From Eledone cirrhosa (lineage: Eukaryota): DNA of 64,000 bases. Where the stretch lies: NCBI GenBank assembly GCA_964016885.1, contig OZ024746.1, forward strand, positions 40,424,001-40,488,000, in the 5' to 3' direction. Position numbers and translations under genes: made by a program. The notes below the pieces were generated by a model. It did no database searches. It saw nothing but the letters and a program-made list of their open reading frames with translations, and was not told the DNA's origin. Of this stretch, positions 1 through 64,000 are shown piece by piece (position 1 is the first letter of the stretch; each line of letters opens with the position of its first letter).

Positions 1-1115
1 AAGTACAACTGACGTCTAGCTTCTCTCTTAGTGGCTGTATATTCTTCCCTACTCCCACCCTTTTTCCAAGCCTTCCATGCTAGTCTTTTGTCTCTAATAG
101 CCTTATCTACTGTGCTGTTCCACCATCAGGTCACTCTCTGTCTGGTTGGAGCTCTGCTCCAGCCACAAGTTTCATCAGTAGCCTGCAGCAAGTTGTCACG
201 TAAGAAATTCCAGTTATTATCTATGTCATACGTCTCTAAATCGTCTTCTTTTTCGTCATATACATCTTGAAGGGCTTTCCTAAATTTGTATTTTAGTGAA
301 AGGTCTTTTAGCTTCCAGACCTTTCTTCTCCACACCTTCCTATATGTCTCATTCCATCTCTTGCTTACTGAGATATCACTAACAACTAACCTATGCTGTG
401 GGGTACATTCTTCCCCAGGGTATGCCTTGGTATTAGACACTATCTGCCTGTCCTGCTGCCTAACTAGTAAGAAGTCAATCTGGCTTATGTGCTCACCAGA
501 TTTGTAGGTTATTAGGTGATTGGCAGGTTTCTGGAAGTTTGTGTTGCAAATAGTCAATGTACCCGCATCACAAAATTCAAGAAGTCTCACTCCTTCTTCA
601 TTTCTTGAACCGTTACCGTGCCCACCATGTACCCCAGTGTAACCATCCTGGAGCTGTCCAACATGACCATTGAAGTCTCCTGCTAGCATAACGATGTCTC
701 CGTCCTCTGTCATTGCGGTTGTTTGCAAAACTTGCTCATAAAAGCAGTCTTTCTCATCTTTGCCTAGGCCTGCTTGGGGAGCATAGGCCGAGATGATTGT
801 CAGTAGTCTCCTACCTACAACTAATCTAAGCTTAATTATTCGATTACTAACTCGAACTACCTCTATTGTCTTATTGATCCATTTCTCAACCAGGAAAATG
901 CCTACTCCCCCTAACCCATCATCCTTACCTACCCAGAATAGCTTATAGCTAAGACGTTTGCCTACGACTAGTCTCGCAGAGGAACCTCTCCATCTCACCT
1001 CTTGCACGCAGCACACATCCACCTACCTTCTCTCCAGCATCTCCGCTATTTCAGCAGATCTACCTCTGAGAGTGCCAACATTAAGTGTTGCAACTCTGAG
1101 ATGCGACGTCTTCAT
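1..1115 (-). mobile_element. RTE-clade LINE, 5' part (AP endonuclease domain), degenerate; continues off the left edge of the window
   Basis: ORF 126..1022 has APE motifs VQEVRW, SAYAPQ, GDFNGHVG, SQIDFLL and QHRLVV. Upstream RVATLNVGTL is in frame but separated by a TAG. A TGA replaces the first W of RVTWWWN, which is intact in the paralogue at 53385. Confidence 0.9.
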
Positions 1116-1339
1116 ATTTTGTTGTTGTTCCTATTTGTTGCTGTGCTGATAAGCGTTTTGGCATTGACACACTGGTTGGATGCCCTTCCTAACACCAGCG
1201 CCACTTTACAGCATGGACTGGGTGCTTTTATTTGTGCCACCAGCACTAGAGAGGATGTCTTACTAGACTCAAGGGCCCTCTCTACCCTTCCATTTTACAG
1301 CATGGTCATAAAAAAATTTTTTAAAAACTTATTGACACG

Positions 1340-1448
1340 ACGCACACACACTCACACACCAACACTCATGCATACAAACCACAACCACACACACGCCACT
1401 CACATACCAACACTCATTCATGCATACAATCACACACACCACTCACAA

Positions 1449-1480
<32 letters not shown>

Positions 1481-1960
1481 TACCGACAGTACTGATACAA
1501 ATACAAAATCAAAATCAATATCATGTCAACTGTTGACCTTTCCCAGTCCAGTTCAGCTTGTATATAATAATAATAATAATTGTTTGCTTTACGCTGGTAA
1601 TGGCGGTGGTGGTGGTGGTGGATGGTGCCAGTGTGGTGGTGGTGGATGGTCAGTGATGGTGGTGGCAGTTGTTGGTGCTGTAGTTGTTATTGTAGTCGCT
1701 GTTGTTGTTGTTGTTGTTGTTGTTCTTCATTTCACTGCTGCTGTTGCTGCAGACAATGGTGTTGATGCTGTTATTGCTGTCGCATATATACAAATACAGA
1801 CATACACACACATTCAACACAGACAATGGTGTTGTTGCCGTTGTTGTTGGTGTTGCTGCTGTTGTTGTTGTAGTTGTTGCTGTGTTGAAATCTGGTCGCA
1901 TCCACTGAGATATACATATACACACACATATATATATATGTATATACACATACATACATC
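1340..1960. repeat. Compound microsatellite/low-complexity cluster: (CA)n, (TA)n, (AAT)n, (GGT)n, (GTT)n
   Basis: Directly visible simple repeats; these explain the low-complexity ORFs at 1002-2006. Confidence 0.9.
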
Positions 1961-2739
1961 AAAAGAGTCAGCAGTATGTCAACAGGGAACAGGTCAGCCA
2001 CCTTAGATGGAGTAATGAATACTGTGGTGATGGTGTGGAGCGAGTGTAGACGTTATTGTTATTGTGGTGGTGGGGTCAGTGAGATGTACAAGTTCATAGA
2101 TCACTTGTCTCTTTTCCTCTCTCTTCAAAATTTTGAATTTATGCCCTTTTGCAATGGCGGACAAGTATATATAATATATAAGAAGCAAAGAAAAGAAAAT
2201 TTCAATGATACAAAAGATTTCCTGGTAGAAGTTCAGGTGTATTCAGTGTTGGTATTCAGTTTCGGGGTATCCAATTAGAAAATCCAACGAATTTTTGAGA
2301 GGGGTCCACGCAAGCATTGATATATATATATGTATGTAAAATGTAAGCAGAAATAACAACACATATACTAATGAACATACATTAAACACAGAGGGACTGT
2401 AAATGATAATAGCAATATTTAGATATAAATATAAATGTACATATCTCTATTGGTCTCATAATTTTTTTCTTTTCTCTTTCCCCTTGTGTGTAGCAACACG
2501 TGGTTGTGTGTTGCTGCTGACTCTAGCAGAGCCCAAGAAAACACGTCTTGCCCTAACAGCCGCTGCTCCCTATATAATACATAACAATGTATTTCAAGAA
2601 ACATCAATGTTTAATATATTTTATTGTTAGGAAAATAATATATAATAAGTGGTTAGTGTTAGGAAGAGCACCCTCCAATAGAAAATTTGCACTCTGCATA
2701 GTGGTAGTGCTGGTTCCAAGACAAAAGTACCCAGTACAT

Positions 2740-3193
2740 ACGGTAAGTAGTGCTGGAGTTACGATAAAATGTTCTTAGTAAAGTGGTTGACATTAGGAAG
2801 CGCATTCAGCTTTAGAAAGTATCCTCCTAGTACATGCTGTAAAGTGGTTGGCGTTAAGAAGGGCATCCATCTGTAGAAACTATACTCATAGTATATGCTG
2901 TAAAGTGGTTGGCATAAGGAAGGACACCCAGCTGTAGAAACTATGCTCCTAGTACAATTTGTAAAGAGGTTGGCATTATGAAGGGCATCCAGTTGTAGAA
3001 ACTATGTTCCTAGTACATGCTGTAAAGTGGTTGGCATTAGGAAAGGCATCTAACTAGAAAACCAAGCTAAAAATGGGACATATGAGCAAGATATAGTCAC
3101 CTGACTAGTCTAGCCTATGAACATGACAACCTCTCTAATCCATCCAAGCATGGAAAATAGATATAAACAGTCAGTATGATGATGATGATGATG
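2740..3193 (+). repeat. RTE-tail-related dispersed repeat with about five internal tandem copies of a ~60-bp unit and a (GAT)n tail
   Basis: Repeated GTAAAGTGGTTGGC.TTAGGAAGGGCATCCAGCTGTAGAAAC unit. The same motif lies in the 3' UTR of the RTE copies (about 16280-16330). Confidence 0.7.
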
Positions 3194-3480
3194 TACAAAA
3201 AAGTTCCTTTTATTGATTTTTTTTTTTTCTTACTAATGAAAAATTAAATGCAGGCATGGCTGTGTGGTTAAAGAGTTCCAATTTGTATTGACATCTCTTT
3301 TCTTCACTACCACCCTCAAGGAAGTCATGGATGTTACAAATTCCTAATTTTTCTTTCTTGCATTTATCACAAGATTAAACATAAGTTTTGCAAGTGTAGA
3401 AAAGAGTTCGACATTATGATATTTTAACATTTAATTTAGCAATTATTATTTAGTAATTATTATTTTCTCTCTCTTTTTAG

Positions 3481-3555
3481 CCAGAGAAAACAACAAGTTG
3501 CCTTCCAGATCTGGAAATTTCACAGCTGCCAAGGACTTTACAAATATTATACAAG
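3481..3555 (+). CDS. SCFD2: SCFD2 internal exon (PEKTTSCLPDLEISQLPRTLQILYK); upstream exons not found in this window
   Basis: Polypyrimidine-AG acceptor, AAG|GTATG donor, 75 nt, phase 0/0, in frame with the next exon. Confidence 0.75.
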
Positions 3556-3989
3556 GTATGTAATTTTTCAACAGTGGACTGGCATCTTATCCTGGTTTTT
3601 GTGACAATAAGTGACTAAGAGTACAATATTTTCCTCTGGACAGGATGCCAGTCCATCACAGGGTTAAACCCTCAGCTATTTCTGGTACTCATTTTCAGCT
3701 GAGTATACTGGAGCAAAGTGAAATGAGGTGTTTTGCTCAAGAACACAACTCACAACCCAGTCCAGGAATCAAACCTATGATGTTATGATTGTAAGTCCAA
3801 TACCCTTACCACTAGTCTAATTTTAAGCATGTGTCGTCAAAAGATATTTTTTTTAAATTTAGAAAAGCTCTCAGGAATAAGCAGAGAAAGAAGATGACTT
3901 AATCCAATAAATAAATAAATTTCAGATTAACTCAATATTTTTAATAAACCAATTAGTTGTCTTACCATTGGTTTTGTCTACATTTTCAG

Positions 3990-4121
3990 ATGTTTGTGTC
4001 ATCATTTAATGACATCTTAGAACAACTGTCTGTAAAAGAAGACATCTATTCAGTTGGACATACCAGTCGATGTATTGCTACAGAATTAGAAAACTATGGA
4101 CTTGCAAAATCTCGACGAAAA
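3990..4121 (+). CDS. SCFD2: SCFD2 exon (MFVSSFNDILEQLSVKEDIYSVGHTSRCIATELENYGLAKSRRK)
   Basis: TTTTCAG acceptor and GTAAG donor. Resembles the recalled vertebrate SCFD2 segment HLGVREECFAVGSLSQVIAADLANYAPAKNRKK. Confidence 0.9.
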
Positions 4122-5150
4122 GTAAGAAATATATTATTTATTCATTTATAAGTTAGTTAAAGGAGGGGGTCTGAGAGTGCCTATAGGTACCCACTGTGCT
4201 GGTGGTATGCTGTTTATTGCTGTAGGTATCAAAGTCACTATATAATTATCTATCTATCTATATATATAGGGAATGTAACGTCCAGTTACTGTAGGTTCAC
4301 CAGAGTGAGCCCTTGATGCATAGTTTCCAGTAAGTATAGAGGTGTAGTACTAAGTAGAGTGTAATATTAATAATAATAATAAAAAGAATGATTCATTATG
4401 TCTTCATTCTGTCATTACCACAGCAGAGGTCTGACAAGCTTTTGATTCCAGAGTTGGGCTAGATCTATACAGATCAAACCTTGAGCTGATCAATAGCGAA
4501 ACGTGCATCACTACTCAATAAACATAATGAAGACATAACAAATCGTCCTTTTTATTATTATTATTATATATATATGTGTATATAATGTGTGTATGTATTC
4601 AAAAAGTAAACAGCAAAGTAAACAACACAGTTCAATGAAGAAATATATTAGTTTAACACTTGATATAGATATATAGTAGGAAAAGAGTCTTTATGTTGCA
4701 GACACTAGACCTTCATCATAAGATAGAATGAGAAATAAAAGATGAAATAGAAAGAGTGAGAAGAGAAAGGAATGGTAAAAAAAAAATTAAGTAATAGCAT
4801 GTGTGCATTGAGTCAACCATTTTGAGGAATTTTCTTTTTTTCTTGTGGCTAGGTGTGGTGGGGAGAGGGGTGTGGATGACGAAAGAAGGAATAATGTGTG
4901 AAGGGATAATAGGGTTAGGGCTGGAGATACCATATGTATCCCACTTTTTAAAATAGGTGCACTGTATCTCTGCATGTCGAGGCAACTAAAAGGGTTGGTG
5001 TCAGGAAGGGCATCCAGCTTTAAACCATTGTCTCAAACCATTCTGTCCAATGCATGGTAGCATGGAAAAGTTGATGTAAAATGATGATGATGATGTTGAT
5101 GATAGTTGTGGAAAATAAAAAAAAAATAATACTCTTTATTTCTAAAATAG

Positions 5151-5323
5151 AATTGTGCCAGTAAAGCATCTGTTGTTTTTGTGGATCGTTCTTTGGACAT
5201 TGTTGGTGCTGTTGGTCATCAAACAGAAACTCTCTTTGACAAAATATTGTCAATTTTACCTTCCTTACAAGGACACATAATTGACCGCAATATCAGCATG
5301 GAATCCATGAGACCAGATTCAAA
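5151..5323 (+). CDS. SCFD2: SCFD2 exon (NCASKASVVFVDRSLDIVGAVGHQTETLFDKILSILPSLQGH...)
   Basis: Sec1/Munc18-family DRSLD motif; matches the recalled SCFD2 ASVVFVDRTLDLTGAVGH. AG acceptor and GTAAGT donor; phase 0/2. Confidence 0.93.
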
Positions 5324-5812
5324 GTAAGTTCAGAAAATTATTATATTTACTATGATTTTGATCTATTTATTTTGCAACTCCTACATCCCATATCAAATCT
5401 GAATTTGTGTATGTATTTGTAGTTTTATTCCAATTCTTATTCTAAGAGAATTGTTTGTTTTTTGTTTATCCCATTCCTTCCTTATGTCTCTGAAATAAGA
5501 AAAATGAGAGATGTTTTTTGTACCATATAGAACATATGCCTATGATTTCCAAATAACTCTGAAAATAATCAAGAATTTGGAGGGATTTAATAATATAAAG
5601 CTGATGATTGGAACATATTTAAACAAAGGTTGTTACATAAAATCACTTACAGAGTGTACAAGGTATATTTTATAGTGCACCAACATTACCACTTTACAGA
5701 GTGTACTGTGTGCATTTTATCGTTGCACCAGCATTACCACTTTACAGAAGATATAATTATGAAGATATAGTTTGAATTTTAAATATACTTAACATTTTGT
5801 TTTATTTCTTAG

Positions 5813-5930
5813 AGTTTCAGAAAAAGCAGTGTCTTTTGAGGAATCTGCTGTTGCCCCTGGGTCTTTGGTTTCTGCTTATGATGAGAATGAAAGAAATCTC
5901 ATTAATATTCTTATGAAAAATAACCAAAAG
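5813..5930 (+). CDS. SCFD2: SCFD2 exon (VSEKAVSFEESAVAPGSLVSAYDENERNLINILMKNNQK)
   Basis: VAPG motif as in SCFD2 VVAPGCL; phase 2/0, consistent with both neighbours. Confidence 0.85.
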
Positions 5931-6190
5931 GTATTTCAACATTCTTAGTTATTTTATTTCTTTTTTTCTGTTGTTTAAATAATAAGTCTTATCATTTCAT
6001 CGCTCTGTTTATCTTTTGTAATACTAACATTTTTCAGAAATTAGTTATAACTTTCAAATTACTTTATAGTAAACTGTTTTATATAAATGTATATAGATAT
6101 ACTATGAGACTTAGTAGTTATTTTAAAATAAAATTGTTTAAATTCAACGCTTGCTCTAAATTAAAAAAAATATATTTATATAGATTCATT

Positions 6191-6533
6191 TCATCATCAT
6201 CATCATTTCATTTTACGTCCGCTTTTCCCTGCTTGCAAGGGTGGGACGGGAACTGATTCTGGCTTGATTTCTACAGCTGGATGCCCTTCCTAACACCAAC
6301 CTCATTTACAGTGAGTGCTGGGTGCTTTTTTGCCGTGGCACCTCCACGACCACTTTGCAGTGGAATGATAGAGACCCCAGTCCCTATCATCTCATTTCTA
6401 CAGCTGAGTAAACTGGAGCAATGTGAAATAAAGTCTCTTGCTCAAGGAAACAACACATCACCCGGTCTGAGAATTGAAGTCACAACCTTTCGATTGCAAG
6501 GCCAATGCTCTAACCACTAAGCCATGTGCCTCC
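6191..6533 (-). mobile_element. tRNA-headed SINE with central core and RTE-derived 3' tail ending in (GAT)n
   Basis: The minus strand begins GGAGGCACATGGCTTAGTGGTTAG (A-box-like). The tail is shared with the RTE 3' UTR at 16190-16456. Near-identical inverted copy at 20451-20791. Confidence 0.85.
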
Positions 6534-7217
6534 AGATTCTCTTGCAATAAAATATAGTAACATTATAATTGTTTCTACTTCTGGCACAAGGCCAGCAATT
6601 ACCCCAGTGCGTTACTGGTACTTTATTTTATCGACACCCGGGATTTGAACTCAGAGCGTAAAGGGCCGTAACTCTATGCTGCAAAGCATGGTGTCCGACT
6701 CTACTGATACTGCCAATCCATATAATGTGAGGCTTAAATGTGGTGTTTTTATTAAACTATTTATTTAGAAATGTTTGTACATTTATTCGAATATGGACGA
6801 GTGAGTGTGTGTTAATAAAACAGACATTAATAATAAAAAAAAGTGAGTGAATATGAATGAATGTTATTACCATTATTCATAATATTCTGACTATTTTTCA
6901 TTAGGACATCATCATCACCATCACCATTTTATGTCTATTGCATTGGTTAGATGGGTTGTAACATTCTGAGCTCAGATAGCTTTTTCATTTTATTTTGTCT
7001 ATATGGTGTGAATTAATTCCAATAGTCTTTCATTTCTAAAAAATTATGAACTCCATTCATTATCAGCATCATCATATGTCCATTTTTCATGCTACCAAAG
7101 ATTAGATGGATTGTTATGGTCCAAGTCAGTTCTTATTCAAAGTTACTGCCCTCCTAAGCAGGAATAGATGCAAGCATTCGGGTAGGACCCCACAATGAGG
7201 GGTCTTATCGGAATGCC

Positions 7218-7730
7218 TTGCTAAAGAATCTCCCTGTACCTCTTGCTGGAAAGACTGAAAAGACTGCGGAATCTGCTACCCATGAAGTGATTGCCATTGG
7301 GGTACCAGAGGACAAGGCTGATCTTCAGGCATTTGCTGCCAGCTCAGCCAAAGACCTAGGCTGTGTTCCCCCAAAGGGTGCCCTCCGCCTTGGTCGACCT
7401 GGTCCAAAACCCAGACTCATCAGGCTGTCTTTCTCGGACCCCGCAGAGGCAACCTCATATCATCTGGCCTCTGCTAAAGCTGGGCGTGAAAATCGGATTA
7501 CCTTCCGAACACGCCCAGGCCTACCACCCCATGTACGTCCAAAACTACGTGCTGCAGCTTCCTTGAATCGGAACTCGGCACAAGATGAAAGTTTCAGTCT
7601 GCGTGATGATGGGCAGATCTGGAGGTTTGTCAAGGCTGGTGAAACGTGGAAGAGAGATACCAGCTGGTCTGAGTGTGATCTACCCGCAATAACTGGCAAT
7701 GTAAAAACTGCTACAACTCTGGGAAACTAA
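7218..7730 (+). CDS. LINE ORF1 C-terminal portion
   Basis: LRLGRPGPKPRLIRLSF resembles the RRM-like R(L/I)G...PR..(V/L).F segment of CR1/L2 ORF1 proteins; ends LGN* just upstream of ORF2. Confidence 0.6.
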   Translation: MLKNLPVPLAGKTEKTAESATHEVIAIGVPEDKADLQAFAASSAKDLGCVPPKGALRLGRPGPKPRLIRLSFSDPAEATSYHLASAKAGRENRITFRTRPGLPPHVRPKLRAAASLNRNSAQDESFSLRDDGQIWRFVKAGETWKRDTSWSECDLPAITGNVKTATTLGN

Positions 7731-7786
7731 ACCAGAACAACCTGCCACCCTCTACACACCATCATAAACTGCGAGCAGGGTACAAA

Positions 7787-10552
7787 TTGTTGTCATTAAA
7801 TGCTCGCAGTTTATGCAACAAGATACATCTGTTCGAATCCTACGTCAGAAGCATCGACCCTGACTTCATCACAGTCACAGAAACATGGGCACATTCCTTA
7901 CTCTGTGATGGGGTTTTCACCATTACTGGGTACAACCTTTTCCGCAAGGACCGCATTAACCGCCGTGGTGGTGGTGTGATGGTCTACGTTCGTTCAAACT
8001 TTTCGGTAATTCCTTGCGTTGATTTGAACGAATCACAGGAAGAAGTTTTTTTCTGTGACATACGTATGACCATGTCAACACTTCTGCTTGGTGTTGTTTA
8101 TCGCCCCCCAAACTACCATCAGGACACACAGCTTTGCGATATCCTCAGAGTTGCTGCCAAGAAAACAGCCACTTATGTGTTTATTGCAGGTGACTTCAAT
8201 CATCCTGAGATCGATTGGGAAACCTTTCGTTGGCCACAGGGTGCAAACGATTTCCTTGAACTAGTGCTGGACTCAAACTGGTCACAAGTAGTCACCTCTC
8301 CAACAAGAGGTGACAACACTTTGGACCTGATCTTCACCACTACTCCTGAAGTGGTTATCAGTTGTACTACTGAGGAACCTCTAGGCGACTCTGATCATGC
8401 TATGATCATTGCCAATCTGGCACTTGAGGGCAGCAACAAAAACCAGGGCCATCTCCAATCTGCTTGCTTTGATTGGAAGAGGGCGGATTGGAACTTGTAC
8501 TGCACTGAGCTACAGCGCCCAAACTGGCATGAGATGTATAACTCTGGAGATGTGAACTCTATACTCCAGAGCATCCTGGACTCAATATGGATAGCGTGTG
8601 CAGCATCAGTGCCACGGAAGCGGAAAAATAACCACCCCAAAAGTGCAATCTGGGAAACTTCAGCGGTCCGACTTGCCAGGAAAGAACGTTGGAACGCTGA
8701 ACGGGAATATAAACTGCATAGATCAGATGCCAACAGAAAAAAGCGGCATAAATCTTCTAACCATCTCAAGCAAGTGACAAAGAAGGCAGTGCTTGAATTT
8801 GAACAGTGCATCGCAACCAATCCTGACAGTAAGGTGTTCTGGAAATATGTTCATTCAAAGCAGAGACTTCACTCTCCAGTTGGTCCTCTTCGCAATCCCC
8901 ACACAAGCCAGATCACTGATGATCCCAAGGAATGCGCAGAACTCATTGCTGAGTGCTATGTAAGTATTTTTACTGTTGAAGACCAGAATGTACCATCTCC
9001 ACCATCTCTAACATCAAATTCCATAACAACTATGGAATTTACACCTGCAATGTTGCGACGTCACCTTAAGAATAAGCGCAACTATGCCTCCCCTGGTCTT
9101 GATGGTGTGACATACCTGCTTCTCAAACGTGGCGGGGATTTCCTTTTGCGCCAGCTTTCTTTTTTCTTTCAATACTGTCTCAGCAATGGTGCTACTCCGG
9201 AGCAGTGGAAAACTGCCAGTGTCATTCCCCTGTTCAAAAAGGGCAACCGCATGTCACCTGTCAACTATCGTCCAGTCAGTCTTACTAGCTGTATGGCCAA
9301 ACTGATGGAATCCTGTGTCAGAGAAACACTTTGGAACTTCTGGAGCTCTCACAGCCTCATCCGGCCCTCACAGTTTGGATTTATCCCTAACTCCAGCTGC
9401 TGTGATCAGCTTATCGAGTTTCTTGAGGACATCACCCGGATCACTGACAGCGGCTCATGGGTGGATGTTGTTTACCTTGACTTTGCTAAGGCTTTTAATT
9501 CTGTGCCACACAAAAGACTTATGGCAAAACTCTCTGCAATGGGTGTGAGGGATGATCTTTTCGACTGGCTGAAATCCTTCATTCTCAGCCGAAAGGAAGT
9601 AGTCACGGTTCTAGGACAGCATTCTTCACCATATGAGATGTCATCTGGTGTACCACAGGGATCTGTTCTTGGTCCTCTTTTGTTTGTGGCATATATTAAT
9701 GACATAGATGCCAACTTACAGAATGCCACAGTACTAAAATATGCAGATGACATCAAGCTGTACCTTGAAATCAAAAGGACTGATCCTGAAATTTACAACT
9801 CTTTCCTACAATCAGACCTGGACACAATGCAGCAATGGATCACAGACTGGCAACGGAAGCTGGCTGTGGACAAGTGTACCACCATGCATTTTGGAAGGAA
9901 AAATCCAGCGTCCAAATACTCCCTCCACAACACTGACATCAAAAAGTCCTCTTGTGAACGTGACCTGGGCATTACTGTCAGCAACGATTTGCGTTGGACA
10001 AAGCATGTCTCTAAGATTGTCAAGAAGGCCGAGGGTGTCTTGGCATCACTCAGCAAGACCTTTGTTAGCCGCTCTCCAGCCATCTATTTAAAACTGTATA
10101 CAGCTATGGTGCGACCACACTTGGAATTCGCATCATCAGTCTGGAACCCCTATCTTGCTCGGAACATTGACCTCCTGGAAACTGTTCAGAGACGTGCAAC
10201 CAAGCGCATACCCTCCATCAGACACCTACCATACTCTGAACGCCTTGCTTCCCTGGGCATGGATTCATTGAAGCTCCGACGTCTGGCAATGGACTTGGTG
10301 AATACCCACAAAGTTTTTAACCATCTCGCCAATTGCAACCCTGAGCGCCTCTTTGATCTTCATGTGTCTAACACACGTGGACATGCCTACAAGATAAGAA
10401 AACAGCACAGCTCCCATGACTTTCGCAGACATTTTTTCACGCTCAGAGTTGCTGAAGCATGGAACAAACTGCCTGCGTCAATTGTTAGCTGCCGAGACAC
10501 TGCATCCTTTAAGACACTCATGCTTCCCAAAATACGCCAAAACTACACCTGA
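7787..10552 (+). CDS. LINE ORF2: AP endonuclease + reverse transcriptase (frame open from 7679, no ATG at the start)
   Basis: APE motifs NARSL, VTETW, YRPP, GDFN, LDL and SDH. RT motifs NYRPVSLTS, YLDFAKAF, GVPQGSVLGPLLF, YADD and ERDLG. No stop codons. Confidence 0.95.
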   Translation: MLSLNARSLCNKIHLFESYVRSIDPDFITVTETWAHSLLCDGVFTITGYNLFRKDRINRRGGGVMVYVRSNFSVIPCVDLNESQEEVFFCDIRMTMSTLLLGVVYRPPNYHQDTQLCDILRVAAKKTATYVFIAGDFNHPEIDWETFRWPQGANDFLELVLDSNWSQVVTSPTRGDNTLDLIFTTTPEVVISCTTEEPLGDSDHAMIIANLALEGSNKNQGHLQSACFDWKRADWNLYCTELQRPNWHEMYNSGDVNSILQSILDSIWIACAASVPRKRKNNHPKSAIWETSAVRLARKERWNAEREYKLHRSDANRKKRHKSSNHLKQVTKKAVLEFEQCIATNPDSKVFWKYVHSKQRLHSPVGPLRNPHTSQITDDPKECAELIAECYVSIFTVEDQNVPSPPSLTSNSITTMEFTPAMLRRHLKNKRNYASPGLDGVTYLLLKRGGDFLLRQLSFFFQYCLSNGATPEQWKTASVIPLFKKGNRMSPVNYRPVSLTSCMAKLMESCVRETLWNFWSSHSLIRPSQFGFIPNSSCCDQLIEFLEDITRITDSGSWVDVVYLDFAKAFNSVPHKRLMAKLSAMGVRDDLFDWLKSFILSRKEVVTVLGQHSSPYEMSSGVPQGSVLGPLLFVAYINDIDANLQNATVLKYADDIKLYLEIKRTDPEIYNSFLQSDLDTMQQWITDWQRKLAVDKCTTMHFGRKNPASKYSLHNTDIKKSSCERDLGITVSNDLRWTKHVSKIVKKAEGVLASLSKTFVSRSPAIYLKLYTAMVRPHLEFASSVWNPYLARNIDLLETVQRRATKRIPSIRHLPYSERLASLGMDSLKLRRLAMDLVNTHKVFNHLANCNPERLFDLHVSNTRGHAYKIRKQHSSHDFRRHFFTLRVAEAWNKLPASIVSCRDTASFKTLMLPKIRQNYT

Positions 10553-11610
10553 TGTACCCCTTCCATACACATGCACACGTGTGTATCATGACTCGTGCAC
10601 TGTTCATTTTACTGATGTTTGTGCATTGCCCTATGTACTGTACATGCACTTTTTTGATGAGTTGTGGTGCACCTGGGCACTGTGCACAATATTTCGTTAT
10701 TGTTATTATATCATGACTCATACACTGTTTATTTTCCTGACATTTGTACATTATTCTATGTACTATACATGCACCTTTGATGAGTTGTAGTGCACCTGAG
10801 CACTGTAAACAATAATTTCATTATTATTATCTTGTTTGTATATTCCATTTTGGCATGGTTTCTCTGGCTGGATACTCTTCCTAACATCAACCACTTTGTG
10901 TGGGTATCCTTTCTTTTCTACATTATTTTTGATTGGAAGTCACTTTATAGTATGTACTGGGTGCATTTTTATCATGACACCAACACTAGTGTGTGTATAT
11001 ATGTGTAAATGCATGTGTGTGTGTGTGAAACTGAGAGAGAGAGAGAGAGACTCGGCCATAAAACCACTTACACAGTAGGTTGAATCAAAGACAATGTGCT
11101 TGCTCAAACTCATTGTGCTGACTGAAAGAGGCAGAGTCAATGGCTAATTACTGCTCTGTAACAGGGTTCATTCTGTGGCAGCCTAATAAGGCAGTGGTTT
11201 AGTGGTAAGTGTGATGGACTTACAATCATAATGTCATAGGTTTGATTTCTGGACTGGGTTGCGTTTTTGACTTCATTTCACATTGCTCCAGTATACTCAG
11301 CTGAAAATGAGTACCAGCAGTAGCTGGGGGTTTAACCCTGCAATGAACTGGCGTCCTGTCCAGGGGACAATCCTGTACTCTCAGTTGCTTCATGCCATGG
11401 AAACTGGGATAAACACCAGCCTGATGAGCCTCCAAGACAGACTTTAGATATTTTGTTTTAGAAATCATCCACCACATCACTAATTGTTTGTTGTGTGCTT
11501 TCGAACAACTGTAATATACTTAAAATATTATGTCTATATTTTCTTACAAAAAGTCTTGAAATATTTTTTTATGTTTTTTGCAATATATATTTGAGTAAAT
11601 TTCTTTACAG

Positions 11611-11732
11611 GAAGCTCTATCAGAAATTAACGCCAATATTCTTCAAGCTGCAGTTGAAGAAAAACTTCCTGTTAAAGTTGCTGTGAATCGTAACATTGTC
11701 GACAGTATGAAATCAACACTTAGTTTGTTTAA
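11611..11732 (+). CDS. SCFD2: SCFD2 exon (EALSEINANILQAAVEEKLPVKVAVNRNIVDSMKSTLSLF)
   Basis: TTTACAG acceptor, GTATGT donor, phase 0/2. Resembles the recalled SCFD2 EAVMEVRRHLVEAASRENLPIK. Confidence 0.9.
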
Positions 11733-12294
11733 GTATGTTTTTTTAGCTAATAATTTACTCATCTATTATTAAGGTCCCTAGTGATAGAAGCATTTTTCTT
11801 TTTAATCAGACTACATGTTAATAAAATAGTCTTAATTGTTAACAGGAAAAAAAATTGTTTATGAACACAATTTATATTTTTACTCTAAATATCCTGTAAC
11901 AATTTAGCAAAAAATGTCTAAAACAGGTTTGTTAATTGAAATGTTTATAGTACCTTTACTTGTTAGCAGATTGTTATATAAAAGTAATGACTTATTATTC
12001 AGTTTTGTACTTTTCAAGAATGTCTGCTAATGCAGTTTCGTGTGGTGCAGGATGTTAAGAGTTAATATATGTTTATATATTCAGTTCAAATGGTACAAAT
12101 TAGAAATATGGTTACATAAATTAATTCAAGCATCATCTTTGTGTAATTCTTACCAAATAAATTCATCAAAATGGTTTGCTAAAGTAGTTGTTTGTACACT
12201 GCACATTATTCTTTCCTGGATAAAAATTAAATCTATTTTAGGCACTCTAATAGTAGGTAAGTGGCACAAGTTAAAATATTTACACAAGCATTAA

Positions 12295-12930
12295 CCTTTT
12301 TGTTACCACCATATTTCTATGAAATATACTATTAGAAGTAGTTAATGAAGAATTTGGAAGGATTTATTAAAATTATTATTTTATTTTTATGAGGTTATTT
12401 GCAACATCACATAAAAGGTTCTCACATCAAATTATGTTGGAAGATTCTAATTTAAATAGGAACCCTTTAAAATGGTTGGTTTTATTTCATAGAAACAGAG
12501 GGTGCCTGGTTTGAGTTGGTATCAAATGGATTAAAATAAATGTTTGTTTTTTTAATAAAAGAAAAAGACAGTAGAAATGTAACTAGTTGATTGGCTTAGA
12601 AGAATTATATATTTTCTACTAGAAAGTAGCATGTAATAAAAAAGAAAAACATGCTCATTCTAAATCTTGTATGTACTTTTTTGTAAATTTAATTTAACCC
12701 TTTCATTACCACATATCTAATGAAATACTCTGCTTATGATTTTGAAAATAATCAAGGATTTAGTAATATAACAAATTTATTGTTATTTAGCTGGTGTTTA
12801 GAACACTAATTAGCAAAGGTTCTTACATAAAATTATGATAGAAGGTTGTTAGATAAATATAAATATTTTAAAACGAAGTTTTTGTATCTTAGAAGCAGGG
12901 GTGGTTTTGGATAGTTTGGTATCAAAAGAG
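12295..12930. mobile_element. Two degenerate TTAA-flanked piggyBac-like MITEs (about 12295-12530 and 12698-12930); relatives near 18429-18684 and 19611
   Basis: Ends read TTAA-CC(C)TTT..TTACC ... GGTATCAAA.G.-TTAA, and internal sequence is shared between copies. Confidence 0.55.
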
Positions 12931-13179
12931 TTAATTTGAAAAACCTTCACTAGAATTTATAGCCAGAACAGTGTTACACATAATAGCTATTGAGAGTGGT
13001 ATGTAATGCCACAAACTTTGTCCTAATTAGCTAATGACAACTTCCATAAAATTACACATAATAATCCATTGTCTCCAAGCTAATGATATCATATGTGAAA
13101 TTATATTATAAAGCTGCACAATTCTTTAAATATTATTGTTTAAAAGATATAATCCATTTCTCATATTTCTCATTTCTAG

Positions 13180-13401
13180 GGGAAGATATGATGTAATTCA
13201 AAAACACCTGGCAGCCATACAGGTTGCTTTGGCTACTATACAGATGTCTAACCATCATTCTAATAGCCATTTTAAACATCTTCAAGGAATGGAAAAAGTT
13301 ATTTTACAAACAACAGCCGAAAAGAATGTCTCTCCATTAAGTGAAATCTCTGAAATATTACGTATGTGTCAAAGTGAACGACATAAACCTCCCGAAGGAA
13401 G
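13180..13401 (+). CDS. SCFD2: SCFD2 exon (GRYDVIQKHLAAIQVALATIQMSNH...HKPPEG)
   Basis: TTTCTAG acceptor, AG|GTAAT donor, phase 2/2. QVALATIQ resembles SCFD2 QLGLATAQ. Confidence 0.88.
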
Positions 13402-14322
13402 GTAATTTGAGTTGTATTTATATCGCCATTAGCTGGACCTGTGGAAATTCCATGGCTGTTGACAAGACATAATAATAACTCTGACATATACTCATTATGG
13501 ACTCCTTTTTGAAGCAATATTTTATGGCTGGGTGCTCTTTCTACTGCTAATTCTATAAGTCACCTTTTATGACATACAGAGATACAGTGAACCTACTCTA
13601 AACTAGATACACATGGATGAAAGTGACAGAGTTAGAGGATTGATAGAAATGAATGTGGAAAGAAGTAGAGGAAGAGGAAGACCAAGAAAGACATGGCTAA
13701 AGAAGATGAAAGGCAGGGGATTGGTGATTGGGTATTCAAACGATAGGGCAAATGGATTGGCAGTATTGGTAGAGGGTCGGACGCCATCTTTTGCAGCACA
13801 GTTACGTCCCTTTACGGACAGTTCAAATCCCGCCGAGGTTAACTTTGTCTTTCAATCTTACAGGGTCGATAAAATATAGTACCAGTAATACACTGTGATA
13901 ATTGCTGGCCTTGTGCCAAAAGTAGAAACAATTATATGGAATGTATGACCAATATGGTTTGATCTGACCTGTCCAACACATGTCACCATGGAAAGTAGCT
14001 GTAAAATGACTATGATATATATATATATATAATATTCATAACTTTGGTGTATAGGACACAAGAAGATTTAGACATCAAATCTTTGGATAAAAAGTGTTTA
14101 TCTTAAAGTCTCCAGGGTCGCATTTTCTAATGTGTTATTTCTGCTTTGAAGACAGAGTAAAATTTGAAAGAAATTTAGCTGCTATCTAGCATGTCAAGCA
14201 ACCACATAAAAGCTTCTTTGGCTCAAGTGGAATATTTTGTTTTAGCATCCATCATAGACATAAAGTTTCAAAAATGTTAGACTCAATTATTTGTTTGTCT
14301 GTTTTTTTGTATGTATGTATGT

Positions 14323-14816
14323 TAGGTCGCTCTCATAGTCGGGTCGTCGCCGACTAAACTGGCAACTCCACCAAGCTTGCTTGGTGAGGAGGGGGATATT
14401 TGGACACCCTGCGGGATGAAATACAAGACCCGGCAAAGGGCGGAGGAACTCGGCAGAGTCAACGGCCATCCAAATAGTGCTTTTTTTTTCACCCACCTGT
14501 CAGTGAAAGGCCCCCCCCCCCCAGTTGTTGTCACAACACCTTTCTAGGAGCAGGAAACTCTGCAAAAAAAAAACCTGCAGCTTCGGAAGCATCCGATGAT
14601 GTTGACCAGTTCTCCCTTTCGCGTAGTGTTTTCGATGCTCAGAGAGTGGGATTGATCAAGTGCAAGGCCTTTCCCCACTTAAAACACCTTCAAAGTACAG
14701 GCATTGTGTGTTCAGGAACTGTTAAAGGTTTGTGTGGCTGGCCGTAGCCTAAAAGTGCACCAAACTCTATAAACTGACAAGCGATTGCATTACTCTTAGC
14801 AGAGTTTGCACCCATC
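14323..14816 (+). mobile_element. GC-rich, structured non-coding insertion resembling an RTE-type 5' UTR/non-autonomous element, flanked by (ATGT)n
   Basis: Abrupt GC shift, multiple hairpins and the same microsatellite on both sides. The family assignment is from memory and tentative. Confidence 0.5.
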
Positions 14817-14871
14817 ATGTATGTATGTATGCATGCTTTATTTTATGTTATATTATATATTATATTTCCAG

Positions 14872-14971
14872 ATTATACAGTCTAGATGACATATGGTGTC
14901 TCCTCCTTTACTGTTATTCACTGGCTGGGAAAGATCGATATTTATGGGCAAAAGAAGAACAGGGATTACAG
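14872..14971 (+). CDS. SCFD2: SCFD2 exon (LYSLDDIWCLLLYCYSLAGKDRYLWAKEEQGLQ)
   Basis: TTTCCAG acceptor, CAG|GTGA donor, phase 2/0. Resembles SCFD2 YSPEELLILLIYIYSVTG. Confidence 0.9.
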
Positions 14972-15040
14972 GTGATATATATATATATAATAATTTTTAA
15001 AATTCTTGCAATTATGTTTTAAAACAATTTATAATTCATT

Positions 15041-16456
15041 CAGCAAAGTTAGGATTGGCAATGAGTATAGCGAGGAATTTAGCGTACAGGTTGGGGTCCA
15101 CCAGGGCTCTGTTCTTAGCCCTCTCCTGTTCATCATAGTCCTGCAGGCAATAACGGAGGAGTTTAAGACCGGATGCCCATGGGAACTCCTGTATGCTGAT
15201 GACCTCGCACTCATAGCTGAATCTATGGTAGAACTAGAGAATAAATTCCAAACCTGGAAGCAGGGACTAGAGAGAAAGGGCCTCAAAGTCAACATGACAA
15301 AGACTAAGGTCCTTATAAGTAGACGAGAAAACAGAACCCAGATCCCCTCAGGGAAATGGCCTTGCTCAGTATGTAGGAAAGGTGTAGGTAGGAACTCCAT
15401 TCTCTGCCCCAAATGCAAACAATGGGTACACAAGAGATGTAGCGGGATCTCAGGAAGCTTAATTAAGAATGTAGGATTCACATGCAGCAGCTGTGCTGAA
15501 ACAGCAAGCAAACAGCCACAGGAAACAAGTACCACCAATCTCTGGGAGGGCCCTGTAGAAACAGTAGACAGCTTCTGCTACCTAGGTGACCGAATTAGCA
15601 ACGGAGGTGGGTGCTCAGAAAGTACAATAACTAGGGTAAGAACAGGATGGAAGAAGTTTAGGGAACTACTACCACTGCTAGCTGCAAAAGGCTTCTCCCT
15701 CAGAATGAAAGGCAGACTGTATGATGCGTGTATCCGAACAGCGATGTTGCATGGTAGTGAGACCTGGGCGCTGAAGGTGGAAGACTTACGTAGATTAGAG
15801 AGACACGCAGCCTGCATGCTCCGATGGATGTGTAACAGTAATATACGTGAACGACAAAGCATAAAGGAATTGAGAGAGAGACTGAGCATAAGAGGAATCA
15901 AATGCTGCGTGCAGGAGAGGCGGTTACGCTGGTATGGACATGTGATGCGTATGAAGGATGACAGCTGCATAAAAAGGTGCAGAGCACTAGAAGTTGATGG
16001 AAACCGCGGAGTGAGGAGACCCAAGATGACTTGGGATGAGGTGATAAAAGCCGACCTTACCCAACTACACCTCTCAAAGTCAATGACACACGACCGTGAC
16101 TTCTGGCGTCACGCAGTAATACAGGGTACCCGACCTCCCATGGGTACATGCTGAAGCATATAAACAATATGCCCCCCCCCCCCCCCACCGCAAGGTGGTC
16201 GTGGAGGTGCCACGGCAAAATAGCACCCAGCCCACACTGTAAAGTGGACGTGTAGGCGCCACGAAAAAGCACCCAGCACTCACTGTAAATGAGGTTGGTG
16301 TTAGGAAGGGCATCCAGCTGTAGAAATCAAGCCAGATCAGTTCCTGTATGAGCAAGGCATGGTCAGCCGACCAGACACTGCCCACAACAGGACAACCCGT
16401 CTAACCCATGCTAGCGTGGAAGAACGGACGTAAAACGGTGATGATGATGATGATGA
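15041..16456 (+). mobile_element. 5'-truncated RTE-clade LINE (RT C-terminal half with PHD-like zinc finger, 3' UTR, (GAT)n tail)
   Basis: Motifs VGVHQGSVLSPLLF, YADD, FCYLG, HGSETW and RRLRWYGHVMR. Almost identical to 54768-56169. Confidence 0.93.
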
Positions 16457-16602
16457 TTGACCTGCTCAACCAGAGGACATCTGGGATTAAACAACAATAA
16501 AGGTAGCCTCAAATTCTTAGTAATGATAAGAATGAAACTTAATGTTATGATCATCAGAAGAGATGAAATTGTTCTCTCCTCACTTATGTAAAAAGTAAAA
16601 TA

Positions 16603-17032
16603 TTAGGTTGATGCAAAATTAATGACTGTTCTCATTGATTTTAAATTTATTCTACAATACAGCACCAAACTACAATCAAAACATGTTTAACCCTTTAGCA
16701 TTTAAACCGGCTGTATCTGGCCATAATTCTCTCACCTCTTTTTATTCAAACCGGCCATAACGGGTTGCTCATACTTATGTTAAGGTATTGTTCTCAAAAT
16801 AAGTAATATCAAAATCTCATAGATTCAATATTATGTGAGGTAAAGCCTTTACCATGAAAATATAATAGTAAATATAGAGTAATGTAAATGCTAAAGGGTT
16901 AAATGATCATTCTGGAGCATAATCACTGTCTACTTCAAGGGATATTTTTCTGAAAAAAAAAATAGAAATAACAGTGGTTCTTAGTTAAATTAATTAAAAA
17001 TAGAATCAGTTGTTAATTTTGCATCATCCCAA
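16603..17032. mobile_element. Tc1/mariner-type MITE interrupted by a piggyBac-like MITE
   Basis: Imperfect TIRs TA-TTAGGTTGATGCAAAATTAA ... TTAATTTTGCATCATCCCAA-TA. Confidence 0.6.
16691..16898. mobile_element. piggyBac-like MITE
   Basis: Perfect 14-bp TIR CCCTTTAGCATTTA / TAAATGCTAAAGGG with TTAA on both sides. Confidence 0.8.
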
Positions 17033-17101
17033 TATAAAACAAATTGAACCATGTATTTAAGAGTGTTTTTTTTTGTTTTTATTTTTTTTTCTCTGTTTCA
17101 G

Positions 17102-17165
17102 GCAGGAATTGTAAAGGAAATCCTCACAGAGTTGAAGAATTTACCTCCTTTAACAAAAACACTTG
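17102..17165 (+). CDS. SCFD2: SCFD2 exon (AGIVKEILTELKNLPPLTKTL)
   Basis: Long T-tract acceptor, G|GTAAG donor, phase 0/1. Confidence 0.85.
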
Positions 17166-18284
17166 GTAAGATATATTCTTTCTATAATCTTGGGAATCTC
17201 AAACAGATCATTGTTATCGTCACTGCTGCCACTGCTGTTATATGATGATGATGATGATGTATATACTAAAGTATTTGAGGAAGACACTTTCACATAGCCT
17301 AGCTATCTCCCAGCTATACTTACAGGAGTATTTCAACTCAATATTACTATGCCCTGCCCCCACTCCATCCATACTCCTTCTTGTTTTCATTCTTTAGCTG
17401 CAGCTCTCCGGCACCCTAAATCCCTTAGCTACCTTCATCATCACATTCTAGTAGCTACTATCTTTACCCAAATGCACCCTACCCATGTCCCCTCCACTAT
17501 CCCCCTCTTAGCTATTCGCTCCATTCTTCCTTTCCTGGCACTAGTGAGTACCACCCCCACACCAGTGCTAATGACCACGATCCGCGACCTACCTCTTCAT
17601 CACTTCAGTGTTCTCACCACTGCATCCCTTTCTCCACTCATCATCCTATTAAATCACTCCACTCTCACCATAACTTCACACTCATCTGCCTCCTATCACC
17701 CCTCCTATAAGTAAAGTTGTCCTGGGTGGAATTTGAGCTCAGAATGCAAGGAGCTTGACTAAATTCTGATGCTTTGATGTGTCTATCTATCTGTTGCCTC
17801 TAACGGAATGGGTCATTGAGTTAAGAATCTTTGCCAAAGATACAGATCAGTGTTTACAATGGCATATGAACTGTAAAGTGGTCGTGTAGGTGTCACAATA
17901 AAATGCACCCAGTCCACACTGTAAAGTGGTCGTGTAGGTGTCAACCAAACGCACTCAGCCCACACTAAAATGGTCATGTAGGAGTCATGGCAAAAAGCAC
18001 CCAGCACACACTGTAAATGTGGTTGGCATTAGGAAGTTGTATCCAGCCATAGAAACCTAACCAGAAACAGTCCTATATGAGCAAGACACAGTCACCTGAC
18101 CCAACATACCTATCTAACCCATGCTGGCATAGAAATGGACATTAAATGATGATGAACCATTTAAACTAACTGTAATTCATCTATGTTACATACCAATAAT
18201 ATTAATTCTTTCTTCTCTACAGAATTTATGATTTCTAAAGTTTATTTTGTTTGCAAATGTGATGTGTTGAATATTGTGTTTTAG

Positions 18285-18387
18285 TTAAAGAGAACCACAC
18301 AGAGGGTACAGTGTCAGTTATAGTTCAAGGCGTGTGGGAAAAACTTAAAAGCCTTGGAGATGCAAGAGAAGAACTCAAGCAATTTAG
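18285..18387 (+). CDS. SCFD2: SCFD2 exon (KENHTEGTVSVIVQGVWEKLKSLGDAREELKQF)
   Basis: Phase 1/2. AR..LKQF matches SCFD2 ARSLLKQF. Confidence 0.87.
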
Positions 18388-19432
18388 GTATTCATTTCTT
18401 TCTTTTTATTGTACAGCCAAACATTTAATCCTTTTGATACCAAATTGCCTAAAACTGACCCTTTTCTACAATACAAAACTATTTATTTTAAAGCACTTAT
18501 CTTTATCTAAAAACCTTTCATCATAATTTTTATGTAAGAACCTTGCTTAAATTATGTTAAAAACACCAATTTAATAACGAGAAAGTTAGTTATGTAACCA
18601 AATTTATTCAAATTCTTGATTATTATCAAAATTATTTGAGATTTATAGGCAGTGTCTTTCATTAGAAATATAATAACAACAGGGTTAACAATTTATTATT
18701 TTTGTTATGTATATATCATGTGTATCATGTTGCAAGAGGTGACTAGAAAGGTTAGTGTCAGGAAGGTCATCTGGCTCTAAAACACAGTTTCAAAACATCT
18801 AGTCCAACATCCTGTGTGTTGACAGATAGATGATATCTATAGACTGACCAATGAATACATGGGATGGATGGTACAATAAGATCTGAGGATGTTAGGCCTT
18901 AGAAACAAGATGATACAGGATTGTAAAATATGGCACTATGTCATACTGTGAAGGCGGCGAATTGGCAGAGTCATTAGAAGGTCAAATCGAATGCTTTATG
19001 GTATTCATTCCAGCTCTCTGCTCTCTGAGTGCAAATCCTGCCACAGTCAACTTTGCCTTTCATCCTTTTGCAGTCGATAAAAAAATACCAGTTTCTTCCT
19101 CTATATCTCTTTCTCATTTCCTCTATCTCACTTTCTATCTTTCTCTGGAAGAAATCTGTACTCAGACCTGGAGAGGGATTGGCTCTGCCAGGCTTAAAAT
19201 GCCCAAGAAAAGCTGTATGTCAATACAGCACCCCTATGACTCTATCAGGAGTTATGGGCCCATACATAGTTAATCTATACAATCTATGACAGAATTGGAA
19301 AATTGATGTTAAAACTAAGGTTGTTCTTTTTAATATTCTTTGTAGAACTGAAATTTAAACAAATAGACTGTGATGTTATATGCATAGATGTTTACATTGT
19401 TGTTATTTGTTTATTTATTTATTTATTTTCAG

Positions 19433-19588
19433 TTCTGTTCTTAAGGCAGGAGATGAAAGCAGTCCTCCTCATTACAAATCCATCCTAAAGCAAATAGTTG
19501 AATTAATATTTGATCCAAATAAAGCTGAAATGATTGATGTTGAATGCAAAACTGGTGGCCTCAAAGATCTTCTGAAAACTGGTTTTGG
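19433..19588 (+). CDS. SCFD2: SCFD2 exon (SVLKAGDESSPPHYKSILKQIVELIFDPNKAEMIDVECKTGGLKDLLKTGF)
   Basis: Matches the recalled SCFD2 YKPLLKQVVEEIF...GLTDLLKTGF; canonical splice sites, phase 2/2. Confidence 0.95.
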
Positions 19589-20450
19589 GTAAGGAAGTAT
19601 CCAATATTTAACCCTTTTGATATCAACCTGCCTAAAACTGCCTCAGGTTCTATGAAACAAACCCCTCCCTCCATTTTAAAAGGTTCTTATTTAGATTAAA
19701 ATCATTCAACATCCTTGGCAGTATCAGTGGAGAGTCGGGCGCCATGCTTTCCAGCATAGAGTTATGTCCCTTTACTGTCTGAGTTCAAATCCCGCTGAGG
19801 TTAACTTTGCCTTTCATCCTTACAGGGTAGATAAAATAAAGTACCAGTAATGTACTGGAATAATTGCTGGCCTTGTGCCAAAAGTAGAAACAATTATTTT
19901 ATATAAGACTCTATTAAGTTATGTTACAAATATCATCTATATATTTTTTGTAAATCTGTCTAGGTTCTTCATAAATTAATTCATGTACAACATATTTCAT
20001 TAGAATTATGTTCACAAATTTCCATGTCATCATCACCATTTATTTTCTATGCTTGCATGGGTTAGACGGGTTTTTGTGTGCTGAGGCTAGACCAGTCAGG
20101 AGACCACATCCTGTTCATATGCTCTATTTTGGCTTAGATTCTTCTGCTAGATGTCCTTCTTAATGCCAACCACTCTACAGCGTATACTGGGAGCATGGTT
20201 TCTACAGCTGGGTGCTCTTCCTAATACCAATCACTTTACAGTGTGTACTGGAGCATTTTATTGTAACTTGAGCACTACCCCATTAGAAGCTGGACTGGGT
20301 GTCTTTCATCATAGTACCAGCACTTTCAATCTACTGGGGGGGGGGGGTGCTTTTCATTGTGGCACTAGCATGGACACCTTACAAGGTGAACTGGGTACTT
20401 TTCATTGTGACACCATCACTACCACTTTATATATATATATATATATATAT

Positions 20451-20791
20451 GGAGGCACATGGCTTAGTGGTTAGAGCATTGACCTTGCAATTGAAAGTTT
20501 GTGAGTTCAATTCTCAGACCGGGTGATGTGTTGTTTCCTTGAGCAAGACACTTTATTTCACATTGCTCCAGTTTACTCAGCTGTAGAAATGAGATGATAG
20601 GGACTGGGGTCCATATCATTCCACTGCAAAGTGGTCGTGGAGGTGCCACGGCAAAAAAAGCACCCAGCACTCATTGTAAATGAGGTTGGTGTTAGGAAGG
20701 GCATCCAGCTGTAGAAATCAAGCTAGAATCAGTTCCCGTCCTACCCTTGCAAGCAGGGAAAAAGCGGTCGTAAAATGAAATGATGATGATG
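20451..20791 (+). mobile_element. tRNA-headed SINE with RTE-derived tail
   Basis: A-box-like TGGCTTAGTGG, B-box-like GAGTTCAATTCTC and a (GAT)n end. Inverted twin of 6191-6533. Confidence 0.85.
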
Positions 20792-20974
20792 ATATATATA
20801 AAATAGGATTGTATGCCAAAAAGGAAATGTGATGTAATGTAAAATGTTTTATTCTTTGTAATTCACAAAAATTTATCACCCAAATTACCAAGTTCCTCCC
20901 CTCCTCTCAATTTAGAGATCTTTTTTTGCAAAATATCTTCTCGTTTTTCTAGGATTGTGCTTGTTCTTTTATAG

Positions 20975-21107
20975 GCTCTTTATGAATATCTCCAAGCCAA
21001 GACCCAGTGATCATCCTCTTTTGATAATCTATGTGATAGGAGGAATGACCACAACTGAAATCAAGCAAATTAAAGACATGCTAGCATCATTAAAGACAGA
21101 TACAAAG
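20975..21107 (+). CDS. SCFD2: SCFD2 exon (LFMNISKPRPSDHPLLIIYVIGGMTTTEIKQIKDMLASLKTDTK)
   Basis: Sec1-family (V/I)GG.T..E motif. Matches the recalled SCFD2 RPHPSDYPLLILFVVGGVTVSEVK; phase 2/0. Confidence 0.95.
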
Positions 21108-21167
21108 GTTTAGAATCCTTTTTTTTTTTAATTATATTATTTTTTATTTTGTTTTGTTGTCATATTA

Positions 21168-21482
21168 CAGGTAATGAATCCTTTATCTGAAATTCCCAAA
21201 TCCAAAGGTTTTTCTAGTGTTGACATACATGACTTGCTGCAAATGTAAAATTCCACAAACCAGGGTTTATGTGACTTATGTAAAACTATTTTCAGGGTAT
21301 ATGTATAAGCTGTATTATGAAATGTAAATGGATATTATGTTTATGCTTGGGTTCCATCCCCATGCTGTCCCATTTTATAGATGCTGTATACAAAGTATAC
21401 AAATATTCCAAAATGTGAAAACATCCAGAATACAAAACATTCCCTCAGTTGCAAGCATTTTAGATAGAGGAACCCCAACCTG
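21168..21482. mobile_element. Tigger/pogo-like MITE
   Basis: Imperfect TIRs TA-CAGGT..GAATCCTTTATCTGAAAT ... ATTTTAGATAGAGGAACCCCAACCTG-TA with a TA target. Confidence 0.55.
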
Positions 21483-22554
21483 TATAACAATTACTAGAAA
21501 TATTTAAGTTCATGATTAGTCGGGTTAAAAAAGCCCTCAAAATGAGATGATGATACATATTTCCCTAATATGTATGATACCTTACCACATCTGAAAATAT
21601 AAGAGAGAATTGTATTTTCTTTATCTTACATTATAATTAAAAAATATTATGTATATATATATTACGAGCGAGACATGGCCACCTGACCAATCTTGCCTCA
21701 AGTGGGACACTTCCTGTCTAACCCATGCTTGCATGGAAGATGAACGTTAAACGATGATAATGATGATGAGAATTTGACTTTGTAAAGCCACGACAATGCA
21801 GGGTTTGGACAGAGAAAAAATCAAAATGCAAAAAGGACAAAAAGTAGGGTTTGTTCTTTTTTACCTTAATTTATTCGTATCACCTGATATTTCGAGATTA
21901 GTATCTCTTCGACTGAGGAAAATAAAGTCAATATTCCAGTGTCCGATGTGGCTTGCTATACCATTTAAACCACTTTCGGCCAGCATGGTATAACAAGCCA
22001 CATTGGACAATAGCAAGCCAGTGGGACTATGCCATCAATAATGATAGTGACAGCATTAAACATATTCATTTTTAATGTTCAGGTTTAGTATGTTATATAC
22101 ACCAAGATTACTATATATATATGAACAATCATACAAACTGGGAAATTTGTGTTTTGATAAAGTAATGATTTTCATAAGAGGAACATTATAGTTTATATTG
22201 ATTACTGACACATAAAAATGCTTAAAGATAAAAATGATTTTTTAATTATTTATTTCTTGGAATCACATAAATGTTCAGCATATATGTTAAATAACTTATA
22301 ACATGGAAGATATTGGAAGAAATAACTATAGATAGGGATAAATGTAAGATTAGAACCCAGGAGCTTGTGATTTAAAAGCAAACTTCTTATTGTAGCAACA
22401 TAACTGAGATAGGAACTGCATTGTGGGTATGTGTGTGATTGTGTAAGTTTTAAAGAGTTACAGACAGACGTATATATATTAATAAATATACAAACACACA
22501 TGGCATATTATTTTGATTGATATGTTTTGTTTTTCTTTTATTGGCTATTTTCAG

Positions 22555-22641
22555 ATTTTATTTGGAAGTACACAGCTTGTGAACCCATGCAGTCTTGCAC
22601 TGTCAATATTATGTGAAAATAGAATGAACCCTTGTATATAA
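22555..22641 (+). CDS. SCFD2: SCFD2 last coding exon (ILFGSTQLVNPCSLALSILCENRMNPCI*)
   Basis: TTTTCAG acceptor. The Sec1-family terminal GST..(L/V)NP motif and the R.(H/N)P end are as in SCFD2. TAA at 22639-22641, AATAAA at 22648-22653. Confidence 0.9.
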   Translation: MLFGSTQLVNPCSLALSILCENRMNPCI

Positions 22642-23075
22642 AAAAACAATAAAATACTGTTATATATATATATATAAATATATATATATAATTATAATAA
22701 TAATAATAATTCTTTATTATTTATTTATTTCAGTATTATAATAATAATTGTTTCTACTTTTGGCACAAGGCCAGCAATTACCCCAGTGCATTACTGGTGC
22801 TTTATTTTATCAGCCTCGTAAGGATGAAAGGCAAAGTTAACCTCGGCAGGATTTGAACACAGTTCATAAAGAGCCGTAACTCTATGCTGCAAAGCATGGC
22901 ATCCAACCCTCTACCTATACTGCCAATAATAATGATTTCTTTATTAAACACAAAGGGTTTACAAAAAATACATTAAGGACAGCACAGGATGGTACAGAGC
23001 GGTGCAAATATGGGTTTCTATTAGTAAAAGAAAAGTATTCTTAAGTGTATTGATTTGTTTTATTATATATATATA

Positions 23076-24552
23076 GTAGCAGAAGTACCCGGCGTTGCCC
23101 AGGTGTAAGTCGACCCTTGGTCTGTTGTTAAAATGTTTGAAAGGAAGGAGCACTGCGGGCAGGAAAAAGAAAGGCACAAGGAGGGGATGGCGGCTGACAG
23201 AGCATTGATGCGGCATGGTGATGCATGACGATGCAGTGGGACGACGGCGTGCAGGGAAGGGAGATGGCCGGGATTGACGGTTGCAGGGATTCCGCATGGT
23301 GAACCATGGCACTCGTGAAGGACCAAGTCGTGCGGGTAAGGGAGAGGGAAGGGGAGGGCATGGTGGCTGACAGAGCATGGATGCGGCATGGTGAGGCATG
23401 ACGATGCAGTGGGACGACAGCGTGCAGGGAAGGGAAAAGGAAGGACTTGATGGTGGCAGGGATGCAGCTTAGTTAGGCAAGGCAGTATTGAAGGAGCACG
23501 GCGGGCAAGCCAAAAAAATGGCTGAGGAGGGGATGGTGGCCGACAGGGCAGTAATGCGGCATGACGATGCAGTGGGACGACGGCGTGCAGGGAAGGGAGA
23601 GGGCAGGGGTTGACGGTGGCAGGAATGCGGCTTGGTCAGGCCTGGAAGTCTTGAGCTCTCCCGGAGTGTAGGTAATGGAAATGGGCAGGGGTGGACGGTG
23701 GCAGGGATTCGGCATGTTGAGCCATGGCAGTCCTTAGGGACCACGGAGGGCAGGCAATGGAAAGGGCCGGGGACTGAATTGCAGCTGACAATGCAGAGAT
23801 GCGCATGATGATGCACAACGATGCAGTAGGTCGACGGCGTGCAGGGATGGGAGAGGGCAGAGTTTGACGAATGCCTCATTATGGTACGGTAGTGGGACCA
23901 CGGGAATGAAGGGAGCGCATGGAGGCTTGATAATCGCTTGAGAAGACTGGGTGCAATACAGGATGATGCGCGGCGGTATAGTGTTGATAGTCCTTATATA
24001 AGAAATGGAAGAATCGGCATAAAAGGTTTGCTGAATATGGTGAGCGTTAATTTAAATAGACTTACGGTAGATAATCCTGATAGATTGAACATTTTTTGCA
24101 TGGCGGGAGTCGCGAAAAATGTAAGCAAGAAGAATGGCGTTTTTCGGTTGCCGGATTTATGCCTCTGGGGGTCCGATTATCGATTTTCTTTTTACAATTT
24201 CAAGTATCCCACGTTAATCCCCGCATCAAAATACATATCTACGTCAATTTTCATTGGAATCGGACAAATTTCGTAAATATCGATTTTTGCCTCTGGTGAT
24301 CCAATTATCGATTTTTCGAAAATTTAATGCAGCGCACGTTTATCCCCGAATCAAAATACACACTTGCGTCGAGTTTCATCGATTTTTGGCTTCTGGGGTC
24401 CCCATTATCGATTTTTCGAAATTTTCAAGTAGCCTATTCCACTCTACGCGTTGAGTTTTATATATGTGTGAGGTTTCATGAAAATTGGATGAACGGTGTA
24501 GCATGCAAGTTGGGAACACCAAACAATGCCCATCTTCACTTTATATATAAGA
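23076..24552 (-). mobile_element. Non-autonomous Helitron-like element with internal GC-rich tandem repeats
   Basis: The minus strand begins A|TCTTATATATAAAG and ends with hairpin CCTGGGCAACGCCGGG followed by TTCTGCTAC|T (a CTAG variant). ATGACGATGCAGTGGGACGAC recurs at about 23225, 23398 and 23561, with a variant near 23815. Confidence 0.7.
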
Positions 24553-24574
24553 TATATATATATGTATATGTATA

Positions 24575-25146
24575 TAAATATAAGTATGTATACGTATATA
24601 CATATATGTATACAGACGTACAGTAGTATGTATATATACATACATGCACACACATATATATATATATATATATGTACGTATGGATTTACCGAGCATTTAT
24701 TATAATGCTCGGTTTGTTTGTAAACAAACATCCCGAATTAAGCCGTACAGTGTTTAGCAACCATCGTTGCCCTTTTGTTCAACACTGACAAAGGAACGAT
24801 GTACTATACTTTCAGACGTTCAACCATCTGGCAGGAAGGTATATGGTGCTGACGATAGCTAATAAGCTTGAAACTAGTACATCGTTCCTTTGTCAGTGTT
24901 GAACAAAAGGGCAACGATGGTTGTTAAACACTGTATGGCTTAATTTGGGATGTTTGTTTACAAACAAACCGAGCATTATAATAAATGCTCGGTAAATCGA
25001 TACGTACATATATATATGTGTACATGTTTGTATATATGTACATACTACTGTACGTCTGTATACATATATGTATGTACATATACATACTTATATTTAAGTA
25101 ACAGCCGTACTAAGAGTGAGAAATGAAATTTCATTTCATTTTTTCC

Positions 25147-25153
<7 letters not shown>
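24575..25153 (+). mobile_element. Fold-back copy of a hammerhead-bearing repeat (family B): inverted arms 24575-24806 / 24875-25096
   Basis: About 225-bp near-perfect inverted arms; homologous to 53198-53295 plus 56170-56545. Confidence 0.8.
24844..24884 (+). ncRNA. Minimal type I hammerhead ribozyme motif (family B)
   Basis: UGGUG [CUGACGA] uAGCU-aaua-AGCUu [GAAA] CuaG [UA] CAUCG. Helix I has two G-U wobbles, helix II is 4 bp and the short helix III is palindromic. Predicted cleavage after 24879. Confidence 0.75.
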
Positions 25154-25184
<31 letters not shown>

Positions 25185-25210
25185 GTATATATATATATGT
25201 ATAAGAAAAG

Positions 25211-25243
<33 letters not shown>

Positions 25244-25250
25244 TATGTAT

Positions 25251-27398
25251 ATATAGACATAGAATATTCGAAAATATTCTGTATGTTTATAATAAACATT
25301 TTGAAGACCTAATCGCTATAGAATAGAATACGTCACGTATTACAATTAGATTCTCGATAAAAGCAAGGGAAGTAATCTACGCGTTTCATTCTCGTTAGAA
25401 ATCATCAGGACTACATATCCAGTGCTCTTATCGAGAATGACACAGCTAGAGACTTATAGAATACTTAGCTGTGTACAGGAACTGGTTTGAAAGAGCGGTT
25501 GCCGGTCCGGCAGAAATTAGAAATTGGAATAAATGCTCTGAAATAGCGATGTATATGTGAATATAGACATAGAATATTCGAAAATATTCTGTATGTTTAT
25601 AATAAACATTTTGAAGACCTAATCGCTATAGAATAGAATACGTCACGTATTACAATTAGATTCTCGATAAAAGCAAGGGAAGTAATCTACGCGTTTCATT
25701 CTCGTTAGAAATCATCAGGACTACATATCCAGTGCTCTTATCGAGAATGACACAGCTAGAGACTTATAGAATACTTAGCTGTGTACAGGAACTGGTTTGA
25801 AAGAGCGGTTGCCGGTCCGGCAGAAATTAGAAATTGGAATAAATGCTCTGAAATAGCGATATATATGTGAATATAGACATAGAATATTCGAAAATATTCT
25901 GTATGTTTATAATAAACATTTTGAAGACCTAATCGCTATAGAATAGAATACGTCACGTATTACAATTAGATTCTCGATAAAAGCAAGGGAAGTAATCTAC
26001 GCGTTTCATTCTCGTTAGAAATCATCAGGACTACATATCCAGTGCTCTTATCGAGAATGACACAGCTAGAGACTTATAGAATACTTAGCTGTGTACAGGA
26101 ACTGGTTTGAAAGAGCGGTTGCCGGTCCGGCAGAAATTAGAAATTGGAATAAATGCTCTGAAATAGCGATATATATGTGAATATAGACATAGAATATTCG
26201 AAAATATTCTGTATGTTTATAATAAACATTTTGAAGACCTAATCGCTATAGAATAGAATACGTCACGTATTACAATTAGATTCTCGATAAAAGCAAGGGA
26301 AGTAATCTACGCGTTTCATTCTCGTTAGAAATCATCAGGACTACATATCCAGTGCTCTTATCGAGAATGACACAGCTAGAGACTTATAGAATACTTAGCT
26401 GTGTACAGGAACTGGTTTGAAAGAGCGGTTGCCGGTCCGGCAGAAATTAGAAATTGGAATAAATGCTCTGAAATAGCGATATATATGTGAATATAGACAT
26501 AGAATATTCGAAAATATTCTGTATGTTTATAATAAACATTTTGAAGACCTAATCGCTATAGAATAGAATACGTCACGTATTACAATTAGATTCTCGATAA
26601 AAGCAAGGGAAGTAATCTACGCGTTTCATTCTCGTTAGAAATCATCAGGACTACATATCCAGTGCTCTTATCGAGAATGACACAGCTAGAGACTTATAGA
26701 ATACTTAGCTGTGTACAGGAACTGGTTTGAAAGAGCGGTTGCCGGTCCGGCAGAAATTAGAAATTGGAATAAATGCTCTGAAATAGCGATATATATGTGA
26801 ATATAGACATAGAATATTCGAAAATATTCTGTATGTTTATAATAAACATTTTGAAGACCTAATCGCTATAGAATAGAATACGTCACGTATTACAATTAGA
26901 TTCTCGATAAAAGCAAGGGAAGTAATCTACGCGTTTCATTCTCGTTAGAAATCATCAGGACTACATATCCAGTGCTCTTATCGAGAATGACACAGCTAGA
27001 GACTTATAGAATACTTAGCTGTGTACAGGAACTGGTTTGAAAGAGCGGTTGCCGGTCCGGCAGAAATTAGAAATTGGAATAAATGCTCTGAAATAGCGAT
27101 ATATATGTGAATATAGACATAGAATATTCGAAAATATTCTGTATGTTTATAATAAACATTTTGAAGACCTAATCGCTATAGAATAGAATACGTCACGTAT
27201 TACAATTAGATTCTCGATAAAAGCAAGGGAAGTAATCTACGCGTTTCATTCTCGTTAGAAATCATCAGGACTACATATCCAGTGCTCTTATCGAGAATGA
27301 CATTCTGTATGTTTATTATAAACATACAGAATATTTTCGAATATTCTATGTCTATATTCACATATATATCGCTATTTCAGAGCATTTATTCCAATTTC
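25251..27398 (-). repeat. 310-bp tandem array (6 full units + 192-bp partial + 82-bp inverted partial), each unit with a hammerhead ribozyme; retrozyme/Penelope-pLTR-like (family A)
   Basis: Unit starts ATATAGACAT at 25251, 25561, 25871, 26181, 26491, 26801 and 27111. Only one substitution noticed (25551 G/A). Confidence 0.92.
25372..25414 (-). ncRNA. Minimal type I hammerhead ribozyme motif (family A), first of 7 copies (also starting at 25682, 25992, 26302, 26612, 26922, 27232)
   Basis: Minus strand GUAGUC [CUGAUGA] uUUCU-aacg-AGAAu [GAAA] CgcG [UA] GAUUAC. Complete core, 6-bp helix I, palindromic ACGCGU helix III. Confidence 0.82.
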
Positions 27399-27407
27399 AT
27401 ATATATG

Positions 27408-27468
<61 letters not shown>

Positions 27469-28279
27469 ATGTGTTGATAGATGTTGTAAATATCAGCAAT
27501 CTATACCATTGCCACCTGAGTAATAGAAGCTAGGACAATGTTAGAGAACGGTCTCTGGTGTACAGGACCCCTGGCACAAGCTGACTTATTCCAATGGAGA
27601 ACATCTTACATCAGATAATAATGAGGGAGATGTATTGGAATAGTCATTCCCACTCTCAGGGCTCACTCCTTCAGTTGGCCACCTCTGCCCTGATAGCAGT
27701 GACTATGGAGGCCAAGAAAGCTAGAAGTCTCAACCACTACAGGTTCAACATCAATTTTGTATTGTTTTGACCAGCCCCAAACCTCTTATAGATTTTGTCA
27801 TCTGTTGAAGGCCAGTATTCTGAAATCAAACCTCACATTTTCTTCCCATGGTCTTTTTCTTTGGCAGGCTTCTTCTTGAATTACTTGTTTTTCCTTCACC
27901 CAATTATAACCTTTCATTCATATTCTCTTGAACACTACATTTGATTCCTCTTATACCCAGTTCCTTTTACAGTTCATCCATGCTTTGCCATTCCTGTACA
28001 TTAACACCACTCATCTATGAGAGTATACTTCCTTCTTTTCTTTTCAGCCTACGCATATTTTCTGCAGTTAGTGTTGACTGCTGTGTATATTTTACACAGC
28101 TACTGTTGCTGTGCCGTTTTTTTTTTCAGTTAAATTACTACTTTTTTAAACAAACATTTATTGACAAAACGTAGCTGCAAGATTGACAAATGTCACATCA
28201 ATAAACTAGTAACCCCATCTAGCTTTGAAGTTATGAACTGTTGGAAACGAGGTCAAACATGTTTGGATGAGTTATCTCA

Positions 28280-29210
28280 TGTACAGCACTGAAGAGGTTA
28301 ACATTGCACTTCATGCATGTGCATCATATAGCCATACTTTCATTCACAGAGAGAAACCTTTTGTTGTTACCAGAGGTAGTAAATCACTGAACATTTTCCA
28401 TCATGTTCTTATTCTAGCTACTCTACTGCTAATTAGGTCACCTAGGTAGCAGAAGCTACCAATTACTTCTGTGAAGCCTTTCCGGGATTGGCAAAATTTT
28501 CTTTCTTAGGGACCTTTATTACTAACTACTCTTGTATATCTCTCACATACAAAGTCTACCTTTTCTGTTAGTCTGTCAACAATCCCACTACACCTCTTGG
28601 GTATCTAAATTTTACATTGTGTACATCATACAGAGTTCCTACCTACTCCTCCTCTATGTATCAAGTACAGCAAATTCACTTATGGAACTCAAGAGATGTC
28701 TTCTTTCCTACTTACTAAAAGTTTGGTACTTGCTAAACTTACTCTGAGCCCTTTTGTGGAATTTCTTCTCAAGCCTTTCCACTGATTCAGCAATAAGAAC
28801 CAGGTCAGCAGCAGACCAAAATTCTTATGGACAGCTAGTTATGAACTCTTCTGTTATGGTCTGGAAGACTATAATAAACAGAAGTGGACTGAGAACTGAA
28901 CCTTGATAAACACCTACTTGTATATTGAATTTCTCACTAAACTCATTACCTACTTGCACTTTACTGACAGCACCTGTGTGCATGGCTTCAACTACTATTA
29001 CAAGCCATTCATCTCTCCTCAGTTTCCTTAAGGACCACAAATTAACGGATTACGGAACTCTGCCTTCTCCAAGTCAACAATAGCTTAATATAGCAGCTTA
29101 TACTTGGCTAGGAATTTCTCTTGTATTTGTCTCACTAAGAGAGCATCTTCCGTACTCTTTCCATGCACAAAACCAAACTGCATCTCATCAAATTTAATTC
29201 TTTCTTTCCC
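28280..29210 (-). pseudogene. Old, heavily mutated RTE reverse transcriptase relic
   Basis: ORF 28825..29040 VGVYQGSVLSPLLFIIVFQTITEEF is homologous to the young RTE copies; flanks are frameshifted. Confidence 0.85.
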
Positions 29211-29214
29211 CCCT

Positions 29215-29246
<32 letters not shown>

Positions 29247-29593
29247 TTACAATTCATTACCTCTGTCACATTGAAAACCACTATTCACCATCTACCCACT
29301 CCCATCACCCACCAATAACATGTATATAAAACGAACATGGGACATATGTCAACAGTTTGGATGGGACCACCCATGTAAACTCTCATAGCTGAAGAAGTGT
29401 CGATTAAGAGTCACGATCCAATCATATGATCACACCCGAGCTGATCAATATGGAAACAAATTGTAATATGTAATAAAGTTTACAAAAAGCTGTAATTCTT
29501 ATTGTCACTTTATATATATAATTATATATAAATAATGAAATAGAAGACAATAGGGTTATACTTCACTACATTTTATTTATTATGTAATAGCTG

Positions 29594-29889
29594 TTATACA
29601 TATTTCCACGGTATCTTTTACATAATTGTAAACCTTCAGATATGGTTTCATCAGACAGCTCTCACCTGTATAAACTTTAGTGATGTAATTTGGTGATATA
29701 TTCACTGGAAAATTTTCGGTTTCGATATATATCAACCAGGTAGTAGAAAATCAAATCAACATTGAAAATGTTCTGTTCAATATATTACTAAATTACATCT
29801 TTAAAATTCATACAGGTGAGAGCTGTCTGATGAAATCGTATCTGAAGGTTTACAATTATGTAACAGATATACCATGGAAATATGTATAA
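29594..29889. repeat. Fold-back element/MITE with ~125-bp imperfect inverted arms
   Basis: TTATACATATTTCCA...TTTCATCAGACAGCTCTCACCTGTA is mirrored by TACAGGTGAGAGCTGTCTGATGAAA...TGGAAATATGTATAA. Confidence 0.75.
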
Positions 29890-31999
29890 GAATTTCAATA
29901 TGCTGTCATGTAGGGCTTCCATGACAATATTGATAATTTATGAAGTTGTTGTACATTGACAAACTGGCAGTCAAAACATTGGATGGAATGTTTTATGGCA
30001 TTCAATCTGGTTCTATGTAATCTGACTTCAAATCTTGTTGAAGTCAGCTTTCCATCTCATCCTTTTCATGTTGATAAATAAAGTACTAGTCGATTCTTCT
30101 GTTTCTCATGAAGAAATCGGCTTTGTTCAAACCTGGAGAGGGATGGGCTCCATCAGATTTAATTGGCACCCCTTCAGAGCTCATGGATGGATAGGTAGAA
30201 AACATGGCAAATGAGTGTTTGTACTCATGTTGAGTACTCTCCCTATTTACAAAACACTCTTATTTCCTGTTTATCAGTGAGCAGCCTACAGTTGTAAAAA
30301 CAAAATATTCTAATAGATAAACATGAAAAACATACCATCCCACATGCAGGTAAAAACATACTGTCCCTACACTGAGGTAAAAATATACCAACCTATACTC
30401 AGGTAAACAAAAAATGGATATAAAGAATAATCATAGAGAAAACCAAAATATAATTTTTGTAAAGTGGTAGTATCGGTGCCATACTGAAAAGCACCTTGTT
30501 CGCACTGTAAGGCATTAGTGCTGGTGCCATGACAAAAGTACCCAGTCCACCTTGTAAGGTGGTAGTGCCGGAGTCATGATAAAATGTTCTCAGTGGTTGG
30601 TGTTAGGAAAGACATCCAGCTGTAGAAACCATGCTTCCAGTACATGCTGTAAAGAAGTTGGCAATTAGGAAGACCATTGAGCTATAGAAACCAAGCCAAA
30701 AATGGAACATATGAGAAAGAAAAGGTCACCTGACTAGTTAAGCCTCAGTACATGACAACTTGTCTAAGTAACCCATGCAAAATAGATGTTAAAAGGTGAT
30801 GATGGTGTATATAAATCATGACTTTCTGATAGCTGTACATGGTCAAATATTTACAGGCAATACTTTGGCCCCTTCAAGCTACATATTTTACTTCTAGTTC
30901 CATTAAAAGTTAAGTGGTTAGTAACAGGAATATCATGCAATTGTATGACAACTGCTACAACAGAATACTAATGAAAATTTTGTAAGCCTCATTTCACTGA
31001 AACTGTCTTATGTGACTTAATCATATTATATATCTAAATTTGATACTTTAATCCCGATACCTGTTGCTAGTACTCTTAACGTTAATTAGTCAGCCTAATA
31101 TTTTCAGCTGTAAACATAAAAATATATTTGTAAACAGAATAAAGCCATTTTAATAATATTTAAAATTATGTCAGTTTTGCACTTTTATTTTGAAAGGAAC
31201 ATTATTTACAGTACTTTCACTGGTCAAACATAAACAATAAATTAAATAACAAGCAAACATTATAGGCTTTTATTTATAATGTGTGACAAAAATGTCTAAC
31301 AAACTGTTAAAAGTAAACATTAATAATTTAGTAACATGAATGTAAAATAATACCCCCCTTCCCCCAATCACTGTAGAAACAATATAAAATAGATAAAATT
31401 AACATTTTTAAGAAATATAATTTATTTAGAAGAACATCTAAATTTGTATCAACTGTGGCAACAATTTAACAAAGTATGTGTGTATGTATGCATGAGTCTA
31501 TATATATATATAGACAGATACACACACACACACATAAATATATATACACACACATATACATACATATATATATATGTTGTATAATGAATAACCTGTAGAT
31601 TAATGAGCAGTTACTCAAAAAGCTCATCAACTTTTGATTTAAATTAACGAAAGTAAAATCTTTAATGTGACCGCATGTTTTTAAATGTCTGTGAAAGACA
31701 GTAGTGTAAGTGAACTACTGGAGCAGAACATGCCTCAAAACAGATCAAAAGGCCTCCTACACAAATTCTATATCAAGGAGTATTGTTCCGAGTAACACCT
31801 AAGAATAATACAAGGCTGCATTTGTTTTAAAGTTTTGGTAAGTCGCAAGAACTCAGCCTTGAAACCGTGACATAAATATATCACTCCTGCTTTGTAGATT
31901 AATAGATGGGTGATTTGTTATGTATTATTGTTTTTTATATCATATATATATAATATACATACACACAGAAAATATACATATATAATACGTGTGTGTATG

Positions 32000-32051
<52 letters not shown>

Positions 32052-33201
32052 TACATACACACAAATGCATGTGTATACAGACAGTCACATATATTTTAAC
32101 ATTTTGTGCTGTTTACCTTTACTTCCATAAATATTGGCCGGAGTGTTGCTACTCTCATTTTGAAAATATTGTTTCATTGGCATAAAGTTTTTAAAGGACA
32201 TTTCAACTGTCTCATTATGACTGACATAGAAATGATATTTCAGTGCGGTATTGATACACTTCAATTGCTGTTATTCAGTTGATTGGGACACATTTTGTCT
32301 AAAGTTTCTAGTGTTTTCTTAGCAGAATCACAAAAATATTTCAAAGAAGGCATTATTTATTACTGATGAAATTTGTGAATTTGGTGAACATATTCTGACA
32401 TGTGGAATATAGGAATATATACACTGAGAACATTTTCTTTGCCAACAAAAATTTTTAAATTGAATTTTTTTTTTTAATCAATTCATTGTTAATTTTTTGG
32501 ATTAAGGTATTAATGAGGATTGATTCATTATTCAATGTTTGAAGGTCTGTCACAAGACATTACAATATTTCTGTATAAATGCTGGATATAGCAATCTTTT
32601 TTTTCTTTCTTTTTATTTAGTCAGGAGGAGAGGGCAGTGCCCATAACCCTTTTCAGGATTTCTGTTTCTGGTGGGAGGGGAGGAAGGAAGGTCTCCTCAA
32701 ACTGGAGACCTGGCCCAAATGCTTGCAACAGAGTAAACTCTGCTAAAGGCACCTGGGGGCCAGGTAGTGGTATTAAACCAGGTGATGGATTAAATCTATC
32801 ACCCAAGTTGGCCACAGTGAGGTTTGAACTCTGAATACAGAGCCTTAATAAATGCCGCAAGACATCCCCTCTGACACTAGCATTCTGCCAGTACCCCACT
32901 GCTCTAAACTGGTACTTATTTATCAACCCTCCGAAGGACGAAAGGCAAAGTTGATCTCAGCGGAATTTGAACTCAGAATTCAAGGAACTGGAATAAATAC
33001 TGCAAGGCATTTTGTTTGATGCTCTAACACTTCTGTCAATTCGTCACCTAATTGTAAAACAATCAGATATTTTAATCTATGAGCCAAATGTCTCTACTAT
33101 GGGAGTTCATAGAAGTAATTATTTTATTTTTATCATTTAATAAGTTTAACAAATTTTTTTGGTTCTGAATTTGATTTAATGATGTGCTCAAAACAAGGTC
33201 T

Positions 33202-33239
<38 letters not shown>

Positions 33240-33946
33240 CTTTTTGAAATGTATAAGATCACAAAATAATATTTTGTTTTAGGTAATTTGAAAGATAACT
33301 TATTTTTCTTGGCTGTTTGTTAGTATTAGTTTTAGTTCCATTTTTTTTTTCTCACTGAAATTCAGTCTTCAGTATTTTATTGAAATGCTTTTAATATTAT
33401 TCTAGGATATAAAATAATCCAAGGTATATAATAATTGAAAATTATATGAAAGATTATATTGTTGAATTTAGAGGTAGTTATGAATATAACTAGAATGAAT
33501 GTATTAGTTGCACAGACCAAGCTGTCATAATTGTCCGTTACTGCTCAACATAAAATATATGCTTTGCAGAGAATGAAGTCAAGTAAAGTATCAGGGATTG
33601 AAACAGCACAAAAAGAAATGTTAAAACATGTAAAGGAATTTGTGGTGGTGAGACAATGCTTAAGTAACAATCGGGAAGCTACTTTAAATGTCTGCTTGGT
33701 GCTAATGTGCTATTTTTATATTATAATTTACTTAATCACAGATAGTTTGCAAAAAATATAATTTTTAATAATAAATGTAAATTTAATGCTTATCAAAAAA
33801 AAAAAAAAAAAAGCAAGCATATAGTTTTTGTTTCTCTTCTAGTTTACAAATAAAATTTATTTCCTTTCTTTCCTTTCATGTGTAATTTATTGGGCCCCAG
33901 TAACCAATATTAATCAAGAATGTGATTCTAAACAAAAATTAACACC

Positions 33947-36900
33947 CTATTGTCCTTTCCAGGGGTCAACTTGCATTTTAGCATACATATCGAAAAAACA
34001 AATTTGATAGTTTTTATCAGCATTGTTGTCCCAGTAGACATTATCACCAGCCTGGTAACAAACTGCAAACTGCATTTTAGTATTAAAGACTGTCGGAACA
34101 TTCATTTCAAAGGTGTATGTTTCGTATGGATATGTGTACTCTGTATTAGACAAACTAGCAGGTACATCAATGCAAGTCTTCCATCCATCAAAGCTGCATC
34201 GTATAAATACGTTTTTCTTTACATTTAAATTTTTAACTTTGATGCTACCAGTTAACATGAAGTCCTTATTAAAAACGTGTTCTAAAGCTACAAAGTCTCT
34301 CTCAAGGCGACTTTTAAAAGTGACGTAATCAGCAGCAGGTTTGGAAACATTCAAGCAAATAGCTGATTTTCTAATATGTTTGGTTTCTTTTATTGATGAA
34401 GCCATATCCCAAGCAGAGTTAGTTGAAAATGATGTTACACCTTTCTTTAATACACTTGGGTAGCATTTTGGTAAGACAGCTTCAGTTTCACTTGAACGGA
34501 ATTTAGAGAGCATTTCTTGCTGGATCGTATGGGTAGATACTATTTCATAGTTTTTACTGTCATTATTGTCCCAGTAAGTCTGATTATCACTTTTATAGCA
34601 GACTGCAAAAACGACATGCATGATTTCTTCAAAGGACACTGGCATGGTTAAGGCAAAGCTAAAAGTTTCATATTGATTCGGGAAGCTGCTAGGGGTATGT
34701 GTGGCAGGAATATCTACGGCTGTCTCCCAAAAATTAAATGAGCAACGGAGAAAAACAGATTTTTTATTCCCCATTGGTTTTATTTTGACAGTTCCAAGAA
34801 TTATGTTATTTCGAAGGAGTACATTTTCTAATGAAACGTATGTTGTTTCAAGTCTGTTACGAAATGTAACATAGTCAGCAGCTGGTTGGCGGAAGCGTAG
34901 GGAAAAGATTTGTTGAGTTGCCGGCGCCTCTTTATCATTTAAATTGGACAAATCTACCTGAGAACTTCTAGGTGATGATGATGATTGAGATGAAGATGTA
35001 GATCCATTTGGTGATGTCATTATAATCTTTGGAATATCTGAACTGATGGAACATTTGGGTCGAGCTGATTGAACATCTGAGCTGAGTTCTTCCTGTAATT
35101 CCTCCATCAAAGCCATTGAAAACATCTCACTAGTTTTCAATGTTGACTGACGCCTAAGCTTTGGTGATGGCAAAGGTTCATTTTCATCAGATTCAATTTG
35201 ATTTTCACTTTCTCTCAAAGATTTAGCAAGAATTTCTTTTGTTTCTAAAACTTCTTTATTGCTGGAAGTTGTGTTTACTGAACTACTGTCTTCAACTTCT
35301 TCATCTTTACTTTCTGATGGCGTACCTTCAGTTATAACATCTTTAACTTCTTTACATGAAGGAGAATTGGCAGAATCCTTTGATTGATCCAGGATATCTT
35401 TCTCTTTGGTAATTACATTTTTGATATCACTTGTGGTTATATCAGTTTGTGATGTGATGCTAGAGTCTGTTTCAGGAATATTTTTAGTTGGTTCTTCTTC
35501 TGACCCTGATTCTGCTTTTTGTAATGCATCAGTTTTGGAAATAGGGTAACCAAAATCAGGCTCAAGTATCACTTTTTTTTCTTCAGGGTCACTTAAGCTG
35601 AAACATTCAAGTTCATTTGACATCATACGAGGAAATTTGATCTCAGATTTGCTCTCTATGGGTCTTCCATGATTCTTCTCTTTAGAATTATTTTGTTTCT
35701 GAGATAAAGGGTGCCTGACTTTACTCAACAAATCAACTCTTACGTCTGATACAGGTGATGAACATGAAGCATCAGTATCACTATTAAGAGAAATATCTCT
35801 TTTAAATGAGGATAAATCTTTAGCAATGTCTTCAAATTCAAAAGATCCACTCCTATTAATTACTGGAGTTTGAGATTTCCTTTTAAATGAAGAATGTGTT
35901 GTGCTGGTTTTAATATCTGAATCTGTTATCTCATCCTGGCTACTGTGGCCACTTGATCCTTCTAAAATTGGAAATTTTTTTTCATTATACTTTGAAGGCA
36001 ACTGAGAAAACTCAGAAAAATGCTGATCTCTATCACCAGATGAATAATAATCACTTGTAATTGATTGATCTAGTAAATCATTATCATATGAAATATGCCC
36101 TCCATGCTGGAAGGAATCACTGTCATAAGATCCATGCAGTTGTTCATTGTTGTCTAGGAGGGAAATTCGTTCGTTCTCTACTGAACGATCATCATAACCA
36201 GATGAATGAGATATTGCTTCTTCCAGAAAGTGTGACTCATTCAGATTTGCAAGTAAGTTAGTATCTTCACTAATATCTAAAGAATGAGAACCATCTCTCT
36301 GGAAATAGATGTTTTCTTCATTCAGATCCAATAATTCACCTCCCGTTTCACTGACACCCATAAACTCTTCCTTGCTGAATCCTTCTTTTTCAAGAAGTTC
36401 TCGAAAATCAAGAAATTCCTCAGGAGGGGACGGAAATTCATCATTATTTTCATTTTTCTGCTCATCGTTATCTTCCAATGAAGCTTTATTAAAATGGCTT
36501 TCATTTTCATTTCTGTCATCTTTTTTCCCTACATCTCCATCGTTATCATGTGGAAAAGTAGAAGATAATTCACAGGGTGAAAAATATGGGACATCATGTT
36601 CAAATGATATCTGTCTCTCTATCTGTTCCTCTTCAAGGGGCAGGTCAACTGAATCAGATATTGTATCAAAATTACTGGAAGGATCATTATTTGTTGGTTC
36701 ATCTTCAAATGACACTCTTTTTGTTAGAATATATTTTCCAAAAGATGTCAGTGGATATTCTTTGAAACTTTCTTGAGGTGTCTCATTTTGGGAAATACAT
36801 TTTTGAGCATTGTCAATGCATGTAGATACAGTCTTATCTGCAAAATCAGATATATTTGAAGGAGAAGCAAGTTCCATCAATTTATTCTCTGGAGTCGGGG

Positions 36901-38287
36901 AGTCATGGGAACTGTCAGAATCAGGAAGGAAAAGGTCTGTAGAACACACAGTTTCTGAATCAGTAGATAGTTGGCAAGTTCTTTTACTTTGTATAGGCGG
37001 TGTAGACTCAAGGAATGTTTCTTCATCATCAGCATCATGCTCATCATCATCTTCCCAAAGGTAAGTATGTGAGTCATGAGATAGCAGTTGTTGTTTTTCT
37101 GCTACATTAGGATATCCATCAAAAGAACAATGATCATAAGATTCCTCTGAAAGAGGGTTGTCTACAACACGCACTTGGACCATTTTGTCTTCATCTAATG
37201 TTGTATAAGAACTGTTTGTGCTGATCTGGAATTTAGGTGCATTGCTATTAATTGTTTTGTGATATGGATAGTCATTATAACCTGGAGCTGTATCCCATTT
37301 ATCTGTCAGTGACTGAGAACTGTCTGTAAATGCTTCATTGTTGTGTACCAAAGTGGAAATAATGCATTCCTTGAAGACCTTATAACTTCCATTAGAATCT
37401 CTCTCTACAACTGTCTTCTCCTCCTTATGCAGTGAGCCAGAACTGTGTTTAAAACCCTCATTAATATAGTCAAATACTTTGGGTTTATCATTCACTTCTT
37501 CTGGTAAATTGAAAGACTGATTTCGGAGGCTATCTAATACAGTTTCATTTGCAATGTCAACAAGAACTGATTCGTGGATTTCCTCTGGTGGATCAACATT
37601 GGCAGTGATGAGACGTTTGGGTTGTTCTAAACAGACACAGCTTTGAGTGACTTCAGGTTTTGTTTCTATTATCTTAGCAACTGTGGGAGTAAGTTCAATA
37701 ACAGGTGACAACCTTACTTCGATAAAAGGAGGGGTTTCCTCTCTGGCAAAACGGGTACTAAATTCATCAGTTGGAGTCTTTTCTCTTAAGAAATCTGGTT
37801 GGTCTAATTGTCCTTGTTCCGTTGTGTAAGATATATAAGCTTTCGTTGGTGTTCCACCATACTTTTTCGAAAGGATTGGTTGACGGTCATTGTTATTAGG
37901 GCTGCCATCCTCGATAGACATGTGCTTGGAAAGAGATCTGTTTTTAAATCGTTCTTTGAGTTCTTTTATAATGGGGTCATCACTATATCCTGAAATAGCA
38001 TTTGGAGGTTTCGTGTAGACTGGATGAATTAAGGGATTTGTATTTGAGTTTGTATGTGCACAAATCTTTGTAGGTGAAGAAAGGAGCACGTTAATTTTCT
38101 CAAAACTGTGCGTTCTTTCTTCATTATTAGATTCAGGTTGTCTCTCAATAATATGGAGTTCGTGGGGTTTCAACGAGGCCGCGATTGGCGTTTTCTCTTC
38201 CAGGGGCTTCGCCGCTGATTTTGAAAAGTCACCGTTTTCATCGTCATCAGCATGACAACATCCCATGCGAGAGAAATAATTCCCCAT
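33947..38287 (-). CDS. PPP1R3-like protein phosphatase 1 glycogen-targeting subunit, 1446 aa, with two tandem CBM21 domains and a long acidic/Ser-rich disordered region
   Basis: Two copies of PAADYVTF..RLE...V.LE.V / G(T/S)(V/I)K(I/V)K....KK.VF.RCSF..W / FAVCY......YWDNN..KNY, the CBM21 signatures of PPP1R3B/C. RVxF motif KRVSF at aa 523-527. Uninterrupted 4.3-kb ORF. Confidence 0.9.
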   Translation of the reverse strand: MGNYFSRMGCCHADDDENGDFSKSAAKPLEEKTPIAASLKPHELHIIERQPESNNEERTHSFEKINVLLSSPTKICAHTNSNTNPLIHPVYTKPPNAISGYSDDPIIKELKERFKNRSLSKHMSIEDGSPNNNDRQPILSKKYGGTPTKAYISYTTEQGQLDQPDFLREKTPTDEFSTRFAREETPPFIEVRLSPVIELTPTVAKIIETKPEVTQSCVCLEQPKRLITANVDPPEEIHESVLVDIANETVLDSLRNQSFNLPEEVNDKPKVFDYINEGFKHSSGSLHKEEKTVVERDSNGSYKVFKECIISTLVHNNEAFTDSSQSLTDKWDTAPGYNDYPYHKTINSNAPKFQISTNSSYTTLDEDKMVQVRVVDNPLSEESYDHCSFDGYPNVAEKQQLLSHDSHTYLWEDDDEHDADDEETFLESTPPIQSKRTCQLSTDSETVCSTDLFLPDSDSSHDSPTPENKLMELASPSNISDFADKTVSTCIDNAQKCISQNETPQESFKEYPLTSFGKYILTKRVSFEDEPTNNDPSSNFDTISDSVDLPLEEEQIERQISFEHDVPYFSPCELSSTFPHDNDGDVGKKDDRNENESHFNKASLEDNDEQKNENNDEFPSPPEEFLDFRELLEKEGFSKEEFMGVSETGGELLDLNEENIYFQRDGSHSLDISEDTNLLANLNESHFLEEAISHSSGYDDRSVENERISLLDNNEQLHGSYDSDSFQHGGHISYDNDLLDQSITSDYYSSGDRDQHFSEFSQLPSKYNEKKFPILEGSSGHSSQDEITDSDIKTSTTHSSFKRKSQTPVINRSGSFEFEDIAKDLSSFKRDISLNSDTDASCSSPVSDVRVDLLSKVRHPLSQKQNNSKEKNHGRPIESKSEIKFPRMMSNELECFSLSDPEEKKVILEPDFGYPISKTDALQKAESGSEEEPTKNIPETDSSITSQTDITTSDIKNVITKEKDILDQSKDSANSPSCKEVKDVITEGTPSESKDEEVEDSSSVNTTSSNKEVLETKEILAKSLRESENQIESDENEPLPSPKLRRQSTLKTSEMFSMALMEELQEELSSDVQSARPKCSISSDIPKIIMTSPNGSTSSSQSSSSPRSSQVDLSNLNDKEAPATQQIFSLRFRQPAADYVTFRNRLETTYVSLENVLLRNNIILGTVKIKPMGNKKSVFLRCSFNFWETAVDIPATHTPSSFPNQYETFSFALTMPVSFEEIMHVVFAVCYKSDNQTYWDNNDSKNYEIVSTHTIQQEMLSKFRSSETEAVLPKCYPSVLKKGVTSFSTNSAWDMASSIKETKHIRKSAICLNVSKPAADYVTFKSRLERDFVALEHVFNKDFMLTGSIKVKNLNVKKNVFIRCSFDGWKTCIDVPASLSNTEYTYPYETYTFEMNVPTVFNTKMQFAVCYQAGDNVYWDNNADKNYQICFFDMYAKMQVDPWKGQ

Positions 38288-38584
38288 TCTTCTTTATTAT
38301 TACACAGAAGAATCTAAAAAAGAAAATAAACACCATAAAAATTTTGCGACAAAAACCACGTTCGGCAAAGCCGAAAATAAACGTCCTTGAGCTTAACTAC
38401 TTTGGCAGGAAGCAACGTCAAGGTCACTTGTGTTTTTCTCTACTACACATCATCGCTAGCGCACACATGTGTTTATAGACCTGTTGCATAGCGTCAGTAG
38501 GCACACAAAATCCCCTCCCACACCAAAATATAAAGAAAGAATAAGAATGATGCATCTTATAACAATAATATTCAATAATAATAA

Positions 38585-39170
38585 TGACTGTTTCTACGTT
38601 AGGCACAAGGCCAGCAATTATCCAGTGCATTACTGGTACTTTTATTTTATCGACCCCGGAAGGATGAAAGGCAAAGTTAACCTTGGCGGGATTTGAACTC
38701 AGAATGGCAACAATCAATAATATTTGATAATAATAATAATTGTTTCTGATTTAGGCATAAGGCCAACAGTTTTCAGGGAGAGGGGAATGTCGATTAAATC
38801 GACCCCAGCACTGGTTCTTTATTTTATCAACCCCTTAAGGATGAAAGGCAAAGCTAACCTCGGCGGGATTTGAAAGCTGTACATACAACGCCGTAACTAA
38901 ACACCGCAAAACAGGTTTTGATGGTTATAATAATGGTTTCTTATATAGGCACAGGCCAGCAATTTGGGGAGAGGGGAAAGTCGATTAAATCGACTCCAGT
39001 GCGTGACTGGTACTTTAATTTATCGACCTCGTAAGGATGAAACGCAACGCTAACCTCGGCGTAAAGCTGTACATACAACGCCCTAAACACCGCAAAACAG
39101 GTTTTAATGGTAATAAAAATAATAATGATTTCTGATTTAGGCACAAGGCTAGCAATTTTGGGGAAGAATA
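38585..39170 (-). mobile_element. Cluster of 3-4 partial copies of a second SINE family (other copies near 6566-6720, 13750-13935, 19715-19897, 22745-22925, 47720-47930, 59075-59225, 59555-59745)
   Basis: Recurrent GGCACAAGGCCAGCAATT...GGATGAAAGGCAAAGTTAACCTCGGCGGGATTTGAACTC, with a B-box-like GAGTTCAAATCCC on the sense strand. Confidence 0.8.
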
Positions 39171-39978
39171 ACATCTTTTATTAGCTACAAGCCACTAAAA
39201 CACCGGGGACAATACAACACGAAAAGCAACACAATAGTGGAGATTTATATCGAGAGAAAGAAAGGCGACATCAACGGAGGGAAAATAGTAGACAATAACA
39301 TCTTATCAATGAAACTGATACACTGAAAATGAAAATGATAATCAATAAAAAAAATTGTGAAAATGGAAATCGTTCAATCCATGATTATAGTATATAAAAG
39401 CTATTTTTTGCACTAATTATATCGTCTTATTTTATTTTGCATTCCTTCACACTGAACATTTTTACCAATTAGTTATGTACGTATATAAAGCAATGCTTTT
39501 ATTGTCATAATCAGTAGTAAACTCCTTTATATATATTCCTTTTGTGCACCCGTTTAACATTACCTACTTATATACATAGTCTCCTTGTCTTTTCAAACAC
39601 ACACACAAATTCTCTCTTTCGCACGTTCTTCTTTCCATAACTACGATGATGATTATACATGCACGTATACAAACAAACAACATTATCATAACGTGCCAAA
39701 TGTAGAAACAATTATCATAACGACTGGTTGTTGTTAATAAAGCAATCGGTACAGAGTCGGTTTTTATGTCTTACGATATAGAAAGTTGGGTATCTGTGAG
39801 ATAAATTCAAGTTTCACTGGGCCGATTTTATCATTCAGCACATAAACACCGAATTTAAAATAAAATGCGTCTTATACTTAACCGAAAGAAATATAGAGAC
39901 ACACAGTATACATAAAACTAACGCAACATTTGATTACTAACTGGAAATGAATGCATTGTCAAAAATGTAGTTACTTAC

Positions 39979-40190
39979 CGAGGGCACTTCTCGCTAGTAA
40001 ATAATGTCGCATGTTTAACGGTACCAGCGGCGACAGAATAATATCCGTGTCTTTTTTTGGCATTTAGTAAAGCAGCAATTAGACCTGAAACGCGGTTAGT
40101 TCTGTTCTTCTCATCCAAGTTGCTCTTTCTGCTCCTCTAACCTGTCTTTCTCTTTCCCTCTTTGTATCCGTCTCTTTGAGATTTCAGCCT
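39979..40190 (-). other. Predicted first (5' UTR) exon of the PPP1R3-like gene; 5' boundary approximate
   Basis: Strong donor CG|GTAAGT at 39979/39978 and an acceptor TTTTCTTTTTTAG| at 38314/38313, 26 nt upstream of the ATG. The context is non-repetitive and richer in CpG. Confidence 0.55.
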
Positions 40191-40220
40191 GCTTTAGTTG
40201 CCGAAGCCCGTCTGCTGTGA

Positions 40221-40242
40221 TCACGTGACATATGAGCAGCTG
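40221..40242. promoter_or_regulatory. E-box cluster in the putative PPP1R3-like promoter: TCACGTGAC, CATATG, CAGCTG
   Basis: Three CANNTG motifs within 22 bp, just upstream of the predicted first exon. Confidence 0.4.
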
Positions 40243-43200
40243 AGAGTTGCCAGTTAGTATTTGGCAATGAAGCCGAAAGCATCCTAACTTTCACTTTTGA
40301 TGCATTATGTTAACTATATCGACAAACTAAGTAGGAGGAAAGCGTACTCTGTTGCTGCATAGTTTTACATCAAATGTTGCGTACTTTCTCTCTCTCTCTC
40401 TGTTGTATTTTATCGAAGTTATCTTCGAAAGAGAGGTAGACAGGGAGAAAGATAGTGGGGGCGGAAGAAAAGACAAAGAGAAGACATATTACATTGGATT
40501 AAGAATGAGATAAGATGAACGGGAAAAACGCTTTTAATAATTTGGAGTTGTTGCTAAATTTTAATATAATACAATAAAATATATTTGTAAGGGATATACA
40601 GGAGCATGAATATGCATGCATGCATGCATGTATGTATTATGTTACACACACACACATCATTATCAGCGCTTTCACATTCGCCTTCCAAGCCGACACGGGT
40701 TAGAGGAGAATTTTTGAAGCAACATTTTACGGACGGATGCCCTACCTCACGCCAACCCTTTCAGTTACTTCTTATGACATGCTGACATGATATTCCGAAA
40801 AACTGGCATATATATATATTAGCAGGGAAAGTGGATGTCAAAACAACAATGATGATGATATGTGTGTGGGGGAGAGAGAGAATTCCTGGACTGGGCTGTG
40901 TGTTAAGCAAAACACTTCATTTCACGTTGTTCCAGTATATTCAGTTGAAAATGAGTACCAACAATAGCTGAGGGTTTAAACCTGCGATGGACTGGCGTCC
41001 TATCCAGAGAGGAGTTTTATACTTTCAGTCGCTTAACACTACGGAAACCGAGATACGCACCGGCGTGATGAACCTCGGGACTTGAGACAGTCTTTAGATT
41101 TTTTTTATATACTAGGATTTTTTTCAACACGCTGACGCGTATGTGCATATTCTAAAATTTATATGTATGAGTATATAAATATAAACACGCAAACACAGAC
41201 ACACTTACAAAAATATACACTCAGTCATACATTCACACAAATACACATACATCCACACAAATACACAAATACATTCACACAAATACACATACATCCACAC
41301 AAATGCACACATACATTCACACAAATACACACATACATTCACACAAACACATACACTCACACACAGCGTAGCAAATGAAACGCTAGCCGCTGTTTTGCTA
41401 TAGTTTTTTCACCGCCCCTTCTTTCCTTTTACACACACACACATTGTGTGACGCGCAGAAGTCGCTCAAACATAGATATATAGAGAGAGTTAGGGGTGGC
41501 GGTAGAATCCCAACAACGAGCTCATCCGTTTCAACTTGTTTCCACAAGTTTTTTTCCCCCCCTTGAAAAAACTTGTTGAAACGTGTTGAAACGACTGGGC
41601 TTGCTGCTAGGATTCTACCTATTCTGCATCATAGCATGTATCGAATTCTACCCCGTGGTCTTCACACCGTATACTAAACATACGTATCAATTTATTGAAT
41701 TGGTGTATCATCTTAAAGTTGATATTAACCCAGTAATTATTACCATTATCATTATTTTTCAAGTTTTGTAATTGCGTTGTCTAGTATCTCTTATTTTTGT
41801 TGAACCGCTAAAAAACGTAAACACAGGAATGGACAACGTGCTCGCAGAGAGAACGCTCGACAAAATACAATTATAGTATTTTCTTAATGGAATCACTATA
41901 CAGCATCAATCAATGAATGTTATATACAATACACTGCATTAACTATCTTACACATTTTGCTCTCAAAATATATATTTGATAGTTAGAATGTTACATATCG
42001 AGTTCTTTTGATTTGGGAAAGAAAGGGGTGGCCGTTGTGGTGATCTTGCTTGTCTCCCACAACAACAGTGAAATCAAAACATCAGTTTTAAGTGAAAATA
42101 CAAAACACACTCTTAAAGGACAAAAAAAGAAAGGAAATGAAAAAGAAAAGGAAAAAAGAATCAAGCAAGGAAAGAAAAGGAGAGGTGGGGTGACAGGCAC
42201 AACACTCCAGTCTGAGCGGAGCCTCAGCCGCACCCCGCGGACAAAGAGCAGATTGAAACCAGCTCGCTAGGAATTTAACTCTTACTCAATGACGTTCGCC
42301 ACCTTATCACATAAAACAACAACAAGCATTGAATAGTTTTATCTTTATATTTTATTGTAAATCCATTTGCTTTTAGAATGTTTTTCGGAACATAAAGCCC
42401 CCACACAGTACTTAACCAGTAATTTATTTTATTGACCAAAAAGGATGAAAAGCAAAGTTGACCTCGGCGGGATTTGAACTTACGTCAACAGAAAATATTT
42501 TATTAAACATTTCACCATGCCTCGATAATAATAATTGATCTAACAGAGGCAGAAGGCCAGGAATTTGGAGACAAGGGTTTGTCGATTAAAACGCCCACAG
42601 TTGACTAGTACATTATTTGATCTATCCCAAAGAATGATCATGGCAGAATTTAAACTTAGAACGTGAAAGGATTAGAAGAATCGATAAAACGTCGAATAAA
42701 TATTCGATGTTTTAACGATTCTTCCTATCAGACTGTCCCGAAACTGTTTTTTTTGGAATTAATTTTACCATAACACTTGGTAATAACACGGCAGAAGATT
42801 GGCCTGACCTCGATAAAAAGTCGATTTCGGCCTGACGCATTCCTTTCCTCAATTGTGATATTGTTGCTCAATGATTGTATGTAATGTATAACAACAAAGA
42901 GGGTTGTAGAATTGGTGGTGTGATGAACAAAAATTATTTGCCGTATTTAACTGTCTCTTAACATTGTGTTCAAATCCGACTCATGTTGAGATAAACTTTC
43001 CATCCTTATCGATAAAACTAGTCACATACTGTGGTTGATAAAAAAAAATAACCAGTCAAGTATTAGGTGATTTCATATTTCTATAAAACATGGCTGGTTT
43101 TCAATGATTTTAAATTTATGTGGTGCACATAAATGGAGATCAAATTTTAAAAAATTACTGGCGCATTTTAATTTTTAGAAAAAGATAAGTCAGTAAGTTG

Positions 43201-46200
43201 GCTAGAATGCCTTGCTGTGTTCGTTCTGGCTCTGCGCCCTGAGTTCAAATTCCGCCGAGGTCAACGTTGCCTTTCATCCTTTAGAGGTTGATAAAAAAAA
43301 GTATTGACCCAACACTGCAGTTGATTCTCTCTCTCTCTCCCTTAGAAGAAATCGGCTGTATTCAGAACTGGAGAGACGGATGGGCTCCGCCTGGTTTAAA
43401 ATACTCAAGACGCCGTGTGTTGCTACGGCGCTCCTGCGACACCACCAGGAGTTACAGGTCCATACATACACATTTGTGTAGAACAGAATCATGAATAATA
43501 CTTTTTTCAAGAAGCTCCTTCATTAAAACGTATTTTCTAAAGTCTTAAATTATATTTTAAAACTTGTGGTGAACTTTGATACCCCTTACGGCGCACCGTT
43601 TGAGAACTGCTATAAAGCTCTTGAGATGTGAACTGAATTATAATATGATGGGAGAGTATTTGCTTCCGTCAACAATGCGAGTCCTTGTGCCTTTGCTAGA
43701 AATCGATTTATAATATCGTTTGCATAAATACTAGTCTTGCTCACAAAGACTGACTGAATGAAATATTACACGAGAAAGATCTTGACTACGAAAATAACTC
43801 TTTTATTTATTTTATTTTTAATATTAAATACATGGTTACACTTGTTTCATATAATTATGCATACAAATAATCACAATTTATATATTAAAAAAAAGAAAGA
43901 AAAAGGTGGTCGATAAAAAAACGCACACCCAATCATATACTACAATAAGGGGCCTGAAGTCCCCTCTAATTCTATATACTAGTCAACGAAGGAGCATCTA
44001 CTCGGCCGTTCGACCTGCAAGAAATAGCTACTAAATTCCCATCAAATCACACCTTTTTAACCATAGAACTACTTGATCAGTAATGACTGACTACTAGGGA
44101 GAAGATCCCAAATTAGAAAATATGTCATTGCATTTTACCATGAACCTTCTATCATAAAAATAACTTGCGAAAAATATTAAGCATATATCACGCACTCTTA
44201 GTTTATAACAGTAATCTGCTTGTAAAGAACAACAACCATATAACTGTACTTCGAGCGTGTAGATTGACTGTAAGTAAGACACAAGCAGAATGTTATGTAC
44301 GATAGAATAGGAATTTTGATAGTGAAGATCTATCTCGATGACCGAGTTAATGAAATACCGGCTCTTGGTTCAATGCACTGTATTTATTATCCGTCTTACA
44401 AGCGCCCCTCACCACTCTCCCCTTTAAACAGTCTATATTTATATTGTCCTCTGAAGAAAAGCTACTTGTAACGTCGTTTCCCAATTCATAAATATATATA
44501 ACGATTGTTTAAACAAACAAACGAATGCATGTAAATGTTAATATATGGCGAGTGCTGAGCTTTCTTGTATTGGCAAAAATTAAAATATTTGTAAAAGAGA
44601 ATAGCTGAAATAGATCGATATATTTCATCAACCCTTTCGTTCCGGTAGGATTTGAATTGAACTTTGAATGTACTGCGATTAGATTAGGATTATTCACCCA
44701 GCATCTTTATATATTGCTTCGTCAACCATATCATTAAAGTCTCGCATCATTTACTTTATTCTTCATGTAGGAAATAGTCAAACCTTCTATCATAATTCCA
44801 TTCACATCTACGATGCCTTATGGCAATATAAATCGACGCTAGTACTTTATTTTATCTACCCCGGAAAGATTAAAGGCAAAGTTGACCTCGTTGGGATTTG
44901 AACTCAGAAATGAAAATGGGACTAAATACAGCACGGTATTTTGTTCAACGCTCGAACACCTTTGTCAATTCACCGTTCTGGTGGTTCTCACTTATACTAT
45001 AGTTATTAACAACGGTCGAAATTGAAAGCATTAGACATATAGTGGATGCGTTAAGAGAAAATTTATAGGTGAAGAAATCAGAAGACTGAAAGACAGTCTA
45101 TTAAATAAACAGGCACGGAAGGAAAGTGGTGAGCAAAAATACAATAACTTTTATTTACACTACATAAGGTCAGCTTAACATTACTTCGTAGAAAAATTAA
45201 TAGACACAATAACTCAAATATTAATAACAGAAAAATAATGTAATGCAGTGTGTGCATTCGTTATATGTGGGTAAGTATGAATACTATATTAAACGATAAA
45301 TATATTCTGAAGTCTAAAGTCTGTCTAGAGTTCGCAGGGTCATCAGGCCGGTGCTTATCCCGGCTTCTGTAGCATTAAGCGACTGAGAGTACAAGATTCC
45401 TCCCTTGACAGGATGCCAGTTCATCATAAGGTAAAACCTCCAACAATTACAGGTACTAATTTTCAGCTGAGTATATAGGAGCAACGGACTGGCTTTATGG
45501 TGGACCGAGTAACATCAACAACAAAAACAGCTGAGAATGTTACAAAAGAATCTGAAGTCATAGCCGTTGTACAAAGATTGAAAGGAAAACGGAAAGTATC
45601 TTAGCTAAGCAATTAAAATATAATTATTGTCGTCAGCAGCTTAAGTCACTGTCGCCTGGATACCCAAGGCGGTTTTAAAACTCAGTCCGTTTCTAGTTAC
45701 CACGGAATGGTAAAGGTGATGTGACTAAATGAGTACAAAAGGTCGTATGAATGGGACATTTAACATATATGCAGTGGTTTAGCTATACCATGTTAAAAGG
45801 ATTTAACATTCTGGGTGAAAGATGTATCCGTTTTGGGGTGGAGTTTGTGAAAGTTTAACCAATCTTGAAAATAGTCAGGTATTTCTAGCATGTTAAGCAA
45901 ACGCACGGAATATTCAACACTGGTTGAGTTAAGTACAAGTAATCTACTGAGGAGTGGAGGACTACATATACACTCATCAGCGGCCTACATACATTCTTGA
46001 AATTTAATCTTCTAACAAACAGTATATCTTAAGAGACTGTCCACCTCGTGATCCTGGTTGAATTATAGTCAACTCATACAAATATCTATATTTGTAATAT
46101 AATAGTAGATGGGTAGAATTAATAGAGCGTCGTACAAAATGACTCACTGAATTTGTTAAGGATCTTTACATTCTGATTTCAAATCCTGCAGGGGGCAATT

Positions 46201-49139
46201 TTGTCTTTCATCCTTCCGGGGTCGACGGAATAGATTTCCAGTCAAGCACCGTGGCCAATATAATCGACTTCCCCTTCCGCAAATTGTTAGCCTTCTTAGG
46301 ATGTTAAACTGGGAGAAATGATAGTGCCATACGATTTGACTCACGATATTTAGTTACCTTTTTAGGACAATATTGCTTTCGTTCTTTTTTTTTTTAGGGG
46401 GCGGTTTAAAACGAGTAACAGTCATTAACTAAGTAGATTCATTCAATCACAATACCCTCCCCCCGTAGATTTGTAACTTAGTTCTAATGATAGAAATCAT
46501 TATTATCAACATTACTAATGAAGTGAGTGCAAGAGTAGGAAGTTTACTAATTGGTGTTTTACGGTACTGAATTTATAATTGCACCAATAACGTATTGATT
46601 TCTGCTTTTCTTCCAGCGGAAGTCCAAGAGATAAGTATTAGTAAGGCATTAAGGTTGGTTCTACTATACCATCACCACATTGTAATATTTGGCTTTGCGC
46701 CGAGAAAAAAAGAAATTATCGTTATCACCATCATCACAACCGCCACTACCATTATTATACCATTATCATAATTAGGATAGCCATGCTTATATGTTGGGCT
46801 TGATTGTTGGTAGACAGTCCGTGTGTTTGTGTGAACAGTTATAGATTAATTCTAATAAAAATGCGCCCACTCTCAAAGACTGTCTTGCTGTAAAAAGATG
46901 GTGGGGGGTGGGGTGAATAATAAAGAAGGAAAAGACAAAATTTAAGAGGGGAGAAGACCCACATACTCTATCACATACCACAACATGGGGCGCTGGAACC
47001 TCCCTCAAATAATTTTTTTAAACAATCCAACACACTCGCAACATTGCCGTGGATGATAGTAAGGTTAAAATGCTGGAATAAGCAAGCACTTTTGCGGGCA
47101 TCACGTGATTGCTCGGTAAGGCGAGTCACCGACAAGGACAAGAATCATTCGTAATCAGCGGCCCAAGTTCCTCCAAACGTTTCAGGCTGGAAAAATAGTT
47201 TACCGATAATTCCTCTTGTCTAACTCCAGGTTAAGTCTGATCAAAGATGTTCCAGCTATGACTATCTCGTCTCTTTTGTAGACATAATGTATAAAGGACC
47301 ACTTTATCCTTTGTGTTTATTTTTAAGACAGTAGGATGTGATTTGAGGAAGATTTAGCTGATAAAGAAGTAGTATATCCTACATTTCTTATTGGGCAATA
47401 CCTTGTAAATGAAATTGAGTAGACGGAAACTGTTTGGAAGTCCGTAGGATACGCTGTACCTGTAATTCAAAGATTCAGCCTTATCGTACTGCATTAAGAG
47501 TACACGTGTCTGTGGAATGCTTAGCCACTTACACGTTAATTTCATGAACAGGCTGTTCCGTTGATCGAACAACTGGAACACTCATTGTCGAAACCGACGG
47601 AGGTCCGTCATTGTCGTAATGAGCAATATATATTTTTTTATGTTTCAGTTTATATTTTAGATAGTTGAAATATTTTAACCCTGAAGTGAAGTTATTGGGA
47701 CTTCTGTTCTTCGCTTAAATAATGGTTTCTGATTTAGGCACAATACCAACAATTTTTGGGAAAACGAAAAGTCGATTAAATTTACTCCAGTGCATGACTG
47801 GTATTTTGTTTTATCGACCCCATAAGGATGAAAGGCAAAACTAACCTCGGCGGGATTTGAACTCAGAACGTAAAGGACTCTAACTTTGCCGCAAATCATG
47901 GTCTCCGACGTTCTCCCGGTACTGCCATTCCAGGTAGTTTTATTTACTTGTTTGTCACAGAAATCAATCTAACGGTTGTGTTATTTGTAGGTTTGCGAGG
48001 GCGGTGAATTGGCAGAATCGCTAGTCTGTCGGATTGTGTGAAGCCGCATAACCTAATGGTTAGGATGCTTAACGTATGATTGTAATGTCGTCGGTTCGAT
48101 TTCTGAACAGGGTGCTACATTGTGTTCTTGGGCAAAACACTTTACTTTATGTTGCTCCAGTACACTCAATTGAGATTGAGTATCAGCAGTAGCTGGGAAG
48201 TTGACTCTGCGATAGACCGGTGTCCTGTCCCTGTCCAGAGAAGACTCTTGTACTCTTAGTCGCTTATTGGCAAGGAAACCGGCGATAAGCACCAGCCAGA
48301 TGAGCTTTCGGTTTAGAACAAACTTTAACGTCAGATGAAGTGTATTGCAATATTTCGTTACGGCGTTCTGGTTTCAAAACCAGCTAAGTCCAACTCTACC
48401 TTTCATTTTTCCTCCAGAGATCGATTTTTCCCGCTGTCCAAAATTATTGGCATTGTGCCTAGAGTAGAAACCGTTATCAATGGGTTCGGTTCAAGACAAA
48501 ATTCCCCCAGGACAAAATCTCCACAGTAAACAATTTAATTTATTCTATATCGTGTAAGTTACATTTCATAATGATAACTATTGTGTGAACCCGTAACTCC
48601 AGCTAGGATTGAACTCAACTGATTTCTTTCAGAGAATGAGAGTCAGAGAGGGGAAGTGAGGGAAAACAAATCGACGCCAATACTGGACTGGTTTTTTTCT
48701 TCTTTTTCCTTTATCAGCTTCGAAAGAATGAAAGGTAAAGATGACCTTGGTGGGATTTGAACACAGACAGCATAGAGAGCCGGAACGAATACTACAAAAC
48801 AGTCTAACGAATCTGCCAATTCGGCGACGTAATGTTAGCTATCAAAAATTATAAATAGATTGTTTTTTCTTTGTAAATTTATAGAAGACCCTCTCAATTT
48901 AATTCCCAACCTCCGTTTTTCGGGACGGGGGAGTCGATTGCGAGCATGTTGGAGGTCAGATTAGTTGATAGCACACGAAAACACGGAGGAAAAAAAAAAT
49001 ATTTCCCACTGAACTTGAGAGGGTGTTTTTCGATAATAATTGTTTCTAATTTAGGCACAAGAATACCCTTGGCATTGTTCAATAAAAACTGTAGATCATT
49101 TGACCGAATTACGAAAAGAATGCTTTATTGATTAATCAA

Positions 49140-50400
49140 AAATATTATGCTTTTATGAATGAAATGTATAGCAATTATTAAAAATGTTCTTGGACGTTAT
49201 CCTATAAATGAAATCTAAGAAAATGAGAAATATAGCTGAATTATAGAAGAGTCTAATGATGTACCACGTTACAAAACGTTTAGGTATTAACAAATATTAT
49301 TCTGAAATTAGAAAATAAATCATTGCGTCCTTATTTGATTGAATAGCATGAATCTGGCTGGGGCCTGTTTTATATTCAATAAAACAGGCCCCAGCCAGAG
49401 TCAATATTCTTCTCAATTCTGGAGCCAATCGGATTATCCAGGGTTTACAGGTAAGATGCCTTACATGGGACGCCACTGTCATCGACTCTTTCGATCTTTC
49501 TCTTATCCTAGATTCTACAGTGGATGGTCACCACAGCCGTCACTAAACAGAGTGAACTACTGAAATACAGTGATTTATCGGGGAAACTATATTTTTCAGT
49601 CTGAGACACTCGGGGAGAGCTGGACCGCCGACAATGAGGTTTTTGTCATTGTTAGCGGTTCACCTTATTGAAGCATCAGCTGATGCATGTGAGGGTGTTT
49701 GACTGTTCCAGCGCCTTAACCTCACTATCACTCGGTAATTCCGCCACTAATTAGATGACGTAATTTACAATATCCTATAGATTCCATTTGTTCAATTATT
49801 CTTATACCATGAAAATACTTAAGATGAATGTCTTCCAGAATTTGTAACCCCACCAAACCTTACTTCGGTTTTCAATTTGAGAATGAACTCTTCCAATGCA
49901 AACTTCCTCTACAAGCATAAAATAAAATACGTGAAAAGTGCAATTAAATGTGTCATCTAGATTGTGCAGCAAATTAATCAGTGACTACCAGATAATTTCC
50001 AAGTCTTTGAATTCATGAAATATTTTTGTGCTTTAAATCTAGCAAACCTGTAATTTTAGACATTGCAAAATATTTTTTATAAAAATGACACGATCTTAAC
50101 TAAAATAGTTAGAATGTACTCAGGGTTGAGGTTTTGAATACAATTTCATTTTGGGTTAAGGTTTCTTTGTATAGGAGTTTTTCTGGAGAAAATCTGTTCA
50201 AAGAGCTTTCAAAACTGGCTGTAAAACTATTTATTTTACCGCATTCAAATGCTGATGTGGGAAGACTTATTAGTGCCATGATTATTGCTTATGCAAAATG
50301 ACGTAATTATGTGAATTTAATGACTTCGAGAGAAAGATTATCTGTAAAATCTGATCTGAAGCGTAATGGTAAATTATGGCTTCAGTTACAAATTGCCGAA
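49140..50400 (+). pseudogene. Degenerate hAT-superfamily transposase relic (interrupted; boundaries approximate)
   Basis: About 50172-50280 translates to RSFSGENLFKELSKLAVKLFILPHSNADVGRLISAM, like the hAT dimerisation motif LPHSNA..ER.FS.M. IEESNDV near 49243 resembles IDESTD. Confidence 0.6.
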
Positions 50401-50776
50401 TGATATTTTGTGGAAAATCGGAACAATAAATACCTATAACATGATTCTTGAAAAAATAGATAACAGGCTTCACGTTTTGGAAGAGAGCTTTGATTTAGAA
50501 TACTTCGAATTTGATTAAATATAAGGTAAGTCGACTGATTTAAAATAATATATTTTTAATGTTTTAACAGTAGTGTTTGCCACCTAATCAATGCTTTCTC
50601 TCTATTTTTCAAAATGTTATTATTCTTTAATGCCTTTTAACAAAATATTGACGCCTTTTAGCGCGTCACTGATCCCAATTTTAAAACAAAAAACAAACAC
50701 TAAAAGAAATGAACGTCAAAATTATTTTGTTGGTGTACCTCCTCCAGTTTGTGGTACATTATCTCACTAAAGCAGT

Positions 50777-50956
50777 GGGTTGGCAGTATCGGCAGAGGGT
50801 CGGGCGTCATGCTCTGACGCATAGAGTTACGGCCCTTGCCATTCTGAATTCAAATCCCGCCGAGGTTAACTTTGCCTTTCATCCTTACGGGGTCGATAAA
50901 ATAAAGTACCAGTCATACACTGGGTAATTGCTGGCCTTGTGCCAAAAGTAGAAACA
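50777..50956 (+). mobile_element. Near full-length SINE with target-site duplication
   Basis: Flanked by the direct repeat ATTATCTCACTAAAGCAGT at 50758-50776 and 50957-50975. Confidence 0.85.
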
Positions 50957-53297
50957 ATTATCTCACTAAAGCAGTATATTTTCCGCCTTTTGTTGAAGAT
51001 TAAGTTTCTTTCAATCATCTGCTCTCATCACCCTCTCTCTCTGACAATGATGTACTGCTGATATACATTCATGTGTACACCCGTGAACAATTTTGCAAAG
51101 CGGTACAAGACCTCATTGAGACCCAAAGCAGGTAAAGATTTTTCTAAAAATCGATGTTACATTGTTGCTGTGGAGCCTTCTTAGCACCTGGGCCCCGGAA
51201 TAAAGTACCGACTGGATCCCACCCCCTCTCATAGGCCTTGGTTGTGAGTAGACCTTTCACTTATCGCATCTATGGAGGACTACTTACTTGCCACAGTTAA
51301 TGTGAGAGTCAGTCATTCCGTTACCGAATCTTTGATCGTATATTTTGGTGCGTTATATTTGTGAGATTCCAAGCAATAGTTAATTGTATTTATTATGTGT
51401 TTATATTTTCATTCTGAAAGAAATGAGAACAATTTGTAATGTTAACTGAATAAAACTTTACTGGATTGAATGAATAATGATGTGTTGGCAATGTTTCGGG
51501 ACATTGATGAGGAATCACTGCATAAAACTTTCCCAGGGGAATTTTAGGTCATTGATTATAGATCGATTTCTAAAGCTTAGTGGTAGAAGTAGTTTTTAGA
51601 AGTTAGCTGTGGAAGGGGTATATTGATGAATAGTAGTGGTGATGGTGGTGCTTTTTTTTAATTTTATTTTATTTTTGTTGTTGAAAGAGTCGGGGGTTGG
51701 ACTCTGATTTAATGCTTTGAAATATACTTCTGCATTTACAATATTTACATCAGTAATGTAATGAAGTTATACAGGAGGACGGATGCTGGAGTGAATCCAG
51801 TTCAGACAAGTTAAGGGATTTTGTTTTTAATACTTTTTATCTTATTTTGGTTTAAATGCTTGCACGGTTCGAATAAGAATGCAATATCGATAAAAACAGC
51901 TGCAAATATAAGAAAATAGAATATGAAATCAATTATGAATGAAAAAGAAAAGAAAACATCTTTCACCACTCCGTCATTCCCTTTACCAGTCTCTTTCTGT
52001 GCCCCCCCCCCCCACACTCTCTCCCCCCTCCCCTTTTCTGTCCACCTTTTCCTAACTATTATTTTATGATGGAAATGCAACTAAAGAAAATTTGAATAAT
52101 AATTTAGCCCAGACGAAATTGGTTAAAAATCGATAAGAATCAAGTTAAACAGACGACTACTGTGGTTGAAAAGTTGGAGTTTCAAAATATTTATTTGTTC
52201 ATTTTAATATATGATATTTCTAAAAAAAAAAAAATTATTTTAAAAGCTATATAACTCAATTTTAAAATGCAAGTATTTATAAAATCTCCCATTTACCAGT
52301 AACCAAATTATTGACGAAGACCATCATTCATTAAAAAAATTTTTTTTTTAAACCCTTGCAATGGCTGTCATATTTCTTGTATTGTGTATATCAAATATCT
52401 TCCATTAACCACAAATGTTTGTAATATCGACTACTTTCCATTACATTCCTTTGGGGTTTTTTTTCTTGCTGGTCTGGATGAAGGGGGTCTTTTGAGACTG
52501 AGGTTGATAATATAAATTACCAACCAGTTCTTTCCTTAAAATTTTTGTTGTCTATATAAAAAAAAATTCTTCTTTGCTTGCTTATTCCTAAAAGGCTTGT
52601 GGGGCCAAAGACATACCTTCCAAAGAATCCTATCTGAAGCAACCATTTCAAATTGATCCAGCTGGATCATCAAACAAGACAAGCCGAGCTTATGAATGTT
52701 ATCTTAGGGTCTGCCTATGTGTCTCCTGTTGGTTGGCTTTGCCCATAAAATCTTTCCTGTGATTCTTTGCTGCTTCTTTGCATACCCTCTCACCACCACA
52801 TACTGAAGTAACTAGAACAAAATCAAAATGAAGATGAATCACAAAGGGCCAGAATAGTCATTGAAAAGGTCACAGAATGTGTGACGAAAGAAAGAGCTTT
52901 GACAATTAAATAACAACCCAGTCACTCAACCAACCTATGAATGGATTAGTTACCTGACTAATGATGGAATCAAAATAAAACTCAACTGGTGTAGGTATTT
53001 AGTGGCAGCATGACCCCTGCAAAATATAACTACATATATCTATGTATGTACACACATATATCATCATCATCTTCGTTTAACGTCCATCTTCCACGCTAGC
53101 ATGGGTTAGACGAGAGTTGTCCCACTTGAGGCAAGGTTGGTCGGGTGACCGTGTCTCACTCATACAGGACCATCTGGCAGGTTTTCTACGATATATATAA
53201 ATATAAGTATGTATACGTACACGTACATACATATATGTATACAGACGTACAGTAGTATGTACATAGATACATGCACACACATATATATATATATACA

Positions 53298-56169
53298 CTG
53301 CGATGGCTTCAATAGAGTACATGGAGGCCATGGAGTTGGAATGAGGAAGGATTCAGACTTCTAGAATTCTGCGACGCCAATGACATGTCGATATGTAACA
53401 CAAACTTTAAAAGACCCGACAACCACCTGATCACCTATAGATCAGGGGAGCACTCTAATCAGTTAGATTTTATCCTCATCAGAGGACGTGACAGATGGAC
53501 GGTCGTAAACACAAAAGCCTTCCCTAGTGAGGAATGTACATCCCAACATAGCTTAGTTGTCAGCGACCTCACGGTCAGAACTAGACGAGCCCTGAAACAG
53601 AGGCCAACCTGGAGAAGAAAGATCTGGAAGCTGAAAGTCCCCTCAACGAGTAACAGATTTAAAGATATTTTACTCAACGCCTACGACAGTAAAGAAGAAC
53701 AGATAGAGACATTTAACGTAGAAGAGAACTGGGAGTTCCTAAAAAATAACTTACTAGAGGCGACGGATGAGGTTTGTGGCTGGAGTAAGACCTCAAGCAG
53801 GAGAAGAGTGACTTGGTGGTGGAACAATAAGGTAGATGAAGCAGTCAAGGCCAAGAGACAGGCATGGAAAGAATGGAAGAACAGGGGGAGCTGGGTACAT
53901 TACATAGAGACCAAGAGGGAAGCTAGGCGACAAGTATACTTAGCTAGGAGGGAAGCAGAGGATAGAAAATTCAAGCATGTTTTACAACGTGAGGACCAGA
54001 AACAGGAGGTATTCAAGATTGCGAGGCAGTGTGTCAGAGATAGTTGTGATGTCATTGGAGAGAAGTGTATCCGGAATGATAAAGGTGAGCTTGCCCTCAC
54101 AAGTGCTGAGAAGAAAGATGCATGGAAGAGTCATTATGATAGATTACTAAATGAGGAGAATGCATGGGAAGAAGAGACCCTACCCCACGTAGACCCTATA
54201 GAGGGACCAGCAGTACAAGTCAGCGGCAGCGTAGTAAGTAAGGCAATCAGAGATATGAAGATAGGGAAGGCAACCGGTCCATCGGGTATAGCTGCCGAGA
54301 TGCTGAAGGCATCTGGGTCTGTAGGTCACACTATAACCACACGTATCGTTAACCAGGTAATACTAGAGGGGGCCATACCAAAAGATTGGTGCAGTAGCAT
54401 CATTGTCAACTGCTACAAAGGTAAAGGCGATGCACTAGATAGAGGAAACTATAGAGGTATAAAGTTGATGGACCAGGTCATGAAAGTAACAGAAAGAGTT
54501 ATAGCACAGCTGATTAGGGACCGGGTGAATATAGACGAGATGCAATTTGGGTTTGTACCAGGGAAAGGCACCACTGATGCGCTCTTCCTTGTGAGGCAAT
54601 TACAGGAAAAGTACCTAGCTAAAAGTAAGCCACTCTACTTGGCATTTGTCGACCTTGAGAAAGCCTTTGACAGAGTTCCACGTGCAGTAATCTGGTGGGC
54701 TCTTAGAAAACTAGGAGTAGATGAATGGCTTGTGAAAGCGGTACAAGCCATGTATAGGGGAGCAGTCAGCAAAGTTAGGATTGGCAATGAGTATAGCGAG
54801 GAATTTAGCGTACAGGTTGGGGTCCACCAGGGCTCTGTTCTTAGCCCTCTCCTGTTCATCATAGTCCTGCAGGCAATAACGGAGGAGTTTAAGACCGGAT
54901 GCCCATGGGAACTCCTGTATGCTGAATCTATGGTAGAACTAGAGAATAAATTCCAAACCTGGAAGCAGGGACTAGAGAGAAAGGGCCTCAAAGTCAACAT
55001 GACAAAGACTAAGGTCCTTATAAGTAGACGAGAAAACAGAACCCAGATCCCCTCAGGGAAATGGGCTTGCTCAGTATGTAGGAAAGGTGTAGGTAGGAAC
55101 TCCATTCTCTGCCCCAAATGCAAACAATGGGTACACAAGAGATGTAGCGGGATCTCAGGAAGCTTAATTAAGAATGTAGGATTCACATGCAGCAGCTGTG
55201 CTGAAACAGCAAGCAAACAGCCACAGGAAACAAGTACCACCAATCTCTGGGAGGGCCCTGTAGAAACAGTAGACAGCTTCTGCTACCTAGGTGACCGAAT
55301 TAGCAACGGAGGTGGGTGCTCAGAAAGTACAATAACTAGGGTAAGAACGGGATGGAAGAAGTTTAGGGAACTACTACCACTGCTAGCTGCAAAAGCTTCT
55401 CCCTCAGAATGAAAGGCAGACTGTATGATGCGTGTATCCGAACAGTGATGTTGCATGGTAGTGAGACCTGGGCGCTGAAGGTGGAAGACTTACGTAGATT
55501 AGAGAGAAACGAAGCCTGCATGCTCCGATGGATGTGTAACAGTAATATACGTGAACGACAAAGCATAAAGGAATTGAGAGAGAGACTGAGCATAAGAGGA
55601 ATCAAATGCTGCGTGCAGGAGAGGCGGTTACGCTGGTATGGACATGTGATGCGTATGAAGGATGACAGCTGCATAAAAAGGTGCAGAGCACTAGAAGTTG
55701 ATGGAAACCGCGGAGTGGGGAGACCCAAGATGACTTGGGATGAGGTGATAAAAGCCGACCTTACCCAACTACACCTCTCAAAGTCAATGACACACGACCG
55801 TGACTTCTGGCGTCACGCAGTAATACAGGGTACCCGACCTCCCATGGGTACATGCTGAAGCATATAAACAATATGAGCCCCCCCCCCCCCCCCACCCCAC
55901 CCACCGCAAGGTGGTCGTGGAGGTGCCACGGCAAAAAAGCACCCAGCCCACACTGTAAAGTGGACGTGTAGGCGCCACGAAAAAGCACCCAGCACTCACT
56001 GTAAATGAGGTTGGTGTTAGGAAGGGCATCCAGCTGTAGAAATCAAGCCAGATCAGTTCCTGTATGAGCAAGGCATGGTCAGCCGACCAGACACTGCCCA
56101 CAACAGGACAACCCGTCTAACCCATGCTAGCGTGGAAGAACGGACGTAAAACGGTGATGATGATGATGA
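53298..56169 (+). mobile_element. RTE-clade LINE, 5'-truncated within APE, inactivated (21-bp YADD deletion, 1-bp frameshift near 55395)
   Basis: ORFs 53385..55412 and 55409..55858 contain NYRGIKL, FVDLEKAFDRV and GVHQGSVLSP. The 3' UTR and (GAT)n tail match 16155-16456. Confidence 0.93.
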
Positions 56170-56545
56170 TATATGTACGTATGGGTTTACCGAACATTTA
56201 TTATAATGCTCGGTTTGTTTGTAAACAAACAGCCCAAATTATTAGCCGTACAGTGTTCGGCAACCATCGTTGCCATTTTGTTCAACACTGACTAAGGAAC
56301 GATGAACTAGTTTCTACCTTATTAGCTGTCATCAGCACCATATACCTTCCTGTCAGTTGATTGAACGTTTGAAAGTATATACTTTCCTTATGCATATTAA
56401 TGGCTGAGTAGCCTAATTTACATATCGAGTGAGTTAGTCGGCCGGGTGTACCGAAAACGATAAATGGAAAAAATGAAATTTCATTTCTCACTCTTAGTAC
56501 GGCTGATACTTAAATATAAGTACATACATATATGTATACATATAT
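56170..56545 (-). mobile_element. Second copy of hammerhead repeat family B (its other part lies at 53198-53295, left of the RTE); variant hammerhead at 56300-56340
   Basis: Minus strand UGGUG CUGAUGA cagcuaauaaggua GAAA CUAG UU CAUCG. Flanks are homologous to 24670-25150. Confidence 0.78.
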
Positions 56546-56683
56546 ATATATATATAATACAAGGAAGATTTGTTAAGCCTTCCTTACGTTTATTGATTGG
56601 TGACACGTTTTGCTATTGATCAGCTCAAGGTTTGATCTAGCCCGACTCTGGAATCAAAAGCTCATTGGACCTCTGCTGTTGTA

Positions 56684-56859
56684 TCTATACATATATATAA
56701 AACTGAAATTGTGTGTGTCCTCATTTTTGCAAAGTCTATACAAATCCACATTTCTACTCCGATTGACTTCAAACTTGCATTTATATATCCCTTGCGGTCT
56801 AAAGATATTAACTGCAGCTTTTATTTTTCAATTTTCTGTTGTTAAAGGCGTTCACAGAT

Positions 56860-56893
<34 letters not shown>

Positions 56894-57418
56894 TTTCAGA
56901 AGATCCCGTTAAGGGTGAAAGCAGCGATTCTTTGCTTAAACTTTAATCTGTTATTTTAATATATATATATATATAATTATATATTTGTGTACAGATATTT
57001 TTGCATACACAAAGACAAAATATAAACAAGCGTATTTATTTCACAAAAGCACAGACGGCTTATCGTCATTGTTACTGCCAATATGCCACCCCAAAAGTCC
57101 CACTACTTTTGGCACAAGGCCAGCAATTACATAATCAACAGTCCGGAAATCACATGCACCACTGACGAGTTTACTCCTTACTCTACCAGTTAGTCTTAGT
57201 GTACTTCGTCCTGCTTTTAGGTCATGCCTCGAAGCAAGAGATACTCCATTGGCCGAAATACTGCGAAAGCGGTAAGAAAAATTATTTGCCTAAGCACAAA
57301 ATGTAGACACCATCCCCAGGCCGAGGTATTCCGTACTTCTCTGTACTGTTTCAGAAAGGAGGGATAAACATGCCAATCTATGTTTAGAAGCCTGAGCAAT
57401 GCCGGGCCATTCTGCTAG
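56684..57418 (+). mobile_element. Non-autonomous Helitron
   Basis: A|TCTATACATATATATAAAA 5' end; 3' CCTGAGCAATGCCGGG hairpin followed by TTCTGCTAG|T. The 3' end is shared with the 23076-24552 element. Confidence 0.75.
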
Positions 57419-60249
57419 TATATATATATATGTATATGTGTGTGTGTATATATATATATATACTCTGTGTGTGTATATGTATCTGTGTGTGTATGCATGT
57501 ATGTATGTATGTATATGTATGCATGCATGTATATATGCATATGTACATATACTACAGTCATCACTAGCATCAGGTATGACTTAGTAATATGTACCATGCT
57601 TTTGCTAAGGGGTTTAAGTGCCCATTCATTTGAGAGCAGACATAGACACCCTCTCAACTGTCCCTCCCTGGATGTGGCAGCTGGAAGGAAAGAGGTTTAC
57701 ACCAGCAAAGGCAGCATTTGAACTCAGAATGCAGAGACTTGGAACAATTATTTAACACTCTAACAACTCTTCCAAATTGTCTGCCACATAATTGTCTACT
57801 CACTGTAAATGAGCTTGGAGTTAGGAAGGGCATCCAGCTGTAGAAACCAAGCCAAAATTAGTTCAGTATGAGCAAGACATGATCACCTGACCTAACATTG
57901 CCCACAACAGAATAACTTGTCAACCCATGCCAGCGTGGAAAAATGGATATAAAACGATGATGATCATGTATACATATATATATCGGGGGAGGGGGGGTAT
58001 GTCAGGATGTGTGCATGTATTAAGTTATACAAGAAATTAAATAAAAACAAGTAATAAAGAATGAAATGTGACTGTATCAATGAAAACTGAAGTTAAGATG
58101 GAATTCTATACTAACTTATGATCATAGTGAGGATGAGGAAAAATAAAACTGATCAATAAAATTCTTACACAATAGTTATTAACTTGCTGTATTTTCATTC
58201 ATCCAGCCTTCCGAGTCATATCATTGATTAGTTATTGTAGATGAACGTGGGAGTGAAAACTGATATAACATGTAGTTAGCCTGTTATGTATAATAGTGAG
58301 TTTCCAGTGTTCCCGAGTCAGAAAGAAGGATTGATTATTTTCTGCAATCCAATCAGCCATATCAGACAAACCTCCTCCCCCTTTTTTTCTTGTATTAAAA
58401 TTCCATTTACGTCTCGGATGCAATGCCTTCTTCTTTAGTCCCCTTTGCTCCCTATGGAACATTGAGCAATGAGAAATCTTTTTTCTGCTGTTGCAAGCTT
58501 TACCATGGCCTGCTTGCTGGCCAGGTATCTGTTCGTCATTTTTGTAACAATTTCAATAAAAAAAAACAAAAACGTAGTAGTCTGCAGTCCTCAAAAGTAA
58601 TGTAATCCAATACTTTGTAGCTCAGTTTGAAAACCATTTTAGGCCTTGAGTAAAAGGAAAGCAATATTATTCAGGAATGAAAATGGTGTTAGATGAAAGA
58701 ATAGGAACTTATTATAGAAAAGATGTTATCTCAACTAAACCTGAAAAACCATTAGTATTTTTCATGGTCCACTTTTAGTGTATTCTGCAAAATTTTTATC
58801 CATGGTAGTAAAATCCTTAGTATATTGACCTCATTTCCTAGGACACTTCAACATCTATTGATTAACTAATGTAGTCATATTGAAATATGTGATGTGCATA
58901 TCTGAAGGCTTTTCTTTGTACTGATTCCAGGTTATGTTTTACTTTGTAAATGGGTTTCACATGGGGCTAGCATGTTTCATAATGTATTTACAAATAATTT
59001 TGTAAATAAAGATCTGGGTTTCAAGGTTGGTGTTTCTGAGGAACGTCATAGAATTTATTGTTCTGACTCTTTTCGTTCTGAGTTCAAATCCCATCGAGGT
59101 TAGCTTTGCCTTTCATTCTTACATGGTCAATAAAATAAAGTATCAGTAATGCACTGGGGTCGATTTAATTGAATTTCTCTTTTGCCAAAATTGTTGGCCT
59201 TGTGCCTAAATCAGAAACCATTATTATTATTGAGACAATGTGTGTATCCAGTTTAGAATGGGCACACCATATCCCTGTATGTTGTATGAAGAAACTAAAA
59301 GGGCTAGTGTTAGAAAGGGCATCTAGGTGTAAAATATTACCACAAAAGTCCCGTCCAACCCATGCCAGAATGGAAAAATCCAAACTGAAGTTGTAAGTAA
59401 TAGTATGATAATATCAAGATATTTAAATTGCTTCTGTCTAAGTTCATATCTTTGACTTTCTATGAGTAGTCATGTTCTAGGATGCCAATTGTTGCTATTT
59501 CATATCTTGGGGTATTAAATTTCATTTGCCATAAATTGGCCAATGCTTCTAATAGTTGTTTCTACTTTTGGCACAAGGCCAGCAATTACCCCAGTGCATT
59601 ACTGGTGCTTTATTTTATCAACCTTGTAAGGATGAAAGGTAAAGTTAACCTCGGCGATGTTTGAACTCAGAACCTAAAGGGCCATAACTCTATGCTGCAA
59701 AGCATGGTGTCTGATGTTCTTCTGATACTGCCAATCCACCACCTGTCTAATAATGAAAGTTCTTGATGTGTAACCAGCATAAACAAAGAACATATGTTCA
59801 CTTCTACACAAATATTTGTGCTTATATTTATTTTAACTTGACAATTGCTAAATTTACCTAACAGTCTATCATTCCTTATTTATATTCTATTCCTGTACCT
59901 GCTTCAATTATAACAAAAAAAATACAGCCATTAATGTTTTTAACAGTTGAGTTGCTTCTGCCAATACATTTTAGAATGATAATCTGTTTCATTGCTGATG
60001 GCACTTTCATAATGTAGCTTTAAAGATGGTAGGGAGGGGGTTAGACTTCAAATTGCAGCTAAAAAACTAGTTTCAACAAAATTGATACCAAAAATTAACA
60101 AGCCCTCGGGTCTCAATATCCCCTTTTCATCTTTCCTTCTGTCATCAATAGCAATGTGTTGTAAGAAATATATTGTTAAGCTTATATACTTGGCTATCAT
60201 GTTTTGTAATTATGAATTTCACAGCTTTGCTATTCTGAATTAAAACAAT

Positions 60250-60843
60250 TAATAATAATAATAATAATAATAATGAAATTATTGTGTACAGTGCTCAGGT
60301 GCACTACAACTCATCAAAGGTGCATGTATAGTACATAGAATAATGTACAAATGTCAGGAAAATGAACAGTGTATGAGTCATGATATAATAACAATAACAA
60401 TAATGAAATATTGTGTACAGTGCCCAGGTGCACCACAACTCATCAAAAAAGTGCATGTACAGTACATAGGGCAATGCACAAACATCAGTAAAATGAACAG
60501 TGCACGAGTCATGATACACACATGTGTGCATGTGTATGGAAGGGGTACATCAGGTGTAGTTTTGGCGTATTTCGGGAAGCATGAGTGTCTTAAAGGATGC
60601 AGTGTCTCGGCAGCTAACAATTGACGCAGGCAGTTTGTTCCATGCTTCAGCAACTCTGAGCGTGAAAAAATGTCTGCGAAAGTCATGGGAGCTGTGCTGT
60701 TTTCTTATCTTGTAGGCATGTCCACGTGTGCTAGACACATGGAGATCAAAGAGGCGCTCAGGGTTGCAGTTGGCGAGATGGTTAAAAACTTTGTGGGTAT
60801 TCACCAAGTCCATTGCCAGACGTCGGAGCTTCAATGAATCCAT
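60250..60843 (-). mobile_element. 3' fragment of the same CR1/L2-type LINE as 7127-10830
   Basis: MDSLKLRRLAMDL...IRQNYT is nearly identical to the ORF2 C-terminus; same 3' UTR and (ATT)n tail. Confidence 0.93.
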
Positions 60844-63800
60844 TAGTTGGACAAATCCAGTTTTTATCTTCAAACAGTTTCAGAAGTCATTAATTTAAAT
60901 ACAGAAATGCTAGAGGTTAAAAATTTTAGAAGATATAAAATCCAAATTAGAAACATTGTGCTAAAGATGCCAATGATGATCATGATGTTTTGCATAAATA
61001 CCTATCTCTAGTTTCTATAGAGATAAACTGATGCAAGACAAATCTGCCTATAAAGTAAGCTGCTGGTCATTCACACATGAATTCTTCGCATAATCCTTGT
61101 GAGCCAACAAAACATTCATCACTTTTATTTATAGCTAAGTGGGTCTGTTGATTTGAGAAGTGAAAGAGAAGTGGACTTTGCCACAAAATCTGGTGGTGCT
61201 GACAAGATACAAACCTTTAATATATATATATATGTATATATATATATAATTTTTAGGGAAATTTGTATTTTCTGACATGTCTACATGCCTACATATTAGA
61301 TATGTGTATATATTAATACATGTCTCAGTTACACACTTTCTTTTTATACAGATATATAACTTTATCATACATTTTGGCTGCTAACACACTTCTTATATAT
61401 AAATATGTATAGTCCTACCCATGCTAGCATGGAAAATGGATGTTAAACAATGATGATGATATATATATATTTAGTATCAAGGAAACAAAAATTGAACAAA
61501 TAAGAGGATGCATTAACATAAAATCGTATTAGTTTCACACTTAGAAGAAAAAGAGTGAGTTAAGAGAAATGTGCTCCTCTCCATATTCTGCTTCCCTCTT
61601 CTTCCTTCCACATCCCCAGTTCACCTTCTTTCCTAGCCCATGTCAGCATGGAAAGATGTACTCCAACCCACGTCCCTGATTCACTTCTTATCCAATCCAT
61701 TCCATTCCAGTATAGGAAACCAGGCATGTCTCACAGTATACCACTAGACATAACTCACTCTCTTCAAGGCCACCTCTTGACCTGACACATCCTCTCTCAT
61801 GGAGGTTTGACTGCCTCCCATGTAGTGGTGTCATGATAAAAATACACCCAACACACTCTGTAAAGTGGTAGTGCTGGTATGATGACTAAAAGCATCCAGT
61901 CAACACTGTAAGGTGGTAATGCTGGTATCATGACCAAAAGCATCCAGTCCACAGTACAGGTGCCATGTCAAAAAGCACCCAGTCCACCCTGTAAGGTGGT
62001 AATGCTGGTATCATGATAAAATGTTCCCTGTACACACTGAAAAGTGGTTGGCATTTGATAAACAACCAAAACCGGAGTGTACGAGCAAGACAGTTTCAGT
62101 AAATGACATCTCATCTAACTCATGCAAGTATGGAAAATAAACATTAAACAGTGATGATGATGATATATGTGTTTGTGTGTGTATGTGTATATAAATATAT
62201 TTTTTGGTCTACACATTAAACGTAGTAGTACACACTGTAAAGTGGTTGGTGATAGGAAGGGCATCCAGCCACAGAAAGCTTTCCAAATAAAGGGTTTGGA
62301 GGACCCTTCAGTTAAGTTAAAGACGGGACAACCTCTCTAGTGCAGATGCCAAGCTAAAATGCACTCAGTAGAGCATGTGACTGTATGTAAGCAAAATGTG
62401 GGCTCCTGGCTTGTCTATAAAGTTAGTAGACTGGCTTCAGTACTAACTGTTTGTAAAAACCCATCCAACCCTTGCTAGCAGGAAGAACAGACGTCAAATG
62501 ATGATGATGTATCAATGAAGATGAGTAGATTATACCATACTTATAAAAACATATAGGTTGGTGCCAAGAGGGGCATCTAGCTGTAGAAAAACTATTTCAA
62601 AAAGACTTGACCAACTCATGCCAACTTGGTGAAATGGCTGTAAAATCAATGATCTCTCTCTCTCTGTATGAGAGGGGGGGGGGGATAATTAGAGTGGCAG
62701 AGGAGTACATAAAATCATAAAAACACTTTTTTGCTAAAAGTGGGCAATTTTTTTTTTTTTGGCAACTACACTAGTATATTCATTTTACCAATCCAAGAAG
62801 GATAAAAATTTAAGTCAATAAGCCAGACACAGCAAAGCATCCAATCCAGTGTCCAAGCATTCACAACCTTGGAACAAAACCAAGTATTGGAGCAAACATA
62901 TAGTTGATTTAATTGACCCCGGTATTAAACTAAATTAAGCCTCCAAGGCTATAACTACCACCAAATCTCTCTCAAATTAAACCTACCGTCTTAAAAAGGG
63001 AACAATATGTTCGATAAGATGTTCCTGTATACACTATGCCTTAAAAATTATTATTGCTTAAATATATTTGATCATGGGTCTGCTCAATCAAGGTTAACCT
63101 GGAGTTAACTAATAACAAAAAATTGTAGTTGTTTGATCAACAATGTAAAGATTAAATTCAAAGATGATCCCTACCTCTCTCAGCAGGATCTGAACATGAA
63201 ATGTAACTAAATACTACAGGACATTTTTGTTCAGCACTTTCCTGCTTCTGCCATCCACCACTTTTTCTACCTTCCATTTATAAAATAACATGTTAATTAT
63301 GTAGCCCTAGATACTTCTAAAAAGGTGGAATAGTCAAAGCTATGATGTCTTTGGCTGACCTGGAGCTAAACAACAACAGCTCATAATTAAAACCATGTAA
63401 TTAGAAATTTTCATTAAATTATCAAATTATTATTGATTTCCTAATTAGGCATCAGGATAATTGTTGAATGTGCAGGGACAGGTGGTTGTAATATATTTCA
63501 ATTATGCTTGCAGGTATAGTTGAGTAGTTAAGTTTCCTTCATAATCCCTGAGATCCTGGGTTCAATCCCACTGCATGGCATCTTTAGCAAGTGTCATTGC
63601 TATAACCATAGATCAACCCTTGCCTTGTGAGGGAAATTGGGTTGATGGAAACTGTGGAGGTCTGTTGGATTGATTGTAGAAACTTGTAATTCAAATATGC
63701 AATCTTGTCACATACTGTGTCATGCAGATTTAACCTAAGAATTACTGTCAGGGTACATGTGGCTATGGAATACTCAACCATTTTCCCATTAATTTAATGA

Positions 63801-64000
63801 GTAATTAAATCAGTTGATTGATCACCTGAATGCTTATTGTCAAAACCACAGAAGATCCATTGCAGGCACTCAGGAAAATAATTATTAATTAAATGCTTGA
63901 AACAATATGTATAATATTTTTTGAACTGCAGAAGGTGGTAGATTGGCAGAATTGGTAGAACATCGGATAAAATGCCATTACGGTATTTGTTCTGAGTTCA

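What the first reader, a model, noticed from the sequence alone, without database searches (positions are those of the whole stretch)
25251..27302. 310-bp tandem array carrying seven hammerhead ribozymes: candidate retrozyme/circular-RNA locus
Seen: every unit contains on the minus strand GUAGUC-CUGAUGA-uUUCUaacgAGAAu-GAAA-CGCG-UA-GAUUAC. This is a full hammerhead core in type I topology with a GUA cleavage triplet (first cut between 25378 and 25377, then every 310 nt). Helix I extends via ATTCTCGATAAGAGCA / TGCTTTTATCGAGAAT. Its irregular pairs are G-U on the minus strand but A-C on the plus strand, which indicates the functional strand. Units are almost identical and have no meaningful ORF. 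Established: minimal type I hammerheads with a palindromic short helix III occur in Penelope-like element pLTRs and metazoan non-LTR retrozymes, cleave as dimers, and give small circular RNAs. Inference: a read-through transcript would self-process into ~310-nt monomers or circles mobilised in trans. I cannot tell whether this family has been described. The U-U pair at the base of helix II is non-canonical and may reduce activity.
Basis: partly seen in the sequence, partly recalled or inferred. Interest (0 to 1): 0.88.

Follow-up and report, generated by a model that had tools for sequence, protein, structure and literature searches.

The report
Young ribozyme-carrying parasite of Penelope retrotransposons
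The array is one insertion of a young, non-coding 310-base repeat present in about 16,000 copies, each predicted to fold into a self-cutting hammerhead RNA, and it is likely spread by a Penelope-type retrotransposon enzyme copying round and round a small RNA circle, a route proposed before that this genome would make testable.

Summary
Observation confirmed: 6.6 units of 310 bp with seven type I hammerheads on the minus strand. The fold is backed by compensatory changes across older relatives, including a C3-G8/U3-A8 core swap. The family has about 16,000 near-identical units. 54 of 67 loci have two inverted arms, and 52 of 52 complete ones have one tail end and one short end, the signature of Penelope-like (PLE) insertion. 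Both arms share one haplotype in 51 of 55 loci (7% expected by chance), and arrays run across the cut site. This favours rolling reverse transcription of one RNA circle, though a few loci fit an uncut multimer better. An A>G excess on the ribozyme strand (possible RNA editing) weakened on replication. Cleavage, expression and the partner PLE are not shown. Verdict: new member of the known animal non-LTR retrozymes, probably in an octopod.

The parts
25251..27302 (-). Long arm: 6.6 head-to-tail 310-bp units, ribozyme strand minus. Its left (RNA 3') 'short' end at unit position about 300-310/1 merges into (TA)n
25350..25439 (-). Hammerhead domain of unit 1 (distal and proximal helix I, core, helix II with U-U at its base, palindromic helix III); repeats every 310 bp, seven copies
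25377..25378 (-). Predicted cleavage site after GUA; others at 25688|7, 25998|7, 26308|7, 26618|7, 26928|7, 27238|7
   Evidence: cleavage itself not tested
27303..27308 (.). Centre junction between the arms; the filler matches the unit's own stem at unit positions about 26-49
27309..27398 (+). Short inverted arm (unit 270-310 plus 1-49); its outer 30-40 bp (about 27367-27398) is the PLE-type tail
25150..25255 (.). Left (TA)n target microsatellite
27399..27456 (.). Right (TA)n target microsatellite
24641..25150 (+). Neighbouring, unrelated hammerhead element (core 24849-24879) with its own inverted arm (24641-24806); the array sits in the (TA)n at its 3' end

Best explanation
The array is one insertion of a non-coding, hammerhead-bearing 310-bp family of about 16,000 units with Penelope-type ends, likely made when a Penelope-like reverse transcriptase-endonuclease cut a (TA)n target and copied repeatedly around a single circular RNA monomer. 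Shown: the fold and its covariation, the two inverted arms, one tail end plus one short end, the (TA)n targets, and one haplotype per locus. Inferred: transcripts self-cleave (probably as dimers through the ACGCGU palindrome) and are ligated to 310-nt circles. Both target strands then prime cDNA at two fixed internal sites about 135 and 165 nt 3' of the cut, one site per strand; the short-end site is an AU-repeat that could pair with the target. Each cDNA rolls for a variable number of turns, and the two are joined at the centre. Some circles may be A-to-I edited before copying (weakly supported).
For: Covariation in 26 copies from four or five subfamilies: 90.8% of cells paired, 20 of 27 pairs change on both sides, slid controls 36-50%; core pair 3-8 is U-A 16, C-G 9, other 1. 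15,995 exact matches to a unit 24-mer, reversed control 0; 992 exact (TA)n-tail junctions. Two inverted arms in 54 of 67 loci. One tail plus one short end in 52 of 52 complete two-arm loci, and (TA)4 at 103 of 106 outer ends; 11 of 11 simple two-arm loci in the set not picked by tail. These match PLE features (PMC8557442) and the two internal start sites and both-strand extension seen in vitro (PMC11167929). Arms share a haplotype in 31 of 33 and 20 of 22 loci against 7% for random pairs; 47 haplotypes in 112 loci. A variant shared by some but not all units occurs in only 8 of 94 loci. Inner ends do not pile up at the cut site (5 of 108 in that bin). Old subfamilies are mostly 1-2 units while young arms reach over 21, against slow later expansion. 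A near-identical-copy PLE family with hammerhead, tail and (TA)n ends is present.
Against: No autonomous PLE with a matching terminal repeat was found among about six families inspected. L166 and L149 show mirror-image haplotype blocks, L141 a block switch, and L131, L132, L152 periodic variants; L186 and L205 differ between arms. These fit ordered multimer templates or later DNA duplication. In vitro, a PLE used unprocessed RNA and did not need its hammerhead (PMC11167929); only 1 of 9 predicted frog retrozyme dimers cleaved (10.64898/2026.07.22.740005). The canonical G10.1-C11.1 pair is absent and Rfam is far below threshold. A>G bias: 15 vs 3 (p 0.001) in the first 67 loci, but 8 vs 2 (p 0.05) in 52 new loci, only 1 of 7 new variants, 10 vs 4 (p 0.06) in the 107 position-listed loci, and 7 vs 5 loci for rare variants; selection for G-U pairs could also give it.
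Confidence: 0.65

Rival explanations
1. Same PLE-driven, two-arm insertion, but the template is a long uncut linear transcript of an existing array; the hammerhead is slow or serves another step.
For: Mirror blocks in L166 and L149 are what two primings on one ordered multimer give. A homogeneous parent gives homogeneous daughters. Unprocessed RNA was the main PLE substrate in vitro, and minimal PLE hammerheads cleave poorly (PMC4209133).
Against: It gives no route for a new variant to fill a whole array, yet 47 haplotypes are fixed across 112 loci and the same A>G changes recur on several backgrounds. L032 has 7 of 7 differences A>G, at 15-16 of 15-16 copies covering each site, in both arms. 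Arms over 21 units need equally long parents.
Confidence: 0.24
2. Short copies insert first and then grow into satellites by unequal crossing-over and gene conversion (the model discussed by Li et al. 2026).
For: Periodic shared variants in three arrays over 20 units long suggest some later duplication.
Against: Single-unit variants are almost all singletons; both arms share haplotype and unit length (311 in both arms at two loci); older subfamilies are shorter, not longer.
Confidence: 0.09
3. An ordinary satellite or assembly fold-back artefact with a chance hammerhead-like motif.
For: Rfam score far below threshold.
Against: Covariation; the two arms have different ends and unique flanks; a DNA run of the same or a very near organism holds the unit at very high depth.
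Confidence: 0.02

Closest known systems
Animal non-LTR retrozymes (Cervera and de la Pena 2020, PMC7229834; Li et al. 2026, 10.64898/2026.07.22.740005)
   Same: Tandem 150-450 bp non-coding units, a type I hammerhead in each, GC under 50% (34% here), thousands of copies, co-occurring PLEs; U-U at the base of helix II as in axolotl HHR_Amex2.
   Different: No sequence relative found outside this animal group's runs. The two-arm, tail-plus-short-end layout in (TA)n is not described for retrozymes in the main texts I read (supplements not seen). Circular RNA not shown here.
Endonuclease-positive Penelope-like elements (Neptune, Hydra, Naiad; PAc Poseidon) (PMC8557442, PMC11167929, PMC4209133)
   Same: Inverted 5'-truncated arm, 30-40 bp tail at one end, (TA)n targets, 3' ends downstream of a hammerhead, palindromic helix III, U3-A8 core variant.
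   Different: No ORF; up to more than 21 full units per arm; strict one-tail-one-short pairing, whereas PAc in vitro showed no strand difference in start site; no matching autonomous partner found.
Non-autonomous Chlamys elements such as MRC1 (PMC8557442 passage)
   Same: Non-autonomous PLE derivatives giving multicopy head-to-tail insertions.
   Different: Chlamys mostly lack hammerheads and their derivatives match an autonomous family at the 3' end.
LINE-1 twin priming (recalled, not tested)
   Same: The second target strand primes internally and gives an inverted arm.
   Different: Here both priming sites are fixed and both arms hold overlapping, multi-unit copies.

Membership tests
Type I hammerhead ribozyme | Conserved core CUGANGA, GAAA, UH | tested here: met
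   All seven units; invariant in 116-117 young loci except N7
Type I hammerhead ribozyme | Three helices with compensatory change; 3-8 core pair | tested here: met
   copies were picked by a core pattern that allowed all four 3/8 combinations
Type I hammerhead ribozyme | Canonical G10.1-C11.1 pair | tested here: not met
   U-U in the window and in 94 of 117 loci, A-U in 23; unpaired in 17 of 26 aligned copies. A known exception cleaves
Type I hammerhead ribozyme | Reaches an Rfam gathering score | tested here: not met
   HH9 15.8 bits against 52
Type I hammerhead ribozyme | Loop 1-loop 2 tertiary contact | not tested
   No model built
Type I hammerhead ribozyme | Self-cleavage | not testable with these tools
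   Needs an in vitro assay
Animal non-LTR retrozyme | Tandem 150-450 bp units, hammerhead in each, non-coding, GC under 50% | tested here: met
Animal non-LTR retrozyme | Dispersed, mobile family | tested here: met
   15,995 matches; many contigs
Animal non-LTR retrozyme | Expressed as linear and circular monomers | not testable with these tools
   Needs RNA data or bench work
Animal non-LTR retrozyme | Target-site duplication over 4 bp when present | tested here: inconclusive
   Hidden in (TA)n
Non-autonomous Penelope-like element | Inverted 5'-truncated arm, 30-40 bp tail at one end, microsatellite target | tested here: met
Non-autonomous Penelope-like element | Autonomous RT plus GIY-YIG elements in the same genome | tested here: met
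   796-aa ORF with RVT_1 and GIY-YIG; three large families
Non-autonomous Penelope-like element | Sequence match to the terminal repeat of an autonomous partner | tested here: inconclusive
   None among 45 + 11 PLE loci and other fragments; the search covered only part of the genome's PLE families

The most novel reading that the evidence does not exclude
About 2,000 fresh insertions each record one RNA circle being reverse-transcribed round and round from two fixed start sites, one per target strand, with ADAR edits on the circle written into every unit. That would be a genomic record of viroid-like RNA circles that are edited, selected as RNA and fixed back into DNA.
Probability: 0.3. Interest if true: 0.8.

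Novelty: new member of a known kind. Interest (0 to 1): 0.55.

Why it matters
That retrozymes ride on PLE enzymes and that RNA circles template more-than-unit cDNA were proposed in 2014 and 2020 but rest on co-occurrence and terminal-repeat similarity. How PLEs make inverted arms and tails is called unresolved in PMC8557442. A family this young and numerous, with stereotyped ends and one haplotype per insertion, lets both questions be tested on existing genomes and with a short RNA in vitro. It also occupies about 5 Mb as thousands of long inverted repeats.

Tried and rejected
Expression: no RNA holder listed among public runs. The very high depth in run X1 first looked like RNA; rejected, because X1 covers non-coding single-copy DNA at depth 7-13 with about 100% identity, so it behaves as DNA and the ratio is of the order of the copy number. 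Runs X4 and X6 each hold one 340-nt contig (unit plus 30), which a circle or a tandem array would both give; their kind is not on record and they cover little but repeats of the control stretch, so no inference. Partner search: ORFs in 20 + 17 flanking regions, three protein searches, 11 full-length PLE regions (50, 51) and a census of about 1 Mb (58-62) gave no matching terminal repeat. Hits to unit 226-310 were a third subfamily, not a partner. A PLE ORF beside the array in L159 is a separate insertion across (TA)n. A tail pattern found 0 matches in metagenome and viral contigs. No tRNA gene in the window. Rfam miRNA hits are low-complexity noise. ADAR editing as an established result: rejected after replication; neighbour context is not significant (5' G 1 of 16 against 15 of 92).

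Full report
Observation. The array is real: period 310, 6.7 copies, 99% matches, seven hammerhead cores on the minus strand at 25408 + 310n, first predicted cut 25378|25377. The domain folds far better than shuffles (z = -4.2). There is no ORF over 30 aa. Rfam recognises it only weakly (HH9, 15.8 bits against 52).

Is the ribozyme fold under selection? The genome holds older subfamilies at about 70% identity. In 26 aligned copies (one young copy with a one-base insertion that upset the first alignment was dropped), 90.8% of cells pair, 20 of 27 pairs change on both sides, and slid controls pair at 36-50%. The core 3-8 pair is U-A in 16, C-G in 9 and mismatched in 1; the U3-A8 variant is known from PLE hammerheads (PMC4209133). 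Related copies can beat the shuffle control without structure, so the slid control and the core swap carry the weight. In 116-117 young loci the core varies only at N7 and at 10.1, where U>A restores pairing in 23; with 40 of 310 sites variable this alone is not significant. A U-U base to helix II also occurs in axolotl HHR_Amex2, which cleaves 22% as a monomer and better as a dimer (PMC7229834). Helix III is the palindrome ACGCGU, able to form a 6-bp duplex. Cleavage is not shown.

Family and insertion anatomy. The 3.0-Gb genome has 15,995 exact matches to a unit 24-mer and 992 exact (TA)n-tail junctions. I estimate about 2,000 loci: 100 listed matches fall in 15 loci, and 8 of those 15 are in the junction list. 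I analysed 67 loci: 12 picked by BLAST score, all 15 listed by position on the start of C1, and 40 from the tail list. 54 have two inverted arms, 12 one arm (some cut by the fetch edge) and 1 is complex. The outer ends are the RNA 3' ends. In 52 of 52 complete two-arm loci one end lies at unit 267-281 (tail) and the other at about 300-310/1 (short end); 103 of 106 outer ends abut (TA)4. The tail end was selected for in 40 loci, but the short partner end was not, and 11 of 11 simple two-arm loci in the position-listed set agree. Arms average 4.9 and 3.3 units and reach over 21. An inverted truncated copy, a 30-40 bp tail at one end and (TA)n targets are PLE hallmarks (PMC8557442). A purified PLE protein cuts and extends both strands and starts at two internal sites flanking the tail, downstream of the hammerhead (PMC11167929). 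The strict one-site-per-end pairing goes beyond what I read there. Autonomous PLE-like families are abundant; one has near-identical copies and the same layout. None inspected matches the unit, so the partner is unidentified. The closest named relatives of that family's protein are from Octopus vulgaris (69% over 88% of the query), and a window repeat looks like an octopus SINE (recalled), so the host is probably an octopod.

What was the template? Units differ by 0.5 within an arm, 0.3 between arms and 4.8 between loci (71 units, 12 loci). Arms share a haplotype in 31 of 33 loci (26 of the 31 non-majority) and 20 of 22 in 52 further loci, against 7% for random pairs; there are 47 haplotypes in 112 loci. 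Variants shared by some but not all units occur in 7 of 48 and 1 of 46 loci. Inner ends do not gather at the cut site (5 of 108 in that bin; the first and last bins are distorted by BLAST), so the template ran across it: a ligated circle or an uncut multimer. Repeated fixation of new variants across whole arrays needs a one-unit bottleneck followed by amplification, which rolling reverse transcription of a circle gives directly. This was proposed in PMC4209133 and PMC7229834. Against it, L166 and L149 carry mirror-image blocks, L141 a block switch, three very long arrays periodic variants, and L186 and L205 differ between arms, so multimer templates or later duplication act at least sometimes. 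PAc used unprocessed RNA in vitro, and 8 of 9 frog retrozyme dimers did not cleave. Old subfamilies are short and young ones long, which argues against slow local expansion.

Editing. Locus-fixed changes on the ribozyme strand were A>G 15 against U>C 3 in the first 67 loci (p 0.001), while single-unit variants were 7 against 15. The window array itself carries A>G at unit 143 and 177 in all seven units. Several A>G sites recur on different backgrounds, and L032 has 7 of 7. In 52 new loci the count was 8 against 2 (p 0.05), only 1 of 7 newly seen variants was A>G, the 107 position-listed loci gave 10 against 4 (p 0.06), and rare variants hit 7 against 5 loci. Selection for G-U pairs is a rival cause. 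I put ADAR editing at about 0.4; heavy editing in cephalopods is recalled.

Comparison and novelty. This meets the sequence-level definition of an animal non-LTR retrozyme and behaves like a non-autonomous PLE; expression as circles, cleavage and partner homology are open. Searches for a cephalopod case or for edited, two-armed retrozymes listed none, but the library lacks most subscription journals. Read: 10.64898/2026.07.22.740005 parts 1-3 of 5; PMC7229834 parts 2-4 of 6; PMC11167929 and PMC4209133 parts 1-2 of 4; PMC8557442 passages and section 11; PMC6155905 passages; all others as listings only. Supplements were not seen (that of PMC7229834 was unreadable) and may list cephalopod examples or inverted layouts. 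The scan's index had no sequence look-alike and nothing on this genome; one unchecked note describes a ribozyme-free 334-bp tandem element with PLE-type ends in another genome.

Verdict. New member of a known kind; retrozyme mobilised by PLE machinery about 0.95; single-circle rolling as the main route 0.65; interest 0.55, mainly because thousands of fresh, stereotyped insertions make the circle-template and tail questions testable.

Noticed in passing
window 24641-25150 and 56180-56530; L032:8870; L077:147: A second hammerhead family (core 24849 +, another copy at 56335 -), also U-U at the base of helix II with a palindromic helix III, an inverted arm and tandem copies in L032; likely another retrozyme.
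   Followed up: partly
L042-L067, L033:7366, L034:773, L037:9649: Older subfamilies of the same element (about 70% to the window unit; 3303 first-look candidates), most with a U3-A8 core and mostly 1-2 units long.
   Followed up: yes
L168-L170 (G000 C4, C11, C2): A PLE-like family with many copies 99-100% identical in a 208-aa piece, 1,240-aa open frame, hammerhead, about 57-nt tail, (TA)n ends and inverted pairs; no Pfam hit. Best candidate for a currently active mobiliser, but no sequence match to the unit.
   Followed up: partly
about 1 Mb of fetched DNA: Some 20 further hammerhead-like motif groups, several recurring at PLE 3' ends and piled up in shared (TA)n tracts.
   Followed up: no
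L166, L149, L141: Haplotype blocks inside arms, mirror-symmetric from the outer ends in two loci; not explained by a single monomer circle.
   Followed up: partly
L032: All 7 fixed differences from the family majority are A>G on the ribozyme strand, in both arms; looks like one hyper-edited template.
   Followed up: partly
runs X4, X5, X6: The unit occurs with 2 differences in contigs filed under three other coded organism labels and studies; related animals, mixed samples or wider spread cannot be told apart.
   Followed up: partly
window 33950-38293 (-): 1,448-aa open frame with two CBM_21 domains, like a glycogen-targeting PP1 subunit (name recalled); on the ribozyme strand 6.6 kb upstream of the array, so read-through is conceivable.
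   Followed up: no
window 7679-10549 (+): 957-aa LINE-type open frame with endonuclease and RT domains.
   Followed up: no
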